Shown here in pieces: positions 1-56,688 of a DNA stretch of 56,688 nt; positions within the stretch are counted from its first letter, which is position 1, and the number at the start of each line of letters is the position of its first letter. The notes below the pieces were generated by a model, which made no database searches, was not told the origin of the DNA, and saw only the letters and a program-made list of their open reading frames with translations. The stretch is taken from assembly GCA_043798445.1 (NCBI GenBank), contig JAZDOQ010000018.1, positions 1 to 56,688 on the forward strand. The letters run 5' to 3'. The position numbers were made by a program, and so were the translations under genes. Source of the DNA: Candidatus Gottesmanbacteria bacterium. Its GTDB lineage: Bacteria > Patescibacteriota > Microgenomatia > UBA10105 > UBA927.

Positions 1-1
1 T

Positions 2-505
2 GATCCATACAACCAAATAGCAGCAAAAAACCTCCATAAACTTGCATCAACCAAGCGCGATGCATTGATAACAACAAACACATGCGATATTTCACCGCTT
101 CTTTTCCTTGAAGAACCGGGGAAAACAAAAGTTGTTGATTGTATCAATGCCGCTCCCATGAACACATTGACCTGTCTTACCTGCGGGCAGGAAGTGTTTC
201 TTAAACCCAAAAAACACACCGTTGAGGTCAGGGATCAACATAGCAAATACCTAGGTGCGCTTCCTGATGATGTTGCATTTAAAATGATTAAACTCCTCAC
301 TGCGGGAAACACATATTCAGTATTTGTAAGAGGCATTTCAAAAAATTGTATATCGGTATTCATCAGAGAACTAAAACGGGGAAAAAAACTCCAAAATCAA
401 CCATCATTTATCGGGGCCACAAATTATATGCCCTATCAACGAGACGTCGCACATACCCCAGTCAAACCGGTCGACGAAGAAGAGCCAGAAGAAGTACAGG
501 AATAA
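2..505 (+). CDS. 5'-partial protein: end of a TPR-like region followed by a HIRAN-like C-terminal domain
   Basis: Frame open from window edge (DPYNQIAAKNLHKL, TPR-end-like); YLGALPDD..L..GNTY is HIRAN-like; acidic tail. Confidence 0.5.
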   Translation, partial: DPYNQIAAKNLHKLASTKRDALITTNTCDISPLLFLEEPGKTKVVDCINAAPMNTLTCLTCGQEVFLKPKKHTVEVRDQHSKYLGALPDDVAFKMIKLLTAGNTYSVFVRGISKNCISVFIRELKRGKKLQNQPSFIGATNYMPYQRDVAHTPVKPVDEEEPEEVQE

Positions 506-516
506 ACAACAATTCA

Positions 517-1473
517 TTACTTCGGTAGATACCGACGCTCTATCCCCTTCCCCAACCGTACAACTAAATCAGCGCGAGCGACTTCTTGACGCTCAACAAG
601 CGTACATCCGTACATCGAACGCAAAAAGTCAGCGGTATAGGAAGTCAAAAACGGTTTCATTGCTGAAACTTCACATACTCCTTCGTACGGAACATCATCA
701 TTTCCGACAGATACAACAAACCCACCCGTATGCTCTATGAGTCGTGCTACTCGCTGCCCTATACCCGGGGTGCCGGTTGTATTGTATAAGGCGATGCGTA
801 TCCCTTCCTGACGAAGCGGCGTGTCTTCAAGATTGTTTCCAATGATGGCATCGTACCGTTCCTTGTCAAACCGAATCGCCAACGTCTGATCCGGCATCTG
901 CTCATCATACGTTATCTGGTTATTTCGGAAATCAAAAACCGTTGCAGTATCAGATCCTACCAATTGAAATTTTTTCCATACATACAGCATTTCTCCAAGA
1001 CGGATGTTTGTGTTTCCCGTAACAACCATACGAATAATATTTGACAAAGAAAACGTATGTTTGAGAACAACAATGACCATATCGTCAGAAAAAGATGTAG
1101 CAGTTGAAGGAAGCGCACCGTGCCAGCGAATTGGTGTGGCAAACGATTCTTCAAGTGATGTTCTATATAATCCTCCCTTATGACGATCCATCGCATCTAG
1201 CTTCCATAGCGCATCAAGACTGTACCATCCATATCCATTCACCGCTTCTATCTGCAGGGAAGAAGGCAGTAAAAAAACAGCAAACCGTGCACGATCAGAT
1301 TCCCAAGACACTACAATCGTTGGATCTCCTTGAAGAACAATACCAGCCCTTCCTCTAGGGAGTTTTGGTGATAGAACAAAAAAAGCAAATCCCAACGCGA
1401 CAAGGGCAACAATAAAAATAACCAAAACACGGGCAATGCGGCGTTTGCTTCTCCCCCTTTGATCTGTCACCAT
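517..1473 (-). CDS. LytR C-terminal domain (LCP-like) membrane-anchored protein
   Basis: N-terminal TM; C-terminal IALYNTTGTPGIG...ADLVVRLGK typical of LytR_C. Confidence 0.75.
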   Translation of the reverse strand: MVTDQRGRSKRRIARVLVIFIVALVALGFAFFVLSPKLPRGRAGIVLQGDPTIVVSWESDRARFAVFLLPSSLQIEAVNGYGWYSLDALWKLDAMDRHKGGLYRTSLEESFATPIRWHGALPSTATSFSDDMVIVVLKHTFSLSNIIRMVVTGNTNIRLGEMLYVWKKFQLVGSDTATVFDFRNNQITYDEQMPDQTLAIRFDKERYDAIIGNNLEDTPLRQEGIRIALYNTTGTPGIGQRVARLIEHTGGFVVSVGNDDVPYEGVCEVSAMKPFLTSYTADFLRSMYGCTLVERQEVARADLVVRLGKGIERRYLPK

Positions 1474-1610
1474 TCTTTTTTTCCTTTTTTGATAATCTCA
1501 ACATGCGGCATCTGCCATGGAGTATTGGTCATCTGACGGGAAGCCCTTTTTTCAAGAGCTGATTTCTTTACTTTTTTCTTTTCATGTGTACGATAGTCGC
1601 TGGATCCCAT
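1467..1610 (-). CDS. Small basic 47-aa protein (MGSSDYRTHEKKKVKK...VEIIKKGKKEW), absent from the ORF track
   Basis: Strong SD AAAGGAGG 8 nt upstream of ATG; stop overlaps start of next gene (ATGGTGA). Confidence 0.7.
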   Translation of the reverse strand: MGSSDYRTHEKKKVKKSALEKRASRQMTNTPWQMPHVEIIKKGKKEW

Positions 1611-1646
1611 AGGTCAATCCTCCTTTAATAAGTACTACTATATCTA

Positions 1647-2825
1647 TTATATAGTCATCCACTGCTTTTTCAATTGCTGGTATGTTCCCTCCTTAATGGC
1701 TGTTCGAATAAATCCCACAAGCTGATTGATAAACGAGATATTGTGGATTGTGGCAAGTCGGTACGCAAGCAGTTCCCTAACATGGAACAGATGATGGATA
1801 TATCCCCTGGAATACTGCTTGCAGGTATAACACTGACAATTGGCATCTATCGGTTTTACATCCTCCGAATATGTTTTCTTCGTGATATCAAAAACAAATG
1901 AAGATGTTACATCCCGGATAAACAGATGTCCCATACGGGCAAGCCTTGTTGCTTGTACACAGTCAAACGTATCCACTCCCGCATCAACAAGCGTAAAGAT
2001 GTCGTCTATCTCCCCAACCCCCAGAAGATGTCGTGGTTTGTCATCAGGAAGAATCGGCAGAACCCAGAACAATACCTTTGCCATATCTTCCTTCCCCTCC
2101 CCAACAGCAACACCACCGATGGCAAAACCGTCAAAGGAAAGGTTTGTAATAAACTTGGCAGATTTTTTCCGAAGATCTTCAAAGACACTTCCTTGGATTG
2201 ATCCATACAGTGCCTGATATAACGGATATGCTTTGGCAAGCGTATTGTGTGCTTCAAGACTACGTTTTGCCCATGCATGAGTCCGGTCCATGGACCGCTC
2301 AGCCTGCTTTTTTGTCACAGGATACGGTGTGCAATCGTCAAACGCTATATGGATATCCGATCCCAAATCCCATTGGTATTCCATGCTGTTTTCTGCCGTG
2401 AATACATACTCTTTCCCATCCCAATGAGAATTGAACTTTACGCCGTCATCTGTAATCCGTACGAGACTCGCTTCTCCCTGACCGTCTTCATTCTTCCGGG
2501 CAAACCGTTTACTTCCTAAAGAAAAAACCTGGAATCCACCACTATCAGTAATCAGCGGTCGATCCCATCTCATAAATTTATGGAGACCTCCAAATTTCTT
2601 CACAACCTCCACTCCCGGTCGCATAACCATATGATAGGTATTCACAAAAAAGAGATGCACATCGAGGTCTTTTAGATCTTCAGGAGTAAGTGATTTAACG
2701 GTTGCTTGGGTTCCCACAGGCACAAATGCAGGGGTCTCGATATCTCCATGAGGGGTATGAATAACGCCTATCCGAGCCTTGCTTTTAACGTCCTTCCCTG
2801 TAACTTTGAAGCTAAAATCATGCAT
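1647..2825 (-). CDS. tgt: tRNA-guanine transglycosylase
   Basis: TPAFVPVGT, TDSGGFQVFSL, RHLLGVG, C-x-C-xx-C..H zinc site. Confidence 0.97.
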   Translation of the reverse strand: MHDFSFKVTGKDVKSKARIGVIHTPHGDIETPAFVPVGTQATVKSLTPEDLKDLDVHLFFVNTYHMVMRPGVEVVKKFGGLHKFMRWDRPLITDSGGFQVFSLGSKRFARKNEDGQGEASLVRITDDGVKFNSHWDGKEYVFTAENSMEYQWDLGSDIHIAFDDCTPYPVTKKQAERSMDRTHAWAKRSLEAHNTLAKAYPLYQALYGSIQGSVFEDLRKKSAKFITNLSFDGFAIGGVAVGEGKEDMAKVLFWVLPILPDDKPRHLLGVGEIDDIFTLVDAGVDTFDCVQATRLARMGHLFIRDVTSSFVFDITKKTYSEDVKPIDANCQCYTCKQYSRGYIHHLFHVRELLAYRLATIHNISFINQLVGFIRTAIKEGTYQQLKKQWMTI

Positions 2826-2877
2826 ATAGCGTATTGTATCATGATTAATTTGATATAGAATGATATAATATCACCAT

Positions 2878-3243
2878 ATGGCACCAGAAAACGCAAACAT
2901 CTTCTATGTAGACGACGATCAAGTGATGTCCGATTTGGATATAGAATATCTTGAAGGAATGGGACATCATGTCATTGAACAAGCGACATCACTTGCCGAA
3001 GCAAAACAAAAAATACCGAAACTAAAGGAAACAAATGTCCAAGTAGCAGTTATTGACGGAAATTTAACTCCAGGTAATAAAAGCGGGGCAGATGGAGAAA
3101 TCATGGCAAAAGCAATTCATAAAAAATTTCCTGAGATTATCGTCATTGGCCACTCTAAAGACAATCCTATTATTGGAGCCGATATTAACGTAAGTAAAAA
3201 GGCGGGACTTGTAGCCCTCGGGGAAGCCGTCACAAAAGCATAA
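2878..3243 (+). CDS. Stand-alone response regulator receiver domain protein
   Basis: FYVDDD acidic pocket, phosphoacceptor D in VIDGNL, GHS, conserved K. Confidence 0.8.
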   Translation: MAPENANIFYVDDDQVMSDLDIEYLEGMGHHVIEQATSLAEAKQKIPKLKETNVQVAVIDGNLTPGNKSGADGEIMAKAIHKKFPEIIVIGHSKDNPIIGADINVSKKAGLVALGEAVTKA

Positions 3244-3255
3244 AAATTATCTCCT

Positions 3256-3708
3256 ATGCAAAACCCAGAGCTTAAAGGAAGAAGTTTTGTCGAACCGTCT
3301 GAAGGCTGGATTATGCCACGTCAAAATATTGACGGACATGATATCGTTCGATATTTTTCCATATTGTTTGCAGACAGTCAAGGAGCAATGCTCATGGTCA
3401 AATCAAGAAATTTTGACGGATCTTTGCATAAAAACTTAAAACCACTGATTGATGAGGGTAATAAAATTGGTTATGACCTAAAAGACAAAAGCCACTTTTT
3501 TTACCCAAAGGGCGGTTCTTTATTTATGGATTATAAAATTATGCGAAGTAACTGGTATAAATCACTAATTTTACAACAGGGTGTCCAACCTGAAGATATT
3601 GATAAACAATTTTCTGAATCGATGACAGCGGAACAATTTTTCTCTACAGCACGTAGTCTTGTAGAAACTTGGTGGGATGTCCCTATCCCAATCCATGCTC
3701 GATTTTAA
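3256..3708 (+). CDS. Hypothetical protein
   Basis: 150-aa ORF directly after the receiver gene; no recognisable motif. Confidence 0.55.
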   Translation: MQNPELKGRSFVEPSEGWIMPRQNIDGHDIVRYFSILFADSQGAMLMVKSRNFDGSLHKNLKPLIDEGNKIGYDLKDKSHFFYPKGGSLFMDYKIMRSNWYKSLILQQGVQPEDIDKQFSESMTAEQFFSTARSLVETWWDVPIPIHARF

Positions 3709-5413
3709 GACGGGCTATCTTTCCGTCAATATCCGCTTGTTCTACTCCAAACTGGGAAAAAAGTTTATGGGCAATGGCTAGCGCTGCTTCAAACTCAGGT
3801 TGTACGATTGTGTGTACTCCTAATGTTTTTAATCGAAGCTGATCTTGCTCATGATGGGTTCTGCAAATAATACGAATGGATTTGTTGAGCGTTTGCGCAT
3901 TGGCAATCACCATCTCCTGTGTATGCCGGTCTGGAATTGCAATAACAACGGCTTTTGCATAGTCCACTTGTGCATAATCCAACACATCCATGTCTGCAGG
4001 GTCTCCGTAAATTACCTGAATATTTTTCTCACGCAAGAGTTTGACCGTTGTATGATCATAATCAACAACAATAAAGGGAATTCCTGCCATAGTAAGTGCG
4101 CGCCCTACATACCTCCCTACCCGACCGTATCCGCAAATAACTACGTGATCTTTAAATGCCGCTTCTTTACCGAATAATTCCGTTTCCTGCTTTTCAGGGA
4201 TAAAATTTGGATACAAGAATGGAACTTTTTTCCGTAGAAAATAAAAGATGTTCTGCGCTTTCGTAAACAAGGGAGAGCTCACCATAATGGTCACGAAAAC
4301 GAGCGCGACGATGGTTGCATAGTGTTGTTCACTTAGCACTCCCTGCGTTAACCCGACACGCGCGATTATAAACCCAAATTCACTCATTTGCGTGAGACCG
4401 ATTGCAACGATGAACGCTGTCTTCCTGTGATATCCCAAAAATCGGGATAGAAAATACACAATCACCGCTTTCACAACAACGATGATAATGGTCATGAGTG
4501 CTATGTTTGGCAGTACCGGCATGAGAAGTGACACGGGAAGCGCCATACCAAGCGACACAAAAAAGACAACAGCAAACAAATCACGGAGTGGCCGAACCTC
4601 AGCAAATATGGCATGGTTCTGACTGGTTTCTGCAACTAATATTCCTGCAATAAATGCTCCAAGTGCTGCTGAAAGACCAGCCATATACGCAACGGTGCCT
4701 GACATAAACACAAGCCCCATGACGGTCACCAAAAAAATCTCGCGGCTTCCGATAGCAGCAATTTTGTTCAGCACCCAGGGAATACCGGTTCGACCTAAAA
4801 ATATAATTGCGCCGATAGCAATTGATGCCTTAATCAAATTCACGCCCAACAAACTTACGGTTGTCACAACTGAGGCAGAGCCTGCAATATAGATTGCACC
4901 AATCGTCGGAATCATCATCATGATAGGAATCACTGCCAAGTCCTGAACAATAAGCCATCCTGTTAACACTTCTCCGGGAATAGTTTCCATTTCTCCCCGT
5001 TCAGAAAGAAGCCTGATAACAACGGCGGTTGAAGATAGTGCTGCAGCAACCGCAATAAACATGGCTGGAAGAAAAGAAAAACCAAGCGTCAAAAAAATAG
5101 GAAGGAATATACAAAATGATAATAGCATCTGGAGTGTTGCAGCCCAGGATACGGTGCCCAACACTTTCCGCAGCCTATGAAAAGAAAACTCAACGCCAAG
5201 GGTAAACAGAAGAAGCGTCACACCTGTTTCTGCGACACGCTCAATGAGCACCATATCAACGGCTGATGAAAATACATTTCCAACCAAAACGCCAACTGCA
5301 ATATATCCTAAAATAAGAGGTAGCCGGAGTGCTTTTGCGATAATGCCACCGGCAAGAGCCGCGAACAGGATAAGAAAAAGGGTGGTAAATAACGGCAGTG
5401 TTTCTGAAATCAT
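3683..5413 (-). CDS. CPA2/Kef-type cation:proton antiporter with TrkA-N (RCK) domain
   Basis: Many TMs, LSSTAVV, QDLAV, QMSEFGF; C-terminal VVICGYGRVG Rossmann motif. Confidence 0.92.
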   Translation of the reverse strand: MISETLPLFTTLFLILFAALAGGIIAKALRLPLILGYIAVGVLVGNVFSSAVDMVLIERVAETGVTLLLFTLGVEFSFHRLRKVLGTVSWAATLQMLLSFCIFLPIFLTLGFSFLPAMFIAVAAALSSTAVVIRLLSERGEMETIPGEVLTGWLIVQDLAVIPIMMMIPTIGAIYIAGSASVVTTVSLLGVNLIKASIAIGAIIFLGRTGIPWVLNKIAAIGSREIFLVTVMGLVFMSGTVAYMAGLSAALGAFIAGILVAETSQNHAIFAEVRPLRDLFAVVFFVSLGMALPVSLLMPVLPNIALMTIIIVVVKAVIVYFLSRFLGYHRKTAFIVAIGLTQMSEFGFIIARVGLTQGVLSEQHYATIVALVFVTIMVSSPLFTKAQNIFYFLRKKVPFLYPNFIPEKQETELFGKEAAFKDHVVICGYGRVGRYVGRALTMAGIPFIVVDYDHTTVKLLREKNIQVIYGDPADMDVLDYAQVDYAKAVVIAIPDRHTQEMVIANAQTLNKSIRIICRTHHEQDQLRLKTLGVHTIVQPEFEAALAIAHKLFSQFGVEQADIDGKIARLKIEHGLG

Positions 5414-6129
5414 GAAATAATCCTATTCATATCATCCGGTATCGGAGCTTCTATTGCAAGTTCTTCACCTGTTGTCGGATGAAACAGAATAATCTTCCAC
5501 GCGTGAAGCATTACACGCGGAGCCCATTCCCGGTCATCACGGCTTGTTTTTCTTCCCGCATATAAATAATCACCCAATAGCGGATGGTTAATATATTTCA
5601 TATGAACACGGATTTGATGTGTCCGTCCGGTCTCAGGATATAATTCAACAAATGAAATTTTTTCTTTACTGTGAATTGTCAACTGCGAATTAATCACTTT
5701 ATATTTCGTTATCGAATCTTTTCCACCGGGAACAATACCAAACCGTTCCCGATTCCACGGCAATCTCCCGACAGGAGCCCGCACTTCCCCTTCTTTTGGC
5801 ACGAGTTCGCCATGAACAATCGCAAGATATGTTTTTTTAATGATACGTTCCTTAAACTGTCGTTGCAGTTCAATAAACGCAGGAAGTGTTTTGGCAATCA
5901 GAAGAATTCCTGATGTTTCCTTATCAATTCTATGAACCACCCCTGATCGATCAACAAAATCGCAATATTCCTGTGTTTCAGGTTCCGTATGGGAAAAAAT
6001 GGGATAAGTTTGTTCCATCCAATCCTGAATAGTTTCTCCCTTAACGGACTCAGCACGGTTAACAACTACACCCACGGGTTTATTAATCGCTAAGAACGAC
6101 GCGTCCTTAAAAATAATGGAAATATCCAT
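5410..6129 (-). CDS. RluA/RluD-family pseudouridine synthase (no S4 domain)
   Basis: INKPVG, HRIDKETSG, TGRTHQIRVH, LHAW. Confidence 0.95.
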   Translation of the reverse strand: MDISIIFKDASFLAINKPVGVVVNRAESVKGETIQDWMEQTYPIFSHTEPETQEYCDFVDRSGVVHRIDKETSGILLIAKTLPAFIELQRQFKERIIKKTYLAIVHGELVPKEGEVRAPVGRLPWNRERFGIVPGGKDSITKYKVINSQLTIHSKEKISFVELYPETGRTHQIRVHMKYINHPLLGDYLYAGRKTSRDDREWAPRVMLHAWKIILFHPTTGEELAIEAPIPDDMNRIIS

Positions 6130-6134
6130 ACCTA

Positions 6135-6527
6135 TTACTTTTTTCCTGCGGAGCTGGATCCGGCTCTGCAGGACTTCTTCTGTTCACAGGAAAGACATAA
6201 TGTAGCCATGGGAAGAACACTTAACCGTTCCGTGTCAATCATGTTGTTACATTCTGTGCATGCTCCGTACGTGCCAACATCAATACGCACAAGAGCATCT
6301 TCAATCGTGTGAAGCTTTGCTTTTAATTCATCGACCATCGCTGAAACGCGATCGTGATTGGATTCCTCACTTGCCTCCGTATCAGACGCGGCATTATCAT
6401 TCGACCGTTCCGGATCGGTAAACGGATCTTGCTTTTGAAGTTCGGCAATACGTTCGGTCAACGTTAATTTTTCTTTTTCAAAATGTGTTTTAATTTCCTT
6501 CAATATGTCGCTTGGAAAACTTTGCAT
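6135..6527 (-). CDS. TraR/DksA C4 zinc-finger protein
   Basis: Coiled coil, GTYGACTEC..I..ERL..LP.A.LCLSC. Confidence 0.9.
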   Translation of the reverse strand: MQSFPSDILKEIKTHFEKEKLTLTERIAELQKQDPFTDPERSNDNAASDTEASEESNHDRVSAMVDELKAKLHTIEDALVRIDVGTYGACTECNNMIDTERLSVLPMATLCLSCEQKKSCRAGSSSAGKK

Positions 6528-7335
6528 ACATTCCTCCTATACATTTTTTACTTGCGCTCAACATCATGCTTCCCACATGCATTAACCGCTCTTTCCCACC
6601 GCCCCGAACATAAAAAGCGCCCAGTGATTGTCCGAAAATTCCGACAAGTATCCATTGATTGGCGCTTAGGTGTCCCAAGTATACCGCATGTTCAATAAAA
6701 AACTCAACTGCAAATGCAGATAGGGAAAACAGCGAGAAAAACCACATCGCAATACTTCCGGCTGACCATGCATATTTCTCTGAAAGTTTACGGATGATGG
6801 AAATAACAATAATAACACCAATCATGAAAGCAAGACTATACAATTGAATTGGATGCCGAAGACCAACATGTCCAACATACGGTATTGCCCATTGTGCTAC
6901 AGCTTGTTTTCCAACCGTTGATCCATCCAATAATCCTCCAATAAGACCAATTGCATAGGCCCACATGAATGATAAAGAAAAAGCGTCAAGCATGTGTGCA
7001 ACACGAATTTTGTTTTTCATCGCAAAAAATACAAGAATCAATACCGCTCCAATCAGTGCTCCGTAGAGCGATAATCCCGGTTGTACCCACAGTGCAACAA
7101 CCCGAAGCCAATTTTCTGAAAAAAGCGACGGGTGACTCACAACAAACCCAAAACGGGAAACAACAAGAGACATGAGTGTGGTAGCAAACATTGCATCAAA
7201 AATCCGTTCTTCAGTAATCGCAAGTGATCGAAGATGCCTCCAAAAGGTGAATGACCAAATAAACCAAGCAATAATCAATACAATACTAAAACTAAATACA
7301 TGAAATGTTCCGATAGAAAAAAGAATTGGCATCAT
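6490..7335 (-). CDS. Lgt-family (prolipoprotein diacylglyceryl transferase-like) membrane protein, degenerate
   Basis: MMPILFSIG start, W..PGLSLYGAL, RHPIQLY; catalytic motifs altered; start moved to MM. Confidence 0.8.
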   Translation of the reverse strand: MMPILFSIGTFHVFSFSIVLIIAWFIWSFTFWRHLRSLAITEERIFDAMFATTLMSLVVSRFGFVVSHPSLFSENWLRVVALWVQPGLSLYGALIGAVLILVFFAMKNKIRVAHMLDAFSLSFMWAYAIGLIGGLLDGSTVGKQAVAQWAIPYVGHVGLRHPIQLYSLAFMIGVIIVISIIRKLSEKYAWSAGSIAMWFFSLFSLSAFAVEFFIEHAVYLGHLSANQWILVGIFGQSLGAFYVRGGGKERLMHVGSMMLSASKKCIGGMYAKFSKRHIEGN

Positions 7336-7406
7336 ACAAAAATAAGTATACCCCAGGAAGTGCATTTGCTTCCAGTGGGAAGTTTGACTTACAATTGATG
7401 GTACCT

Positions 7407-7880
7407 ATGATGGCAACCGCACATACACTGGTCGCTGGCGCAATTGCAGCAAACGTCGGCAATCCCGCTCTCGCACTGCCTCTTGCTTTTGCGTCTCACT
7501 TTCTCTTAGACAGCATTCCGCATTGGGATTTTGGCACAAACTGGCGAAAACGAACCAAACTATCAACCGGAGTCTTTGCAATCACCGACACAGTGGTTGG
7601 TCTTACTGCTGCATGGATTTTCTTTTCAAACACGGTTCCCCCTCTCATTCTCGCCGCTTGTCTTATTCTCTCCCTTGTTCCGGATTGGCTTGAGGCACCA
7701 TGGTATATATTTTTTGCTGATCAAAAACACACAGGCCCAAAAATCAATGCAACACCTCTTGAAAAAATGACGTACGGAGTATATACATTAACCAATACAA
7801 CACACACAAAAGCACCATTCCCCTGGGGATTAATATCCCAAATTGCCACCGTTACATTTTTTTTGCTTGTGCTTCGATAA
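7407..7880 (+). CDS. Membrane-bound putative metal-dependent hydrolase (YdjM-like)
   Basis: TAHxxxG, SHFLLDSIPH, LVPD motifs among TM segments. Confidence 0.6.
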   Translation: MMATAHTLVAGAIAANVGNPALALPLAFASHFLLDSIPHWDFGTNWRKRTKLSTGVFAITDTVVGLTAAWIFFSNTVPPLILAACLILSLVPDWLEAPWYIFFADQKHTGPKINATPLEKMTYGVYTLTNTTHTKAPFPWGLISQIATVTFFLLVLR

Positions 7881-9396
7881 ATGAAACTAACGTTCTAACC
7901 CCAAATCCTGTTCCCCCATACCGCGTCAACGGTGTTTCTTTTTCAGCAAAAGCCGGGCCTGCAATATCAAGATGTGCCCACACTGTCGCGTCCTTCACAA
8001 ACTCCTTCAAAAACAGTGCACCGTTGATTGCGCCGCCGTACTTGGTTTTTGAAACATTCCGAACGTCAGCAACTGCACTTTTGAGTTCATCTTGATATTC
8101 TTTTGCAATTGGCAGACGCCATAATTTTTCACCAGAAAGAAGTCCTGCATCGAGAAGCGACCGAGCAAGCATATCATCATCAGAAAACACGCCTGCAATA
8201 TCTTCTCCAAGTGCAACTACACAGGCCCCTGTTAATGTTGCCACATCAATGATGTAATCAGACGGGACATATTTTTCTGCATAGGATAGCGCATCTGCTA
8301 AAACAAGCCTGCCTTCTGCATCAGTATTCACGACTTCAATCGTTTTCCCATTCATCGCCCGCACAATATCCCCCGGCTTTATCGCAGTCCCACTAGGCAT
8401 ATTTTCACACGCTGCAATAAGTCCGACCACAGTAATGCTTGGTTTCAACACGAAAAGCGCCTGAAATACACCAAGAATTGCAGCAGCTCCTGCCATATCA
8501 CATTTCATCGTTTCCAGTCCTGATTGGTTTTTTAATGACAATCCACCGGAATCATACGTGATTCCTTTGCCGACTAGACAGATCGTTTTCTTAGTTAACA
8601 CTGAGCTTGCCGAAGTGCCCCCGCCATGATAGGTAAGCTTGATAAACTTCGGTTCTTCATTTGATCCTTTGGAAACACCCAGGAATGCGTGCATGCCAAA
8701 TTTTTTTATCTCTTTTTTTCCATAGACTGTTGCGCGGATTCGCGGATGTTTCGCAAGAGATGTTGCTACTTTCCCTAAATACGACGGGGTCGCAACAGAT
8801 GACGGTTCATTCACAAGGTCACGCGCAAGCATTGTTCCCGATGTTCTTGTCGTACCATCAACAATGCCACGCACTGTATCATGCATTATTTCTTTGGTGA
8901 TAAAAAACGTCACCGTCTCAATATCTTTGTCTTTGTCTTGTGTTTTTTTATTCTTGTATTGTAAAAATGCATACGTTCCGAGTCCAATCCCTTCAACAGC
9001 AAGGCGAACAGCCGCAAATGCACCGAGTCTGGCAACAATCTCTTGAGGAATGGCAAGCGAAAGCGTTTTCGTTTTTCCCTGCTTTGCCCGCGCTGCTGCT
9101 GCAGCAACGGCGGTTTGCCAATCAAACGAGGTCATCCTGTTCACATCACTACATCCTGAAACGATAATGCGTGTATATGGAAGTACTCCGTGCGTCTGAA
9201 AAACAAATGTCGATCCAACTGTTGGTTCAAATTCCTCAAGCTTTAATAATTTTTTAAGCCGACCTTTGGAAGACGCGTCAATCTGGGTTACGTCATCAAG
9301 ATACACAACCCGTGATTTCGTATCAGACCCTGCAAACACAACAAGTGTGTCAGCTGACAAAGACGTAATGGATTTGATCGTGGTATAGAATTTCAT
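7852..9396 (-). CDS. pepA: Leucyl aminopeptidase (M17)
   Basis: GKGITYDSGG, MKCDMAG, NTDAEGRL, HLDIAG. Confidence 0.97.
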   Translation of the reverse strand: MKFYTTIKSITSLSADTLVVFAGSDTKSRVVYLDDVTQIDASSKGRLKKLLKLEEFEPTVGSTFVFQTHGVLPYTRIIVSGCSDVNRMTSFDWQTAVAAAAARAKQGKTKTLSLAIPQEIVARLGAFAAVRLAVEGIGLGTYAFLQYKNKKTQDKDKDIETVTFFITKEIMHDTVRGIVDGTTRTSGTMLARDLVNEPSSVATPSYLGKVATSLAKHPRIRATVYGKKEIKKFGMHAFLGVSKGSNEEPKFIKLTYHGGGTSASSVLTKKTICLVGKGITYDSGGLSLKNQSGLETMKCDMAGAAAILGVFQALFVLKPSITVVGLIAACENMPSGTAIKPGDIVRAMNGKTIEVVNTDAEGRLVLADALSYAEKYVPSDYIIDVATLTGACVVALGEDIAGVFSDDDMLARSLLDAGLLSGEKLWRLPIAKEYQDELKSAVADVRNVSKTKYGGAINGALFLKEFVKDATVWAHLDIAGPAFAEKETPLTRYGGTGFGVRTLVSFIEAQAKKM

Positions 9397-9453
9397 AAAA
9401 TATACGTTTGGAGCGTATTATACCACTAAAGTGAAAAACCAAGCAGTTTTTTG

Positions 9454-9538
9454 TGCCGAGAGAGGGACTCGAACCCTCACGGAGTATTATCTCCACAGGT
9501 TTTTGAGACCTGCGCGTATACCATTCCGCCACCTCGGC
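9454..9538 (-). tRNA. tRNA-Leu(CAA)
   Basis: Cloverleaf GCCGAGG.., anticodon arm CAGGT-CTCAAAA-ACCTG, long variable arm, TTCGAGT T-loop; CCA not encoded. Confidence 0.95.
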
Positions 9539-9590
9539 TTTAAACCTTAAAAGCTATTATACTTGAAATATGGGTTCCCTGTCATGAGGT

Positions 9591-10934
9591 TTACGAGGCA
9601 TTCGCTTCACTTTGTTTATGTTCAACACCAAAAAACCGTATCCGGTCTCCACGGAATACTAGATCAAGTTCTCCTAAAGGACCGTTTCTGTGTTTTGCAA
9701 CACGAAGCTTCGTTGGAATCTGATCGCCCCATTGCGTCATATCCGCTTCTTCCCGATATAAAAACATAACAACGTCTGCATCCTGCTCAATCGATCCTGA
9801 CTCCCGAAGGTCAGATAATTCCGGCACACGACTTCCACGGGATTCAACCGCACGGGATAACTGAGAACACGCGAGCACGGGAACGTTGAGCTCACGAGCC
9901 AAATTTTTTAAACTTTGAGAGATCACAGAAACCTCCTGCACCCGGTTATCAAATCTGCGTCCGGCATCAGCAAGCTGGAGGTAGTCGACAATGATGAGTT
10001 TCACGCCAAATTCCATTTGGAGCCTCCTGGCTTTTGTGCGCATTTCCAAAATACTCAAACCAGGCGTATCGTCAATATAAATAGGAGCTTCTGCAAGTTG
10101 CCCCATAGCATCGGAGAGCTTTGTAAAATCATCATCGGATAATTTTCCGGTTTTTAACTTCCATGCGTCAATGTCAGCTTGTGCAACCAGCAACCGATCC
10201 ACCAACTCTTCTTTGCTCATTTCAAGAGAAAAAATACCAACCGGTATTTTTTCATGGACTGATACATACTGCGCAATATTGAGTATCATTGCTGTCTTTC
10301 CGGTACCAGGACGGGCTGCTAAAATGAGAAGGTTGGAATCCTGCATACCTGCAAGCTTCATATCAAGATCATGAAACCCGGTGGCCACACCACGAAGCCC
10401 TCCTGACCGTTTATGCAGTTCGTCAAGCCGATCAAAGGATGATGCAAGTGCGTCTTTAATAGGGATAAAATCCCGTTTCATTGCATGTTGGGAAATGGAA
10501 AAAATATGCTGTTCTGCGCTATCAAGGATTGACTGCACTTCGCCAGATTCCTTAAACGCAAGTTCATTAATTTCAGAAGCAGCTGAAATAAGAAGTCGTT
10601 TGATGTTGTATTCTTTAATAATTTTTCCGTACTGTTCTGCGTTTGCGCTTGTAGGCACCACATTCACAAGTTCATTAATAACCGACGCTCCCCCCACTTG
10701 TGTGAGGTTTCCCTGTTTTTTCAGTTCATTTACAACCGTGACGACATCAATCGGGTCATGCCGTTCATACAGAGCCATCATAGAAGCAAATACAAGTCCT
10801 AAATGTTCATTGTAAAAATGACCGGGGCGCAAAAACTCAACCACATCAATCATTGCATCCTTATCAAGAAGAATGGCACCTAATACCGACTGTTCAGCTG
10901 AGTCGTCATGCGGAGGAACTTTTGGATGTTGCAT
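9591..10934 (-). CDS. dnaB: Replicative DNA helicase
   Basis: PPH..AEQSVLG, AARPGTGKT, VDYLQL, SQLSR, DLRESGSIEQDAD. Confidence 0.98.
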   Translation of the reverse strand: MQHPKVPPHDDSAEQSVLGAILLDKDAMIDVVEFLRPGHFYNEHLGLVFASMMALYERHDPIDVVTVVNELKKQGNLTQVGGASVINELVNVVPTSANAEQYGKIIKEYNIKRLLISAASEINELAFKESGEVQSILDSAEQHIFSISQHAMKRDFIPIKDALASSFDRLDELHKRSGGLRGVATGFHDLDMKLAGMQDSNLLILAARPGTGKTAMILNIAQYVSVHEKIPVGIFSLEMSKEELVDRLLVAQADIDAWKLKTGKLSDDDFTKLSDAMGQLAEAPIYIDDTPGLSILEMRTKARRLQMEFGVKLIIVDYLQLADAGRRFDNRVQEVSVISQSLKNLARELNVPVLACSQLSRAVESRGSRVPELSDLRESGSIEQDADVVMFLYREEADMTQWGDQIPTKLRVAKHRNGPLGELDLVFRGDRIRFFGVEHKQSEANAS

Positions 10935-10935
10935 A

Positions 10936-11562
10936 TCACTCAAGAACAACGAGTTGTTTTTCTTCTGGTAGTTTGCTCTTGGAAATTGTCAGTTTAGGTT
11001 GGGCAACCACCTGTTCTTTTTCCATTTCCTTCAAAAAAACCGACACCGGCGCAAGATCCTTTATGGAAAGTCCCGGCCGGCCGTAGTGCATCGGAATAAC
11101 AATAGACGGTTCAATTTCCGCAATTATTTTTTTAGCCTGCACTGCATCAGTCGTATAGGTTCCGCCGACAGGAACAAACAAGATATCAACACCATCCAAG
11201 ATATCAAGCTCCGCTGCGGTCAACAGTCTTCCTATATCTCCAAGATGGACGATGGTTACATCATCCATTTCAATACGGTACACAGTATTTTTTCCTGCAT
11301 CATTACCATGTTCCGTGGTAATACCGATAATGCCAATGCCTTTAATGTCATATTCTCCGGCACCTTGTACCACAAACGGATCTCCCTCAAGTTGTGATAC
11401 GTTATTATGATCTTTATGACTGTGGGATACGGTCACAATATCGCATGCGGTATGTTTTGGAAATTTAAGTCCCGTAAATGAGGAATCAAACGGATCCGTG
11501 ACAAGCGTCACAGATTTCCCACGAATTTTAAATGAAGAATGACCTAAAGAAATGATATCCAT
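10936..11562 (-). CDS. MBL-fold metallo-hydrolase
   Basis: LGHSSF, TDPF, SHSHKDH, HLGD, IPMHY. Confidence 0.9.
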   Translation of the reverse strand: MDIISLGHSSFKIRGKSVTLVTDPFDSSFTGLKFPKHTACDIVTVSHSHKDHNNVSQLEGDPFVVQGAGEYDIKGIGIIGITTEHGNDAGKNTVYRIEMDDVTIVHLGDIGRLLTAAELDILDGVDILFVPVGGTYTTDAVQAKKIIAEIEPSIVIPMHYGRPGLSIKDLAPVSVFLKEMEKEQVVAQPKLTISKSKLPEEKQLVVLE

Positions 11563-11616
11563 ATGCTTGCATTTTATACCACGTCTCGTGTATGCTTAGC
11601 AACACCTCAAAAAAAT

Positions 11617-12090
11617 ATGAACAAAGACGCACTGTTTGCAACACTTATTGGGCTTGGTATCGGGCTCCTGCTCACCGGCATCATTCTTGTTGGCCCGAAT
11701 ATCGCAAAATCAATACCGAACATTAAATTTCCGGAAATAGCAAAAATTAGTCTTCCTTCATTTTCTTTCCCAAAAAAAGCAACGCCTACAATAACGGCAG
11801 ATCAAACAAAACAAACAGATAGTCACACGCTCATCATCGACAGCCCGCTTGAAAGCGCAATTGAACAGACAGAGTCGGTACTGGTGTCGGGATCAACATC
11901 CAAAGGCGCAACCGTCGTCATCCAGGGCTTTCTTGATGATGTTGTCATCGACGCAAACGGTGACGGAAAATACGCAGGAAAAATTACCCTTGCCGAAGGC
12001 AAAAATGATATCGTTGTAACAAGTTACAACGTAACCAAAGAACAAAAAATTCAAAATCTAACGGTGTATTACACACCTGAGGAATGGTAA
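11617..12090 (+). CDS. Membrane-anchored protein with C-terminal Ig-like domain
   Basis: N-terminal TM; VSGST..ATV.I....DGKY...ITLAEGKNDI beta-sandwich pattern. Confidence 0.65.
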   Translation: MNKDALFATLIGLGIGLLLTGIILVGPNIAKSIPNIKFPEIAKISLPSFSFPKKATPTITADQTKQTDSHTLIIDSPLESAIEQTESVLVSGSTSKGATVVIQGFLDDVVIDANGDGKYAGKITLAEGKNDIVVTSYNVTKEQKIQNLTVYYTPEEW

Positions 12091-12097
12091 ATTCGCT

Positions 12098-12817
12098 ATG
12101 AAAACAACATTATTTATTACTATCATATCACTATTTTTACTTAGCATTTCTTCTTCTGTCGTTGCACAAACCGCTACCCTCTCTACCACCCCAACCGTGT
12201 CAGATAAAGCACAACAACTCGAGAATTTAAAAGATAGACTCGCAACAAAAGTTGCTGAACTACGGCAATCACAACGTATGGCAATATTTGGAAAAATTAA
12301 GTCTGTCAGCATTTCAACATTCACGGTTGAAACCAAAACAAAAGATTTAAAAATTGAACTGACTGACGACATAAAAATCTTCCAAATACTCAAAGGAAAA
12401 CGGACAGAATTGAAAACTGATAACCTGGAAAAAGGCGATGTCGTCACAGTATTTGGTGAATATGACAGCACACTCGAACTTCTCAAGGCAAAGGTTGTCT
12501 TCATTCAAGGAATAGATCCTGTACGCGCCTCCGGTACCATTACGGACGTCAAAAAAATTGATTACACCATCACTATTGAATCGGGAGACAAAAAAATATA
12601 CATTATCGATTTTGAAACAACGACTAAAACAGCTATCTGGAATGGAAGCACACAGGAAAAAGGCGGATTTTCCAAGTTTACCTTAGGAGATATCATCCAT
12701 GTCACAGGAACAGCCGTTCCCAAAAAAGAAAACCGCATCAGCGCAAGCCGTATACTCACGGTTATTGGACAAATAAAAGGTGTCACCACATCAGTTACTC
12801 CAACGCCAACCCCGTAG
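12098..12817 (+). CDS. Secreted protein with two OB-like (DUF5666-like) repeats
   Basis: Signal peptide; repeated G.I..(T.I)..L..GD.V.V.G pattern; TPTPTP tail. Confidence 0.6.
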   Translation: MKTTLFITIISLFLLSISSSVVAQTATLSTTPTVSDKAQQLENLKDRLATKVAELRQSQRMAIFGKIKSVSISTFTVETKTKDLKIELTDDIKIFQILKGKRTELKTDNLEKGDVVTVFGEYDSTLELLKAKVVFIQGIDPVRASGTITDVKKIDYTITIESGDKKIYIIDFETTTKTAIWNGSTQEKGGFSKFTLGDIIHVTGTAVPKKENRISASRILTVIGQIKGVTTSVTPTPTP

Positions 12818-12870
12818 AAAAAGCGCTATACCCCATGCCCAGCGGCATAATATACAACATTTTTAACGTG

Positions 12871-12879
12871 TGGTATACT
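12871..12879 (+). promoter_or_regulatory. Extended -10 promoter (TGgTATACT) for the his leader
   Basis: TG-N-TATACT 9 nt before the leader ATG. Confidence 0.6.
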
Positions 12880-12888
12880 ATCATTCTT

Positions 12889-12963
12889 ATGAATACCCGA
12901 TGTGCCGTTAGCTATTGGCATCATTATGCAACCCTTTTGGTTGACGGGTATTTTGTGGCATAA
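12889..12963 (+). CDS. Putative attenuator leader peptide MNTRCAVSYWHHYATLLVDGYFVA
   Basis: 24-codon ORF with tandem CAT CAT inside YWHHY, overlapping alternative stems upstream of hisC-hisS. Confidence 0.7.
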   Translation: MNTRCAVSYWHHYATLLVDGYFVA

Positions 12964-12986
12964 AACAATACATACTAAGCCACTTG

Positions 12987-13013
12987 AAGACCCGCAGCCA
13001 GGCGGGTTTTTTT
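12987..13013 (+). terminator. Attenuator terminator hairpin
   Basis: ACCCGC-AGCCAG-GCGGGT followed by a T-run, 12 nt upstream of the hisC ATG. Confidence 0.8.
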
Positions 13014-13025
13014 ATGGGGAAAACT

Positions 13026-14045
13026 ATGAATATACCAAACGTATACGCATCAGCTGTCAAAAAACAGCAACTGGACATGACCCTGAGTGAAAATCCCCTG
13101 GGGTGTTCTCCCCGTGCCATGCAGGCGCTCCAACAACTGACGATGAAGGATATTGCGACGTACCCGGATACTAGTCCGCTTCTTGCTGCGGCAGGCAAAC
13201 GCTTTGGCGTCAAACCGTCCTGCATGCTTGTGGGAAACGGGTCCGAACAGCTCATTAAACTGGCAGCACAAACGTTTCTGAAACCAGAAAGCACTGCGCT
13301 TGTACAATCTGGATCATTTTCCGTATTGAGCAAGGAATGCCTGCTGACCGATGCCAGCGTGACGCTTTGTGACGTAAATGATCTGGCAACTCAAACAATA
13401 AATCCTGATGTGGTATTTCTTTGCAATCCAAATAACCCGACGGGCGAAATCATTCCTAAAAAGACAATTAACCGCATCATTGCTGCGTTTCCAAACGCAG
13501 TTATCGTAATTGACGAGGCAAATGCGGAATTTTCAGGGCAAACAACAATTCCTGTAGCTATCAAAAAACAAAACGTGCTGATACTCCGGACATGCTCGAA
13601 AGCATTTGGACTTGCAGGGCTTCGTGTCGGTTTTCTCATCGGAAATCCTATGCTCGTTAAAAAACTCAACATTGCACAACAAGTGTTCCCTATCTCGTCG
13701 CTCTCGGTAACGCTTGCAAGCGCTGCAATAAACGATAGGGATTTTGCAGAAAAAACCATAGCGTTTATCAAAAAAGAACGAATCAGTATGATGAGTGCGC
13801 TAAAAAAGCGTGGGTTTATTGTGTCGCAATCCGTTACCAATACGTTGTTTGTCTCAACACCACGCGCTAAAACACTCATTGCTGCACTCAACGACAATGG
13901 TGTATCCGTGGTTGCAAATACCTTTTCTCCGGGACTCCGAACGCCGGGATTTCGCATTGCACTTCGGGACACAAAAACAAATCGTATGTTTTTGCAAAAA
14001 CTCGATGCAGCAATTGAACAAATAGGGTTAAACCTGATACGATAG
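13026..14045 (+). CDS. hisC: Histidinol-phosphate/aromatic aminotransferase (class I/II PLP)
   Basis: SENPLG, GNGSEQLI, CNPNNPTG, IDEA, RTCSKAFGLAGLRVG. Confidence 0.85.
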   Translation: MNIPNVYASAVKKQQLDMTLSENPLGCSPRAMQALQQLTMKDIATYPDTSPLLAAAGKRFGVKPSCMLVGNGSEQLIKLAAQTFLKPESTALVQSGSFSVLSKECLLTDASVTLCDVNDLATQTINPDVVFLCNPNNPTGEIIPKKTINRIIAAFPNAVIVIDEANAEFSGQTTIPVAIKKQNVLILRTCSKAFGLAGLRVGFLIGNPMLVKKLNIAQQVFPISSLSVTLASAAINDRDFAEKTIAFIKKERISMMSALKKRGFIVSQSVTNTLFVSTPRAKTLIAALNDNGVSVVANTFSPGLRTPGFRIALRDTKTNRMFLQKLDAAIEQIGLNLIR

Positions 14046-14061
14046 AAAAGGAATACACTTT

Positions 14062-15267
14062 ATGATTAAACCACAAACACTTAAAGGATTTCGTGATTTT
14101 TTGCCCGAAGAAGCAACAAAGCGCCAACGCGTGATGGAGATATTTCGAGATGTGTTCACACGGTTTGGATTTGAACCACTCGAAACACCGGCACTTGAAT
14201 ATGCTGAAACACTAACTGGCAAATATGGATCGGATGCAGATAAACTTCTGTATCTGTTTAAAGACAACGGTGGACGAGATGTTGGACTTCGCTATGACCA
14301 AACCGTTCCCCTGTCCCGCATCATGGCGCAATATCAAGATATTCCCCTTCCCTTTAAGCGTTACCAAATGCAGCCCGTTTGGCGTGCCGAAAAACCACAA
14401 AAAGGACGGTTTAGAGAATTTTTACAATGTGATATTGATATCGTTGGTGCTAAAAGTGAAACTGCTGACGTTGAAATCATCACTGCAACCATTGAGGCAC
14501 TTAGATCGCTCAATATTCCCAATCCCATTGTCACCATTAACGATCGAACACTCTTTGAATACTACAAAGTATCAAAGGCGGAAATTATCATCATTGATAA
14601 ATTGAATAAAATCGGTAAGGAAGCCGTCATCGAACTGCTCACGAAAGGCGGAAGGAAGGATGCAACAAATCTCTTTTCAACCTTTGAAAAGTCTGCGCCA
14701 ACTGCAAAACTCAAAACAATATTTACCATGCTTTCAAGCCAAGGATACAAAGAAGGTGTGGACTACGAATTCTCACCATTTTTGGCTCGAGGTCTTGATT
14801 ACTACACATCAACCATCTTTGAAGTGAGCATTCCAAGTTACGGCGCTGGATCTGTTGCTGGTGGTGGAAGATATGACGACCTCATTGGGCTTTTCAGTGG
14901 CAATCCACTCCCCGCTGTCGGTATCGCATTCGGATTTGACCGCATCATGGAAATACTCGCAGAAAAACAATTACTTTCATCTCAAGAAACCGGAGCAACT
15001 GTTCTTGTAACAGTATTTGATGAGGCGTCACGTATTGAGTCAGGAGAGATTGCTTCTACGCTACGGAACGCAAACATAAATACCGATCTTTACCTTGAAC
15101 CAGCAAAACTGGAAAAACAACTGAAATATGCAGATAAAAAGATGATACCGTACGTCATCGTGCAAGGGCCTGATGAAAAAACGAACGGCGTCGTACAACT
15201 GAAAGATATGAAAACAAGACAAAGCGACATGATATCCATAGAAGATGTCATTAAAAAGTTGTTATGA
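14062..15267 (+). CDS. hisS: Histidine--tRNA ligase
   Basis: KGFRDFLP, LRYDQTVP, GRFREFLQCD, ARGLDYYT, GGGRYD. Confidence 0.98.
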   Translation: MIKPQTLKGFRDFLPEEATKRQRVMEIFRDVFTRFGFEPLETPALEYAETLTGKYGSDADKLLYLFKDNGGRDVGLRYDQTVPLSRIMAQYQDIPLPFKRYQMQPVWRAEKPQKGRFREFLQCDIDIVGAKSETADVEIITATIEALRSLNIPNPIVTINDRTLFEYYKVSKAEIIIIDKLNKIGKEAVIELLTKGGRKDATNLFSTFEKSAPTAKLKTIFTMLSSQGYKEGVDYEFSPFLARGLDYYTSTIFEVSIPSYGAGSVAGGGRYDDLIGLFSGNPLPAVGIAFGFDRIMEILAEKQLLSSQETGATVLVTVFDEASRIESGEIASTLRNANINTDLYLEPAKLEKQLKYADKKMIPYVIVQGPDEKTNGVVQLKDMKTRQSDMISIEDVIKKLL

Positions 15268-16217
15268 CTCCTGTCCAAAAAGGCGTAATCGGGCTTATTA
15301 TCGCAAATATTATCTGGGGATTCGCCTCCCCTATTTTCAAGTGGAGTCTCACGAATATCCCTCCATTCACCCTTGCGTTTCTTCGTTTTTTTATTGCGAG
15401 CATCATTCTAGGCATTGTTCTTCGAAAAAACCTTGCTTTACCCATTAAAGACAAACATGATGTAAAACTCCTCATCATTCACGCACTTACCGGAATCACC
15501 GGCAACATCACTCTCTTCTTTCTTGGACTCCAGCTGACTCTTGCTATCAATGTTCCGGTCATTGCTTCATCTCAACCGATTATGATATTCCTCTTTGCGT
15601 ATCTCATACTCAAAGAGAAACTCAAATTGAACAAAGTGCTTGGTATGATTGTCGGAACCATCGGCATCCTCGCCATTGTCCTTGAACCAATCTATTATGC
15701 AGGAATTGATGGGAATACGCTTGGCAATTTTTTAATCGTGCTTGCAACTATTAGTGGAGCTATCGCTATGCTCATAGGAAGACAGCTGTTTCAAAAATAT
15801 GATCCCCTGGTATTAATGTTTTGGGCATTTGTCATAGGAACGCTTTCCTTTCTTCCCCCCGCACTTGTTGAGTACATAAGACAGCCAACCATATTTCAAA
15901 CCCTGGATATTCGAGGTATTGTCGGCATCATATTCGGATCCGTATTCTCAAGCACGATTGCCTACACACTCTACGCATACGGACTATCAAAAATTCAAGC
16001 AAGCGATGCATCACTTTTCATTTATATTGACCCTATTGCCGGTGCCGTTCTTTCGTATTTCATGCTCCATGAACCGATCACCATACCGTTTCTCATTGGC
16101 GCAGGCCTCATATTCACCGGTATCTATATTGCTGAACGCCGGATTCACTACCATCCATTCGGCAAACTCCGCATAAAATGTCCAGATTGCCAAACAAATC
16201 AATCTCATGTAAAATAG
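15264..16217 (+). CDS. EamA/DMT family transporter
   Basis: About 10 TMs in two EamA repeats (IWG, LRF, LKEK, P..A..LS...LHE). Confidence 0.9.
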
Positions 16218-16224
16218 ACTTCTT

Positions 16225-16533
16225 ATGACAGCTACGATCCATCCAGTATGGTTTGAGGAAGCAAAAGTATCATGTGCCTGCGGCAACACATTTACGGTTG
16301 GCGCATCAAAGGCGGATATCCGTGTTGATATCTGTTACAAATGCCACCCATTCTTCACCGGAGAAATGAAATTCGTTGACACCATGGGTCGCGTTGAGCG
16401 CTTCCAACAAAAACAAAAGGATGCAGAACAGAAAGTATCTGTACTGCTTGAAAAGAAAAAGAAAAAAGCAGAACGCCAGGAACAACTCCGTAATCCAAAA
16501 TCACTCCGTGAGATGCTCATGGGAGCGAAGTAA
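16225..16533 (+). CDS. rpmE: 50S ribosomal protein L31 (Zn-binding type) with basic C-terminal extension
   Basis: [25 protein letters not shown]. Confidence 0.97.
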
Positions 16534-16554
16534 TAAATCAGATAAAGACTACGT

Positions 16555-17253
16555 ATGAACCCCAATATCGTCACTCTTGAATTCCGTGCGGGCCCAGGAG
16601 GCGAAGAAGCGAAGAACTGGTCCATGGATCTTATGCGCATGTACACACGCTACGCAAACATTCTCGGATGGAACGTGGAAGAAATTGCAGATAACGCCAT
16701 ACGGATCAAAGGAGAAGGCGCATTTACAAAACTCCAGTACGAAGCAGGAACCCATCGGGTACAGCGCGTTCCATCAACAGAACGTCAAGGAAGAATACAC
16801 ACATCAACAGCGACCGTTGCAGCCTTGCCTGAAATTCCGGAAGCAGACATTGCAATCCGCACCGAAGACATCACCTGGGAGTTTTACCGGGCAGGCGGCA
16901 AGGGTGGACAAAACGTCAATAAAGTAAGCTCTGCCGTCAGGCTTCGCCATATTCCGTCTGGACTTGTTGTCACCTGTCAATCAGAGAGGGATCAATTTCA
17001 AAACAGACAAGTGGCCCTTTCCCTTCTTCGGGCTAAACTCTGGGAAAAACGGGAAATGGAACAATCACTCGCCTTATCTGAACAACGTAGCATCATTGGC
17101 CGTGGCATGCGGGCTGAAAAAATCAGAACGTATAACTTTGCCCAGGACCGTGTCACAGATCATCGCATCAACAAATCATTCCACAACATTGATGCAATCA
17201 TGGATGGAAAATTACAGAAAATAACAGAAGCGATGGTGGAGTTATTGAAGTAA
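16555..17253 (+). CDS. prfA: Peptide chain release factor 1, lacking N-terminal domain 1
   Basis: EFRAGPGGEEA, HRVQRVPSTE (PxT), GGQNVN, IRTYNF; follows rpmE. Confidence 0.88.
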   Translation: MNPNIVTLEFRAGPGGEEAKNWSMDLMRMYTRYANILGWNVEEIADNAIRIKGEGAFTKLQYEAGTHRVQRVPSTERQGRIHTSTATVAALPEIPEADIAIRTEDITWEFYRAGGKGGQNVNKVSSAVRLRHIPSGLVVTCQSERDQFQNRQVALSLLRAKLWEKREMEQSLALSEQRSIIGRGMRAEKIRTYNFAQDRVTDHRINKSFHNIDAIMDGKLQKITEAMVELLK

Positions 17254-18519
17254 CAATTCCACAGCCTTAAGAAGTTGCGCATCATGCGTTGCTTCTGTCG
17301 ACTCCAACTTCACTTCGAAATCAGGAGTTATACCTTTTTTGTGAATCCAGTCACCGTTAGGAAGTAACCATTTACCGGTCGTAATGTGAAGACCTGATCC
17401 TCCGGAAAGCTCCTGTGGCGTCTGCACCGATCCTTTTCCAAATGACTTCTCTCCAACAATTATGGCTCTTTTATGATCCTTTAAGGCACCAGCAACGATT
17501 TCTGCTGCTGACGCACTTCCCTTGTTGATAAGCACTACAAGTGGAATATCTGTGAGTTTTCCTTTTCGATTAACTGAGAGTGTTTCCTTTGTTCCATCGC
17601 TATTTGTCTGCGTAACGACAACTCCGCTTTTAACAAATTCACTGGCAATAAACACTGATCCGTCAAGGTAGCCGCCCGGGTTGTTGCGTAGATCAAAAAT
17701 CAAACCCTTAGCACCAAGGGCGGTGAGTTTCGCAATCGTGTCATCAACTGCTGCCAACCATTCCTCATTTGTTCTGTCTCCAAACCGGGAGAGGTACATA
17801 TAGCCGATGTATTTTTTGCTTGAAAGAAAATCTGGAGATGCAATCCCGGATATTCCTGTAATCTCAGAAGGAATTTTTACCCAATGCTCAACGGACGGAA
17901 CAACAATTTCATCACGGATAATTGAAATTTCTGCCGGTTTTTGTGATTTATCATGCAAAATCGTCAGCGTCACTTTTGTACCCTTTGTACCGCGAATTTT
18001 TGACACCGCTTGATTGAGTGTCCAACCAACTGTTTCTTCATCATTGACTTTCATAATCCAGTCCATTGATTTTAACCCTGCTTTCTCTGCCGGAGATCCC
18101 TTAATCGGTGCCTGAATAATAATCTTGTTTTCAACTAATCCAAGTTGTGCACCAATACCCTGGAATGAGCCGCCTATATCTTCTTTGAATTCTTTGTTTT
18201 CTTTTGGCGGTAAAAATACTGTGTATGGGTCTTCAAGTGAATTCACCATGCCGGAAATTGCACCCCACACCATCCTTTGACTATCCATGCTTCCTGCATC
18301 GATATAGTAGGTGCGGAGCCGTTGCCACACATCCCAAAACAATGCAAAATCCACACGGTTGGTTGACGGAACATCCTGATTAATAACACTGGTAGTTGTC
18401 AGTGTTGGTTTAGAAAATGCTTGCCGTTCACCGAGCCGGTATCCAATGCCGCCAGTGAGGATACAAACAGCTACAGCGAGGATAATGATGCGGATTTTTG
18501 AAAACGGCAGAGTCTTCAT
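17242..18519 (-). CDS. C-terminal processing peptidase S41 with PDZ domain
   Basis: DPYT, GIGA, SPAEKAGL, DLRNNPGG, SASAAE, FGKG. Confidence 0.95.
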   Translation of the reverse strand: MKTLPFSKIRIIILAVAVCILTGGIGYRLGERQAFSKPTLTTTSVINQDVPSTNRVDFALFWDVWQRLRTYYIDAGSMDSQRMVWGAISGMVNSLEDPYTVFLPPKENKEFKEDIGGSFQGIGAQLGLVENKIIIQAPIKGSPAEKAGLKSMDWIMKVNDEETVGWTLNQAVSKIRGTKGTKVTLTILHDKSQKPAEISIIRDEIVVPSVEHWVKIPSEITGISGIASPDFLSSKKYIGYMYLSRFGDRTNEEWLAAVDDTIAKLTALGAKGLIFDLRNNPGGYLDGSVFIASEFVKSGVVVTQTNSDGTKETLSVNRKGKLTDIPLVVLINKGSASAAEIVAGALKDHKRAIIVGEKSFGKGSVQTPQELSGGSGLHITTGKWLLPNGDWIHKKGITPDFEVKLESTEATHDAQLLKAVELLLQ

Positions 18520-18538
18520 TGTTTAAGTATAAAAAAAA

Positions 18539-18778
18539 TTACGCGCGGACAATAAATGGCAACATTGCCATAAAACGAGCACGCTTCAATTCCCGACCGA
18601 TTGTGCGTTGATGGGTGCTGCATACACCGGTACGTGCTTTTCCGAGGATTTTTCCCCGTTCACTTGTATATTTAATCATCGTATTGACTTCCTTGTAATC
18701 CGGTTCTGTTTTGTTTGCGCAGAATGGACAGTTTTTTGCTACTGGTCGAAGTTTTGGTGCGCGTCGTGCAAATGCCAT
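18539..18778 (-). CDS. rpsR: 30S ribosomal protein S18
   Basis: CPFC, DYK, SERGKI, TG..HQR, KRAR. Confidence 0.97.
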   Translation of the reverse strand: MAFARRAPKLRPVAKNCPFCANKTEPDYKEVNTMIKYTSERGKILGKARTGVCSTHQRTIGRELKRARFMAMLPFIVRA

Positions 18779-18794
18779 ACATTAATCCTTTATA

Positions 18795-19259
18795 TTAAAA
18801 CGGTATATCGTCAGGATTGACCTGTTCGGTAACCGGTGTTGTTGTTTCTACTGGTGTTTCAACAGGAGTTTCTGCAGGTTTTTCAGCTATCGGTGCTTCC
18901 TCTTCCACTCCCACCACTGGCCGTTTTGAATCAAGAATGATCATGTCTTCAATAACAACCTCTGTAGTTGTCCTCTGTGATCCGTCCTGTCCCTGCCATT
19001 GGTTCGTCCTCAAGCGTCCTTCAACATAAATCTTTCGTCCTTTTGCTAAAAGTTGGCTGCACAACTCCGCAAGTTTGTTCCAAGCTACCACCCTGTGAAA
19101 TTCTGATTCTTCTTTCTTTTCCCCGGCTTCTGTGGTCCATTGTCTGTTTGTTGCAAGTCCAATGGTACAAACAGCTGCTCCGGTTGGGGTATAGCGAAGT
19201 TCCGGGTCGCGGGTCAGATTACCAATCAGTTGCACTTTGTTAAGACTTCGAGATGACAT
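18795..19259 (-). CDS. ssb: Single-stranded DNA-binding protein
   Basis: NKVQLIGNLTRDPE, VEGRL, C-terminal DDIPF. Confidence 0.98.
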   Translation of the reverse strand: MSSRSLNKVQLIGNLTRDPELRYTPTGAAVCTIGLATNRQWTTEAGEKKEESEFHRVVAWNKLAELCSQLLAKGRKIYVEGRLRTNQWQGQDGSQRTTTEVVIEDMIILDSKRPVVGVEEEAPIAEKPAETPVETPVETTTPVTEQVNPDDIPF

Positions 19260-19260
19260 A

Positions 19261-19545
19261 TTACCCCTCCTTTTGTATCAACATAAAACGAATAATGTCC
19301 GTGCCGAGTTTTGATTCTGCTTCAAGTTCACCTGTTTTGAGTGAGGATCCTTCTAGGGTTGCAAGAATGTATATTCCTTCTTTTTGTTTTTTGATAGGAT
19401 ATGCTAATTCTTTTTTACCGAGGACCGTTACTTCTTTGAATGTTGCGTTTTTAACCAGCTTGGCAAGAAGTCCGTCCCGTTTTTTTGTGTCTTCCACCGG
19501 AAAATCGCTTTTGACGATTACCATCAGTTCGTAGGTTCGTTTCAT
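19261..19545 (-). CDS. rpsF: 30S ribosomal protein S6
   Basis: YELMVI, GKKELAYPIKK, IIRFM; rpsF-ssb-rpsR synteny. Confidence 0.95.
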   Translation of the reverse strand: MKRTYELMVIVKSDFPVEDTKKRDGLLAKLVKNATFKEVTVLGKKELAYPIKKQKEGIYILATLEGSSLKTGELEAESKLGTDIIRFMLIQKEG

Positions 19546-19597
19546 ACCAGGGATGATATCACAAAAGAAGCCTGGGAAGCAATAAGAAAGATGTTGG

Positions 19598-20680
19598 TTA
19601 TGCCCCAATCTTAAACTCGACAACATCTCCGTCCTGCATGATGTATTCGCGACCTTCCTGACGCACCTTTCCCTGCTCTTTTGCTCCTTTCCATCCGGAA
19701 GCAGCAATAAAGTCAGCAAATGTTACACAATCAGCTTTAATAAATTTCTTTTCAAAATCCGTATGAATAACTCCTGCAGCTTGTGGCGCCTTTGTCCCCC
19801 GGATAATCGTCCATGCGCGGGCTTCAAGTACGCCCGTTGTCAAAAATGAAATGAGTCCCAGCATGTCGTATGTTTTTTGAATCAATCGATCAAGTCCTGA
19901 GGCAGTAAGACCAAGTGATGCAAGATAATCACGTTGTTCTTCGAGAGACAAACTCGCAAGTTCGCTCTCTGTTTTTGCACATATCACAATGGCATTTCCC
20001 AATTGTTTTACAATATCTTCCTCTGCAGTCACTTGCGCTTCTGATACATTCAACACAAAAAGAACGGGTTTCATTGAAAGAAGATGAAGATCATTGATTA
20101 ACGCTCGATCGTCTATATCTGTAATCATATCGCGGGCATTTTTTCCTGTATTTAATGTTTCACGAAGAAGTACAATCAACTCCCATTTCTTCTGTGTATC
20201 ACGATCTACTTTTCCACGGGGTTCTTGTTGTTTCTCTAAAGTCTGCAAGTCGGCTAAAATGAGCTCTGTTTCAATGATATCCCTGTCACGTAAAGGATTC
20301 ACATCACCCGCAAGATTTACAACAGTTGAGTCTTCAAAATACCGAACCACATGACAGATAATATCGGTTTCCCGAATGTGAGAAAGAAATTTATTTCCTA
20401 ATCCTTCTCCCTGTGACGCACCTTTTACCAATCCTGCAATATCAACAAACTCAACAATAGCTGGAACAACTGGCGGAAGTTTATCCATTTTCTCTTCAAC
20501 TTTTGTTACCTCTGCAAGAGAAGGTAAACGAGAGTCAGGAACAGGAACAACGCCAACATTTGGTTCAATCGTACAAAATGGATAGGCAGCTACATCAGCA
20601 ACCTGTTTTTTAAGAAGCGCGTTAAACAACGTGCTTTTTCCTGCATTCGGAAGACCGACAATACCTATGCGTAAATTCAT
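19598..20680 (-). CDS. ychF: Ribosome-binding ATPase YchF
   Basis: [40 protein letters not shown]. Confidence 0.97.
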
Positions 20681-20743
20681 GAGTGCATTATCCCACAAAA
20701 TGGGAAAAGCGTCATTATTTAAAGAGTGTGCTACCATACACAT

Positions 20744-21391
20744 ATGAAGAAACGTTTTCCGCCCGGCGTACTCCTACTCCTTCTCGCATCTCTTCTTGCA
20801 AACGTTTTTTTCGTCACGAAATCCTTCCCAAACTATGTGGTAAGCAGTGTCATTGACGGTGACACTTTTATTCTCAAAAGCGGAGAACGGATTCGTCTTT
20901 TAGGTGTAAACGCTCCTGAGATTGGCAGATGCGGAAGTGAACAGGCAAAAACACTCTTAACTTTTCTTATTCTCAATAAACCAGTACTAATTACAGAAAC
21001 AACACGAGACTACTATGGACGACGCATGGGACTTGTGTATACAGGAACGACTCTCGTCAATACTAAAATCATTTCTCAAGGTTGGGCCCGCCCTGACTAC
21101 ACCAAAAACTCAAAAAACGAAAACATGAAACAAGCATATAGGGAAGCAAAAGAAAAAAAACGAGGAATCAATGGGGAGTTATGTAAGAAAATAAATCCTA
21201 TACCGAAAGATCCGGCATGTGCCATCAAAGGAAATATCGATAATTCAACAGGAACTCATTTCTATCATTTCCCCTCCTGCCGCCACTATAACCAAATCGT
21301 CCTTGATGAAGATATCGGAGAACAATTCTTTTGCAGTGAACAGGAAGCAAAAGACGCTGGATTTATTCTTGCATCGGATTGTTTGAGATAA
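20744..21391 (+). CDS. Membrane-anchored thermonuclease (SNase) with Cys-rich C-terminal domain
   Basis: VIDGDT, IRLLGVNAPE, DYYGR; C-terminal CAIKGNI..YH..C..FCSEQEA..AG. Confidence 0.9.
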   Translation: MKKRFPPGVLLLLLASLLANVFFVTKSFPNYVVSSVIDGDTFILKSGERIRLLGVNAPEIGRCGSEQAKTLLTFLILNKPVLITETTRDYYGRRMGLVYTGTTLVNTKIISQGWARPDYTKNSKNENMKQAYREAKEKKRGINGELCKKINPIPKDPACAIKGNIDNSTGTHFYHFPSCRHYNQIVLDEDIGEQFFCSEQEAKDAGFILASDCLR

Positions 21392-21458
21392 ACAAGAAAT
21401 ATACCTGTGAAAACACTTTGAGATTTACTTGTTTATTTTCTTCACTGTTAAGTTAACA

Positions 21459-22241
21459 TCACCCCAATATTTTTATGCCTACTTCATTGAGTCTGAAGAC
21501 AATGAATCCGACAAAACAGACAAATTTGTACACGCCGCGAAGTGCAATATGAAATCCACGTTTTGCTGTCCGTTTATGAAGTAACTGATCTTCTGCACTT
21601 GCCTGTTTTGCCTGGTTTATACAAGAAATAACATGTTTTCGTAACGTTATTGTTTCTTTTCTTACAAACACACGATTTGCACTCGTTCCTTTTATATACA
21701 GTGGTTCTCCAAACACAACGGTATACCACCCATATCGGTACCAGGTAACCACAAGCGATTGATTCTTAATCATTGTTTTCCGTTTCCAGATTTTATTCTG
21801 GTCAAGATGAATGCCGATTGGAATAATCGGTGCCCCCGTTTCAAGAGATAATCTGACAGCTCCGGTATGAAATTTTCTCAAATTACAGGCTCCATAACTA
21901 ATTTCACCTTCAGCAAATAAAAGAAGTGATCGCCCCGCACGCAGTGTTTTCTTCGCCTGGGCATATACTTCATGTCCTCGTTCCGTCACGTTAATATGGC
22001 CTGCACGTCGAATTAATACGCCAAGAACCGGAATATGAAACACATGCCTGATGATAAGAATGGATACCCGCTCCCTCAGGATTCCTAAGAGATAAAATGG
22101 GTCAAGCGTATTTGGGTGGTTGACCACAAATATCTTCGGTCCCTGTGGCATATTTGTTGTTCTTCGCACCACAGTAATTAGAAACACTTTTGCATACACT
22201 ATTGATAATAGGTTCCCGATAACACAAAGAAGCGATCGCAT
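21459..22241 (-). CDS. PlsC-family lysophospholipid acyltransferase
   Basis: NHPNTLD (HxxxxD), FAEG, FHTGAV, PIIPIG. Confidence 0.85.
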   Translation of the reverse strand: MRSLLCVIGNLLSIVYAKVFLITVVRRTTNMPQGPKIFVVNHPNTLDPFYLLGILRERVSILIIRHVFHIPVLGVLIRRAGHINVTERGHEVYAQAKKTLRAGRSLLLFAEGEISYGACNLRKFHTGAVRLSLETGAPIIPIGIHLDQNKIWKRKTMIKNQSLVVTWYRYGWYTVVFGEPLYIKGTSANRVFVRKETITLRKHVISCINQAKQASAEDQLLHKRTAKRGFHIALRGVYKFVCFVGFIVFRLNEVGIKILG

Positions 22242-22339
22242 AATAATATATAAGTATATCAAGTATTCCTCATCCCCGCTTTCTAACTCATATCACATGA
22301 TATAATAAAAAAATTAGAGAATAATAAACGAACGCACCC

Positions 22340-23587
22340 ATGACTATTCCGCATGTTTTAAAAAATAAGCAATTCGTCAAACTCTGGATTTCACAGGCGT
22401 GTTCAATCATCAGTCTCAATTTACTCATCTACACCCTTATTCTTCGTCTTTTTGAACAAACCAATTCAACACTCGCAGCAACCTTTCTTTGGATAGCATA
22501 CAGTCTTCCAATCATCTTAAGCGGACCCTTTGCCGCAACTATCGTTGACCTTCTCAATAGAAAAAAGCTTCTTGTTGTATCGACTCTTCTTCTTGTTGGC
22601 GCTATGCTTTCCTTTCTTTTCGTTGGTTCACGGTTTTTCCTCTATTACGCACTTATATTTTGTTATTCATTCGTCAACCAATTCTATCTTCCTGCAGAGT
22701 CAGCAACCATGCCGTCGCTTGTGAAAACCGAAGATCTTCCGGAAGCAAACGGGTTTTTCTTGTTAAGCAAACAGGCGGGAATGCTTGTTGGGTTTGGCCT
22801 TGCCGGATTTTTTGCTAAATTTGTTGGTTTTCCAATCACCATCATTGTTGGTGCATCAGTGTTAGCAATTGCATTTTTAAGCGTTATGACACTACCGAAG
22901 CTTAACGGAAGAAAACCTGTTGATGTTGAAAAACAACTTGGAGAGTTTTTTTCCAAGGTCGTTGAAGGATATCAATATATAAAAAATAATAGAAGCATCC
23001 TCTACCCCGTCCTTCTCCTTTTAGGCGGAGAGATGACCATGACCATTGTTGCCGTCAATATTCCTGCCCTTGCAAAAAACGTATTTGGTATCGCAATTGA
23101 AGACGTTGCCCTGTTTATCGTCATTCCGGCGCTTCTTGGTGCAATGTTTGGTGTCACCATTGTTTCAAGACTCTTGAAGAAAAAACTCATCCGCAAAAAA
23201 ATTGCCATTCAGTATTCATTATTTACCATCGCCATAGCATTTTTTCTTCTTGCGATCGCTCCTGGACACCTATCGGAGACCATGCAGATCATCGTGCTCC
23301 CAGTGCTTGCCATCAGCATCGGGTTTGGATTTGTCGGCATACAGGTACCCTCTCAAACATTCATGCAGGAATCAACACCCAATGACATGATGGGCAGGCT
23401 TTGGGGAAATTTATGGTTTCTCATGACCATTGCTGCCATCATCCCCATGTTTCTTTCTGCATCAATTACCGAATTTCTTGGAGCTGATATCTTGTTTATT
23501 ATTCTCGCAATTGGTATGTTTATTGCTGCAATCTCTATTAAAAAGGTCAGTTTCGTATTAACCGCAACCGAGGTCCGCCCAAATTAA
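22340..23587 (+). CDS. MFS transporter
   Basis: About 12 TMs, F.KLW.SQ, D..NRKK, Q..TP..MMGR. Confidence 0.9.
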   Translation: MTIPHVLKNKQFVKLWISQACSIISLNLLIYTLILRLFEQTNSTLAATFLWIAYSLPIILSGPFAATIVDLLNRKKLLVVSTLLLVGAMLSFLFVGSRFFLYYALIFCYSFVNQFYLPAESATMPSLVKTEDLPEANGFFLLSKQAGMLVGFGLAGFFAKFVGFPITIIVGASVLAIAFLSVMTLPKLNGRKPVDVEKQLGEFFSKVVEGYQYIKNNRSILYPVLLLLGGEMTMTIVAVNIPALAKNVFGIAIEDVALFIVIPALLGAMFGVTIVSRLLKKKLIRKKIAIQYSLFTIAIAFFLLAIAPGHLSETMQIIVLPVLAISIGFGFVGIQVPSQTFMQESTPNDMMGRLWGNLWFLMTIAAIIPMFLSASITEFLGADILFIILAIGMFIAAISIKKVSFVLTATEVRPN

Positions 23588-23600
23588 CAAAGGAGAAACA

Positions 23601-24548
23601 ATGAAAGCACGACACCCGGAATACCAGTATCTCGGTCTCATGCAGGACATCATGAAACATGGGACCTGGAAAATATCCCATTCAACAGGAGTTAAACTCA
23701 AAAGCGTGTTCGGCAGGATCTGCAGGTACGATCTTTCCAAAGGATTTCCCATTCTTACCACCAAGAAAATGTTTACCCGCGGCATTATTCATGAACTCAT
23801 CTGGTTTTTGTCGGGATCAAGCAATATTAAATACTTGGTTGATAACAGCGTGCATATTTGGGACGACTGGGCATACAAAACATACAAACGATCAATGGAT
23901 GAAGGAAAAGTGCCACACATGGAAATGGATGCTTTCATGGAAAAATGCAAAGCGGAACCGAAATTTCTTGAGAAATGGGGAGAACTCGGTCCTGTGTATG
24001 GCGTCCAGTGGCGCAGGTGGCCAACAACTGACGGAAAATCTATCAACCAGCTGGGCTGGGCCATTGAAAAAATTAAAAAATACCCACAAAAGAAACATTA
24101 CATCGTTTCCGCATGGAATGCTGAATACATCTATGAAATGAGCGGATCACATGAAAAATCTATGGCAATAGCACCATGTCACACCATGTTTCACATAAAT
24201 ATTACCGGGAACAAGTTGTCACTGCTTCTTTACCAACGGAGTGCAGATTTGTTCTTAGGTGTTCCGTTTAACATTGCATCATACGCACTACTCACCATGA
24301 TGATTGCACAGGTAACAGGCTATGAGCCAGGAGAATTTGTACACGTATTTGGGGATGTTCATATTTATGAAAATCATTTCAAACAATGTCGGGAACAACT
24401 GAAACGGAAACCGAAAAAATTCCCAACACTTAAACTCAATCCGCTCGTCAAAACAATCGATGCATTCAAATTTGAAGACATCACGGTAGAAAACTACACC
24501 TATCACCCACCAATTAAGGGTGACATCACGGTTGTTGGAGGGTTTTAA
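23601..24548 (+). CDS. thyA: Thymidylate synthase
   Basis: ELIWFLSG, LGPVYG.QWR, PCH, YQRSADLFLGVPFN, HIY. Confidence 0.98.
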   Translation: MKARHPEYQYLGLMQDIMKHGTWKISHSTGVKLKSVFGRICRYDLSKGFPILTTKKMFTRGIIHELIWFLSGSSNIKYLVDNSVHIWDDWAYKTYKRSMDEGKVPHMEMDAFMEKCKAEPKFLEKWGELGPVYGVQWRRWPTTDGKSINQLGWAIEKIKKYPQKKHYIVSAWNAEYIYEMSGSHEKSMAIAPCHTMFHINITGNKLSLLLYQRSADLFLGVPFNIASYALLTMMIAQVTGYEPGEFVHVFGDVHIYENHFKQCREQLKRKPKKFPTLKLNPLVKTIDAFKFEDITVENYTYHPPIKGDITVVGGF

Positions 24549-24551
24549 AAC

Positions 24552-25034
24552 ATGATCAGCATCATCGCTGCAATTGGGCAAAACCGAGAGTTGGGGAAAA
24601 ACAACAAACTTCTCTGGGATATTCCTGAGGACATGGACCATTTTAGGTCTATAACACGTAGCCATGCAGTTATCATGGGCAGAAAAACCTATGAATCTAT
24701 CGGCCACGCACTTCCCAACCGTCCAAACATTGTTATCACAAGGGACTCAACATTCGCCACCCCCGATGGGTGTTTTATTGTCCACTCGCTTGATGAGGCA
24801 ATTGCCTTAGGAAAAACAAAAGAAGAGAAAGAACTGTTCATTATCGGCGGCGCAAATATTTATGAACAGGCAATTGATATTGGAGATAAGCTGTATCTTA
24901 CGATAGTCCATGCTAACTTTGATGCAGATACGTTTTTTCCGGAATACTCCCGATTCTCTAAGGTGATATCAACAAAAAACGGAGTCAGTAATGGCTATTC
25001 CTACACCTTCCTCGAACTCATTCCTTCTTTTTAA
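24552..25034 (+). CDS. folA: Dihydrofolate reductase
   Basis: W.IPED, IMGRKT, LPNRPN, IIGGA, DTFFP. Confidence 0.97.
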   Translation: MISIIAAIGQNRELGKNNKLLWDIPEDMDHFRSITRSHAVIMGRKTYESIGHALPNRPNIVITRDSTFATPDGCFIVHSLDEAIALGKTKEEKELFIIGGANIYEQAIDIGDKLYLTIVHANFDADTFFPEYSRFSKVISTKNGVSNGYSYTFLELIPSF

Positions 25035-25098
25035 CACCGCATTGTCTTATAGATTCAAAACAGATATACTTTTTTTAACCGATAAAGGAGCAAAACGT

Positions 25099-26349
25099 AT
25101 GAATATTAAAGACATACATGCACGCGAAATCCTTGATTCCAAAGGACATCCGACAGTAGAGGTCGATCTTACCCTTGAAAACGGTATGATAGCAACAGCT
25201 TCTGTCCCTTCTGGCGCATCAACCGGATCAACAGAGGCCGTTGAACTTCGTGATGGAGATACAGCACGATATTTTGGAAAAGGAGTACTGAAAGCAGTTG
25301 AGAATGTAAACACAACACTCAAACAAGTAGTTGTCGGGCAGGATGTCACAAACCAACGGAATATCGATAATCTCATGATTGCGACGGATGGAACCGAAAA
25401 CAAAGGAAAACTCGGCAGCAATACCATCGTTGCTGTTTCCATGGCAGCAGCGCGCGCCGCAGCGCTTTCCGAACACATTCCTTTATATACATATCTTGGC
25501 AATTTGATTGGAAATACAAATTTTGTTCTCCCACTTCCACAGATACTCATTCTTGAAGGTGGCAAACATGGAAACTGGTCTACTGACATCCAAGAATATG
25601 TTATCTTTCCGAATATAAACAAATTTCCAACGTTTAAAGAACGGCTACGTGTAGGAACTGAAATTTTTCATTCTCTTGGGCAGGTGCTTTCAGACAAGGG
25701 ATATGCGACAGGAGTTGGATATGAGGGCGCATATTGTCCAAAAGAAATGAAATCCAATGAAGAAGCGTTTCAGCTCATGATTGAGGCAACCGAAAAAGCC
25801 GGATACAAAATGGTGGATGAAATTCTTTTAGGCATTGATGGAGCTGCTTCAGAATTTTTTGATAATGGAACATACACCTTAAAAAGTGAGGGTGGCACAA
25901 AACTGACATCCCGTAAATGGTCCGAACGACTCATAGGTTGGACAAAAAAATATCCACTCTGGTCACTCGAGGACATATATGACGAAGAAGATTGGAGTGA
26001 GTGGACATATTTAACAAGTGTCATTGGTACTGATCATCAGATCATCGGCGATGATTTACTCACAACGAATGTGAAACGGATTCAAAAAGCAATCGATGAA
26101 AAAGCAATAAATAGTGTGCTCATTAAAGTCAATCAAATCGGCACGGTATCCGAGACACTTGATGCCATAGCACTTGCCCACAAAGCAGGATATACAACTG
26201 TCGTCTCCCACCGCGGTGGAGAAACCAATGACGACTTCATTGCAGATCTCGTTGTAGGAACATCCAAACAGAGTAAATTTGGCGGACCGGATCGCGGGGA
26301 ACGGATTGCAAAATATAATAGATTATTGCGTATTGAAGAAGAACTATGA
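25099..26349 (+). CDS. eno: Enolase (divergent)
   Basis: REILDS.G.PTVE, PSGASTG, GDDL, LIKVNQIG, ER.AKYN; SD AAGGAG upstream. Confidence 0.95.
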   Translation: MNIKDIHAREILDSKGHPTVEVDLTLENGMIATASVPSGASTGSTEAVELRDGDTARYFGKGVLKAVENVNTTLKQVVVGQDVTNQRNIDNLMIATDGTENKGKLGSNTIVAVSMAAARAAALSEHIPLYTYLGNLIGNTNFVLPLPQILILEGGKHGNWSTDIQEYVIFPNINKFPTFKERLRVGTEIFHSLGQVLSDKGYATGVGYEGAYCPKEMKSNEEAFQLMIEATEKAGYKMVDEILLGIDGAASEFFDNGTYTLKSEGGTKLTSRKWSERLIGWTKKYPLWSLEDIYDEEDWSEWTYLTSVIGTDHQIIGDDLLTTNVKRIQKAIDEKAINSVLIKVNQIGTVSETLDAIALAHKAGYTTVVSHRGGETNDDFIADLVVGTSKQSKFGGPDRGERIAKYNRLLRIEEEL

Positions 26350-27839
26350 ACAAGGTGTTGTTAATTATTCTTGACGGTTGGGGCTATCGGCAAACAACGA
26401 CTGGTAATGCGATTGCCCTTGCCAAAAAACCGACATTTGATCAGTTGTGGCGCACCTATCCTCACGCGATCGTCCCTGCTTCTGGTCTTGACGTAGGACT
26501 ACCAGAAGGGCAAATGGGAACGTCTGAGGTCAATCACATGGTGATTGGTTCCGGCCGCATCATTTACCAGGATTTAGTCAAGATAAACAAGGCAATTTCG
26601 GATGGTACATTTTTCAAAAATGAAGTACTGATTGCAGCAATGGAACACGCAAAGAAAAACAACAGCACACTTCATCTTGAAGGGCTCTTGGGCCCTGGAG
26701 GCGTGCATTCCTATCAAACACATTTTTACGCACTATTAACGCTTGCCAAACAAGTAGGAGTACAAAATGTATGCATTCATGTTTTTACTGATGGTCGAGA
26801 TACAGCACCAACAAGCGCCAAACAATATATCGAACAATTGGAACAGAAAATGAAGGAAATCGGTATTGGATATATTGGCAGTATTATCGGTCGATACTTT
26901 GCCATGGATCGGGATACAAATTGGGACCGAATCGAGAAGGCATGGCAACTTCTCATCAAAGGTGTGGGTCGCCAATACAACAGCGCAACCGAGGCAATTG
27001 ACGATGCATACAAACAAGGAGAAACCGATGAATTTGTGAACGCGTCCCTCATTGGTACAGCTTCAACAATCAAGGAGAATGACGCAGTAATATTTGTAAA
27101 CTTCCGAAGTGACCGCGCCGTCGAGCTCACCAAAAAAACACTTGATGCACATATACCAAACCTCTATTTCGTGGCCATGACGCAATACCGAGCAGAATTT
27201 AATTGCCCTATCGCCTTCCCTCCAGAAACTGTGACAAATACACTTGGTGAAATCCTCGGAAACAACAAAATAAAGGAGCTTCGTATCACCGAAACAGAGA
27301 AGTTCAATCACCTTACCTATTTCTTCAACTGCAAAAAACTGGATGCCTGCGAGGGAGAAGACCGGATTCTCCTTGATTCCTACTCAGATATCAAAACACA
27401 CGATGAACGGCCCGAAATGAGAACGCCTGATATTGCCAAGGAAATCCTTGAAGATATCGAAGGAAACAAACATCAACTTATAGTCACGAATTTGTGTAAC
27501 GCTGACATGGTTGGCCACACAGGAAACATCGATGCAGCAATCAAAGGAATCGAGGCAATCGATCAGGCACTTAGCGATCTCATACCGAGAGCGCTAGAGC
27601 ATGACTATTCTATCATTATTACCGCTGACCACGGGAACGCTGATGAGATGATTGATGAGAAAACAGGAGGGTCAATCACCAGCCATAGCACCAACCCGAT
27701 TCCCCTAATTCTCGTGAGTAATACCTATAAAACGATAACCAAAGAAGCTATATCACTAGCAGACATCGCACCGACAATCCTAGATATACTAGGAATTCCC
27801 AAGCCAGTTGAAATGACTGGAATTTCGTTTATTTCTTAA
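26346..27839 (+). CDS. gpmI: 2,3-BPG-independent phosphoglycerate mutase
   Basis: ILDGWG, GQMGTSEVNH, DGRD, GRYFAMDRD, DMVGHTG, TADHGN. Confidence 0.97.
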   Translation: MNKVLLIILDGWGYRQTTTGNAIALAKKPTFDQLWRTYPHAIVPASGLDVGLPEGQMGTSEVNHMVIGSGRIIYQDLVKINKAISDGTFFKNEVLIAAMEHAKKNNSTLHLEGLLGPGGVHSYQTHFYALLTLAKQVGVQNVCIHVFTDGRDTAPTSAKQYIEQLEQKMKEIGIGYIGSIIGRYFAMDRDTNWDRIEKAWQLLIKGVGRQYNSATEAIDDAYKQGETDEFVNASLIGTASTIKENDAVIFVNFRSDRAVELTKKTLDAHIPNLYFVAMTQYRAEFNCPIAFPPETVTNTLGEILGNNKIKELRITETEKFNHLTYFFNCKKLDACEGEDRILLDSYSDIKTHDERPEMRTPDIAKEILEDIEGNKHQLIVTNLCNADMVGHTGNIDAAIKGIEAIDQALSDLIPRALEHDYSIIITADHGNADEMIDEKTGGSITSHSTNPIPLILVSNTYKTITKEAISLADIAPTILDILGIPKPVEMTGISFIS

Positions 27840-27855
27840 GCTCCAACTTTTTTAG

Positions 27856-28992
27856 TTAATCTACAAATTCTTGCCAGTTGTTTTGATTGATTACTGCCAC
27901 AGTTGCGTTCGGATAGCTGGTTGTCCACGAATATGGAATTTTTACTGCTTTTTTCCCATATTTAAATTCAAAACCATGGAGCTCGCCTTCTATCTCCTCT
28001 ACCAAATCTATTTCTGCACCACTGGACAGACGCCAAAAATAGAATGAGAATATTTTTTGTGCATATCCCAATTTTTTCATCCGCTCAACAATCAAAAAAT
28101 TCTCCCACAATTTTCCTACATCATCACGACTGCTCAGTACGTTTAAATTTCCTATTATTGCGTTTCTCACTCCTATGTCATAAAAGTAGATTTTGTCCAT
28201 CTTCGTCACTTCTTTGCGTAAATTTCTACTGAATCCGGGCAATCGAAAAACGATAAAAGATTTTTCTAGTAAATCAATGTATCTATCCACTGTTGTCCGA
28301 CTCAATTCTAAGGAACTGCCTAATTCACTCAATGATACTTGATTACCAATTTGAAAAGCCAATAGTTTCAGAAGATCATGGATTTTGGAAGAATTTCTAA
28401 TATCGCCAAATTCTAACAAATCTTTGTAAAGGTACGCATCAACTAAATTTTGTAAGTATTTTGATTTCTCTAGCGTTCCTTCTAAAGAAAATATTTCCGG
28501 ATATGACCCATAAATCAATCTCTCTTCTATTTGTGTTTCCATTTCATACGGCGTTTTTGCACATCGCAGTTCTCCTTGAGATATGGGAAATAATTTATAG
28601 CTATAAATTCTTCCAGTAAGGGGTTCGCTAATTTTGCTTGCCAAATCAAGAGATGACGATCCTGTAACGATAACTTTTAATTTAGGAAAATTATCCAGAA
28701 GAATTTTTACGCTTAATCCAATTTCCGGTATACGTTGCGCCTCATCTATAAAGATTATGTCATAGCCGGAAACCAACAAAGAGAGCTTTGATAATTCCCT
28801 ACTGGTTAATAACTCCCACCATTCTCCTCTTTGGTCTCCGTTTAAAACCAACGTTTTTAATTGAAATTCACTCAACAAATCGTTGACAAGCGTCGTTTTT
28901 CCAACCTGTCTAGGACCATAAATTACCAATCCTTTATTTGTTTTTGTTACCTCGTTTTTAAGAATAGAAAGCAAGCTTCGTTGTATTTTCAT
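27856..28992 (-). CDS. AAA_14 ATPase with DUF4143 C-terminal PD-(D/E)XK-like domain
   Basis: GPRQVGKT, IDEAQ, TGSS, LTGR, YGSYP, K.YFYD.G, EIDL..FEFK; lower GC than flanks. Confidence 0.9.
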   Translation of the reverse strand: MKIQRSLLSILKNEVTKTNKGLVIYGPRQVGKTTLVNDLLSEFQLKTLVLNGDQRGEWWELLTSRELSKLSLLVSGYDIIFIDEAQRIPEIGLSVKILLDNFPKLKVIVTGSSSLDLASKISEPLTGRIYSYKLFPISQGELRCAKTPYEMETQIEERLIYGSYPEIFSLEGTLEKSKYLQNLVDAYLYKDLLEFGDIRNSSKIHDLLKLLAFQIGNQVSLSELGSSLELSRTTVDRYIDLLEKSFIVFRLPGFSRNLRKEVTKMDKIYFYDIGVRNAIIGNLNVLSSRDDVGKLWENFLIVERMKKLGYAQKIFSFYFWRLSSGAEIDLVEEIEGELHGFEFKYGKKAVKIPYSWTTSYPNATVAVINQNNWQEFVD

Positions 28993-29097
28993 ATCATTAT
29001 AATAACAGGCATTGATCTCATTGTCAACTGTAAAAGGGCCATTTCGGACAGCATAGTAGCAGAAATAAAGCTATTGAGGCTATGAAGACTACATCCT

Positions 29098-31224
29098 TTA
29101 TCGCTCTACCGCGATCCGTACGTCAAGCACTTTCCCACCCTGCCCCTGCGGCAATAATAAAAACGGATTGATATCCAACTCGACAATCTCCCTATGATCA
29201 ACAACCAACTGTGATAATCGCTCAAGACATGCGGCAAGTGTGTCAATATCCATCGCTGGCTTTCCGCGAATTCCCTGTAGAATCGTATATACTTTTAACC
29301 TCTTAATCATAAAAACTGCATCATCGTGGCTCAGCGGCACAACACCAAAGCAAACATCCTTAAACGCTTCAACATATATCCCTCCTAATCCCACCATTAG
29401 CATGGTGCCAAATCCTGGCTGTTTGTCTACACCCAAAATAAGTTCGATTCCACCAATTGGCGCCATTTCTACAAGTAAAACTCCATCAAGTTTTGCATTC
29501 GGCGCATTTGTTGCAACCAGGTCCATAATACTGTCGTATGAAGTAAGCGCATTTTCTGGCGTTACATGCAAGACAATGCCACCAACATCGCTTTTATGTG
29601 TGATATCCGGTGAAACAATTTTCATGGCAACCGGTGATTTAAAGCATTCTACAACCGAAACAATATCTTGACGACGGGAAACGGTTGCTGAGGCAAGCGT
29701 TGGAAATCCGTATGCTTTCAATATTTCATGCGCCTGTTTCTCGGGGAGTAACTCTTTTTTTCCGTTGTCATAACGCGATAGGATGTCAGACACAGCTGTT
29801 GCATCAATATCCGCAAACGTCCGCGGCGTGTCATCGATTTCTCTCGCTTTCTCAACAGAAAACTTAGTGAATGTTGCAAGTGCACACGATGCATCCTCGG
29901 GATACGCGAATGCTGCAACATTTGCTTTCCGGAGAAGACTCATTCCTGGAGCGACAAGCGGGCCGCCGACAAATGAAACACCGATGGGTTTATCAATTGT
30001 TTTTTTAAGTTCAATAATTTTTTGCGCTGTCTCCACAATTTCCGTTCCTGCTTGCGGCGTTAACAATATAAGCAGGCTGTCGACATTTACGTCGTTTGCA
30101 ATTACATCAAATGCGGACTTGTACCGATTACTTTTTGCATCTCCCAACACATCAATGGGATTTAAACAATTTGCACACATCGGAAGTTGTTCTTTAAGAA
30201 GTGCTACTGTTTTGTCTTCAAGTTTTGCCATGGTGAGTCCTGAAAGTACCGCGGCATCTGTCATCAATACACCTGGACCGCCCGCATTGGTAATAACAGC
30301 AACACGATTCCCTTTTGGAAGTGGGTTATGCACAAACATTAAAGCATTGGAAAACAATTCTTGGATTGTTTCAACGCGAATGGCACCTGATTGGAATGAA
30401 ACTGCGTCATAGTATGCATCATTTCCGCCAAGAGCACCCGTATGGGAGACAGACGCGGTTGCGCCCGCTTTGGTTCGACCGGCTTTCAGGAAAATGATAG
30501 GTTTTGCGTTCAGCCCATGCGTAACAGTTCGTGCGACCTTCACGAATGATGCGGCATCCTTGATGTCTTCAACATACATAAGGATAACCTTCGTTTTTTC
30601 ATCAGTTGCAAAATAGGAAAGCAGTGCTGTCTCGTCGACAACTGCCTTGTTTCCGACGCTGACGAATTTTGAAAACCCGATATCTAAGTCCCTTGCAAAA
30701 TCAATAACCGCTGTTCCGAGTGCGCCGCTTTGAGAAATAAATGCGATAGATCCTGCTTTCGGCGTGATTGGTGCAAATGATGCATTAATCCCCAATTCTG
30801 GGTTAATAACACCCAAACAATTCGGTCCGATCATGGCAATATCATATTTCTCGCATAGGAGTCGAAGCTTCTCTTCCCGTTTTTTCCCGTCTTCTCCTGC
30901 CTCTTTAAATCCTGCAGAAATAATAACGAGCCCTTTTACACCGCATTTCCCCGCTTCTTCAACAATGGATAATACAATATCAGCCTTTACAGCAATGACA
31001 GCAAGATCAACAGGTTTTCCAATGGCAGACAGAGACCATACGGAAGCAATCCCTTCAATCTTTTGCGCTGTCGGATTCACAGGATAGATTGTTCCTTTAA
31101 ATCCATTACCCATCAAATTTTTCATGAGGTTATTTCCAACACTCCCGGGTTTTGCAGAAGCGCCAACAAGGGCAATAGAAGTTGGTGAAAAAATGGAAGT
31201 AAATGTTTGTGCATTCATATTCAT
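29098..31224 (-). CDS. ADP-forming acetate--CoA ligase (alpha/beta fusion)
   Basis: GPNCLG, SQSGA, SHTGAL phospho-His, TNAGG, NPID, HKSDVGG ATP-grasp, DINP. Confidence 0.93.
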   Translation of the reverse strand: MNMNAQTFTSIFSPTSIALVGASAKPGSVGNNLMKNLMGNGFKGTIYPVNPTAQKIEGIASVWSLSAIGKPVDLAVIAVKADIVLSIVEEAGKCGVKGLVIISAGFKEAGEDGKKREEKLRLLCEKYDIAMIGPNCLGVINPELGINASFAPITPKAGSIAFISQSGALGTAVIDFARDLDIGFSKFVSVGNKAVVDETALLSYFATDEKTKVILMYVEDIKDAASFVKVARTVTHGLNAKPIIFLKAGRTKAGATASVSHTGALGGNDAYYDAVSFQSGAIRVETIQELFSNALMFVHNPLPKGNRVAVITNAGGPGVLMTDAAVLSGLTMAKLEDKTVALLKEQLPMCANCLNPIDVLGDAKSNRYKSAFDVIANDVNVDSLLILLTPQAGTEIVETAQKIIELKKTIDKPIGVSFVGGPLVAPGMSLLRKANVAAFAYPEDASCALATFTKFSVEKAREIDDTPRTFADIDATAVSDILSRYDNGKKELLPEKQAHEILKAYGFPTLASATVSRRQDIVSVVECFKSPVAMKIVSPDITHKSDVGGIVLHVTPENALTSYDSIMDLVATNAPNAKLDGVLLVEMAPIGGIELILGVDKQPGFGTMLMVGLGGIYVEAFKDVCFGVVPLSHDDAVFMIKRLKVYTILQGIRGKPAMDIDTLAACLERLSQLVVDHREIVELDINPFLLLPQGQGGKVLDVRIAVER

Positions 31225-31320
31225 ATTGTACACAATATATTCTTCTTCTATTCTACACCATAATTACACATTTATTGACACTATATATCGTCTCGTGAAA
31301 GAATAGATATACTGAAAAAA

Positions 31321-31701
31321 ATGAGTATGAAAGAAAAAAAGGATAATACTATTATCTATATCATCAGCACTATATCCTTCATCCTGATGGGAATTGTCTT
31401 GACCGGTATCATCGATAAAACAAAATCAAGCGATATCAGAACCCGCGCAAGCACAACAAGCGGTATATCGGCAACCGCTGTTGTATCTGACATCAAATAC
31501 GATACTGGTACCATCATCATTGATCAACTCATATTTGCAAGCAGTCCTGAAAAAGGTCTAGGAAGCTGGATTGTCACACCGCCATCAGGATTCAAACTGG
31601 ATTCAATCAATATAGGAAGCTCAATAAAACTCATGATTGAACCGTCAACGTTTGCGATCACCTCACATTCACTCACCGCAAAAGAAATAAAGAAGAAGTA
31701 A
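31321..31701 (+). CDS. Single-TM hypothetical protein with DIRTRA motif
   Basis: N-terminal TM followed by SDIRTRAS. Confidence 0.65.
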   Translation: MSMKEKKDNTIIYIISTISFILMGIVLTGIIDKTKSSDIRTRASTTSGISATAVVSDIKYDTGTIIIDQLIFASSPEKGLGSWIVTPPSGFKLDSINIGSSIKLMIEPSTFAITSHSLTAKEIKKK

Positions 31702-31706
31702 AAAAA

Positions 31707-33122
31707 TTATTGTTTCCTGATAACAACTCCATGAGGAGTATCTTCTAGCGTATATCCTTCCGCAAGTATTTGATCCCGAATCACATCTGACTCCGTAAAT
31801 TTCTTTTCTTCCCTAAGTTTTTTCCGCTTATCTCCCAGCGCTTGAATTTTTTCAGGAATTGATTCCTCATTCCAACTCGTTAACCGCAATCCCAATACCG
31901 TATCAAACTCACTAATCAAACTGCGTTTCTCACCTGGTGTTGCATCCCCCCTCATCATATCCCACACAATGGATAATGCCTGCGGAATATTAATATCATC
32001 AGAAATGGAATCAATAAATTTTTTCTGTACCACGGACGCTAATACACCGTAGTTTTTCTCAGGCGTTGCGTGCTGCAGCTTAAGAATTTTCTCCCGAAGA
32101 TCCCGTAATGCATTTTTTGACGCTTCCAGTGCTTCCCAGGTAAAATTTTGTTTCGATCGGTAGTGTGCCTGTAAAAAGAAATACCGCAAGGTTAACGGAT
32201 CATATCCTTTATCAATAATTTCTGAAAGCGCATATCCTGTTCCTTCAGATTTTGCCATCTTTTTTCCATTAACGAGCAGATGCTCATTATGCAGCCAATA
32301 GTGAACAAATGGTACACCATTAGCAGCTTCACTTTGTGCAATTTCGTTCGTATGATGAACAGGAATATGTTCAACGCCTCCCATATGAATATCAATCGTT
32401 TCTCCTAGAAGTGCTTTTGTCATAGCAGAACATTCAAGATGCCATCCGGGAAATCCTTCACCGTCATGGACGAGTGGAGAAAAAAATGGCGACTTCCAGT
32501 ACTGCACGGCATTCGTCCACACACCTGCTCGGAAAAACCAAAGAGCGAAATCTGCCTGGTGTTTTTTTCTCGGATCTGATATATCCGCTTTCCCCGCTCC
32601 TTCCATCATTTTATCCATCTGTTGATGCGAAAGATTCGTATAGGTCGAAAATTTCGTAACATCAAAATATACGGCAAGGTCGGTCGTATATGCATAGCCT
32701 TTTTCAAGAAGTATTGATACGAGATCAATCATCTCCTTTATATATTTCGTTGCACGCGGTGCAGTTGTTGGCTTTTTCAAATGAATTTTCGTCACGTCCC
32801 CTTCAAATTGTTGAATATATTTTTTTGCAATCTCATCCGGTGTTAATCCTTCCCGCTTCACTCCTTTTTCCATCTTGTCTTCCCCTGTATCGGCGTCTGA
32901 TGTCAAATGGCCAACGTCCGTGTAGTTTCTGACATGTTTCACCGTAAATCCACTGTATTCAAGTGCTCTTCGTACCAAATCTCCCATGGTCATCCCGCGT
33001 AAATTGCCGATATGTTGCGTCCAGTACACCGTTGGTCCGCAGTGATAAAACAGGACATGCCCCGGAGTAATCGGAACAAATTTCTCTTTTTTTCTGGTCA
33101 ATGTGTTATACAGCGTCAACAT
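31707..33122 (-). CDS. cysS: Cysteine--tRNA ligase
   Basis: CGPTVY, HIGN, PGWHLEC, HHTNE, KMAKS. Confidence 0.98.
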   Translation of the reverse strand: MLTLYNTLTRKKEKFVPITPGHVLFYHCGPTVYWTQHIGNLRGMTMGDLVRRALEYSGFTVKHVRNYTDVGHLTSDADTGEDKMEKGVKREGLTPDEIAKKYIQQFEGDVTKIHLKKPTTAPRATKYIKEMIDLVSILLEKGYAYTTDLAVYFDVTKFSTYTNLSHQQMDKMMEGAGKADISDPRKKHQADFALWFFRAGVWTNAVQYWKSPFFSPLVHDGEGFPGWHLECSAMTKALLGETIDIHMGGVEHIPVHHTNEIAQSEAANGVPFVHYWLHNEHLLVNGKKMAKSEGTGYALSEIIDKGYDPLTLRYFFLQAHYRSKQNFTWEALEASKNALRDLREKILKLQHATPEKNYGVLASVVQKKFIDSISDDINIPQALSIVWDMMRGDATPGEKRSLISEFDTVLGLRLTSWNEESIPEKIQALGDKRKKLREEKKFTESDVIRDQILAEGYTLEDTPHGVVIRKQ

Positions 33123-33142
33123 ATCAATACCTCTATTATATA

Positions 33143-33628
33143 TCAGTCCTGCCTCACATTTTTACTCATCTCTGTTGAACTTTTTCCTTTAATCCCATAC
33201 AGATCGCCTCGACGTTTTTTTGATGACATCTTTGGCATCTTCGCAAATGCTGACTGTTCTGCTTGTTTTTTTACCATCTCCTTTTTCTCCTGCTCTTTTT
33301 TTTGTTTTTCCTCCCAAACAGATACGGGAGGTTTTTCTCCTTTTGATGCAAACTGTTCAAGCGCAGCCCGCGCTATTGCGCGTTTTACTTTCACATCGTT
33401 TGTTTCTTCCATTGCTCCGAGCGCCCCATCTGGTTTTTTTGACATCTCTACTCCGCCTTCCTGTTGTTTTCCCGATCCGTGCTGTTGTCCCTTGCCAGAC
33501 GATGTACCCGTTAAGCTTTCTAAAATTTTTCCGGCAATATCTATTGGTGCTTTCACCACTTCCCTGACAACATCTTTCCCGATGTCTTCAAATGAACCAA
33601 TCATTGGAGGTTTGAATCCCGATTTCAT
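33143..33628 (-). CDS. Hypothetical charged/low-complexity protein
   Basis: K/E/Q-rich ORF co-oriented within the operon. Confidence 0.6.
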   Translation of the reverse strand: MKSGFKPPMIGSFEDIGKDVVREVVKAPIDIAGKILESLTGTSSGKGQQHGSGKQQEGGVEMSKKPDGALGAMEETNDVKVKRAIARAALEQFASKGEKPPVSVWEEKQKKEQEKKEMVKKQAEQSAFAKMPKMSSKKRRGDLYGIKGKSSTEMSKNVRQD

Positions 33629-33635
33629 ATATTTG

Positions 33636-33935
33636 TTACATACCGAGCTGCGCCCTCGCTTCATCCGTCATACGGTCCACTGACCACGGCGGTTCAAATG
33701 TAAGTTCAATGGTTACTTTTTTTACTCCTTTTACTTTTTTTACATGTTCTTCAATATCGCTTTGAATCGTTCCAAACAACGGACATCCAACAGATGTTAA
33801 CGTCATTACCACTTCAATATTCCCTTTGGGATCAATATGCAAATCATAAATGAGTCCAAGATCCCAAATGCTGATACCAAGCTCCGGATCAGGAATGTGT
33901 CGTAACGCGTCAACAATATGCTCACGTTGCACCAT
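33636..33935 (-). CDS. DUF59/SufT-like metal-sulfur cluster assembly factor
   Basis: DPELGISIWDLGLIY, TLTSVGCP, PPWS. Confidence 0.92.
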   Translation of the reverse strand: MVQREHIVDALRHIPDPELGISIWDLGLIYDLHIDPKGNIEVVMTLTSVGCPLFGTIQSDIEEHVKKVKGVKKVTIELTFEPPWSVDRMTDEARAQLGM

Positions 33936-33940
33936 AGAAA

Positions 33941-34561
33941 TCAATACTCCCTTCTTCCCTCAAGTGCTCGCTTGAGCGTTACCTCATCCGCATATTCAAT
34001 ATCTCCGCCTATTGGAATGCCATGAGCGAGTCTCGTGATTTTAACTCCTCTAAATCGTGGGGCGGTGGTTGCAAGTTGCTTTTGGATATACATGGCTGTT
34101 GCTTCTCCCTCCATTGTCGGATTCATCGCAAAAATCATTTCAATCACCGGCTCTTGTTGATTTTTGATGCGTTTCAGCAAATCAGCAATATATATTTCAT
34201 CAGGACCGATATTGTTTAACGGATCAATGCTTCCATGAAGCACATGATACACACCGCGGAATGCACCTGTCCGTTCAATCGACAACACATCGGTTGGCTG
34301 TTCAACAAGACAAATTGTTGCATGATCACGTCGTGGATCACTGCAAATCTGACAGGGATCTGCCTCTGTCACATTTTTACACACACTGCATAACACCGTA
34401 TTTGCTTTGAGTGCCACAAGAGAGTCAGCAAACCGCTTAATTTCATCTGTCGGAACGTGGAGCAAATAAAATGTTAAGCGCTGTGCTGTTTTTGGTCCAA
34501 TGCCTGGAAGCCGTTCAAACGATTCAATAACGCGCGTCACTGATTTTGGAAGGATACTCAT
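33941..34561 (-). CDS. recR: Recombination protein RecR
   Basis: LPGIGPKTAQR, C4 zinc finger, YHVLHG, EGEATA, IEYADEVTL. Confidence 0.97.
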   Translation of the reverse strand: MSILPKSVTRVIESFERLPGIGPKTAQRLTFYLLHVPTDEIKRFADSLVALKANTVLCSVCKNVTEADPCQICSDPRRDHATICLVEQPTDVLSIERTGAFRGVYHVLHGSIDPLNNIGPDEIYIADLLKRIKNQQEPVIEMIFAMNPTMEGEATAMYIQKQLATTAPRFRGVKITRLAHGIPIGGDIEYADEVTLKRALEGRREY

Positions 34562-34568
34562 AAAAAAC

Positions 34569-35483
34569 TTACCGGGTGATAGTTGAAATTGCTGATGCAA
34601 TGATTGGGGCCACTGAAATAACAGTTGTCCCTTTCGGAAGCCGCTTGTCTGCAGCAACAATTGTATCCGTCACGATCAAATGATCGATTTGTGCTTTTTC
34701 CAAATTTTGTTTTACGTCTCCTGCAAGCACTGCATGTGATGCACAGACAATAACAGACGTTGCGCCTGCGGCTCGAAGCGCTTCAGCACCGTGCTTAATT
34801 GTACCGCCCGTCGAAATAATATCATCATTGATGATGGCGGTTCTTCCTTTCACATCTCCGATGATTTGAAAATTTTCACTGGTATCATGCCTGTCAATAA
34901 ACCGCTTTTTCTCCATAACAATCAAATCGGCGTCAAGCTGATAGGCAAAGTTTCGTGCGCGCCTCACACCGCCCACATCAGGAGAGACTACAACAGGATC
35001 CTTTACTCCTAGTTTTTTAACCGCATCAACAAAAACCGGCATGGCACTGATATGCATCACCGGAATTTGGAAAAATCCGACAATGGCGTCATTATGTAGA
35101 TCAACAACAATCACTTCCTTAAACTTTGAAACTTCAATAAGTTTTGCAATCACTCTTGAAGAAATCGGTTCTCCAACTCTATGTTGTTTATCCTGTCTGG
35201 AATACCCCATATACGGAATAATCGCAATCATGGTTTTTGGGGCACTCCTGCGGATTGCATCTCCCATCAACGCCATTTCTATGATGTACTGATCCATCGG
35301 ATTTGAAAACGATTGCAGCACAAAGACTGTCTTGTCCCTGACATCCTCTTGGATCCATGGACGTACTTCTCCATCAGCAAATCGTGTAAGTTCAACGCTT
35401 CCTAAATTGATATGTAACTGTTGCGCTATCCGCTCCGCAAGTACATGATTACTGGAACCCGCGAAGAGTAAGTAGTCTTTCAT
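34569..35483 (-). CDS. prs: Ribose-phosphate pyrophosphokinase
   Basis: FADGE, PYMGYSRQD, DLH, SPDVGG, DDIISTGGT. Confidence 0.96.
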   Translation of the reverse strand: MKDYLLFAGSSNHVLAERIAQQLHINLGSVELTRFADGEVRPWIQEDVRDKTVFVLQSFSNPMDQYIIEMALMGDAIRRSAPKTMIAIIPYMGYSRQDKQHRVGEPISSRVIAKLIEVSKFKEVIVVDLHNDAIVGFFQIPVMHISAMPVFVDAVKKLGVKDPVVVSPDVGGVRRARNFAYQLDADLIVMEKKRFIDRHDTSENFQIIGDVKGRTAIINDDIISTGGTIKHGAEALRAAGATSVIVCASHAVLAGDVKQNLEKAQIDHLIVTDTIVAADKRLPKGTTVISVAPIIASAISTITR

Positions 35484-35548
35484 ATATATTTGTTATACCT
35501 GTTTTAACCCAAAGTAATCAAGGACCGAATTTTCCAAGTATTAAAAAA

Positions 35549-35761
35549 TTATTTCTTCTTCGGTATAAGTTCAGAAATGCGATAGGCTAAACGAGTTTCC
35601 CGTATTGATAAATGCGGCGCTGTGTTCTCTAAATGAGAAAAATCCAATTTATTTGGATCCGTTTTCTGAAAGTAGTTCACTGTAGAAACAAATTCCCCTA
35701 TATGCTTGCCTAAGGATATTGGCCTTGGTTGACGTCCTCTTTCAACTGCTTCAGTATTCAT
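35549..35761 (-). CDS. Hypothetical small protein
   Basis: 70 aa; SD AAGGAGGT upstream. Confidence 0.55.
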   Translation of the reverse strand: MNTEAVERGRQPRPISLGKHIGEFVSTVNYFQKTDPNKLDFSHLENTAPHLSIRETRLAYRISELIPKKK

Positions 35762-35775
35762 AATACCTACCTCCT

Positions 35776-36561
35776 TTATTGAACAGCTATACTAAATTCT
35801 GTTTCTATATGTGGCTTTCCGAATTCTTTCCATGCAGAAAGTCCGCGCAAAAAAATCTCCATGAACCTGTCATTCCCACCTGATGACCCTGGTGCAAATG
35901 CAAGTTCCCCTTCGCGAACAGAGAAACTTCCGTTAGTGTAAAATGCCGTTCGTTTCATCTCGCCAATCGTCACCATGATCGGTTGACCCGGTTGGAACTT
36001 CACCGATGACATACGCGTTGTAGTTTTCATGTTGCCGTACCCGTCAATCCATGCAATCTTGTGTTCTGATATATCCGGAATGAGGGATGGTGATATTGAT
36101 TCACCGATCCATTTTTTTTCACCGTTTGCAATCCCAATGACTGCTTCGGGATAAAAGTCACGGGACCGGAATTGTGATCCTTTGTTTGCAACATTCACGT
36201 AATATAGTTTGTTTATCTCAGGCTTAATAAAAGAAAAACAATATCCGGAATTCACACCAACAACACGAACACCGTTTTTAAGTATTGCGTATACCAATCC
36301 TTCTCCTTCATTTGCATGCCGTTTTTCTTTGTTGTCTTTCCGAGGCGCAGTATTGGTATAGATAACCATGTCGGGAATTGGATTTACCAACGCATATTGC
36401 GCAGTCCAAAATCCGGTGGCAATTGTTGAAAATGCGGGAACACCGGTTGTCACACACTCAACAGTCCTATCAAATCCTTTTAATTTCTGAATAACCTCGG
36501 CAAATGAGGGATCACCTGTTCCATAATCGGCGATGATATGAAGAAAAATTGATTGGTTCAT
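35776..36561 (-). CDS. SAM hydroxide adenosyltransferase/chlorinase-fluorinase family (DUF62-like) protein
   Basis: IADYG..D, FRSRD (FxGRD-like), IDGYGN.KT, GSSG..MEI. Confidence 0.75.
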   Translation of the reverse strand: MNQSIFLHIIADYGTGDPSFAEVIQKLKGFDRTVECVTTGVPAFSTIATGFWTAQYALVNPIPDMVIYTNTAPRKDNKEKRHANEGEGLVYAILKNGVRVVGVNSGYCFSFIKPEINKLYYVNVANKGSQFRSRDFYPEAVIGIANGEKKWIGESISPSLIPDISEHKIAWIDGYGNMKTTTRMSSVKFQPGQPIMVTIGEMKRTAFYTNGSFSVREGELAFAPGSSGGNDRFMEIFLRGLSAWKEFGKPHIETEFSIAVQ

Positions 36562-36564
36562 GGA

Positions 36565-36825
36565 TTACGTGCCTTTAGACATTTGGGCAAGTTGTCCTGC
36601 TGCTGCTTGCTGGGATTGTTTAATGACGTTTCCAATTGCTCGCTTTACGGATTCATTCGGAACTCCACCAATTGTCACAGATTGGACTTCCTGATTTCCA
36701 TTCATCGTTATCTCCACTTCCCCTTCTTTTGCAGTAAACGTCATGCCAGACAAAGCCTTTTGAATAGCCATAGCACTTTTTCTCATTTCATTCATATCAC
36801 CTAATTGTTTAAACGGATTAAACAT
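36565..36825 (-). CDS. ybaB: YbaB/EbfC nucleoid-associated protein
   Basis: Q..L...G.VEITMNG.QEV..V.I; follows dnaX. Confidence 0.85.
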   Translation of the reverse strand: MFNPFKQLGDMNEMRKSAMAIQKALSGMTFTAKEGEVEITMNGNQEVQSVTIGGVPNESVKRAIGNVIKQSQQAAAGQLAQMSKGT

Positions 36826-36839
36826 ATATTTTTCCTCCT

Positions 36840-38213
36840 TTATTTTTCTCCCAATACGACTTCTACGCGGACTTGCACACCAAATAATTTCTTGAACACC
36901 GTAGACAACATATCACGGACCTTCATCTCTGACAAGCGTTCCTGATGAAATTTGTACTGTGTTTCAATCGTCACAATTCCATTTTCAATACGTTTTGGAT
37001 GCGCCCCGCGAAGAACACCGGCAACAGAATGATTAAACGGCTTCAATGATTCAATCACGTCCTTCCAACACTCCACTAATTTTTCAACAGTAAATGATTC
37101 GTCGTTTGCTTCCACTGTTTTTTTTACTTCTTTCACGAAATCAGGGACAACGATTTTCGGTGTTACTTCTGACACAGGTGTAACCGGCCCGGTACAATAC
37201 TCCATAACTGCAAGTTCTATTGGAATTTCAGGTATTGGGGATGTTTTCATCAGGCCGTAGGCATCAATGAGACACTTCATGACGTGTTGAATACTCATTC
37301 TGTCCCACCCTAAAATCGTTTGTCCTTTTCCGATATTCACCAGTGATTCCTGAAGATCCCGCAGGATATCAACGATAAACCCTTTTATGTCTTTTGTTTC
37401 TGATACCAATAATTCAATAACGGCAAGTGCAGATTTTTCATCTTTAGCGGAAATTGCTTCTATAAACCGTTTCCGCTCCCCGCTATCGCTTGTTGAGAGA
37501 AGATCCGTAATAAAATCAATGGTAATTTTTTTCTTTGAAAAGCTGACTTGCTCTAACACTTTCACTGCGTCACGAAATGCCCCGTCTGACTCTGTTGCAA
37601 TGAAGGCAAGCGCGTCATCTTCGATGGTAATTGATTCTTTGGCAACAATTTTTTTAAGTGCGGAAATGAGTTCTTCTTGCGTTGCTTTTCGAAAAGGAAT
37701 CGCAATACACCGGGATTTAATGGTTGCCGGTATTTTTTGCTGGTCTGTCGTTGCCAGAACAAACACCGCGTGCTTCGGCGGTTCTTCAAGCGTTTTTAAC
37801 AGTGCATTAAACGCTTCGGGCGTTAACATGTGCACTTCGTCTATAATATATATCTTGTATTCTCCGCCAACTGGGGCAAGTGCAATTCTGTCCCGCAGTT
37901 CCCGAATCTCATCAATACCGCGGTTTGATGCCGCATCAATTTCAAGCACATCCATGTTCGTTCCGCGGGCTATAGATATACACGATTCACAAACGCCGCA
38001 CGGACCGCTCTTTTTTTTCAATTTTGAACAGAGGTATAGTTTTGCCAAAATCCTTGCTGCCGTTGTCTTTCCAGAGCCTTTTGGCCCTGTGAGAAGATAA
38101 GCGTGCGGGAGTTCTGATCGTTCTTTCTTAAGAAGTGAGCTCATCTGTTCCCGAACGTGGGTATTATCAATCTCGTCAATAACTTGCGGACGGTATGTTC
38201 GGTAAAAAGACAT
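36840..38213 (-). CDS. dnaX: DNA polymerase III subunit gamma/tau
   Basis: YRP, GPKGSGKTT, C4 zinc, EIDAASN, IDEVHML, SRC. Confidence 0.97.
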   Translation of the reverse strand: MSFYRTYRPQVIDEIDNTHVREQMSSLLKKERSELPHAYLLTGPKGSGKTTAARILAKLYLCSKLKKKSGPCGVCESCISIARGTNMDVLEIDAASNRGIDEIRELRDRIALAPVGGEYKIYIIDEVHMLTPEAFNALLKTLEEPPKHAVFVLATTDQQKIPATIKSRCIAIPFRKATQEELISALKKIVAKESITIEDDALAFIATESDGAFRDAVKVLEQVSFSKKKITIDFITDLLSTSDSGERKRFIEAISAKDEKSALAVIELLVSETKDIKGFIVDILRDLQESLVNIGKGQTILGWDRMSIQHVMKCLIDAYGLMKTSPIPEIPIELAVMEYCTGPVTPVSEVTPKIVVPDFVKEVKKTVEANDESFTVEKLVECWKDVIESLKPFNHSVAGVLRGAHPKRIENGIVTIETQYKFHQERLSEMKVRDMLSTVFKKLFGVQVRVEVVLGEK

Positions 38214-38231
38214 AGGCCAATAATAACACAC

Positions 38232-38630
38232 TTATTCAGGATGATGAATCCCTAATAAGTGGTTCAATCCGTGAAGAATGAGAAACTCAATGACATCATC
38301 AACGAGTTTGTTTTCTTCACCGGCTTCCCTCACTGCTTGCGGATATGATACAACGATGTCGCCGAGATGTAATATATCATCAGGGGGTCCAACAAACGAA
38401 ATACCGTTATACTTCCCCATTTCCTGAAGCGGAAATGAAAGAACATTTGTTGGATAATCTTTTTGTCTGTATGTTTTATTAAGCGCATGAATCTTCCGGT
38501 CGCCAACAATCATGATGCTCACATCCGCATCGCTTTCAATTTTTGAAGCCAAAAAATCCTGTACTGTTTTGGTGATGCGCTTTCTCGCAATGGGGTATCG
38601 GGACTCTGTCTGGATGGTAACGGTAACCAT
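38232..38630 (-). CDS. ybeY: rRNA maturation endoribonuclease YbeY
   Basis: LN..YR.KD.PTNVLSF, LGDI, HGLNHLLG.HH. Confidence 0.95.
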   Translation of the reverse strand: MVTVTIQTESRYPIARKRITKTVQDFLASKIESDADVSIMIVGDRKIHALNKTYRQKDYPTNVLSFPLQEMGKYNGISFVGPPDDILHLGDIVVSYPQAVREAGEENKLVDDVIEFLILHGLNHLLGIHHPE

Positions 38631-38633
38631 ATA

Positions 38634-39080
38634 TTATTTTGCCATCAATACCTTAAGGGTTGAAGACACGCGCCCACCATCCGCCTTGCCCGCAACGGCA
38701 GCCATTCCCTGTTTCATAAGAAGTCCGAAGTTTTGTTCACCAGAAACAGCAACGGGTGCAAGAAGTGCCTTAAGCTCTTCATCACTCATTTCCGCTGAAA
38801 CATAGGTAAGAAGAACATCGAGTTCCCCCTGCTCTTTAGTAACAAGTTCATCTCTTCCTGCGGTTTTAAATGCCTCAACCGATTCTTTATGTGTCTTTAC
38901 CTGTTTTTTGATAGTATCCATCACGTCAGCATCAGTTAATGCCGTATCGCTTGCGGCACCGTACTTTGCAATTGCAGCATTTCGGATTGCAGACAGCAAA
39001 AAACGGATGGTATCAACAGCCACCGTGTTTCTTGCTTTCATTGCAGTCACTAGATCAGTTTTTAAGGTATCAAGCAGCAT
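38634..39080 (-). CDS. GatB/YqeY domain protein
   Basis: AMKA, ES...F..AGR.EL, G..MK, GKADG. Confidence 0.92.
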   Translation of the reverse strand: MLLDTLKTDLVTAMKARNTVAVDTIRFLLSAIRNAAIAKYGAASDTALTDADVMDTIKKQVKTHKESVEAFKTAGRDELVTKEQGELDVLLTYVSAEMSDEELKALLAPVAVSGEQNFGLLMKQGMAAVAGKADGGRVSSTLKVLMAK

Positions 39081-39093
39081 ACATGTATCTCCT

Positions 39094-39282
39094 TTAGATT
39101 CTTCCTGGATGCCGAAGTCGTCGTGCTAAATCTCTCTTTTTTTCTTTTTTGATTTCAGCTGGTTTCTGATAAAATTCCCGCTTTTTAAGATCCTGCAATA
39201 CGCCTTCCATCAATACTTTGCGGGTAAATTTTCGAATGAGTGAATCTGAATTATCTCCTGGTTGTGCTTTCACAAATACCAT
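39094..39282 (-). CDS. rpsU: 30S ribosomal protein S21
   Basis: LIRKF.RKV, REFYQKP; rpsU-yqeY synteny. Confidence 0.92.
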   Translation of the reverse strand: MVFVKAQPGDNSDSLIRKFTRKVLMEGVLQDLKKREFYQKPAEIKKEKKRDLARRLRHPGRI

Positions 39283-39311
39283 ATAGTTTAAAAACACCTC
39301 CGTTTCCCTTT

Positions 39312-39722
39312 TTATTTGATAGCGTTTTTTACCATTGAAGCTATATCCGTCAATAAGTGTTTGCTATCTTTTTCAACTACTGATTGTATCACACTGCCAC
39401 CGTCATCGGAAAACCGCGGTAATATATGAAAATGCATATGATGCACACCATATTGTTCTTTGTGGTTCATGCCAATTGTGAAGACTTCGGTTTTGTAGAC
39501 AACAGTTAATGCAGAAACAATTTTTTGCACAGTTGCCATCAGAACCATAAGTTCCTCAGGGTTATAGTCCTGAATCGCCCATCCGTGTTTTTTAAGGACG
39601 ACGACAACATGTCCCGGCGTTGAGGGAAAAATATCAAGAAATGCACGCGTCTTCTCATCTTCATACACCGTATACGATGGGGTTTCATTTGCAACAATCT
39701 GACAGAACAAACATTTATCCAT
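39312..39722 (-). CDS. HIT family hydrolase
   Basis: CLFC.I, AFLDI.P..PGH, HMHFHILPR. Confidence 0.93.
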   Translation of the reverse strand: MDKCLFCQIVANETPSYTVYEDEKTRAFLDIFPSTPGHVVVVLKKHGWAIQDYNPEELMVLMATVQKIVSALTVVYKTEVFTIGMNHKEQYGVHHMHFHILPRFSDDGGSVIQSVVEKDSKHLLTDIASMVKNAIK

Positions 39723-40539
39723 AGATCGCCTTTACTTCAAAAATAAGCTCATCTAATGTTAATTTCGTTGGTTTCATATCCGGATTTTTTGCTGATCCAT
39801 TAAGAAGCATGTGCTTGCTTGAGTGTAAAAACCACGTTGCATTTGCATCCTTTTTAAGAAAAACCTCATACAGAGATGTTAAATCAATTTCATCTTTTGG
39901 AATGGTTTTCACCTGCGCGTTCCCATTTTTTGGGTCTTTCCGAACGACAAACACATACCCCATTTTTTGTCCATAATGCACAACTTCGCGATTGATAGAC
40001 TCTATCCCAAATGCTTTTCCAAACTTCGTATCAAAAACAATCGCATGATCTTTGATATCTGCTTCAGCCCACACTTTGTTTTGAAACATTTTGTATGCGC
40101 CGTCTAAACAATCCATGACTGTATCCATCATTCCAACAGGATTATCGACCATGTTAAGCTGTAAACCATCGATAATAACAGGGAGCGACAAATCCCAAAA
40201 ATCAGCGGTTGGATTTGGAAAAAATACTTCCCTGAAATGATCAACATCATTGACCACATGAAGTAATCGTTCTAATGCTACATCCTTTTTTCCTAAGGAT
40301 TGATACACCAACAATGCCGCACACGTATCATCATTTCCCTGATGGTGGTCAAATTTCCCAAAACCCGTATCGACATGGATAACATCTGGATTGCTGTCAG
40401 GCTCCATCCCGTTTAGTGTCTTCCCAGCAGGAACAAATGCAATCGCTGCTTCTTTTAAATCCGGTATAAACGTCTTTAAAAGCCACACAGACGTAATGGC
40501 GTCTAAATCAGGAGCAAAATGGGTCACAATGGTTTTCAT
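39715..40539 (-). CDS. MYG1-like/DHH-fold putative exonuclease
   Basis: IVTH..PDLD, VDTG.G.FDHHQ. Confidence 0.6.
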   Translation of the reverse strand: MKTIVTHFAPDLDAITSVWLLKTFIPDLKEAAIAFVPAGKTLNGMEPDSNPDVIHVDTGFGKFDHHQGNDDTCAALLVYQSLGKKDVALERLLHVVNDVDHFREVFFPNPTADFWDLSLPVIIDGLQLNMVDNPVGMMDTVMDCLDGAYKMFQNKVWAEADIKDHAIVFDTKFGKAFGIESINREVVHYGQKMGYVFVVRKDPKNGNAQVKTIPKDEIDLTSLYEVFLKKDANATWFLHSSKHMLLNGSAKNPDMKPTKLTLDELIFEVKAIYG

Positions 40540-40586
40540 CGTACTTTTCAGTATATCGATTTTATCTTGATATAACAACACAACTA

Positions 40587-40619
40587 TTTAGCTTTCAAGG
40601 CCGGGCCTTGAAAACTAAA
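40587..40619. repeat. REP-like palindrome copy 1
   Basis: TTTAGCTTTCAAGGCC-G-GGCCTTGAAAACTAAA, upstream of the transposase. Confidence 0.85.
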
Positions 40620-40648
40620 GATACTTCAAATATTATAAAAATACATCT

Positions 40649-41260
40649 ATGGCATCAAGAAAAACCATCCTAGCATCTAAACAGTATTATCACATTTATA
40701 ATCGAGGTCATAATAAGCAACAAATTTTTCTTCAACAACATGACTACCGCCGCTATATCGAACGCATGGAAGAATATCTTGAAAAACACGAAATAACCAT
40801 TCTTGCGTATTGCTTGATGCCAAATCATGTTCATTTCCTTATTCGGCAGGATGGAAATGAAGCCACTCAACAATTTATTCATCGATTACATACTGCATAT
40901 ACGATGTTTTTCAACAAAAAATATGAGCGTGTTGGTTCTGTTTTTCAAGGAAGATTCAGGGCGCGAATGATTGATTCTGAAGGATATTTATTACATATCT
41001 CACGATACATTCATCAAAACCCGATTGACCTCTTTAGCTTCCAAGGCCGGGCCTTGAGCCTCAAAGATTATCCGTGGTCATCATATAGGTATTACACACA
41101 ACCATTATTTCCCTCACCGATTTGTAATACCTCTATTCTCTTAAATTATTTTTCAAAAACTCATAAACAAATGTCATATACAAATTTTGTTGAAGGTGAA
41201 ATAAAACAATTATTAAAATCTCCAGAAAAAATGGAAAAAATAAACAACGGAGACTTCTAA
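40649..41260 (+). mobile_element. REP-associated tyrosine transposase (RAYT, Y1_Tnp HUH family)
   Basis: YHIYNRG, AYCLMPNHVH (HUH), FQGRF, RYIHQNP (catalytic Tyr), YPWSSY. Confidence 0.92.
41032..41066. repeat. REP-like palindrome copy 2, in frame inside the transposase
   Basis: CTTTAGCTTCCAAGGCCGGGCCTTG; encodes FSFQGRAL. Confidence 0.8.
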
Positions 41261-41739
41261 ACTTTAGCTTCCAAGGCCTGGCCTTGGGCTATAAAACACC
41301 GAGGAAGAATAACGTCTTTGATATTTGGGTATAATGGAAGTCCTATTACATCCGCTTCTCCAATCCACTTCATATTGCAATATTCCCGCTCAGGAAATAC
41401 CGGTTTAAATTCTGGAACTATTATGACATACACAAAATCCATATGAATGTGTTTCGGTTTCCCTTCCCGGCCTGGAATGGATTCCTCAAACAAATAATCC
41501 GGAACTGGAAGCGAGGTCACTCGTTTATCAAGAATAATAGTTTTTGGCAAATACGCTGTCACATCAAATCCTGTTTCCTCTTTCACTTCCCGCACCAGAC
41601 ATTCTAAAGGATTTTCGTTCTCTTCCTGATGTCCACCAGGTGGTAACCACATCTGTAATTTTTGATGAAGTCCTAACAATACCTTCCGAGGCGCAGTATT
41701 TGTCAACAATACTGCTGTTGAAGTGTAATGTTTTAGCAT
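41257..41739 (-). CDS. NUDIX hydrolase
   Basis: PGGHQEENENPLECLVREVKEETG Nudix box. Confidence 0.93.
   Translation of the reverse strand: MLKHYTSTAVLLTNTAPRKVLLGLHQKLQMWLPPGGHQEENENPLECLVREVKEETGFDVTAYLPKTIILDKRVTSLPVPDYLFEESIPGREGKPKHIHMDFVYVIIVPEFKPVFPEREYCNMKWIGEADVIGLPLYPNIKDVILPRCFIAQGQALEAKV
41262..41295. repeat. REP-like palindrome copy 3, forming the NUDIX C-terminus
   Basis: CTTTAGCTTCCAAGGCCTGGCCTTGG. Confidence 0.8.
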
Positions 41740-41749
41740 AACAAAAAAC

Positions 41750-41782
41750 TAGCTTCGCAAGGCGTGGCCTTGCGAAGCTAAA
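41750..41782. repeat. REP-like palindrome copy 4 (reverse orientation)
   Basis: TAGCTTCGCAAGGC-GTG-GCCTTGCGAAGCTA, a perfect 14-bp stem next to the proS stop. Confidence 0.85.
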
Positions 41783-43243
41783 TTAATAGCTTTGGCCGAA
41801 TATCCAGCGGTGTGTTGCAGGTTTACCACAATGGATACAAACCCCCTCCTCGGCGGGCAGGCTTTTATCTTCTTTTGCATCAAGAGGAAGGCAACGTGTT
41901 GTTGCTTTTGTCTCATTTTTGATTTCTTTTTCGCAACCCGCATCTTCACACCAGAACGCCTTCAAAAACCCCTTTGTTGACGCCATTATGTTCTTGAATT
42001 CATCATACGATGAAACATCAAACGTATGGCTTTTTAAAAATGCTTTTTGCTTTTCAAATAGTCGCGTTTGCATTGCAGCAAGTTCGTCATCAATTTGCAT
42101 GATGCATTCTTTCCATGCCATGGTCTTTTTCTCACCGATATCACGAAACACCAAGGTCACCGTTTCTTCATCTGTTTCCTTAACCCCAATTTCAATGCGA
42201 ATTGGCACGCCTTTCATCTCCCACTTGTTAAATTTCCGACCCGGACTGTCATCAGAATCGTCAAGATGCACACGAATCTGCTCCGACAACAATGCTTGGT
42301 ATACACGGTCTACAAACGCGGATTGATCTTTTTTTGATGTTTGTTTTGTAGAAAGAATAGGAACTATAACTACCTGTATAGGCGCAACTTTTGGCGGTAG
42401 GATAAGACCTGCGTCGTCCCCGTGTGTCAAAAACAGTCCGCCAAGCGCTCTTGTTGACATTCCCCAGGAAGTCTGCCATGCATATTCCAGCTTTTTCTCC
42501 TTGTCCTGAAACTGAATACCAAAGACTTTTGAAAAGTTCTGCCCTAAATCATGCGATGTTGCTGACTGCAGTGCTTTTCCATCCGGCATTAAGATTTCGA
42601 CCGTATATGTACGTGCTGCACCTGCAAATTGCTCAGTTTTGCTTTTGCTTCCAAGCATAACTGGAAGTGCAAAATAATCTTCAAAAATCTGCCGATACCA
42701 TTCATGAGCCTTCAATGCAAACGAAACTGCTTCTTCATGCGTTGCATGTGCGGTATGTCCTTCCTGCCACAAAAACTCTGTGGTCCGCAAAAAAAGATAG
42801 GTTCGCTTTTCCCATCTCACGATATTGCACCATTGGTTAAGAAGCAGTGGTAAATCCCGCCAACTCTTCACCCACTTGGCAAACATGGAATACATTATGG
42901 TTTCTGACGTTGGACGAACGACGAGCGGTTCTGCAAGTTTTTCTCCTCCCGCATGCGTCACAACCGCAAGCTCAGGTGAAAATCCTTCTACATGTTCTTT
43001 TTCCTTTTCAAGAAGGGACATGGGGATAAACATGGGAAAGTATGCATTTTCAACACCAGCCGGCTTGATCATTCCATCAAAAATTCGCTGTACGGTCTCC
43101 CAAATGGCATACCCGTATGGCCGAATGACCATAGTCCCCTTTACCGGACCATAATCTGCAAGCTCAGCCTTCAAGACGATATCGTTATACCAATTGGAGA
43201 TATTGTCTGATTTTTTCTTCACTTCTTTTTTATCAAATGCCAT
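41783..43243 (-). CDS. proS: Proline--tRNA ligase (archaeal/eukaryal type)
   Basis: VRPTSET, NQW.N.VRWE, FLRTTEFLWQEGH, C-terminal zinc domain ending SY. Confidence 0.97.
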   Translation of the reverse strand: MAFDKKEVKKKSDNISNWYNDIVLKAELADYGPVKGTMVIRPYGYAIWETVQRIFDGMIKPAGVENAYFPMFIPMSLLEKEKEHVEGFSPELAVVTHAGGEKLAEPLVVRPTSETIMYSMFAKWVKSWRDLPLLLNQWCNIVRWEKRTYLFLRTTEFLWQEGHTAHATHEEAVSFALKAHEWYRQIFEDYFALPVMLGSKSKTEQFAGAARTYTVEILMPDGKALQSATSHDLGQNFSKVFGIQFQDKEKKLEYAWQTSWGMSTRALGGLFLTHGDDAGLILPPKVAPIQVVIVPILSTKQTSKKDQSAFVDRVYQALLSEQIRVHLDDSDDSPGRKFNKWEMKGVPIRIEIGVKETDEETVTLVFRDIGEKKTMAWKECIMQIDDELAAMQTRLFEKQKAFLKSHTFDVSSYDEFKNIMASTKGFLKAFWCEDAGCEKEIKNETKATTRCLPLDAKEDKSLPAEEGVCIHCGKPATHRWIFGQSY

Positions 43244-43267
43244 ATAAGTAAAAGTATATCCGATAGA

Positions 43268-44371
43268 CTATCCCCTCACAATCCGAAGAATATCATTGAC
43301 CGTCACAAGGAGAATAAGCGCTAAAAGAATAATCATGCCGATCTGATGCACCATCCGCTCAACAGCAGGTCGTGCTTTCTTCCCAAACTTGTCAGCAATG
43401 ACAAAAACAAGCCGTCCACCGTCTAAAGCCGGAAATGGCAAAATATTTAACACAGCAAGATTAAGAGACAGGATGCTCATAAACTCCAACACTGCTTCAA
43501 ACCCATATTTCACTGCCTGACCGGTCACTTGTGCAATTCCGATTGGTCCTGCAATCTCACCTCCTGCAATCCGCTGTCCTGTCACGAGTTTTGCAATCAC
43601 TGCTCCTAAGGACGAAAGCATCATCCATACTCGCTCTCCATTAATCTTCACTGCCATCCATGGAGTTTTAGATAACGGATATTTATGTTTTTCTAAATTC
43701 GAAACAGCAACACCTAACGGTCCTTCTCCTTTTGGCGGATCTGTACGCGGAACAAGCGTGACGGTCAGTAAAGTACCGTTTCGGATAATAGAAAGGGTTA
43801 TTGGCATACCAGTGTGAGTTTTGACAACCTCAATCAACTCCTCAGGTGTTTGCAGATTTTTTGTTTGAATGACAGGTCCTTCAGCAAATTGAATGGAAGA
43901 TACGATATCCTTTTCTTGAAGTCCAGCAGCGGCAGCTGGACTGTTCGGGCTAATTGTCTCAATATGAACAATTTTTGTTTGTTCAATAATTCCGCGCGTC
44001 AACAAAAATGCGGTAATTACAACCGCAAGCAAAAAATTCATAAACACACCCGCGGAAAGAATGAGTGCGCGTTGCCCACGTGACTTTGCCCAAAAATAGC
44101 GACTTCGTTCTTCAGTTGTTGTTGCTTTTTGTTTTTCTTTATCAACATCTTCCCTGTCCTCACCTGCCAGTTTTACAAATCCGCCAATGGGAAGCCAGTT
44201 CACAGAGTACACCGTTCCTTTTATTTTTTTGCCCCAAATCCGGGGAGGAAGTCCAAATCCAAACTCTTCAACATGAACACCAAAAAACCTGGCAACGGTG
44301 TAATGCCCAAACTCGTGGATCATGACGAGGATGCTTAAAATGGCAATGAATATAATTGCTGTAAGAAACAT
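43268..44371 (-). CDS. rseP: RseP-like M50 intramembrane metalloprotease with PDZ
   Basis: HEFGH, PIGGFV, AGVFMN, NILPFPALDGG. Confidence 0.93.
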   Translation of the reverse strand: MFLTAIIFIAILSILVMIHEFGHYTVARFFGVHVEEFGFGLPPRIWGKKIKGTVYSVNWLPIGGFVKLAGEDREDVDKEKQKATTTEERSRYFWAKSRGQRALILSAGVFMNFLLAVVITAFLLTRGIIEQTKIVHIETISPNSPAAAAGLQEKDIVSSIQFAEGPVIQTKNLQTPEELIEVVKTHTGMPITLSIIRNGTLLTVTLVPRTDPPKGEGPLGVAVSNLEKHKYPLSKTPWMAVKINGERVWMMLSSLGAVIAKLVTGQRIAGGEIAGPIGIAQVTGQAVKYGFEAVLEFMSILSLNLAVLNILPFPALDGGRLVFVIADKFGKKARPAVERMVHQIGMIILLALILLVTVNDILRIVRG

Positions 44372-44380
44372 AAAAAAGGA

Positions 44381-44944
44381 TTAGACTTGCATGAGTTCTA
44401 CTTCTTTTCTTTCCCCCAAACTGTCAACTTCCGAAATCATTTCATCGGTGAGTTCCTGCACCTTTTTCTCACCAACTTTTTGTTGGTCTTCCGTAATCAC
44501 TGCGTTTTCTGCTTCCCGTTTTAAATCTTTCATCGCTTCCTGACGAATCTGACGGACCATAATCCGGCCGCCTTCAAGTTTCGTTCTTGCAAGCTTGATA
44601 TAGTCTTCACGCTGTTCTTGATTCATCGGAGGAATCGTAATACGGATGACTTCGCCATCAAACACGGGAGTTAACCCCGTTCCCTCTGTTTGAATGCTTT
44701 TGACAATATCCTGTGCGACCGACGGGTCGTATGGAGTAATAACAATAGTTTTTGCGTCAGGTACTCCAATCGTTGCCATCTCCTGAAGCTTCAATTTCTG
44801 TGTTCCTTCGTACGCAGTGATAACAATATTCTCAACCAATGCCCCTGTTGCCCGCCCTGACCTAATTGACGAAAGATCCGTGCGGGTAATCTCTATTGCT
44901 TTACGCATTTTCCCCTGCGCAAGGGATAGGATGATGTCTATCAT
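44381..44944 (-). CDS. frr: Ribosome recycling factor
   Basis: IRSGRA, I.PYD, DG..IRI.IPP, R.IR. Confidence 0.95.
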   Translation of the reverse strand: MIDIILSLAQGKMRKAIEITRTDLSSIRSGRATGALVENIVITAYEGTQKLKLQEMATIGVPDAKTIVITPYDPSVAQDIVKSIQTEGTGLTPVFDGEVIRITIPPMNQEQREDYIKLARTKLEGGRIMVRQIRQEAMKDLKREAENAVITEDQQKVGEKKVQELTDEMISEVDSLGERKEVELMQV

Positions 44945-45003
44945 AGTGACTCTATACTACGAGAAACGACGCGGGACAGTCAAGGAGATCAAGCTGCTTC
45001 GAG

Positions 45004-45462
45004 CTACCCGCCAAGCTGCATACGGGTAAATTGCGTGACGGTAATATTTTCACCAATTGTTGCAATGGTTTGCTTTATAAGATCCTGCATCGTGGTTTTT
45101 CCGTCACGGATATATGCGCTTTCCAGGAGTTCCTTCACATCGTTTGGTTTCATCGCAGCAATTTGAAGCGCAAGCTCATGCGCAAGTTTTTTAAACGCTT
45201 CATTTTTTGCCACAAAATCTGTCTCACAACGGACCTCAACGAGCACACCAACTTTCCCGTTTGCATGCACATAGGATTCAATGATACCGGCAGCTGTTTC
45301 CCTGTCACCTTTTTTTGCTGCCTTTTCAATACCCCGCTCTTTTAATAACTTTTTTGCTTTCTTGTGGTCGCCAGCTGCATCAACAAGTGCCTGCTTGCAG
45401 TCAGCTACTCCAGCTTGCGTTTCTTCACGAAGTTTTTTTAGTGTATCAAGAGAAAAGTTCAT
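45004..45462 (-). CDS. tsf: Elongation factor Ts (short form)
   Basis: LREETQAG..DCK.AL, EVRCETDFVAK, GENI. Confidence 0.95.
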   Translation of the reverse strand: MNFSLDTLKKLREETQAGVADCKQALVDAAGDHKKAKKLLKERGIEKAAKKGDRETAAGIIESYVHANGKVGVLVEVRCETDFVAKNEAFKKLAHELALQIAAMKPNDVKELLESAYIRDGKTTMQDLIKQTIATIGENITVTQFTRMQLGG

Positions 45463-45464
45463 AG

Positions 45465-46313
45465 TTATATAGATACGGGTGTTGCTGCTGTTTTTTTAGT
45501 TATCGGTTTTTTAATCTCTTTTGCTTTTTCTTTAACCACTTCTTTTTTTTCTTCGGATTTTACGAGCTTTGCTTCCTCTTTTTTCTTTTGCATTTCAACC
45601 TTTTCCTGGTTGTCAGCTGCCATTTTTAACGCTGCCGCCCTGCCTTCTTCATACGCATCAGCAATGGTTTTCGTGATAAACGTAACCGAACCGACTGCAT
45701 CGTCATTTGCCGGAATAACATGCGTAATTCCTGTTGGATCTGAATTGGTATCAACGATAGCAACGATTGGAATTCCCATGCGAAGCCCTTCCCGAACTGC
45801 TGCGATTTCTTTCTTCACGTCAATGATAAACAGTGCCTGCGGTGGAACATTGAGTGTAAGTACGCCGCCGTAGAACATCTTGAGTCTCCGTACATACCGG
45901 GAAAGTTTCATTTGTTCATGCTTTGGAAATTTTTTCCATTTTCCCGTTGCTTCTTCTTCATCCAGCCGGATAATTTTTTGGATATTTTTGTGAATCCCAT
46001 CCCAGTTGGTCAAGAATCCGCCGATCCACCGCTCAATAATATACGGAGCAGTAACTCGGGTTGCTTCTTCTTTCACAATGCCTTTTGCCTGTCTTTTTGT
46101 ACCGACAAACAAAATTTCACTGCCTGAAGCGACCAAATCTCTTACGAAGGTGGCAGATTTTTCTAGACCTGTCTTTGTTTTTGCAAGATCAATAATATGA
46201 ATTCCGTCTTTTTTAATATAGATAAATTGAGACGCCTTTGGGTGCCACCGTTCTGACTTATGACCAAAATGACATCCTGCTTCAAGTAAATCCTGCAACG
46301 TTATATCTTTCAT
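45465..46313 (-). CDS. rpsB: 30S ribosomal protein S2
   Basis: LLEAGCHFGH, FVGTK, RWIGG.LTN, IPANDDA. Confidence 0.98.
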   Translation of the reverse strand: MKDITLQDLLEAGCHFGHKSERWHPKASQFIYIKKDGIHIIDLAKTKTGLEKSATFVRDLVASGSEILFVGTKRQAKGIVKEEATRVTAPYIIERWIGGFLTNWDGIHKNIQKIIRLDEEEATGKWKKFPKHEQMKLSRYVRRLKMFYGGVLTLNVPPQALFIIDVKKEIAAVREGLRMGIPIVAIVDTNSDPTGITHVIPANDDAVGSVTFITKTIADAYEEGRAAALKMAADNQEKVEMQKKKEEAKLVKSEEKKEVVKEKAKEIKKPITKKTAATPVSI

Positions 46314-46472
46314 ATCGCTTCTCTCTCCTTAAACAACAAAAGCACCGATACGCTGGTGCTTTTTATGCAAATACCTATGCGTATCTTCTTATTCCTCCGC
46401 TTGTTTCGTCCCACTTCGCCAAAGGCTGCGCGGGAAGAAGATACTAATAAACCAAGCGTGTGTGATACAGGA
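46314..46472 (-). promoter_or_regulatory. rpsB 5' leader (S2 leader/t44-like RNA)
   Basis: TGgTATACT promoter just upstream; CACACACGCTTG...CAAGCGGAGG resembles the conserved CACACAC..GGAGG S2-leader elements. Confidence 0.65.
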
Positions 46473-46491
46473 GAGTATACCAAAATACCTG

Positions 46492-47253
46492 CTATTTCGC
46501 AATAAACGGTTTTGGACGAGGAAGTGAGGCTAACACCCCATGCATAGATTCCTGAAAATGAACATAATCTGTCGGTGGGAATTCCAAAAAAATAGACGCC
46601 TTATCCTGCTGTTTAAATTCTGTCTGAACCGGTTTTTCTACTTTTGAATGTGCTTTGGCATATTTCATCGCAATATTTGCTCCAGTAATCGAGCGTTCTA
46701 ATTGATCTTTCGTCATGTCAGGGTTCACAAATAATCCACCAATCGAGACGGTCGGAATAACACCCCCATCCGTCTTGTAATTTCCTCCGCTGAATATTTT
46801 TGCAAGACGATTCCCTACTTCATCAAGTTCTTCATTAGAATGAATATCTTTTAGTAAAACAACAAACTCATCCCCACCAGGACGAAATGTTTCACTTTTT
46901 TTATCATCAAGATTTTTTGTCAATAATCTGGCCGTTTGCCGCACATATTCATCCCCATATTCTTGAGATAACGCTTTATTTATTTTCCCAAATCCGTTGC
47001 CATCAATAAAAAGAAAACCGATATTTCGAACATCGTCGTTCAACAACTGCTCCATCCGTTCATCTAATAAACGCCGTGTTCCAACACCTGTTAACACATC
47101 GACAGCCGCTCGTTTTTCAAGAAGCCGAACATAATTATCTGGATGGTAATCTGGACGAAGCCGATCTTCGTTTGGATCTTTTATGATTGCAGCTGCCCAT
47201 GCATCATGTTCTGCTTCAATATCACTTGGTATTTCAATCGTCGAATCTGACAT
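46492..47253 (-). CDS. GGDEF-domain protein (putative diguanylate cyclase)
   Basis: D.LTG, ID.NGF.KIN, GD, RPGGDEF, TVSIG, AM..AK. Confidence 0.85.
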   Translation of the reverse strand: MSDSTIEIPSDIEAEHDAWAAAIIKDPNEDRLRPDYHPDNYVRLLEKRAAVDVLTGVGTRRLLDERMEQLLNDDVRNIGFLFIDGNGFGKINKALSQEYGDEYVRQTARLLTKNLDDKKSETFRPGGDEFVVLLKDIHSNEELDEVGNRLAKIFSGGNYKTDGGVIPTVSIGGLFVNPDMTKDQLERSITGANIAMKYAKAHSKVEKPVQTEFKQQDKASIFLEFPPTDYVHFQESMHGVLASLPRPKPFIAK

Positions 47254-47257
47254 ATAT

Positions 47258-48091
47258 TTATTTTATAATAGCAGGAACCATCCATTGCTTCTTTGTCTTC
47301 TTTTTTTCTTTGTCCCAACCGTTAAGAATGTGTACTGCAAGAGACGCAACATGACCTGCCCGTTTTTGATATTCATCCGTAATTTCAAATTCATTGGTGA
47401 CCCGATTGGCAATAACGGTACACACGGCTCCCGCCCGTTTTCCGAACAGACTTGCAAGCGTAAAGAGACAGGAGGCTTCCATCTCAAAATTCTGAACGCC
47501 TGCAATTTGCATATCCTTCAATAGATGTGCTTTATGACTTGGAAAATAGTCTTTGTATCCGAACCTTCCTTGTCCGCAATAAAACGTATCTGTAGATGCG
47601 GTTATACCAACATGATGCGGAATCTTCAGCGTATCTGCCGCAGCAATCAAGGCCATCACAATCTCAAACTGCGCAACCGCAGGATATTCAGGAATCACAT
47701 AGTCACGACTGGCTCCGTCGAGCCTGACAGCACCGGTTGAAATGATAACGTCACCTAATTTTTGGTTTTTTTGAATGCCTCCGCATGTCCCCACGCGAAT
47801 GAATGTATCAACATCAATTCTCGACAGTTCTTCAACGGCAATCGCAAGCGAAGGAGCTCCAATCCCTGTTGAAGTACAGGAAATCGGGGTTCCCTGCATA
47901 ACGCCGGTCATAGTGTGATATTCCCGGTGATTTGCAACTTCATAAGCGCTATCCCAGAGTGATGCAATTTTTCCGACACGTGCCGGGTCACCCGGAAGAA
48001 GAACACATCGGGCAACGTCCTTTACTCCACAATCAATATGATACTGTTTCCCTTTAATAACGGGTGCTTTTGCTGATATTTTTTTTGTCAT
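47258..48091 (-). CDS. udp: Uridine phosphorylase
   Basis: LLPGDP.RV, HREY, STGIG.PS, IRVGTCG, FY.GQGR, NFEME. Confidence 0.92.
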   Translation of the reverse strand: MTKKISAKAPVIKGKQYHIDCGVKDVARCVLLPGDPARVGKIASLWDSAYEVANHREYHTMTGVMQGTPISCTSTGIGAPSLAIAVEELSRIDVDTFIRVGTCGGIQKNQKLGDVIISTGAVRLDGASRDYVIPEYPAVAQFEIVMALIAAADTLKIPHHVGITASTDTFYCGQGRFGYKDYFPSHKAHLLKDMQIAGVQNFEMEASCLFTLASLFGKRAGAVCTVIANRVTNEFEITDEYQKRAGHVASLAVHILNGWDKEKKKTKKQWMVPAIIK

Positions 48092-48093
48092 AG

Positions 48094-48255
48094 TTATTCA
48101 CCTTCTGCTAAGGTCGCAGGTTGTGGTTCATGATCGTCAACTAATCGATCAATAATTCCGAGGTCTGGATGTTCCACATGCTCTGATGGATATTCTGCGC
48201 CACTTTCTCCAACGACAATATTTGAGTTTTTTACTCCAGGATCACCTTCGTTCAT
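48094..48255 (-). CDS. Small acidic 53-aa protein (MNEGDPGVK...TLAEGE), absent from the ORF track
   Basis: SD AAAGGAGG 6 nt upstream of ATG; stop 2 nt before the udp start. Confidence 0.6.
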   Translation of the reverse strand: MNEGDPGVKNSNIVVGESGAEYPSEHVEHPDLGIIDRLVDDHEPQPATLAEGE

Positions 48256-48278
48256 GTTTTTCCTCCTTTATATATACA

Positions 48279-48890
48279 TTATTTATATATCCGGTGGCAC
48301 GTTTCGCACACGGCAATATATTTGTCCGCTGCTCCGACATCAATGACTCCTTTTGTTCCCCTCATCCGCTCACTGTGACGGGCTAAGCTCCCGCATTTTT
48401 GACATATTGCCATGAGCTCAAGATATTCATCCGCAAGACCGACAAGATCGGGAGTTGCTCCAAACGGTTGGCGTTTGTAATCATACAGAAGTCCCGCGGC
48501 AATCACATGGATTCCCTTTTTCTTTAAAGTTAAAATCACGTCCTTAATTTTTTCTTTTTCAAAAAACTGCACCTCATCAACAATAACTTTATCTGCGTGG
48601 GTCATAAGAATTTTTTCAATCACCGTTTCTGTTGTTTCACCGTCAACAACAAGCGCTTTTGATTTTCTATGATCATGACTATGAATTTCTTTTTTTGCGC
48701 CATACCGGTTATCAAGTCTTGGTTTAACCGTCAGCACCGTATGCCCCATGCGGGTAAACACCTCAACAAGTGCAACCAACTTTCCGGTTTTCCCGGAAAA
48801 CATCGGTCCTGCGATAACCGTGAGTTTTCCTTTTCTTCTCGATTTTTTAGATGATATATTTTTCCTTGAGTGCACGGATGATTTTTTCAT
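48279..48890 (-). CDS. tdk: Thymidine kinase
   Basis: GPMFSGKT, DEVQF, AGL..D...QPF, C..C..Y..VC..C. Confidence 0.95.
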   Translation of the reverse strand: MKKSSVHSRKNISSKKSRRKGKLTVIAGPMFSGKTGKLVALVEVFTRMGHTVLTVKPRLDNRYGAKKEIHSHDHRKSKALVVDGETTETVIEKILMTHADKVIVDEVQFFEKEKIKDVILTLKKKGIHVIAAGLLYDYKRQPFGATPDLVGLADEYLELMAICQKCGSLARHSERMRGTKGVIDVGAADKYIAVCETCHRIYK

Positions 48891-49959
48891 GAATGACCTC
48901 TTTGGACAGTAAGGTTCCTTTATCACTAACACAATCTATTGTTATCCAATTTTTCCGTTCTTTCGCAAGCCGAAGGTACATGACCTCCGATTCAGCGCGG
49001 TGTTTCATATCCGCCTCAGCGATATCCAGTTTTCCTTTAGTATATTTTCTTTGTTCTTTTTTGAGCGTCAATTCATATCCAATCTTCCATGGAATATATA
49101 AATAGATAACCACATCTTCCCGGGGGATTTTATGCACCTTGTATTCCATCTCATCAAGCCAGGAAATGAATTCTTTCCGTTTTTCTTCCGGCAGTTTTGC
49201 CGCCTGGTGCGCCATGGACGATGTTGCATAGCGATTTGACAACAGGATACCGCCTTGTGACAACCAGGAATCCATTTCCTCTTTTGCTGATGCACGGTCA
49301 AGCGCGTAAGAAAGTGCAGCTAGGTACGGAGATACATTGTCAAGCGAGCCAAACTCACCGGTCAAAAACCGTCCAACGACCCTTCCGTGAAATGAGCTGT
49401 AATACCGGGGAAAATCCATATATTTTACTTTTTTTCCTTGTTTTTCCAACACCCTCTGTATCAACGCCGACTGTGTTGCTTTCCCGGATCCATCTCCTCC
49501 GTCAATAACAATGAGTTTCCCTTTCCTCTTTTTAAGAGTCGCCACCTCTGCAAAAAAATGCTTCAGCGTTATGAGAATGTTGTCATCCTCATAATGCTCA
49601 AGATATAGATGCTCTGACGGATTGCCGGAAATCATGGGAGACAATAAATTCTCAGCATCCTTGTAAAATAGGGCTAAGACCGGCTTATTATGAATCAGGG
49701 AATATACAATCTCTCCTCCAACACCGCTTGACGGATTCGTTACCTCGGCAACCACGCAATCTGATTCTTCAATTCGGTTCTTTTCCCGCGTAAATATATC
49801 TTTTGCACTGAGTTTTTCATCCATTTTTCGTAAGGTGGGTGTTATAATTTGCTGTCCTGACACACTTGTGTGACCCAACATTTTTATTGCCGAAAGAATT
49901 GCTTTGTATCGTTTCCCGTCTCCATCATGTGTTGTTGCTGCCGTAAAGTAGATCTTCAT
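48847..49959 (-). CDS. tmk: Fusion of nucleoside 2-deoxyribosyltransferase/N-glycosidase-like domain and thymidylate kinase
   Basis: N: KIYF..SD.VVAE...PS.GVG.E...KPVL; C: IDGGDGSGKATQ, FPRY, DR, NRY..S..AHQ. Confidence 0.85.
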   Translation of the reverse strand: MKIYFTAATTHDGDGKRYKAILSAIKMLGHTSVSGQQIITPTLRKMDEKLSAKDIFTREKNRIEESDCVVAEVTNPSSGVGGEIVYSLIHNKPVLALFYKDAENLLSPMISGNPSEHLYLEHYEDDNILITLKHFFAEVATLKKRKGKLIVIDGGDGSGKATQSALIQRVLEKQGKKVKYMDFPRYYSSFHGRVVGRFLTGEFGSLDNVSPYLAALSYALDRASAKEEMDSWLSQGGILLSNRYATSSMAHQAAKLPEEKRKEFISWLDEMEYKVHKIPREDVVIYLYIPWKIGYELTLKKEQRKYTKGKLDIAEADMKHRAESEVMYLRLAKERKNWITIDCVSDKGTLLSKEVIHEKIIRALKEKYII

Positions 49960-49964
49960 AGTGT

Positions 49965-50603
49965 TTATACTACCACATGTAATTGTTTTTTTACTTGGTT
50001 AATCAATTGTAGCTGTGCTTTTTTACTCGTCACAATGTTTAACCCATCTGTTTCAATGGTGATAACAGGAATACTTTTCTGTTCAGCTAGCCACTTGTGG
50101 TTTAACATATCCAGAAGTTCCAGATAGTTTTGCGGAATTTCCTTTTCATACCCCCTGCCCCGTGATGCAATGCGTTTTGCAATATGAGATAGTGATGTCT
50201 CAAGATACACAATGCAATCCGGTTTTGGAAAAAGCGGCTCAAAGGAGTAATAAATTTTCTGATACAATTTCCATTCCGCATCATCAATATTTCCGAGTAC
50301 ATGTTGTGCTTTTGCGTAGGAAAAGGCATCCTGTTGAATCGGCGTATCTTGAATAAAAGAGGTTTTCTCAAGCAGTGTGCGCGTATCTATCATTTGCGTA
50401 ATTTTTTCCATCAAAAAAAATGTCTGCGAATGAAACGCCCACCGTTTCATGTCACTATAAAACCGCGAAAGAAATGCATTTTCTCCGAAATTTTCCTCAA
50501 GAAGTTGAAATTTCAGGGATGCGGCAAGTAACCGAGCGGCGGTGGTTTTTCCGCTCCCCATCGTACCCATGACAGAAATATACCAATGTTTTTTTGTTTT
50601 CAC
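49965..50603 (-). CDS. Deoxynucleoside kinase (dAK/dGK/dCK family)
   Basis: GTMGSGKTT, FY.D..RW.F..Q..F, PD..VYL, RI..RGR.YE. Confidence 0.9.
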   Translation of the reverse strand: MKTKKHWYISVMGTMGSGKTTAARLLAASLKFQLLEENFGENAFLSRFYSDMKRWAFHSQTFFLMEKITQMIDTRTLLEKTSFIQDTPIQQDAFSYAKAQHVLGNIDDAEWKLYQKIYYSFEPLFPKPDCIVYLETSLSHIAKRIASRGRGYEKEIPQNYLELLDMLNHKWLAEQKSIPVITIETDGLNIVTSKKAQLQLINQVKKQLHVVV

Positions 50604-50654
50604 AAAACTTGTTGTATCACGTCATGGGCAAGGATGACAAGAGTATGTACTATA

Positions 50655-51308
50655 TCAATATTGACTCTTAAGACAATGGCAGTATGTCCATTCGGGTACA
50701 ATCCCGCCACATTTTTCAGGAGCGTAAACATCGTGGATTACAGAAAAACAATTATGTCCCGTAGCCTGCCAGCAAAGTTGCGAAACATTCCATGAACGGA
50801 TAGCGCCGTTATCGGCTGTCCAGTTCGTACCAACACTCTTACAGAACATATAATTTTCTTTACAGATTTTTTCACATGATTTACCGGTTGCAGAATTTGT
50901 AAAGACAGAATATGTATATCCAGCAGCCGGCGTAGGTGTCTTAGTTGGCGTCTTGGTTGGAGTTGAAGTTGGCGTTTTGGTTGGTGTCGATGTTGGTTTC
51001 TTTGTAGGTGTCGATGTTGGTTTCTTTGTAGGTGTCAATGTTGGTAATGTACACTTACATGTTGTTGCTCCAGTGACAACACAACTCCCTCCGCCTGTAC
51101 ATGTTCCTTCACAACTATATTGACTTCCTGAATTGCGACATGGTTTTGGTGTTGGTTCAGTAGGTATATATGCTCTACTTCGGATATCCAATCCCCCTTT
51201 TGAAAATGCAACATACAAAACAACAAGTGCCAATAACGACAATGCGATGCCAAGAGCAACAATAAATGGTTTTGTGTGGTCTGTTGAGCCCATAACAATT
51301 TTCTTCAT
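50655..51308 (-). CDS. Single-TM surface protein: Cys-rich module, Thr/Pro linker, second Cys-rich module
   Basis: TM, DIRSRA, 4-Cys module, (TPTKKPTS)n linker, C-terminal 8-Cys module. Confidence 0.75.
   Translation of the reverse strand: MKKIVMGSTDHTKPFIVALGIALSLLALVVLYVAFSKGGLDIRSRAYIPTEPTPKPCRNSGSQYSCEGTCTGGGSCVVTGATTCKCTLPTLTPTKKPTSTPTKKPTSTPTKTPTSTPTKTPTKTPTPAAGYTYSVFTNSATGKSCEKICKENYMFCKSVGTNWTADNGAIRSWNVSQLCWQATGHNCFSVIHDVYAPEKCGGIVPEWTYCHCLKSQY
50928..51045 (-). repeat. Coding tandem repeat (24-nt unit) encoding a TPTK(K/T)PTS linker
   Basis: GGTGTCGATGTTGGTTTCTTTGTA twice exactly (50983-51030) plus degenerate copies. Confidence 0.85.
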
Positions 51309-51364
51309 AAATAATTTTTCCTTATTATCTACTATTCACCAACTGCTTATATTTGTCAAATGGT

Positions 51365-51393
51365 TTGACAAACGCCGTAATACTTCATACGAT
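51365..51393 (+). promoter_or_regulatory. sigma70-type promoter of glmS
   Basis: TTGACA-17 nt-TACGAT, 9 nt before ATG. Confidence 0.6.
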
Positions 51394-51402
51394 ACTAGAT
51401 AT

Positions 51403-53169
51403 ATGTGTGGGATATTCGGCTATATCGGATCACATACCAATGCGGCAGAAATTGTCTTTGAAGGCATCAAAACACTGGAATACCGCGGATACGACAGTTG
51501 GGGTGTTGGTCTCGTACCTATTGAAAAAAATGATTCGCTTGTCATCAAGAAACGTGTTGGAAAAATCGGTGATGCAAATGTAAAAGATCTTCCAAAAAGT
51601 TCACTTGCATTCGGTCACACCCGCTGGGCAACCCATGGCGGAGTTACCGAAAAAAACACGCATCCGCACCCTGACTGCACAAAAACAATTGCAATCATCC
51701 ATAACGGCATCATAGAAAATTACGATACGTTAAAAACTCAATTAATCGGTTCGCATACCTACATCTCTGAAACTGACAGCGAAGTAGCTGCGCACATGAT
51801 TGAAGATGCTGTATCCTCTCTTCCCTTTGTTGAAGCAGTTCGAAGTACATTTATGAAATGTGCAGGATCCAATGCCATCATTGCTATCTCGCAAAAAGAA
51901 CGTATGATTGTTGCGGCACGAAACGGATCGCCACTCGTTGTCGGATTTGGTGATCATGAACAGTTTATCGCAAGCGATGCATCAGGACTGTTACCGCATA
52001 CGAAACGTGTCTATTTCCTGGAAGACAATGAAATGGCGGTGCTCACTAATGAAAAAATAACCATTCTTGATGCAATAACGGGAAAAGAAAAAACTATCGA
52101 ACCCGTCACGCTCACCTGGAACATAACGGCTGCCAAACGAAATGGATTTCCCACATTCATGGAAAAAGAAATCCATGAACAACCGATCATTATTGAACAG
52201 TGTTTACACCGCACAGATATTCATACACTATCAGAAGCAATAATAAAAGCTCGGGGATCATATCTCATCGGTTGCGGTACCGCATACTATGCGTGTCTTG
52301 CCGGAACGTATCTTTTTTCAACAATAGCAAAACGCCATATCAATGCATGTGTTGCGAGTGAGTTTACCTATCAGGAAGATTTCATAACAAATGCATCACT
52401 TGTTGTAGCGCTCTCCCAATCAGGAGAAACCATGGATCTTATTGATGCGGTGAAGCGGGCAAAAAAACATGACGCGACTATTGCCTCAATCGTTAACGTG
52501 CAGGGATCAACGCTGTGGCGTTTGTCGGACATCAAAATCCCAGGTGAGGCGGGACCCGAAATAGGTGTTGCGTCGACAAAAGACATGATAACCAAACTAA
52601 GCATTCTCCTTCTGACTGCATACGATATTGCAGGTAATCCTGATGAAGGAAAACGGGTCATGAAAAATGTTGTCAGTTCGGCAAAAGACATATTTGACAA
52701 AAAATCACTCGCAACCATTACTGCTGTTGCCAAACGTTTAAAAACCGCAACATATATGTTTGTTGTCGGTCGAGGAACATCGTATCCAGCAGCGCTTGAA
52801 ACGGCGCTAAAGATAAAAGAAATCAGTTATATCCACGCAGAAGGACTTGCTGCAGGTGAACTCAAACACGGAGCAATCGCGCTTATTGAAAATAAGACAC
52901 CATGCGTTGTCTTTTTACCAAACGATGAAACATATAGCGCTAATCTTGCGGCAGCCATGGAAATGAAGGCGCGAGGCGGTTATATTATCGGGATCTCTCA
53001 TAAACATCACGAAGTATTTGACGCATATATACCAGTGACTGATGCGGGGACCGGAACGATTATTCCGAATATTATTGTCGGACAGTTGCTCGCATATTAT
53101 GTGACCATCGCAAGAAACTTGGATCCTGACAAACCAAGAAATTTGGCAAAAAGCGTGACAGTGAAATGA
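51403..53169 (+). CDS. glmS: Glutamine--fructose-6-phosphate aminotransferase
   Basis: MCGI start, EYRGYDS, GHTRWATHG, SQSGET, GELKHG, PRNLAKSVTV. Confidence 0.98.
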   Translation: MCGIFGYIGSHTNAAEIVFEGIKTLEYRGYDSWGVGLVPIEKNDSLVIKKRVGKIGDANVKDLPKSSLAFGHTRWATHGGVTEKNTHPHPDCTKTIAIIHNGIIENYDTLKTQLIGSHTYISETDSEVAAHMIEDAVSSLPFVEAVRSTFMKCAGSNAIIAISQKERMIVAARNGSPLVVGFGDHEQFIASDASGLLPHTKRVYFLEDNEMAVLTNEKITILDAITGKEKTIEPVTLTWNITAAKRNGFPTFMEKEIHEQPIIIEQCLHRTDIHTLSEAIIKARGSYLIGCGTAYYACLAGTYLFSTIAKRHINACVASEFTYQEDFITNASLVVALSQSGETMDLIDAVKRAKKHDATIASIVNVQGSTLWRLSDIKIPGEAGPEIGVASTKDMITKLSILLLTAYDIAGNPDEGKRVMKNVVSSAKDIFDKKSLATITAVAKRLKTATYMFVVGRGTSYPAALETALKIKEISYIHAEGLAAGELKHGAIALIENKTPCVVFLPNDETYSANLAAAMEMKARGGYIIGISHKHHEVFDAYIPVTDAGTGTIIPNIIVGQLLAYYVTIARNLDPDKPRNLAKSVTVK

Positions 53170-53174
53170 AGTGC

Positions 53175-53459
53175 TTACGCTAATTCAGGTACCGGATGTG
53201 TATCGTGATGAATAATAATACTTGTATGGGGAAGTATGTCAACTGCGTGTGTTAAATGCATTCCCTCAGAAACAACACCAGTCTCATCCGCAGTAATCCG
53301 AAGTGTATTTTCAGAATTACTTTCGAGTGATGACAACACTTTGTGACCACTTTCAGTGTTAACAAATATGTCACGTTGAATAACTTTAACATCTCCGTCA
53401 AAGCGAATTGATGTTGCAATTATCCCGTCCCCACGAATTAATTCAGCTATTGGTGCCAT
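53175..53459 (-). CDS. Hypothetical protein
   Basis: Probable start MAPIAE; start context shared with the upstream gene. Confidence 0.55.
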   Translation of the reverse strand: MAPIAELIRGDGIIATSIRFDGDVKVIQRDIFVNTESGHKVLSSLESNSENTLRITADETGVVSEGMHLTHAVDILPHTSIIIHHDTHPVPELA

Positions 53460-53525
53460 AATACCATGAAATATAACACTCGGCGCATTCAAACGCAAAC
53501 ATTAATCAAATATCATACACCGAAG

Positions 53526-53828
53526 TCACTCGTTACACACAGAAATTGTTTGTCCTAAACCGACATAATGTATTCCATTTATATCAAGAGTATGGTTTGG
53601 TTCTAATCGGTGAGGTACATCATGTTCATCTATTACATACCCACCCACAAAAAGACTAGTGACTGCAGTTGACGGCTCACTCGTCTTATCAATATGCAAC
53701 ACAGAAATCTTTGCACTTTGACATGGAGGTATAACAACAGAGAAAACACGATGATTTTCATTTGTTATTAAGTTATGAACACACAAAATATCTGTACAGG
53801 TAATATTACTTGCTTCAACTGGCGCCAT
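53526..53828 (-). CDS. Hypothetical protein
   Basis: 100-aa ORF starting MAPVEA. Confidence 0.55.
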   Translation of the reverse strand: MAPVEASNITCTDILCVHNLITNENHRVFSVVIPPCQSAKISVLHIDKTSEPSTAVTSLFVGGYVIDEHDVPHRLEPNHTLDINGIHYVGLGQTISVCNE

Positions 53829-53878
53829 AATACGCTTAAAGATATCATATCAACAGGAATTGTCAATAAATATGGGGA

Positions 53879-54451
53879 TTATTCCAGATCTTTTGCTATC
53901 TGACTAGCGACCGGTGCGTTTTGATTTTTATATTTTGCCGTTGCGCGAGTTAAATATGGTTGCTCAGACGCGTGACTCAATTCTTCAAACGTAAACGAAC
54001 AAATACGCATACCTGAATACAATGCAACAGGCATCCTCCCTAAATTACCAAGCTCAAGAACTGCTATACCATGCCACCCCGGATCAAACACCGATGCAGT
54101 CGAATGAACAACAATGCCAAGACGACCCAAACTCGATCTCCCTTCAAGACGTGCTAGTAAATTATTAGGAATCGTAATCGTCTCCATGGTCGTGGCAAGC
54201 ACAAAATCCCCAGGCTGAAGAATGAACGGCTCGCCTTCTTTTATCGTTATCTCCGTCATCAGGTCGTTGGTAACATTCGGGTTATTCGTATCGATAAGTG
54301 CAATTTTACTATGATTAAAAATACGAAATTTTGTGCCTAATCGAAGGTCAATAGAACAGGAGCCAAGTTGTGTTTCAAAATCGGGGGCAGGATCAATAAC
54401 GATCCGTTTTTCTTGTAATGCTTGTTTAATATCGCCGTCAGATAAAATCAT
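53879..54451 (-). CDS. dcd: dCTP deaminase
   Basis: MILSD, SIDLRLG, GRSSLGRLG, DPGW.G...LE. Confidence 0.96.
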   Translation of the reverse strand: MILSDGDIKQALQEKRIVIDPAPDFETQLGSCSIDLRLGTKFRIFNHSKIALIDTNNPNVTNDLMTEITIKEGEPFILQPGDFVLATTMETITIPNNLLARLEGRSSLGRLGIVVHSTASVFDPGWHGIAVLELGNLGRMPVALYSGMRICSFTFEELSHASEQPYLTRATAKYKNQNAPVASQIAKDLE

Positions 54452-54506
54452 AAGTGGATTCTTTACGAAAAAATTTCGTGCGCGATTTTCTCGCCCTCTG
54501 GGCGAG

Positions 54507-55391
54507 TTAGGATTTTTTGTTTGTATTAAATAAACTTGCAAAATTTGGTAAAGCTGCTGCGATGAAAATTAAAATTCCACCTATAATTATTTGAAGTGTT
54601 AACACTTCAGAAAAGAATATTATTCCAAATATTATTCCAAATATTATTTCCAATAAACCAGTTAAAGCACCAATCCCAGGTTGAACATACCTATAGCCAA
54701 TTACGACAAGAGAAAACGCACTTAAGGAAGCAATTGCATAGCCAAAAATACCCAACCAAGCAATTGATAATTCTGGTAACAATTGCCTTTCCCCTAGTAG
54801 TACGGAACCCATTAAATGAATAACAAAGATAACTAACCACAAAAAGACATTGAGTTGTAAAGCTGAATATTTGTCAGAAACTTTTTTAGTAAAAACAACT
54901 TCAATCCCCGCTGCGGATCCTGATAAGATTGCAGCTAAAGCTGCGAGTAAATAATTTTGTTGAAGTGATAAATTAAAAATAAGATATAGACCAACTAAAG
55001 CAAGTAGCAACCCAATTGTTTTATCTAAAGTAATTTTTTCGCTAAATGAAATAAATCCCAATATGAAAGAAATGATTGTATATGAAGCATAAAAAAGTAA
55101 AGTAGCAGAACCGATACCAATTTTATTAAACGCATAAAATATTGGTGCTACTGTCAATGAACCGGCAAGAGTGTAAATTATAATCCATTTCCAATCTCCT
55201 TTATCCACTTTTTTAATGGTGTGTGTAATAGCTCCGAAAGGAACAATTATTAGTAGAATGATTAGACTTCGGGCATATACCTGAAAAAGATTATCAATTT
55301 GAGTTCCAATTAATTTTGACCAAACACCATAAGAACCAAAAAATAATGCGGACAAAGCGACGATTAAGGCACCTTTTGTTGAGTTCTTCAT
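54507..55391 (-). CDS. EamA/DMT family transporter (AT-rich)
   Basis: About 10 TMs, two EamA repeats, FSEK, LE..F...FFSE. Confidence 0.88.
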   Translation of the reverse strand: MKNSTKGALIVALSALFFGSYGVWSKLIGTQIDNLFQVYARSLIILLIIVPFGAITHTIKKVDKGDWKWIIIYTLAGSLTVAPIFYAFNKIGIGSATLLFYASYTIISFILGFISFSEKITLDKTIGLLLALVGLYLIFNLSLQQNYLLAALAAILSGSAAGIEVVFTKKVSDKYSALQLNVFLWLVIFVIHLMGSVLLGERQLLPELSIAWLGIFGYAIASLSAFSLVVIGYRYVQPGIGALTGLLEIIFGIIFGIIFFSEVLTLQIIIGGILIFIAAALPNFASLFNTNKKS

Positions 55392-55713
55392 ATTGATGTT
55401 TTTATTATACATATTTTACGCATTTTTTGTAGGTCAGTGGTTATTGTTTTCTTATCTCATAGTTTGTATAGTTTAATTGTAGTCAAACAATCTTTCGGAT
55501 TTTTTAATGGCCGATTTGGACAGATCCGAAAGGGTTTGACGACAACCAGAGCGGCTATTTGAGTTTATAAAAAGTTCTTTAATTATTTGCGTTTTTCTTT
55601 TCTTTCTTTATTTGTTGCGGCTTTTTTGTGTGTATAAAAAGGGCTTTGCAGCGCTCGCCGCGGGGGCGGGCGCGGCGAGCGCCATTCCCGACTCGCCGAA
55701 ATATCCACTTCTG

Positions 55714-55785
55714 TGGGTGACGATGGAGTCGGACCATCCGCCTCTTTCTTATCAGGAAAGCGTTCTACCGATGAACTAGTCACCC
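55714..55785 (-). tRNA. tRNA-Ile(GAT)
   Basis: GGGTGAC/GTCACCC acceptor stem, CTTTC-CTGATAA-GAAAG anticodon arm; T-loop TCCGACT. Confidence 0.92.
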
Positions 55786-55847
55786 AAACATTCTTAGCTT
55801 CAGTCTTCCATTGTACTATAGCCGACTGCTGTGCTCAATCATGATAA

Positions 55848-55922
55848 TGGAGGTGCGTGCCGGAATCGGACCGGCGCATAGCTGTTTTGCAGACAGCCGC
55901 GTTACCACTTCGCCAACGCACC
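55848..55922 (-). tRNA. tRNA-Cys(GCA)
   Basis: GGTGCGT/ACGCACC stem, GCTGT-CTGCAAA-ACAGC arm, U73, encoded CCA; T-loop TCCGATT. Confidence 0.95.
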
Positions 55923-55964
55923 AATTGTTCAATAACGTACCTATTCTATCATACTTATTTCCAC

Positions 55965-55995
55965 AAAAAATCCCGCAAAACTATTGCGGGATTTT
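55965..55995 (-). terminator. Intrinsic terminator downstream of the 16S rRNA
   Basis: AAAATCCCGCAA/TTGCGGGATTTT stem followed by a U-run on the minus strand. Confidence 0.75.
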
Positions 55996-56178
55996 GATAC
56001 TATTTCTTGATGATCTAAACGGTGACAGGAACATGGGTTTTGAGAGAACTATTCCGCTCGAGGAATAGTTTTACTTACGTACGTGTTCTCTCGAAACACG
56101 TGATAAACCTAACGAAACTCATCATGTATTGGACTAATAAATTAGACGTGCATGCTTTATTTCTTCGGTTTTTTAATT

Positions 56179-56688
<510 letters not shown>

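What the first reader, a model, noticed from the sequence alone, without database searches (positions are those of the whole stretch)
12871..13026. Unannotated leader-peptide attenuator (YWHHY) controlling a hisC-hisS-EamA operon in a CPR-like genome
Seen: an extended -10 box, then a 24-codon uORF (12889-12963) with TAT TGG CAT CAT TAT, plus three mutually exclusive pairings. 1:2 is AATACCCG(12892-99)/CGGGTATT(12945-52). The 2:3 antiterminator is CGGGT..GTGGC(12945-59)/GCCAC..ACCCG(12979-94). The 3:4 terminator is ACCCGC/GCGGGT plus T-run (12990-13013). The leader stop sits right on segment 2. Known: this is the geometry of his/trp-type ribosome-mediated attenuation. Inferred: it senses charged His-tRNA, possibly also Tyr/Trp since HisC-family enzymes include aromatic aminotransferases, in a lineage usually thought auxotrophic and regulation-poor. 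No other his genes lie in the window.
Basis: partly seen in the sequence, partly recalled or inferred. Interest (0 to 1): 0.82.

Follow-up and report, generated by a model that had tools for sequence, protein, structure and literature searches.

The report
Leader-peptide attenuator before hisC-hisS operon
A short upstream coding frame rich in histidine, tyrosine and tryptophan codons, followed by a switchable transcription stop signal, most likely lets this small-genome bacterium turn on an aminotransferase and histidyl-tRNA synthetase operon when those amino acids run short, and related switches are common in its relatives.

Summary
They hold an extended -10 box, a 24-codon uORF (12889-12963, MNTRCAVSYWHHYATLLVDGYFVA), three mutually exclusive pairings and a GC-stem/U7 terminator 13 nt before a HisC-family gene.

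It is not a chance pattern. A covariance model built from it finds homologous elements in 50 of 81 genomes of the same family and 30 of 151 of the class.

All 56 elements examined have a uORF, and codon runs track downstream genes:
- His: hisS
- Phe: pheS
- Tyr/Trp/Phe: DAHP synthase, Tyr/Trp-tRNA synthetase
- Lys: class I LysRS

All 6 hisC orthologues fetched from relatives carry the element, each with a Trp/Tyr-plus-His cassette.

Antiterminator arms covary with their own terminators. Ribosome-masked folding puts the switch point just after YWHHY.

Caveats:
- There are no expression data.
- hisS keeps its own promoter-like motif.
- Four of seven same-genus genomes lack the element.
- T-boxes coexist.
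- The phylum name was not obtainable.

Verdict: a real leader-peptide transcription attenuator, probably leaderless. It belongs to an RNA family not found in Rfam 15 and follows a classical mechanism.

The parts
12851..12856 (+). weak -35-like hexamer TATACA, 17 nt before the -10
   Evidence: 9 of 12 match, TG before the second hexamer. A consensus match only.
12871..12879 (+). extended -10 box TGgTATACT
   Evidence: The TGnTAnnAT box is aligned and conserved in the 4 closest homologues. The TG extension was scored in 31 of 52 elements and a -10-to-ATG gap of 7-9 nt in 34 of 52.
12889..12963 (+). leader uORF, 24 codons plus TAA, with no room for a Shine-Dalgarno site (9 nt after the -10), so probably leaderless or nearly so
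   Evidence: A uORF at the same place is seen in 56 of 56 elements: 52 by the script and 4 by eye. In this genome TGnTAnnAT lies 6-10 nt before the ATG in 38 of 573 long ORFs.
12892..12899 (+). segment 1 (AATACCCG), pairs with 12945-12952
   Evidence: For helix 1 of the family alignment, 6 of 6 pairs show changes on both sides and 75% of cells are paired.
12913..12927 (+). sensor codons TAT TGG CAT CAT TAT (Y W H H Y)
   Evidence: These are the last five A-site positions at which a masked ribosome still gives the antiterminator. The cassette is conserved before hisC orthologues.
12930..12959 (+). segment 2, the 5' strand of the antiterminator (AACCC.TTTGGTTG.CGGGT, then GTGGC)
   Evidence: centroid. 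Cognate against non-cognate duplex test.
12979..12995 (+). segment 3: GCCAC plus the terminator 5' arm ACCCGC
12990..13013 (+). intrinsic terminator ACCCGC-AGCCAG-GCGGGT followed by T7
   Evidence: For the terminator helix of the family alignment, 96% of cells are paired and 6 of 8 pairs show changes on both sides.
13026..14045 (+). HisC-family class I/II aminotransferase (339 aa)
   Evidence: Pfam PF00155 at 5.3e-40. TIGR01141 hisC scores 211.8 bits, below its 276.55 cut-off. It is 35% identical to the aminotransferase of a YYWH-leader operon that also holds a class Ib (Trp/Tyr) tRNA synthetase gene.
14035..14043 (+). promoter-like TGaTACGAT inside the end of hisC, 18 nt before the hisS ATG
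   Evidence: The same motif stands before hisS in G001 and in G005 and G006, which lack the leader and hisC. Inferred, not tested.
14062..15267 (+). hisS, histidyl-tRNA synthetase (401 aa)
   Evidence: Pfam PF13393 and PF03129.
15264..16217 (+). EamA-family (DMT) transporter; its ATG overlaps the hisS stop (ATGA)
   Evidence: Pfam PF00892. NCBIfam gives weak matches to the 2A78 carboxylate/amino acid/amine transporter and to YddG, all below cut-off. The overlap is read.

Best explanation
The element is a ribosome-mediated (leader-peptide) transcription attenuator.

Proposed mechanism:
1. Transcription starts a few bases before the ATG at 12889, from the extended -10 box. The 24-codon leader is therefore translated without a Shine-Dalgarno site.
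2. Supply is good: if charged tRNA-His, tRNA-Tyr and tRNA-Trp are plentiful, the ribosome runs past codon 13 towards the stop at 12961. There it covers segment 2 (12930-12959). The ACCCGC/GCGGGT hairpin with its U7 tract then forms, and RNA polymerase terminates 13 nt before the aminotransferase gene.
3. Supply is short: if the ribosome stalls on the Tyr-Trp-His-His-Tyr codons (12913-12927), segment 2 stays free. It pairs with the 5' arm and loop of the terminator, and polymerase reads on into the HisC-family aminotransferase gene, hisS and the EamA transporter gene.
4. No translation: segment 1 (12892-99) can hold segment 2, which favours termination.

What is shown by sequence and comparison:
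- the parts themselves
- their conservation
- covariation of the alternative helices
- the match between codon runs and downstream genes across a family of homologous elements
- the computed position of the switch point

What is inferred:
- the transcription start
- leaderless translation
- termination in vivo
- which amino acids are actually sensed
- the enzyme acting as a His/aromatic salvage aminotransferase
For: (1) Anatomy is as described.

(2) Homologues exist.
- A DNA search found the element in 3 relatives. Each has a uORF that ends in GTGGCATAA followed by a terminator.
- Model R1 hit 50 of 81 genomes of the family at E<=0.01.
- Model R2 hit 30 of 151 genomes sampled from the class and 5 of 151 sampled from the phylum.

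(3) A uORF stands at the aligned position in 56 of 56 elements.

(4) Codon runs match downstream genes.
- HHH, YHH and FWYRH precede hisS (Pfam). HHSHH, WYHTH, WYHH and HWYYY precede a downstream ORF that I take to be hisS only from its N-terminus. HHSHH also precedes a His-racemase-like gene.
- FFAFNF precedes pheS.
- YFYFYF and YYYYF precede DAHP synthase with DHQ synthase or prephenate dehydrogenase.
- FFYYF precedes a weak, below-cut-off DAHP-synthase-like ORF and prephenate dehydratase.
- YYWH, YWYY and FWFYY precede an aminotransferase or racemase together with a class Ib Trp/Tyr synthetase.
- The K-containing leaders MKSKK and ISKMIK precede class I LysRS.

(5) All 6 of 6 hisC orthologues (36-51% identity) fetched from relatives have the element just upstream, at E 3e-11 to 5e-4. 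Each carries a Trp/Tyr-plus-His cassette.

(6) The antiterminator covaries with its own terminator.
- Mean cognate duplex energy is -13.39 kcal/mol, against -9.81 for terminators with a different core.
- 0 of 10000 permutations do as well.
- For 45 of 56 elements, at most 5% of shuffles pair as well.

(7) The three modelled helices are 85.7% paired against 63.5% in shuffles. The covariation score is 0.535 against at most 0.149 when partners are slid. The alignment is model-fitted.

(8) Ribosome-masked partition-function folding of the window element, with the RNA 5' of the ribosome also blocked:
- terminator probability is 0.00-0.02 with the A site on codons 2-13
- it is 0.94-1.00 from codon 14 on
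- so YWHHY are the last five permissive codons
Across the family, 50 of 56 elements show such a switch. The switch lies nearer the most repetitive 5-codon window than any of 10000 random placements. Y, F, W and H are 2.5- to 14-fold enriched in the five codons before it.

(9) No known RNA family explains the site.
Against: - There are no expression data. No sequencing run was listed, so the start site, leaderless translation and termination are all unobserved.
- Folded free, the RNA is ambiguous, with terminator probability 0.52.
- If pairs spanning the stalled ribosome are allowed, the permissive zone ends at codon 11, so a stall on the second His or the last Tyr would not help. Segment 1 lies behind the footprint of a ribosome stalled on the His codons. 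The classical masking of segment 1 therefore needs a second ribosome or steric exclusion.
- Only two His codons are present, and the nearest homologues have one (FWYRH in G003, HWYYY in G021). His specificity is not strict.
- The two closest hisS relatives (G005 and G006, 84-85% identical) have neither leader nor hisC. Four of seven genomes of the genus lack the element.
- hisS has its own promoter-like motif, so control of hisS and EamA may be partial.
- 6 of 56 elements never fall below terminator probability 0.5 in the masking model.
- Kin are not independent, and the family alignment is fitted to the model's structure.
Confidence: 0.85

Rival explanations
1. The same attenuator is a pure histidine sensor. 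Only the two CAT codons matter, and the flanking Tyr and Trp codons are there for RNA structure or by descent.
For: - hisS is in the operon, and the enzyme's best NCBIfam match is hisC.
- G001 has HHH and G045 has HHSHH before hisS operons.
- Two or more His codons occur in 6 of the 8 leaders that precede hisS operons.
Against: - Trp/Tyr codons flank the His codons in all 8 leaders that precede HisC-family genes with hisC-like context (G000, G009, G028, G029, G030, G036, G040, G083), at protein identities down to 36%.
- G003 and G021 keep one His codon with two or more aromatic codons.
- hisD and IGPD were not found in the genome.
- The paralogous aminotransferase (35% identical) sits with a Trp/Tyr synthetase behind YYWH leaders.
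Confidence: 0.2
2. The uORF controls translation of the aminotransferase gene, by masking or unmasking its ribosome-binding region, and not transcription termination. This is how the mycobacterial leaderless polycysteine short ORFs work.
For: - The terminator ends 13 nt before the ATG, so the same hairpin lies next to the GGGG/AAAA start region.
- Leaderless short-ORF attenuators that act on translation are documented (10.1101/834739; abstract and outline read).
Against: - Every element ends in a GC-rich stem directly followed by 6-8 U. That is the signature of an intrinsic terminator and is not needed for masking.
- In several loci the distance from the terminator to the next start is 80 to over 300 nt.
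Confidence: 0.07
3. The RNA is a ligand-, tRNA- or protein-binding attenuator, and the open frame is incidental.
For: T-boxes occur in the same genomes. The alternative structures would suit any attenuator.
Against: - There is no Rfam match at the site. The best is Trp_leader at 22.1 bits against a gathering score of 41, and the aligned part is mostly the terminator.
- The ATG and an open frame are kept in 56 of 56 elements.
- Codon runs track gene function.
- The element is only about 125 nt and has no conserved unpaired core apart from the helices.
Confidence: 0.05
4. The short frame encodes a functional peptide, for example a precursor modified by the radical SAM enzyme that follows it in G021.
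For: A radical SAM/SPASM-like gene follows the G021 homologue. The peptides are rich in aromatic residues.
Against: - Peptide sequences are not conserved apart from what the RNA helices impose.
- The usual neighbours are tRNA synthetases and amino-acid enzymes.
- The radical SAM gene is itself followed by an ORF whose N-terminus looks like hisS.
Confidence: 0.03

Closest known systems
his operon leader (hisL) of Escherichia coli and Salmonella, and the trp and pheST leaders: classical ribosome-mediated attenuation
   Same: A short leader ORF carries codons for the regulated amino acid. An intrinsic terminator sits before the first gene, with an overlapping antiterminator and a 1:2 pairing that favours termination when the leader is not translated. 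The description of the his leader was read in passages of PMC3896937.
   Different: - No sequence or model similarity. Rfam His_leader gave no match even at E<=10, and Trp_leader scored 22.1 bits against 41.
- Two His codons in a mixed Tyr-Trp-His-His-Tyr cassette, against seven consecutive His codons.
- No room for a Shine-Dalgarno site.
- The genes controlled are an aminotransferase, an aaRS and a transporter in a genome where the His pathway was not found.
- One scaffold, related by sequence and structure, carries different codon cassettes at different operons.
Histidine leader peptides predicted upstream of the hisS paralogue and hisZ in bacilli (Naville and Gautheret 2010, PMC2965389)
   Same: A His-codon short ORF plus premature terminator stands before a hisS-family gene. 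This shows that hisS-type genes can switch from T-box to leader-peptide control (passages read).
   Different: A different lineage. I made no sequence comparison with those elements. Those are His-only stretches. I did not see the supplementary tables of that paper.
Polycysteine leaderless short ORFs of mycobacteria (Canestrari et al., bioRxiv 10.1101/834739; Shell et al. 2015, PMC4633059)
   Same: A sensory short ORF at the very 5' end of the mRNA without a Shine-Dalgarno site. Several operons share one kind of sensor (abstract and outline read; PMC4633059 seen as a search listing only).
   Different: Those act by exposing a sequestered ribosome-binding site, which is translational control. 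Here each element ends in an intrinsic terminator. Leaderless initiation here is inferred from spacing only.
T-box riboswitch (RF00230)
   Same: The same logic of use: one conserved scaffold with a swappable specificity element placed before aaRS and amino-acid genes, read out by terminator or antiterminator.
   Different: T-boxes bind uncharged tRNA directly and need no translation. This site does not match the T-box model. T-boxes coexist elsewhere in these genomes.

Membership tests
Ribosome-mediated leader-peptide transcription attenuators (mechanistic class) | [quoted passage not shown] | tested here: met
   12889-12963. Present at the aligned position in 56 of 56 homologous elements.
Ribosome-mediated leader-peptide transcription attenuators (mechanistic class) | Leader enriched in codons for the amino acid(s) tied to the downstream genes | tested here: met
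   The window has Y W H H Y. Across the family, His, Phe, aromatic and Lys runs go with hisS, pheS, shikimate/Tyr-Trp synthetase and LysRS genes. Y, F, W and H are enriched before the switch point.
Ribosome-mediated leader-peptide transcription attenuators (mechanistic class) | Intrinsic terminator between the leader ORF and the gene | tested here: met
   12990-13013. The terminator helix is 96% paired with compensatory changes. The scan did not list it.
Ribosome-mediated leader-peptide transcription attenuators (mechanistic class) | Antiterminator mutually exclusive with the terminator, with its 5' strand inside the leader ORF | tested here: met
   Centroid. Cognate against non-cognate test, 0 of 10000 permutations.
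Ribosome-mediated leader-peptide transcription attenuators (mechanistic class) | Ribosome position on the sensor codons selects the antiterminator; the ribosome at the stop selects the terminator | tested here: met
   By equilibrium folding only. The switch lies between codons 13 and 14 in the window. 50 of 56 elements switch, and the boundary coincides with the codon runs.
Ribosome-mediated leader-peptide transcription attenuators (mechanistic class) | Readthrough rises on starvation for the amino acid | not testable with these tools
   No RNA data could be obtained.
Rfam His_leader (RF00514) and Trp_leader (RF00513) | Match to the covariance model at the gathering score | tested here: not met
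   No match at gathering thresholds. At E<=10, Trp_leader scores 22.1 bits against 41 and His_leader is not listed. The accession RF00514 is recalled, not from a call.
T-box (RF00230) | Match to the model at this site | tested here: not met
   No T-box match in the window. Matches lie elsewhere in the genome, on C28 and C34.
Leaderless sensory short ORFs (mycobacterial type) | Transcript starts at or within a few bases of the start codon | tested here: inconclusive
   The -10-to-ATG gap is 9 nt here and 7-9 nt in 34 of 52 elements. Genome-wide, TGnTAnnAT is enriched 6-10 nt before ATGs. No 5'-end data.
Leaderless sensory short ORFs (mycobacterial type) | Output is unmasking of a ribosome-binding site | tested here: not met
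   The output element is a stem plus U-tract terminator in every member.
Histidinol-phosphate aminotransferase HisC (NCBIfam TIGR01141 equivalog) | Score over the curated cut-off | tested here: not met
   211.8 bits against a cut-off of 276.55. hisD and IGPD were not found in the 87.6%-complete genome.

The most novel reading that the evidence does not exclude
Across one class of very small-genome (probably CPR) bacteria, a single scaffold related by sequence and structure, probably a leaderless leader-peptide attenuator, serves as a general amino-acid sensor. It is retargeted by swapping a five-codon cassette, much as T-boxes are retargeted by the specifier codon. It works alongside T-boxes. 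It governs 'salvage plus charging' operons, which hold an aminotransferase, racemase or deacylase together with the cognate tRNA synthetase and sometimes a transporter. The conserved Trp/Tyr-His-His-Tyr cassette before HisC-family genes would then mark a multi-amino-acid (His or aromatic) sensor, and a broad-specificity salvage aminotransferase in organisms that lack the His pathway.
Probability: 0.5. Interest if true: 0.75.

Novelty: new variant of a known kind. Interest (0 to 1): 0.62.

Why it matters
Little is known about gene regulation in the uncultivated small-genome bacteria to which this genome seems to belong. In five term searches of the held library, the six listed papers that hold a lineage name with an attenuation or riboswitch term looked unrelated by title or abstract; I opened only one, where the term meant bacteriocin leader peptides.

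This element gives a sequence-readable report of what these cells sense. Here that is His, Tyr and Trp charging. In relatives it is Phe, Lys, aromatic and probably branched-chain amino acids.

It also shows what the cells do about shortage. They induce salvage enzymes, a transporter and the matching tRNA synthetase.

It adds an RNA family with no Rfam match, with matches in 50 of 81 genomes of its family.

It suggests how to annotate many unannotated 15-30-codon ORFs.

It offers small, modular amino-acid-responsive switches that could be tested in vitro without culturing the organism.

The mechanism itself is classical, which limits the surprise.

Tried and rejected
Rfam. No family explains the site at gathering thresholds. 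At E<=10 there are only weak, mostly terminator-driven matches: Trp_leader, Leu_leader, STnc370, isrK.

Terminator scan. The consensus promoter/terminator scan did not list the terminator, and its totals were no higher than in shuffles. It was therefore not used as evidence.

Protein-guided scan of genome contigs with hisC. It returned only matches of about 27-35% identity in other phyla. It gave no close relatives and no name for the lineage. Loci L065-L144 were not used further.

Other elements in this genome. Only two weak matches (E about 0.8; L145, L146) turned up, and on reading they are not convincing.

The idea that these leaders replace T-boxes is rejected. T-box matches occur in 75 of 81 family genomes at E<=0.001, and in 10 of 81 over Rfam's cut-off.

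The idea that hisS depends wholly on the attenuator is rejected as unproven, because of the conserved promoter-like motif at 14035-14043.

RiPP-precursor reading: see rivals.

Sequencing runs. None was listed and no RNA holder was listed.

Supplementary files of papers are closed. Those of PMC2965389 may list further leader-peptide attenuators, and I did not see them.

Not run: structure prediction, complex prediction, atlas searches and homologous-protein searches. The question did not need them.

The objective 'most repetitive window' is sometimes captured by Gly or Val pairs near the C-terminus (offsets of -8 to -10). Only 21 of 50 boundaries fall within -2..+1 of it, although the mean distance still beats all 10000 random placements.
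Full report
**The observation**

- The extended -10 box TGgTATACT lies at 12871-12879.
- An ATG at 12889 opens a frame of 24 sense codons closed by TAA at 12961-12963. The peptide is MNTRCAVSYWHHYATLLVDGYFVA, with TAT TGG CAT CAT TAT at 12913-12927.
- The three pairings are in place: 12892-99 with 12945-52; 12945-59 with 12979-94; and 12990-95 with 13002-07, followed by seven T up to 13013.
- The next gene starts at 13026.

Pfam identifies it as a class I/II aminotransferase. It is followed by histidyl-tRNA synthetase (14062-15267) and an EamA transporter (15264-16217), whose ATG overlaps the hisS stop.

The 146-nt stretch folds to -48 kcal/mol, z = -3.66, with 0 of 200 shuffles as good. Its MFE structure (segment 1:2 plus terminator) and its centroid (-47.1 kcal/mol) are alternative states. 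The centroid is an 18-bp antiterminator that pairs 12930-12949 with both terminator arms and the loop.

**Is it a known RNA?**

No Rfam family reaches its threshold anywhere near the site. With permissive settings the best match is Trp_leader at 22.1 bits (gathering score 41). The aligned part is mostly the terminator.

**Relatives**

A DNA search of 41 related genomes (G000 included) found the leader in three others: G003, G021 and G001. In each, a TGnTATAAT box is followed after 8 nt by an ATG. A 23-24-codon frame then ends in the invariant GTGGCATAA, and a CCCGC/GCGGG terminator with T7 follows. Their central codons differ:
- G003: FWYRH, before an M20-family deacylase and hisS
- G021: HWYYY, before a radical SAM gene and an ORF with a hisS-like N-terminus
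- G001: HHH, before hisS

A covariance model of these four (R1) matched 50 of 81 genomes of the same family at E<=0.01, with up to three copies per genome.

A second model built from 30 of the matches (R2) gave these results:
- It matched 30 of 151 genomes sampled from the class, in many families. This tally includes one unpublished genome, G152, which I did not use.
- It matched 5 of 151 genomes sampled from the phylum. Three of these lie outside the class and look genuine on reading.
- In the window's own genome only this one element is convincing.

**The family**

I read 56 elements in 55 loci.

*The uORF.*
- All 56 have a uORF at the aligned place. A script found 52 and four more are visible.
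- Lengths are 14-28 codons among the 52 scored by script; the hand-set L169 frame has 33.
- The -10 box ends 7-9 nt before the start codon in 34 of 52. The TG extension is present in 31 of 52.
- That leaves no room for a Shine-Dalgarno site, so the leader is probably translated as a leaderless or nearly leaderless message.
- This fits the genome. In a crude set of 573 long ORFs, TGnTAnnAT sits 6-10 nt before the ATG in 38 and rarely at other distances. In G002 and G004, hisS appears to be arranged that way.

*The central codons track the downstream genes.*
- His runs stand before hisS. Pfam confirmed hisS for L035/L032, L036, L038/L034 and L059. For L037, L039, L054 and L148, hisS is inferred from the N-terminus only.
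- FFAFNF stands before pheS.
- YFYFYF and YYYYF stand before DAHP synthase with DHQ synthase or prephenate dehydrogenase. FFYYF (L040) stands before a weak DAHP-synthase-like ORF (19.6 bits against a 25.5 cut-off) and prephenate dehydratase.
- YYWH, YYWHF, YWYY and FWFYY stand before an aminotransferase or an amino-acid racemase, followed by a class Ib Trp/Tyr synthetase.
- The K-containing leaders of L158 (ISKMIK) and L160 (MKSKK) stand before class I LysRS.
- One His leader (HHSHH) precedes a gene whose best matches are histidine racemases, below cut-off.

**hisC in particular**

All six hisC orthologues (36-51% identity) fetched from relatives have the element directly upstream, with R2 E-values from 3e-11 to 5e-4.

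Their cassettes are SVHHY, YSHHY, NWHY, WYCHCH, VWHH and IWYHH. G083, with a hisC-like gene followed by an ORF with a hisS-like N-terminus, has AWYHTH. The window has SYWHHY.

Aromatic codons next to His codons are therefore a conserved property of this operon type, not an accident of one genome.

The enzyme scores below the hisC equivalog cut-off (211.8 against 276.55 bits). It is 35% identical to the aminotransferase that sits with a Trp/Tyr synthetase behind YYWH leaders. Neither hisD nor IGPD was found in the 87.6%-complete genome. One His_biosynth-family match lies on another contig.

I infer a salvage aminotransferase acting on His and/or aromatic keto acids. This is not shown.

**Structure tests**

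*Antiterminator against terminator.*
- Terminator cores differ among elements: CCCGC, CCCCGC, CCUCC, CCCCU, CCGCC and others.
- The 3' part of each uORF pairs better with its own terminator 5' arm (mean -13.39 kcal/mol) than with arms of a different core (-9.81).
- 0 of 10000 permutations reach the cognate mean.
- For 45 of 56 elements, at most 5% of shuffled sequences pair as well.

*The three modelled helices.*
- They are 85.7% paired, against 63.5% in shuffles.
- The covariation score is 0.535, against at most 0.149 when partners are slid.
- The alignment is fitted to the model, and this favours it.

*Ribosome masking, window element.* I masked a ribosome footprint, from A-site first base -15 to +12, codon by codon and computed the terminator probability.
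- With the RNA 5' of the ribosome also blocked, it is 0.00-0.02 for A-site codons 2-13 and 0.94-1.00 from codon 14 onward.
- If pairs that span the ribosome are allowed, the flip comes after codon 11.
- The free RNA gives 0.52.
- YWHHY (codons 9-13) are thus the last positions at which a stall keeps the antiterminator.

*Ribosome masking, whole family.*
- 50 of 56 elements show such a switch.
- Its position lies closer to the most repetitive 5-codon window than in any of 10000 random placements. Only 21 of 50 fall within -2..+1 of that window.
- The five codons before the switch are enriched in Y (0.188 against 0.035 elsewhere), F (0.184 against 0.049), W (0.084 against 0.006) and H (0.064 against 0.026).

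**Mechanism**

The best reading is classical ribosome-mediated attenuation.
- A stall on Tyr, Trp or His codons leaves segment 2 free to take the terminator's 5' arm.
- A ribosome that reaches the stop covers segment 2, and the terminator forms.
- Without translation, segment 1 holds segment 2.

Steps shown by sequence and comparison are the parts, their conservation, the covariation and the geometry. Steps inferred are the start site, leaderless initiation, termination in vivo and the identity of the sensed amino acids.

One weak point remains. Segment 1 lies behind the footprint of a ribosome stalled on the His codons. Keeping it out of play needs steric exclusion or a second ribosome at the start codon. 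That is speculation.

**Limits to the operon claim**

- The end of hisC holds TGaTACGAT (14035-14043), 18 nt before the hisS ATG.
- The same motif precedes hisS in G001, downstream of its leader terminator. It also precedes hisS in G005 and G006, which have neither leader nor hisC although their hisS is 84-85% identical.
- hisS therefore probably has a basal promoter, and the attenuator adds regulated transcription to it.
- Within the genus, 3 of 7 genomes carry the element.

**Lineage**

No tool gave a name.
- genomes of 0.6-1.9 Mb across family, class and phylum samples
- no ribosomal protein L30 match
- missing His pathway genes

The link between a missing L30 and that radiation is recalled, not tested.

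The lineage is not regulation-poor. T-box matches occur in 75 of 81 family genomes at E<=0.001 (10 of 81 over Rfam's cut-off). This genome has two, both below the cut-off of 93 bits. The 91.2-bit match stands before methyltransferase-like, MetE-like and TyrRS-like genes. The 57.4-bit match stands before a fumarate-lyase-family ORF. I named these ORFs by eye from their translations.

**Literature**

Five term searches turned up no description of attenuators in this lineage:
- lineage names combined with leader peptide, transcription attenuation, T-box or riboswitch
- one search listed 5 of 6 papers and one search listed 1; by title or abstract they looked unrelated, and I opened only one
- in that paper the term meant bacteriocin leader peptides

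Precedents for the mechanism:
- the enterobacterial his leader (passages of PMC3896937)
- His leader peptides predicted before hisS paralogues in bacilli (passages of PMC2965389)
- leaderless polycysteine short ORFs in mycobacteria, which act on translation (abstract and outline of 10.1101/834739)

**Verdict**

It is a new, widespread family within a classical mechanism. Its unusual traits are probable leaderless initiation, a shared scaffold with swappable codon cassettes, and a conserved mixed His/aromatic sensor. Confidence in the mechanism is about 0.85, and interest is 0.62.

Noticed in passing
window 14035-14043: A promoter-like TGaTACGAT lies inside the 3' end of hisC, 18 nt before the hisS ATG. 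The same motif precedes hisS in G001, G005 and G006, which suggests a basal hisS promoter older than the inserted leader-hisC module.
   Followed up: partly
G000:C28:21657-21945 and G000:C34:6235-6399 (own genome, outside the window): There are two T-box matches, at 91.2 and 57.4 bits against an Rfam cut-off of 93. The first precedes a methyltransferase-like ORF, a MetE-like ORF and a TyrRS-like ORF. The second precedes a fumarate/argininosuccinate-lyase-like ORF. I named the ORFs by eye from translations, not by a family search. T-boxes and leader peptides coexist in this lineage.
   Followed up: partly
L042, L057, L060, L061, L062, L159: A subgroup of elements has leaders of the type ..VHMF.LITLRKGEV.VVSA, with Ile/Leu/Thr/Met-containing centres. 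No long ORF was found within 1.5 kb downstream under table 11. Their target is unexplained.
   Followed up: no
L167: 1025-1177 and 1501-1656 (- strand): Two elements lie in tandem about 480 nt apart on the same strand. Their leaders are CIFFGLIIM and KYFVFFF. Each is followed by a short ORF.
   Followed up: no
window 12950-12960 and 13007-13018; most family members: The 5' strand of the antiterminator imitates the 3' strand of the terminator, down to a U-run and a following GUGG/AUGG. A CCAC before the terminator can pair with either copy. This explains the invariant TGTGGCATAA at the uORF end in the closest homologues. The stretch GGGTATTTTGTG also resembles what I recall as a consensus RNA polymerase pause motif. 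That was not tested.
   Followed up: partly
window 16555-17253: The release-factor ORF is only 232 aa, and it matches only positions 102-194 of the 194-position PCRF profile. The N-terminal part seems to be missing or encoded in another frame. A promoter-like site (TTGCCA-17-TAAAAT, 16187-16215) precedes the L31 gene at 16225.
   Followed up: no
G000 genome-wide; L178, L179: Leaderless gene starts appear common. TGnTAnnAT lies 6-10 nt before the ATG in 38 of 573 long ORFs. In G002 and G004, hisS has a TGaTACnAT box 6 nt before its ATG.
   Followed up: partly
L039:652-1491 (-), L047:656-1390 (-), L035:420-1418 (-): Leader-controlled operons pair a tRNA synthetase gene with a possible salvage enzyme. 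Examples are a His-racemase-like protein (below cut-off), an amino-acid racemase of the Asp/Glu racemase family (over cut-off for TIGR00035), and an ArgE/DapE-family deacylase.
   Followed up: partly
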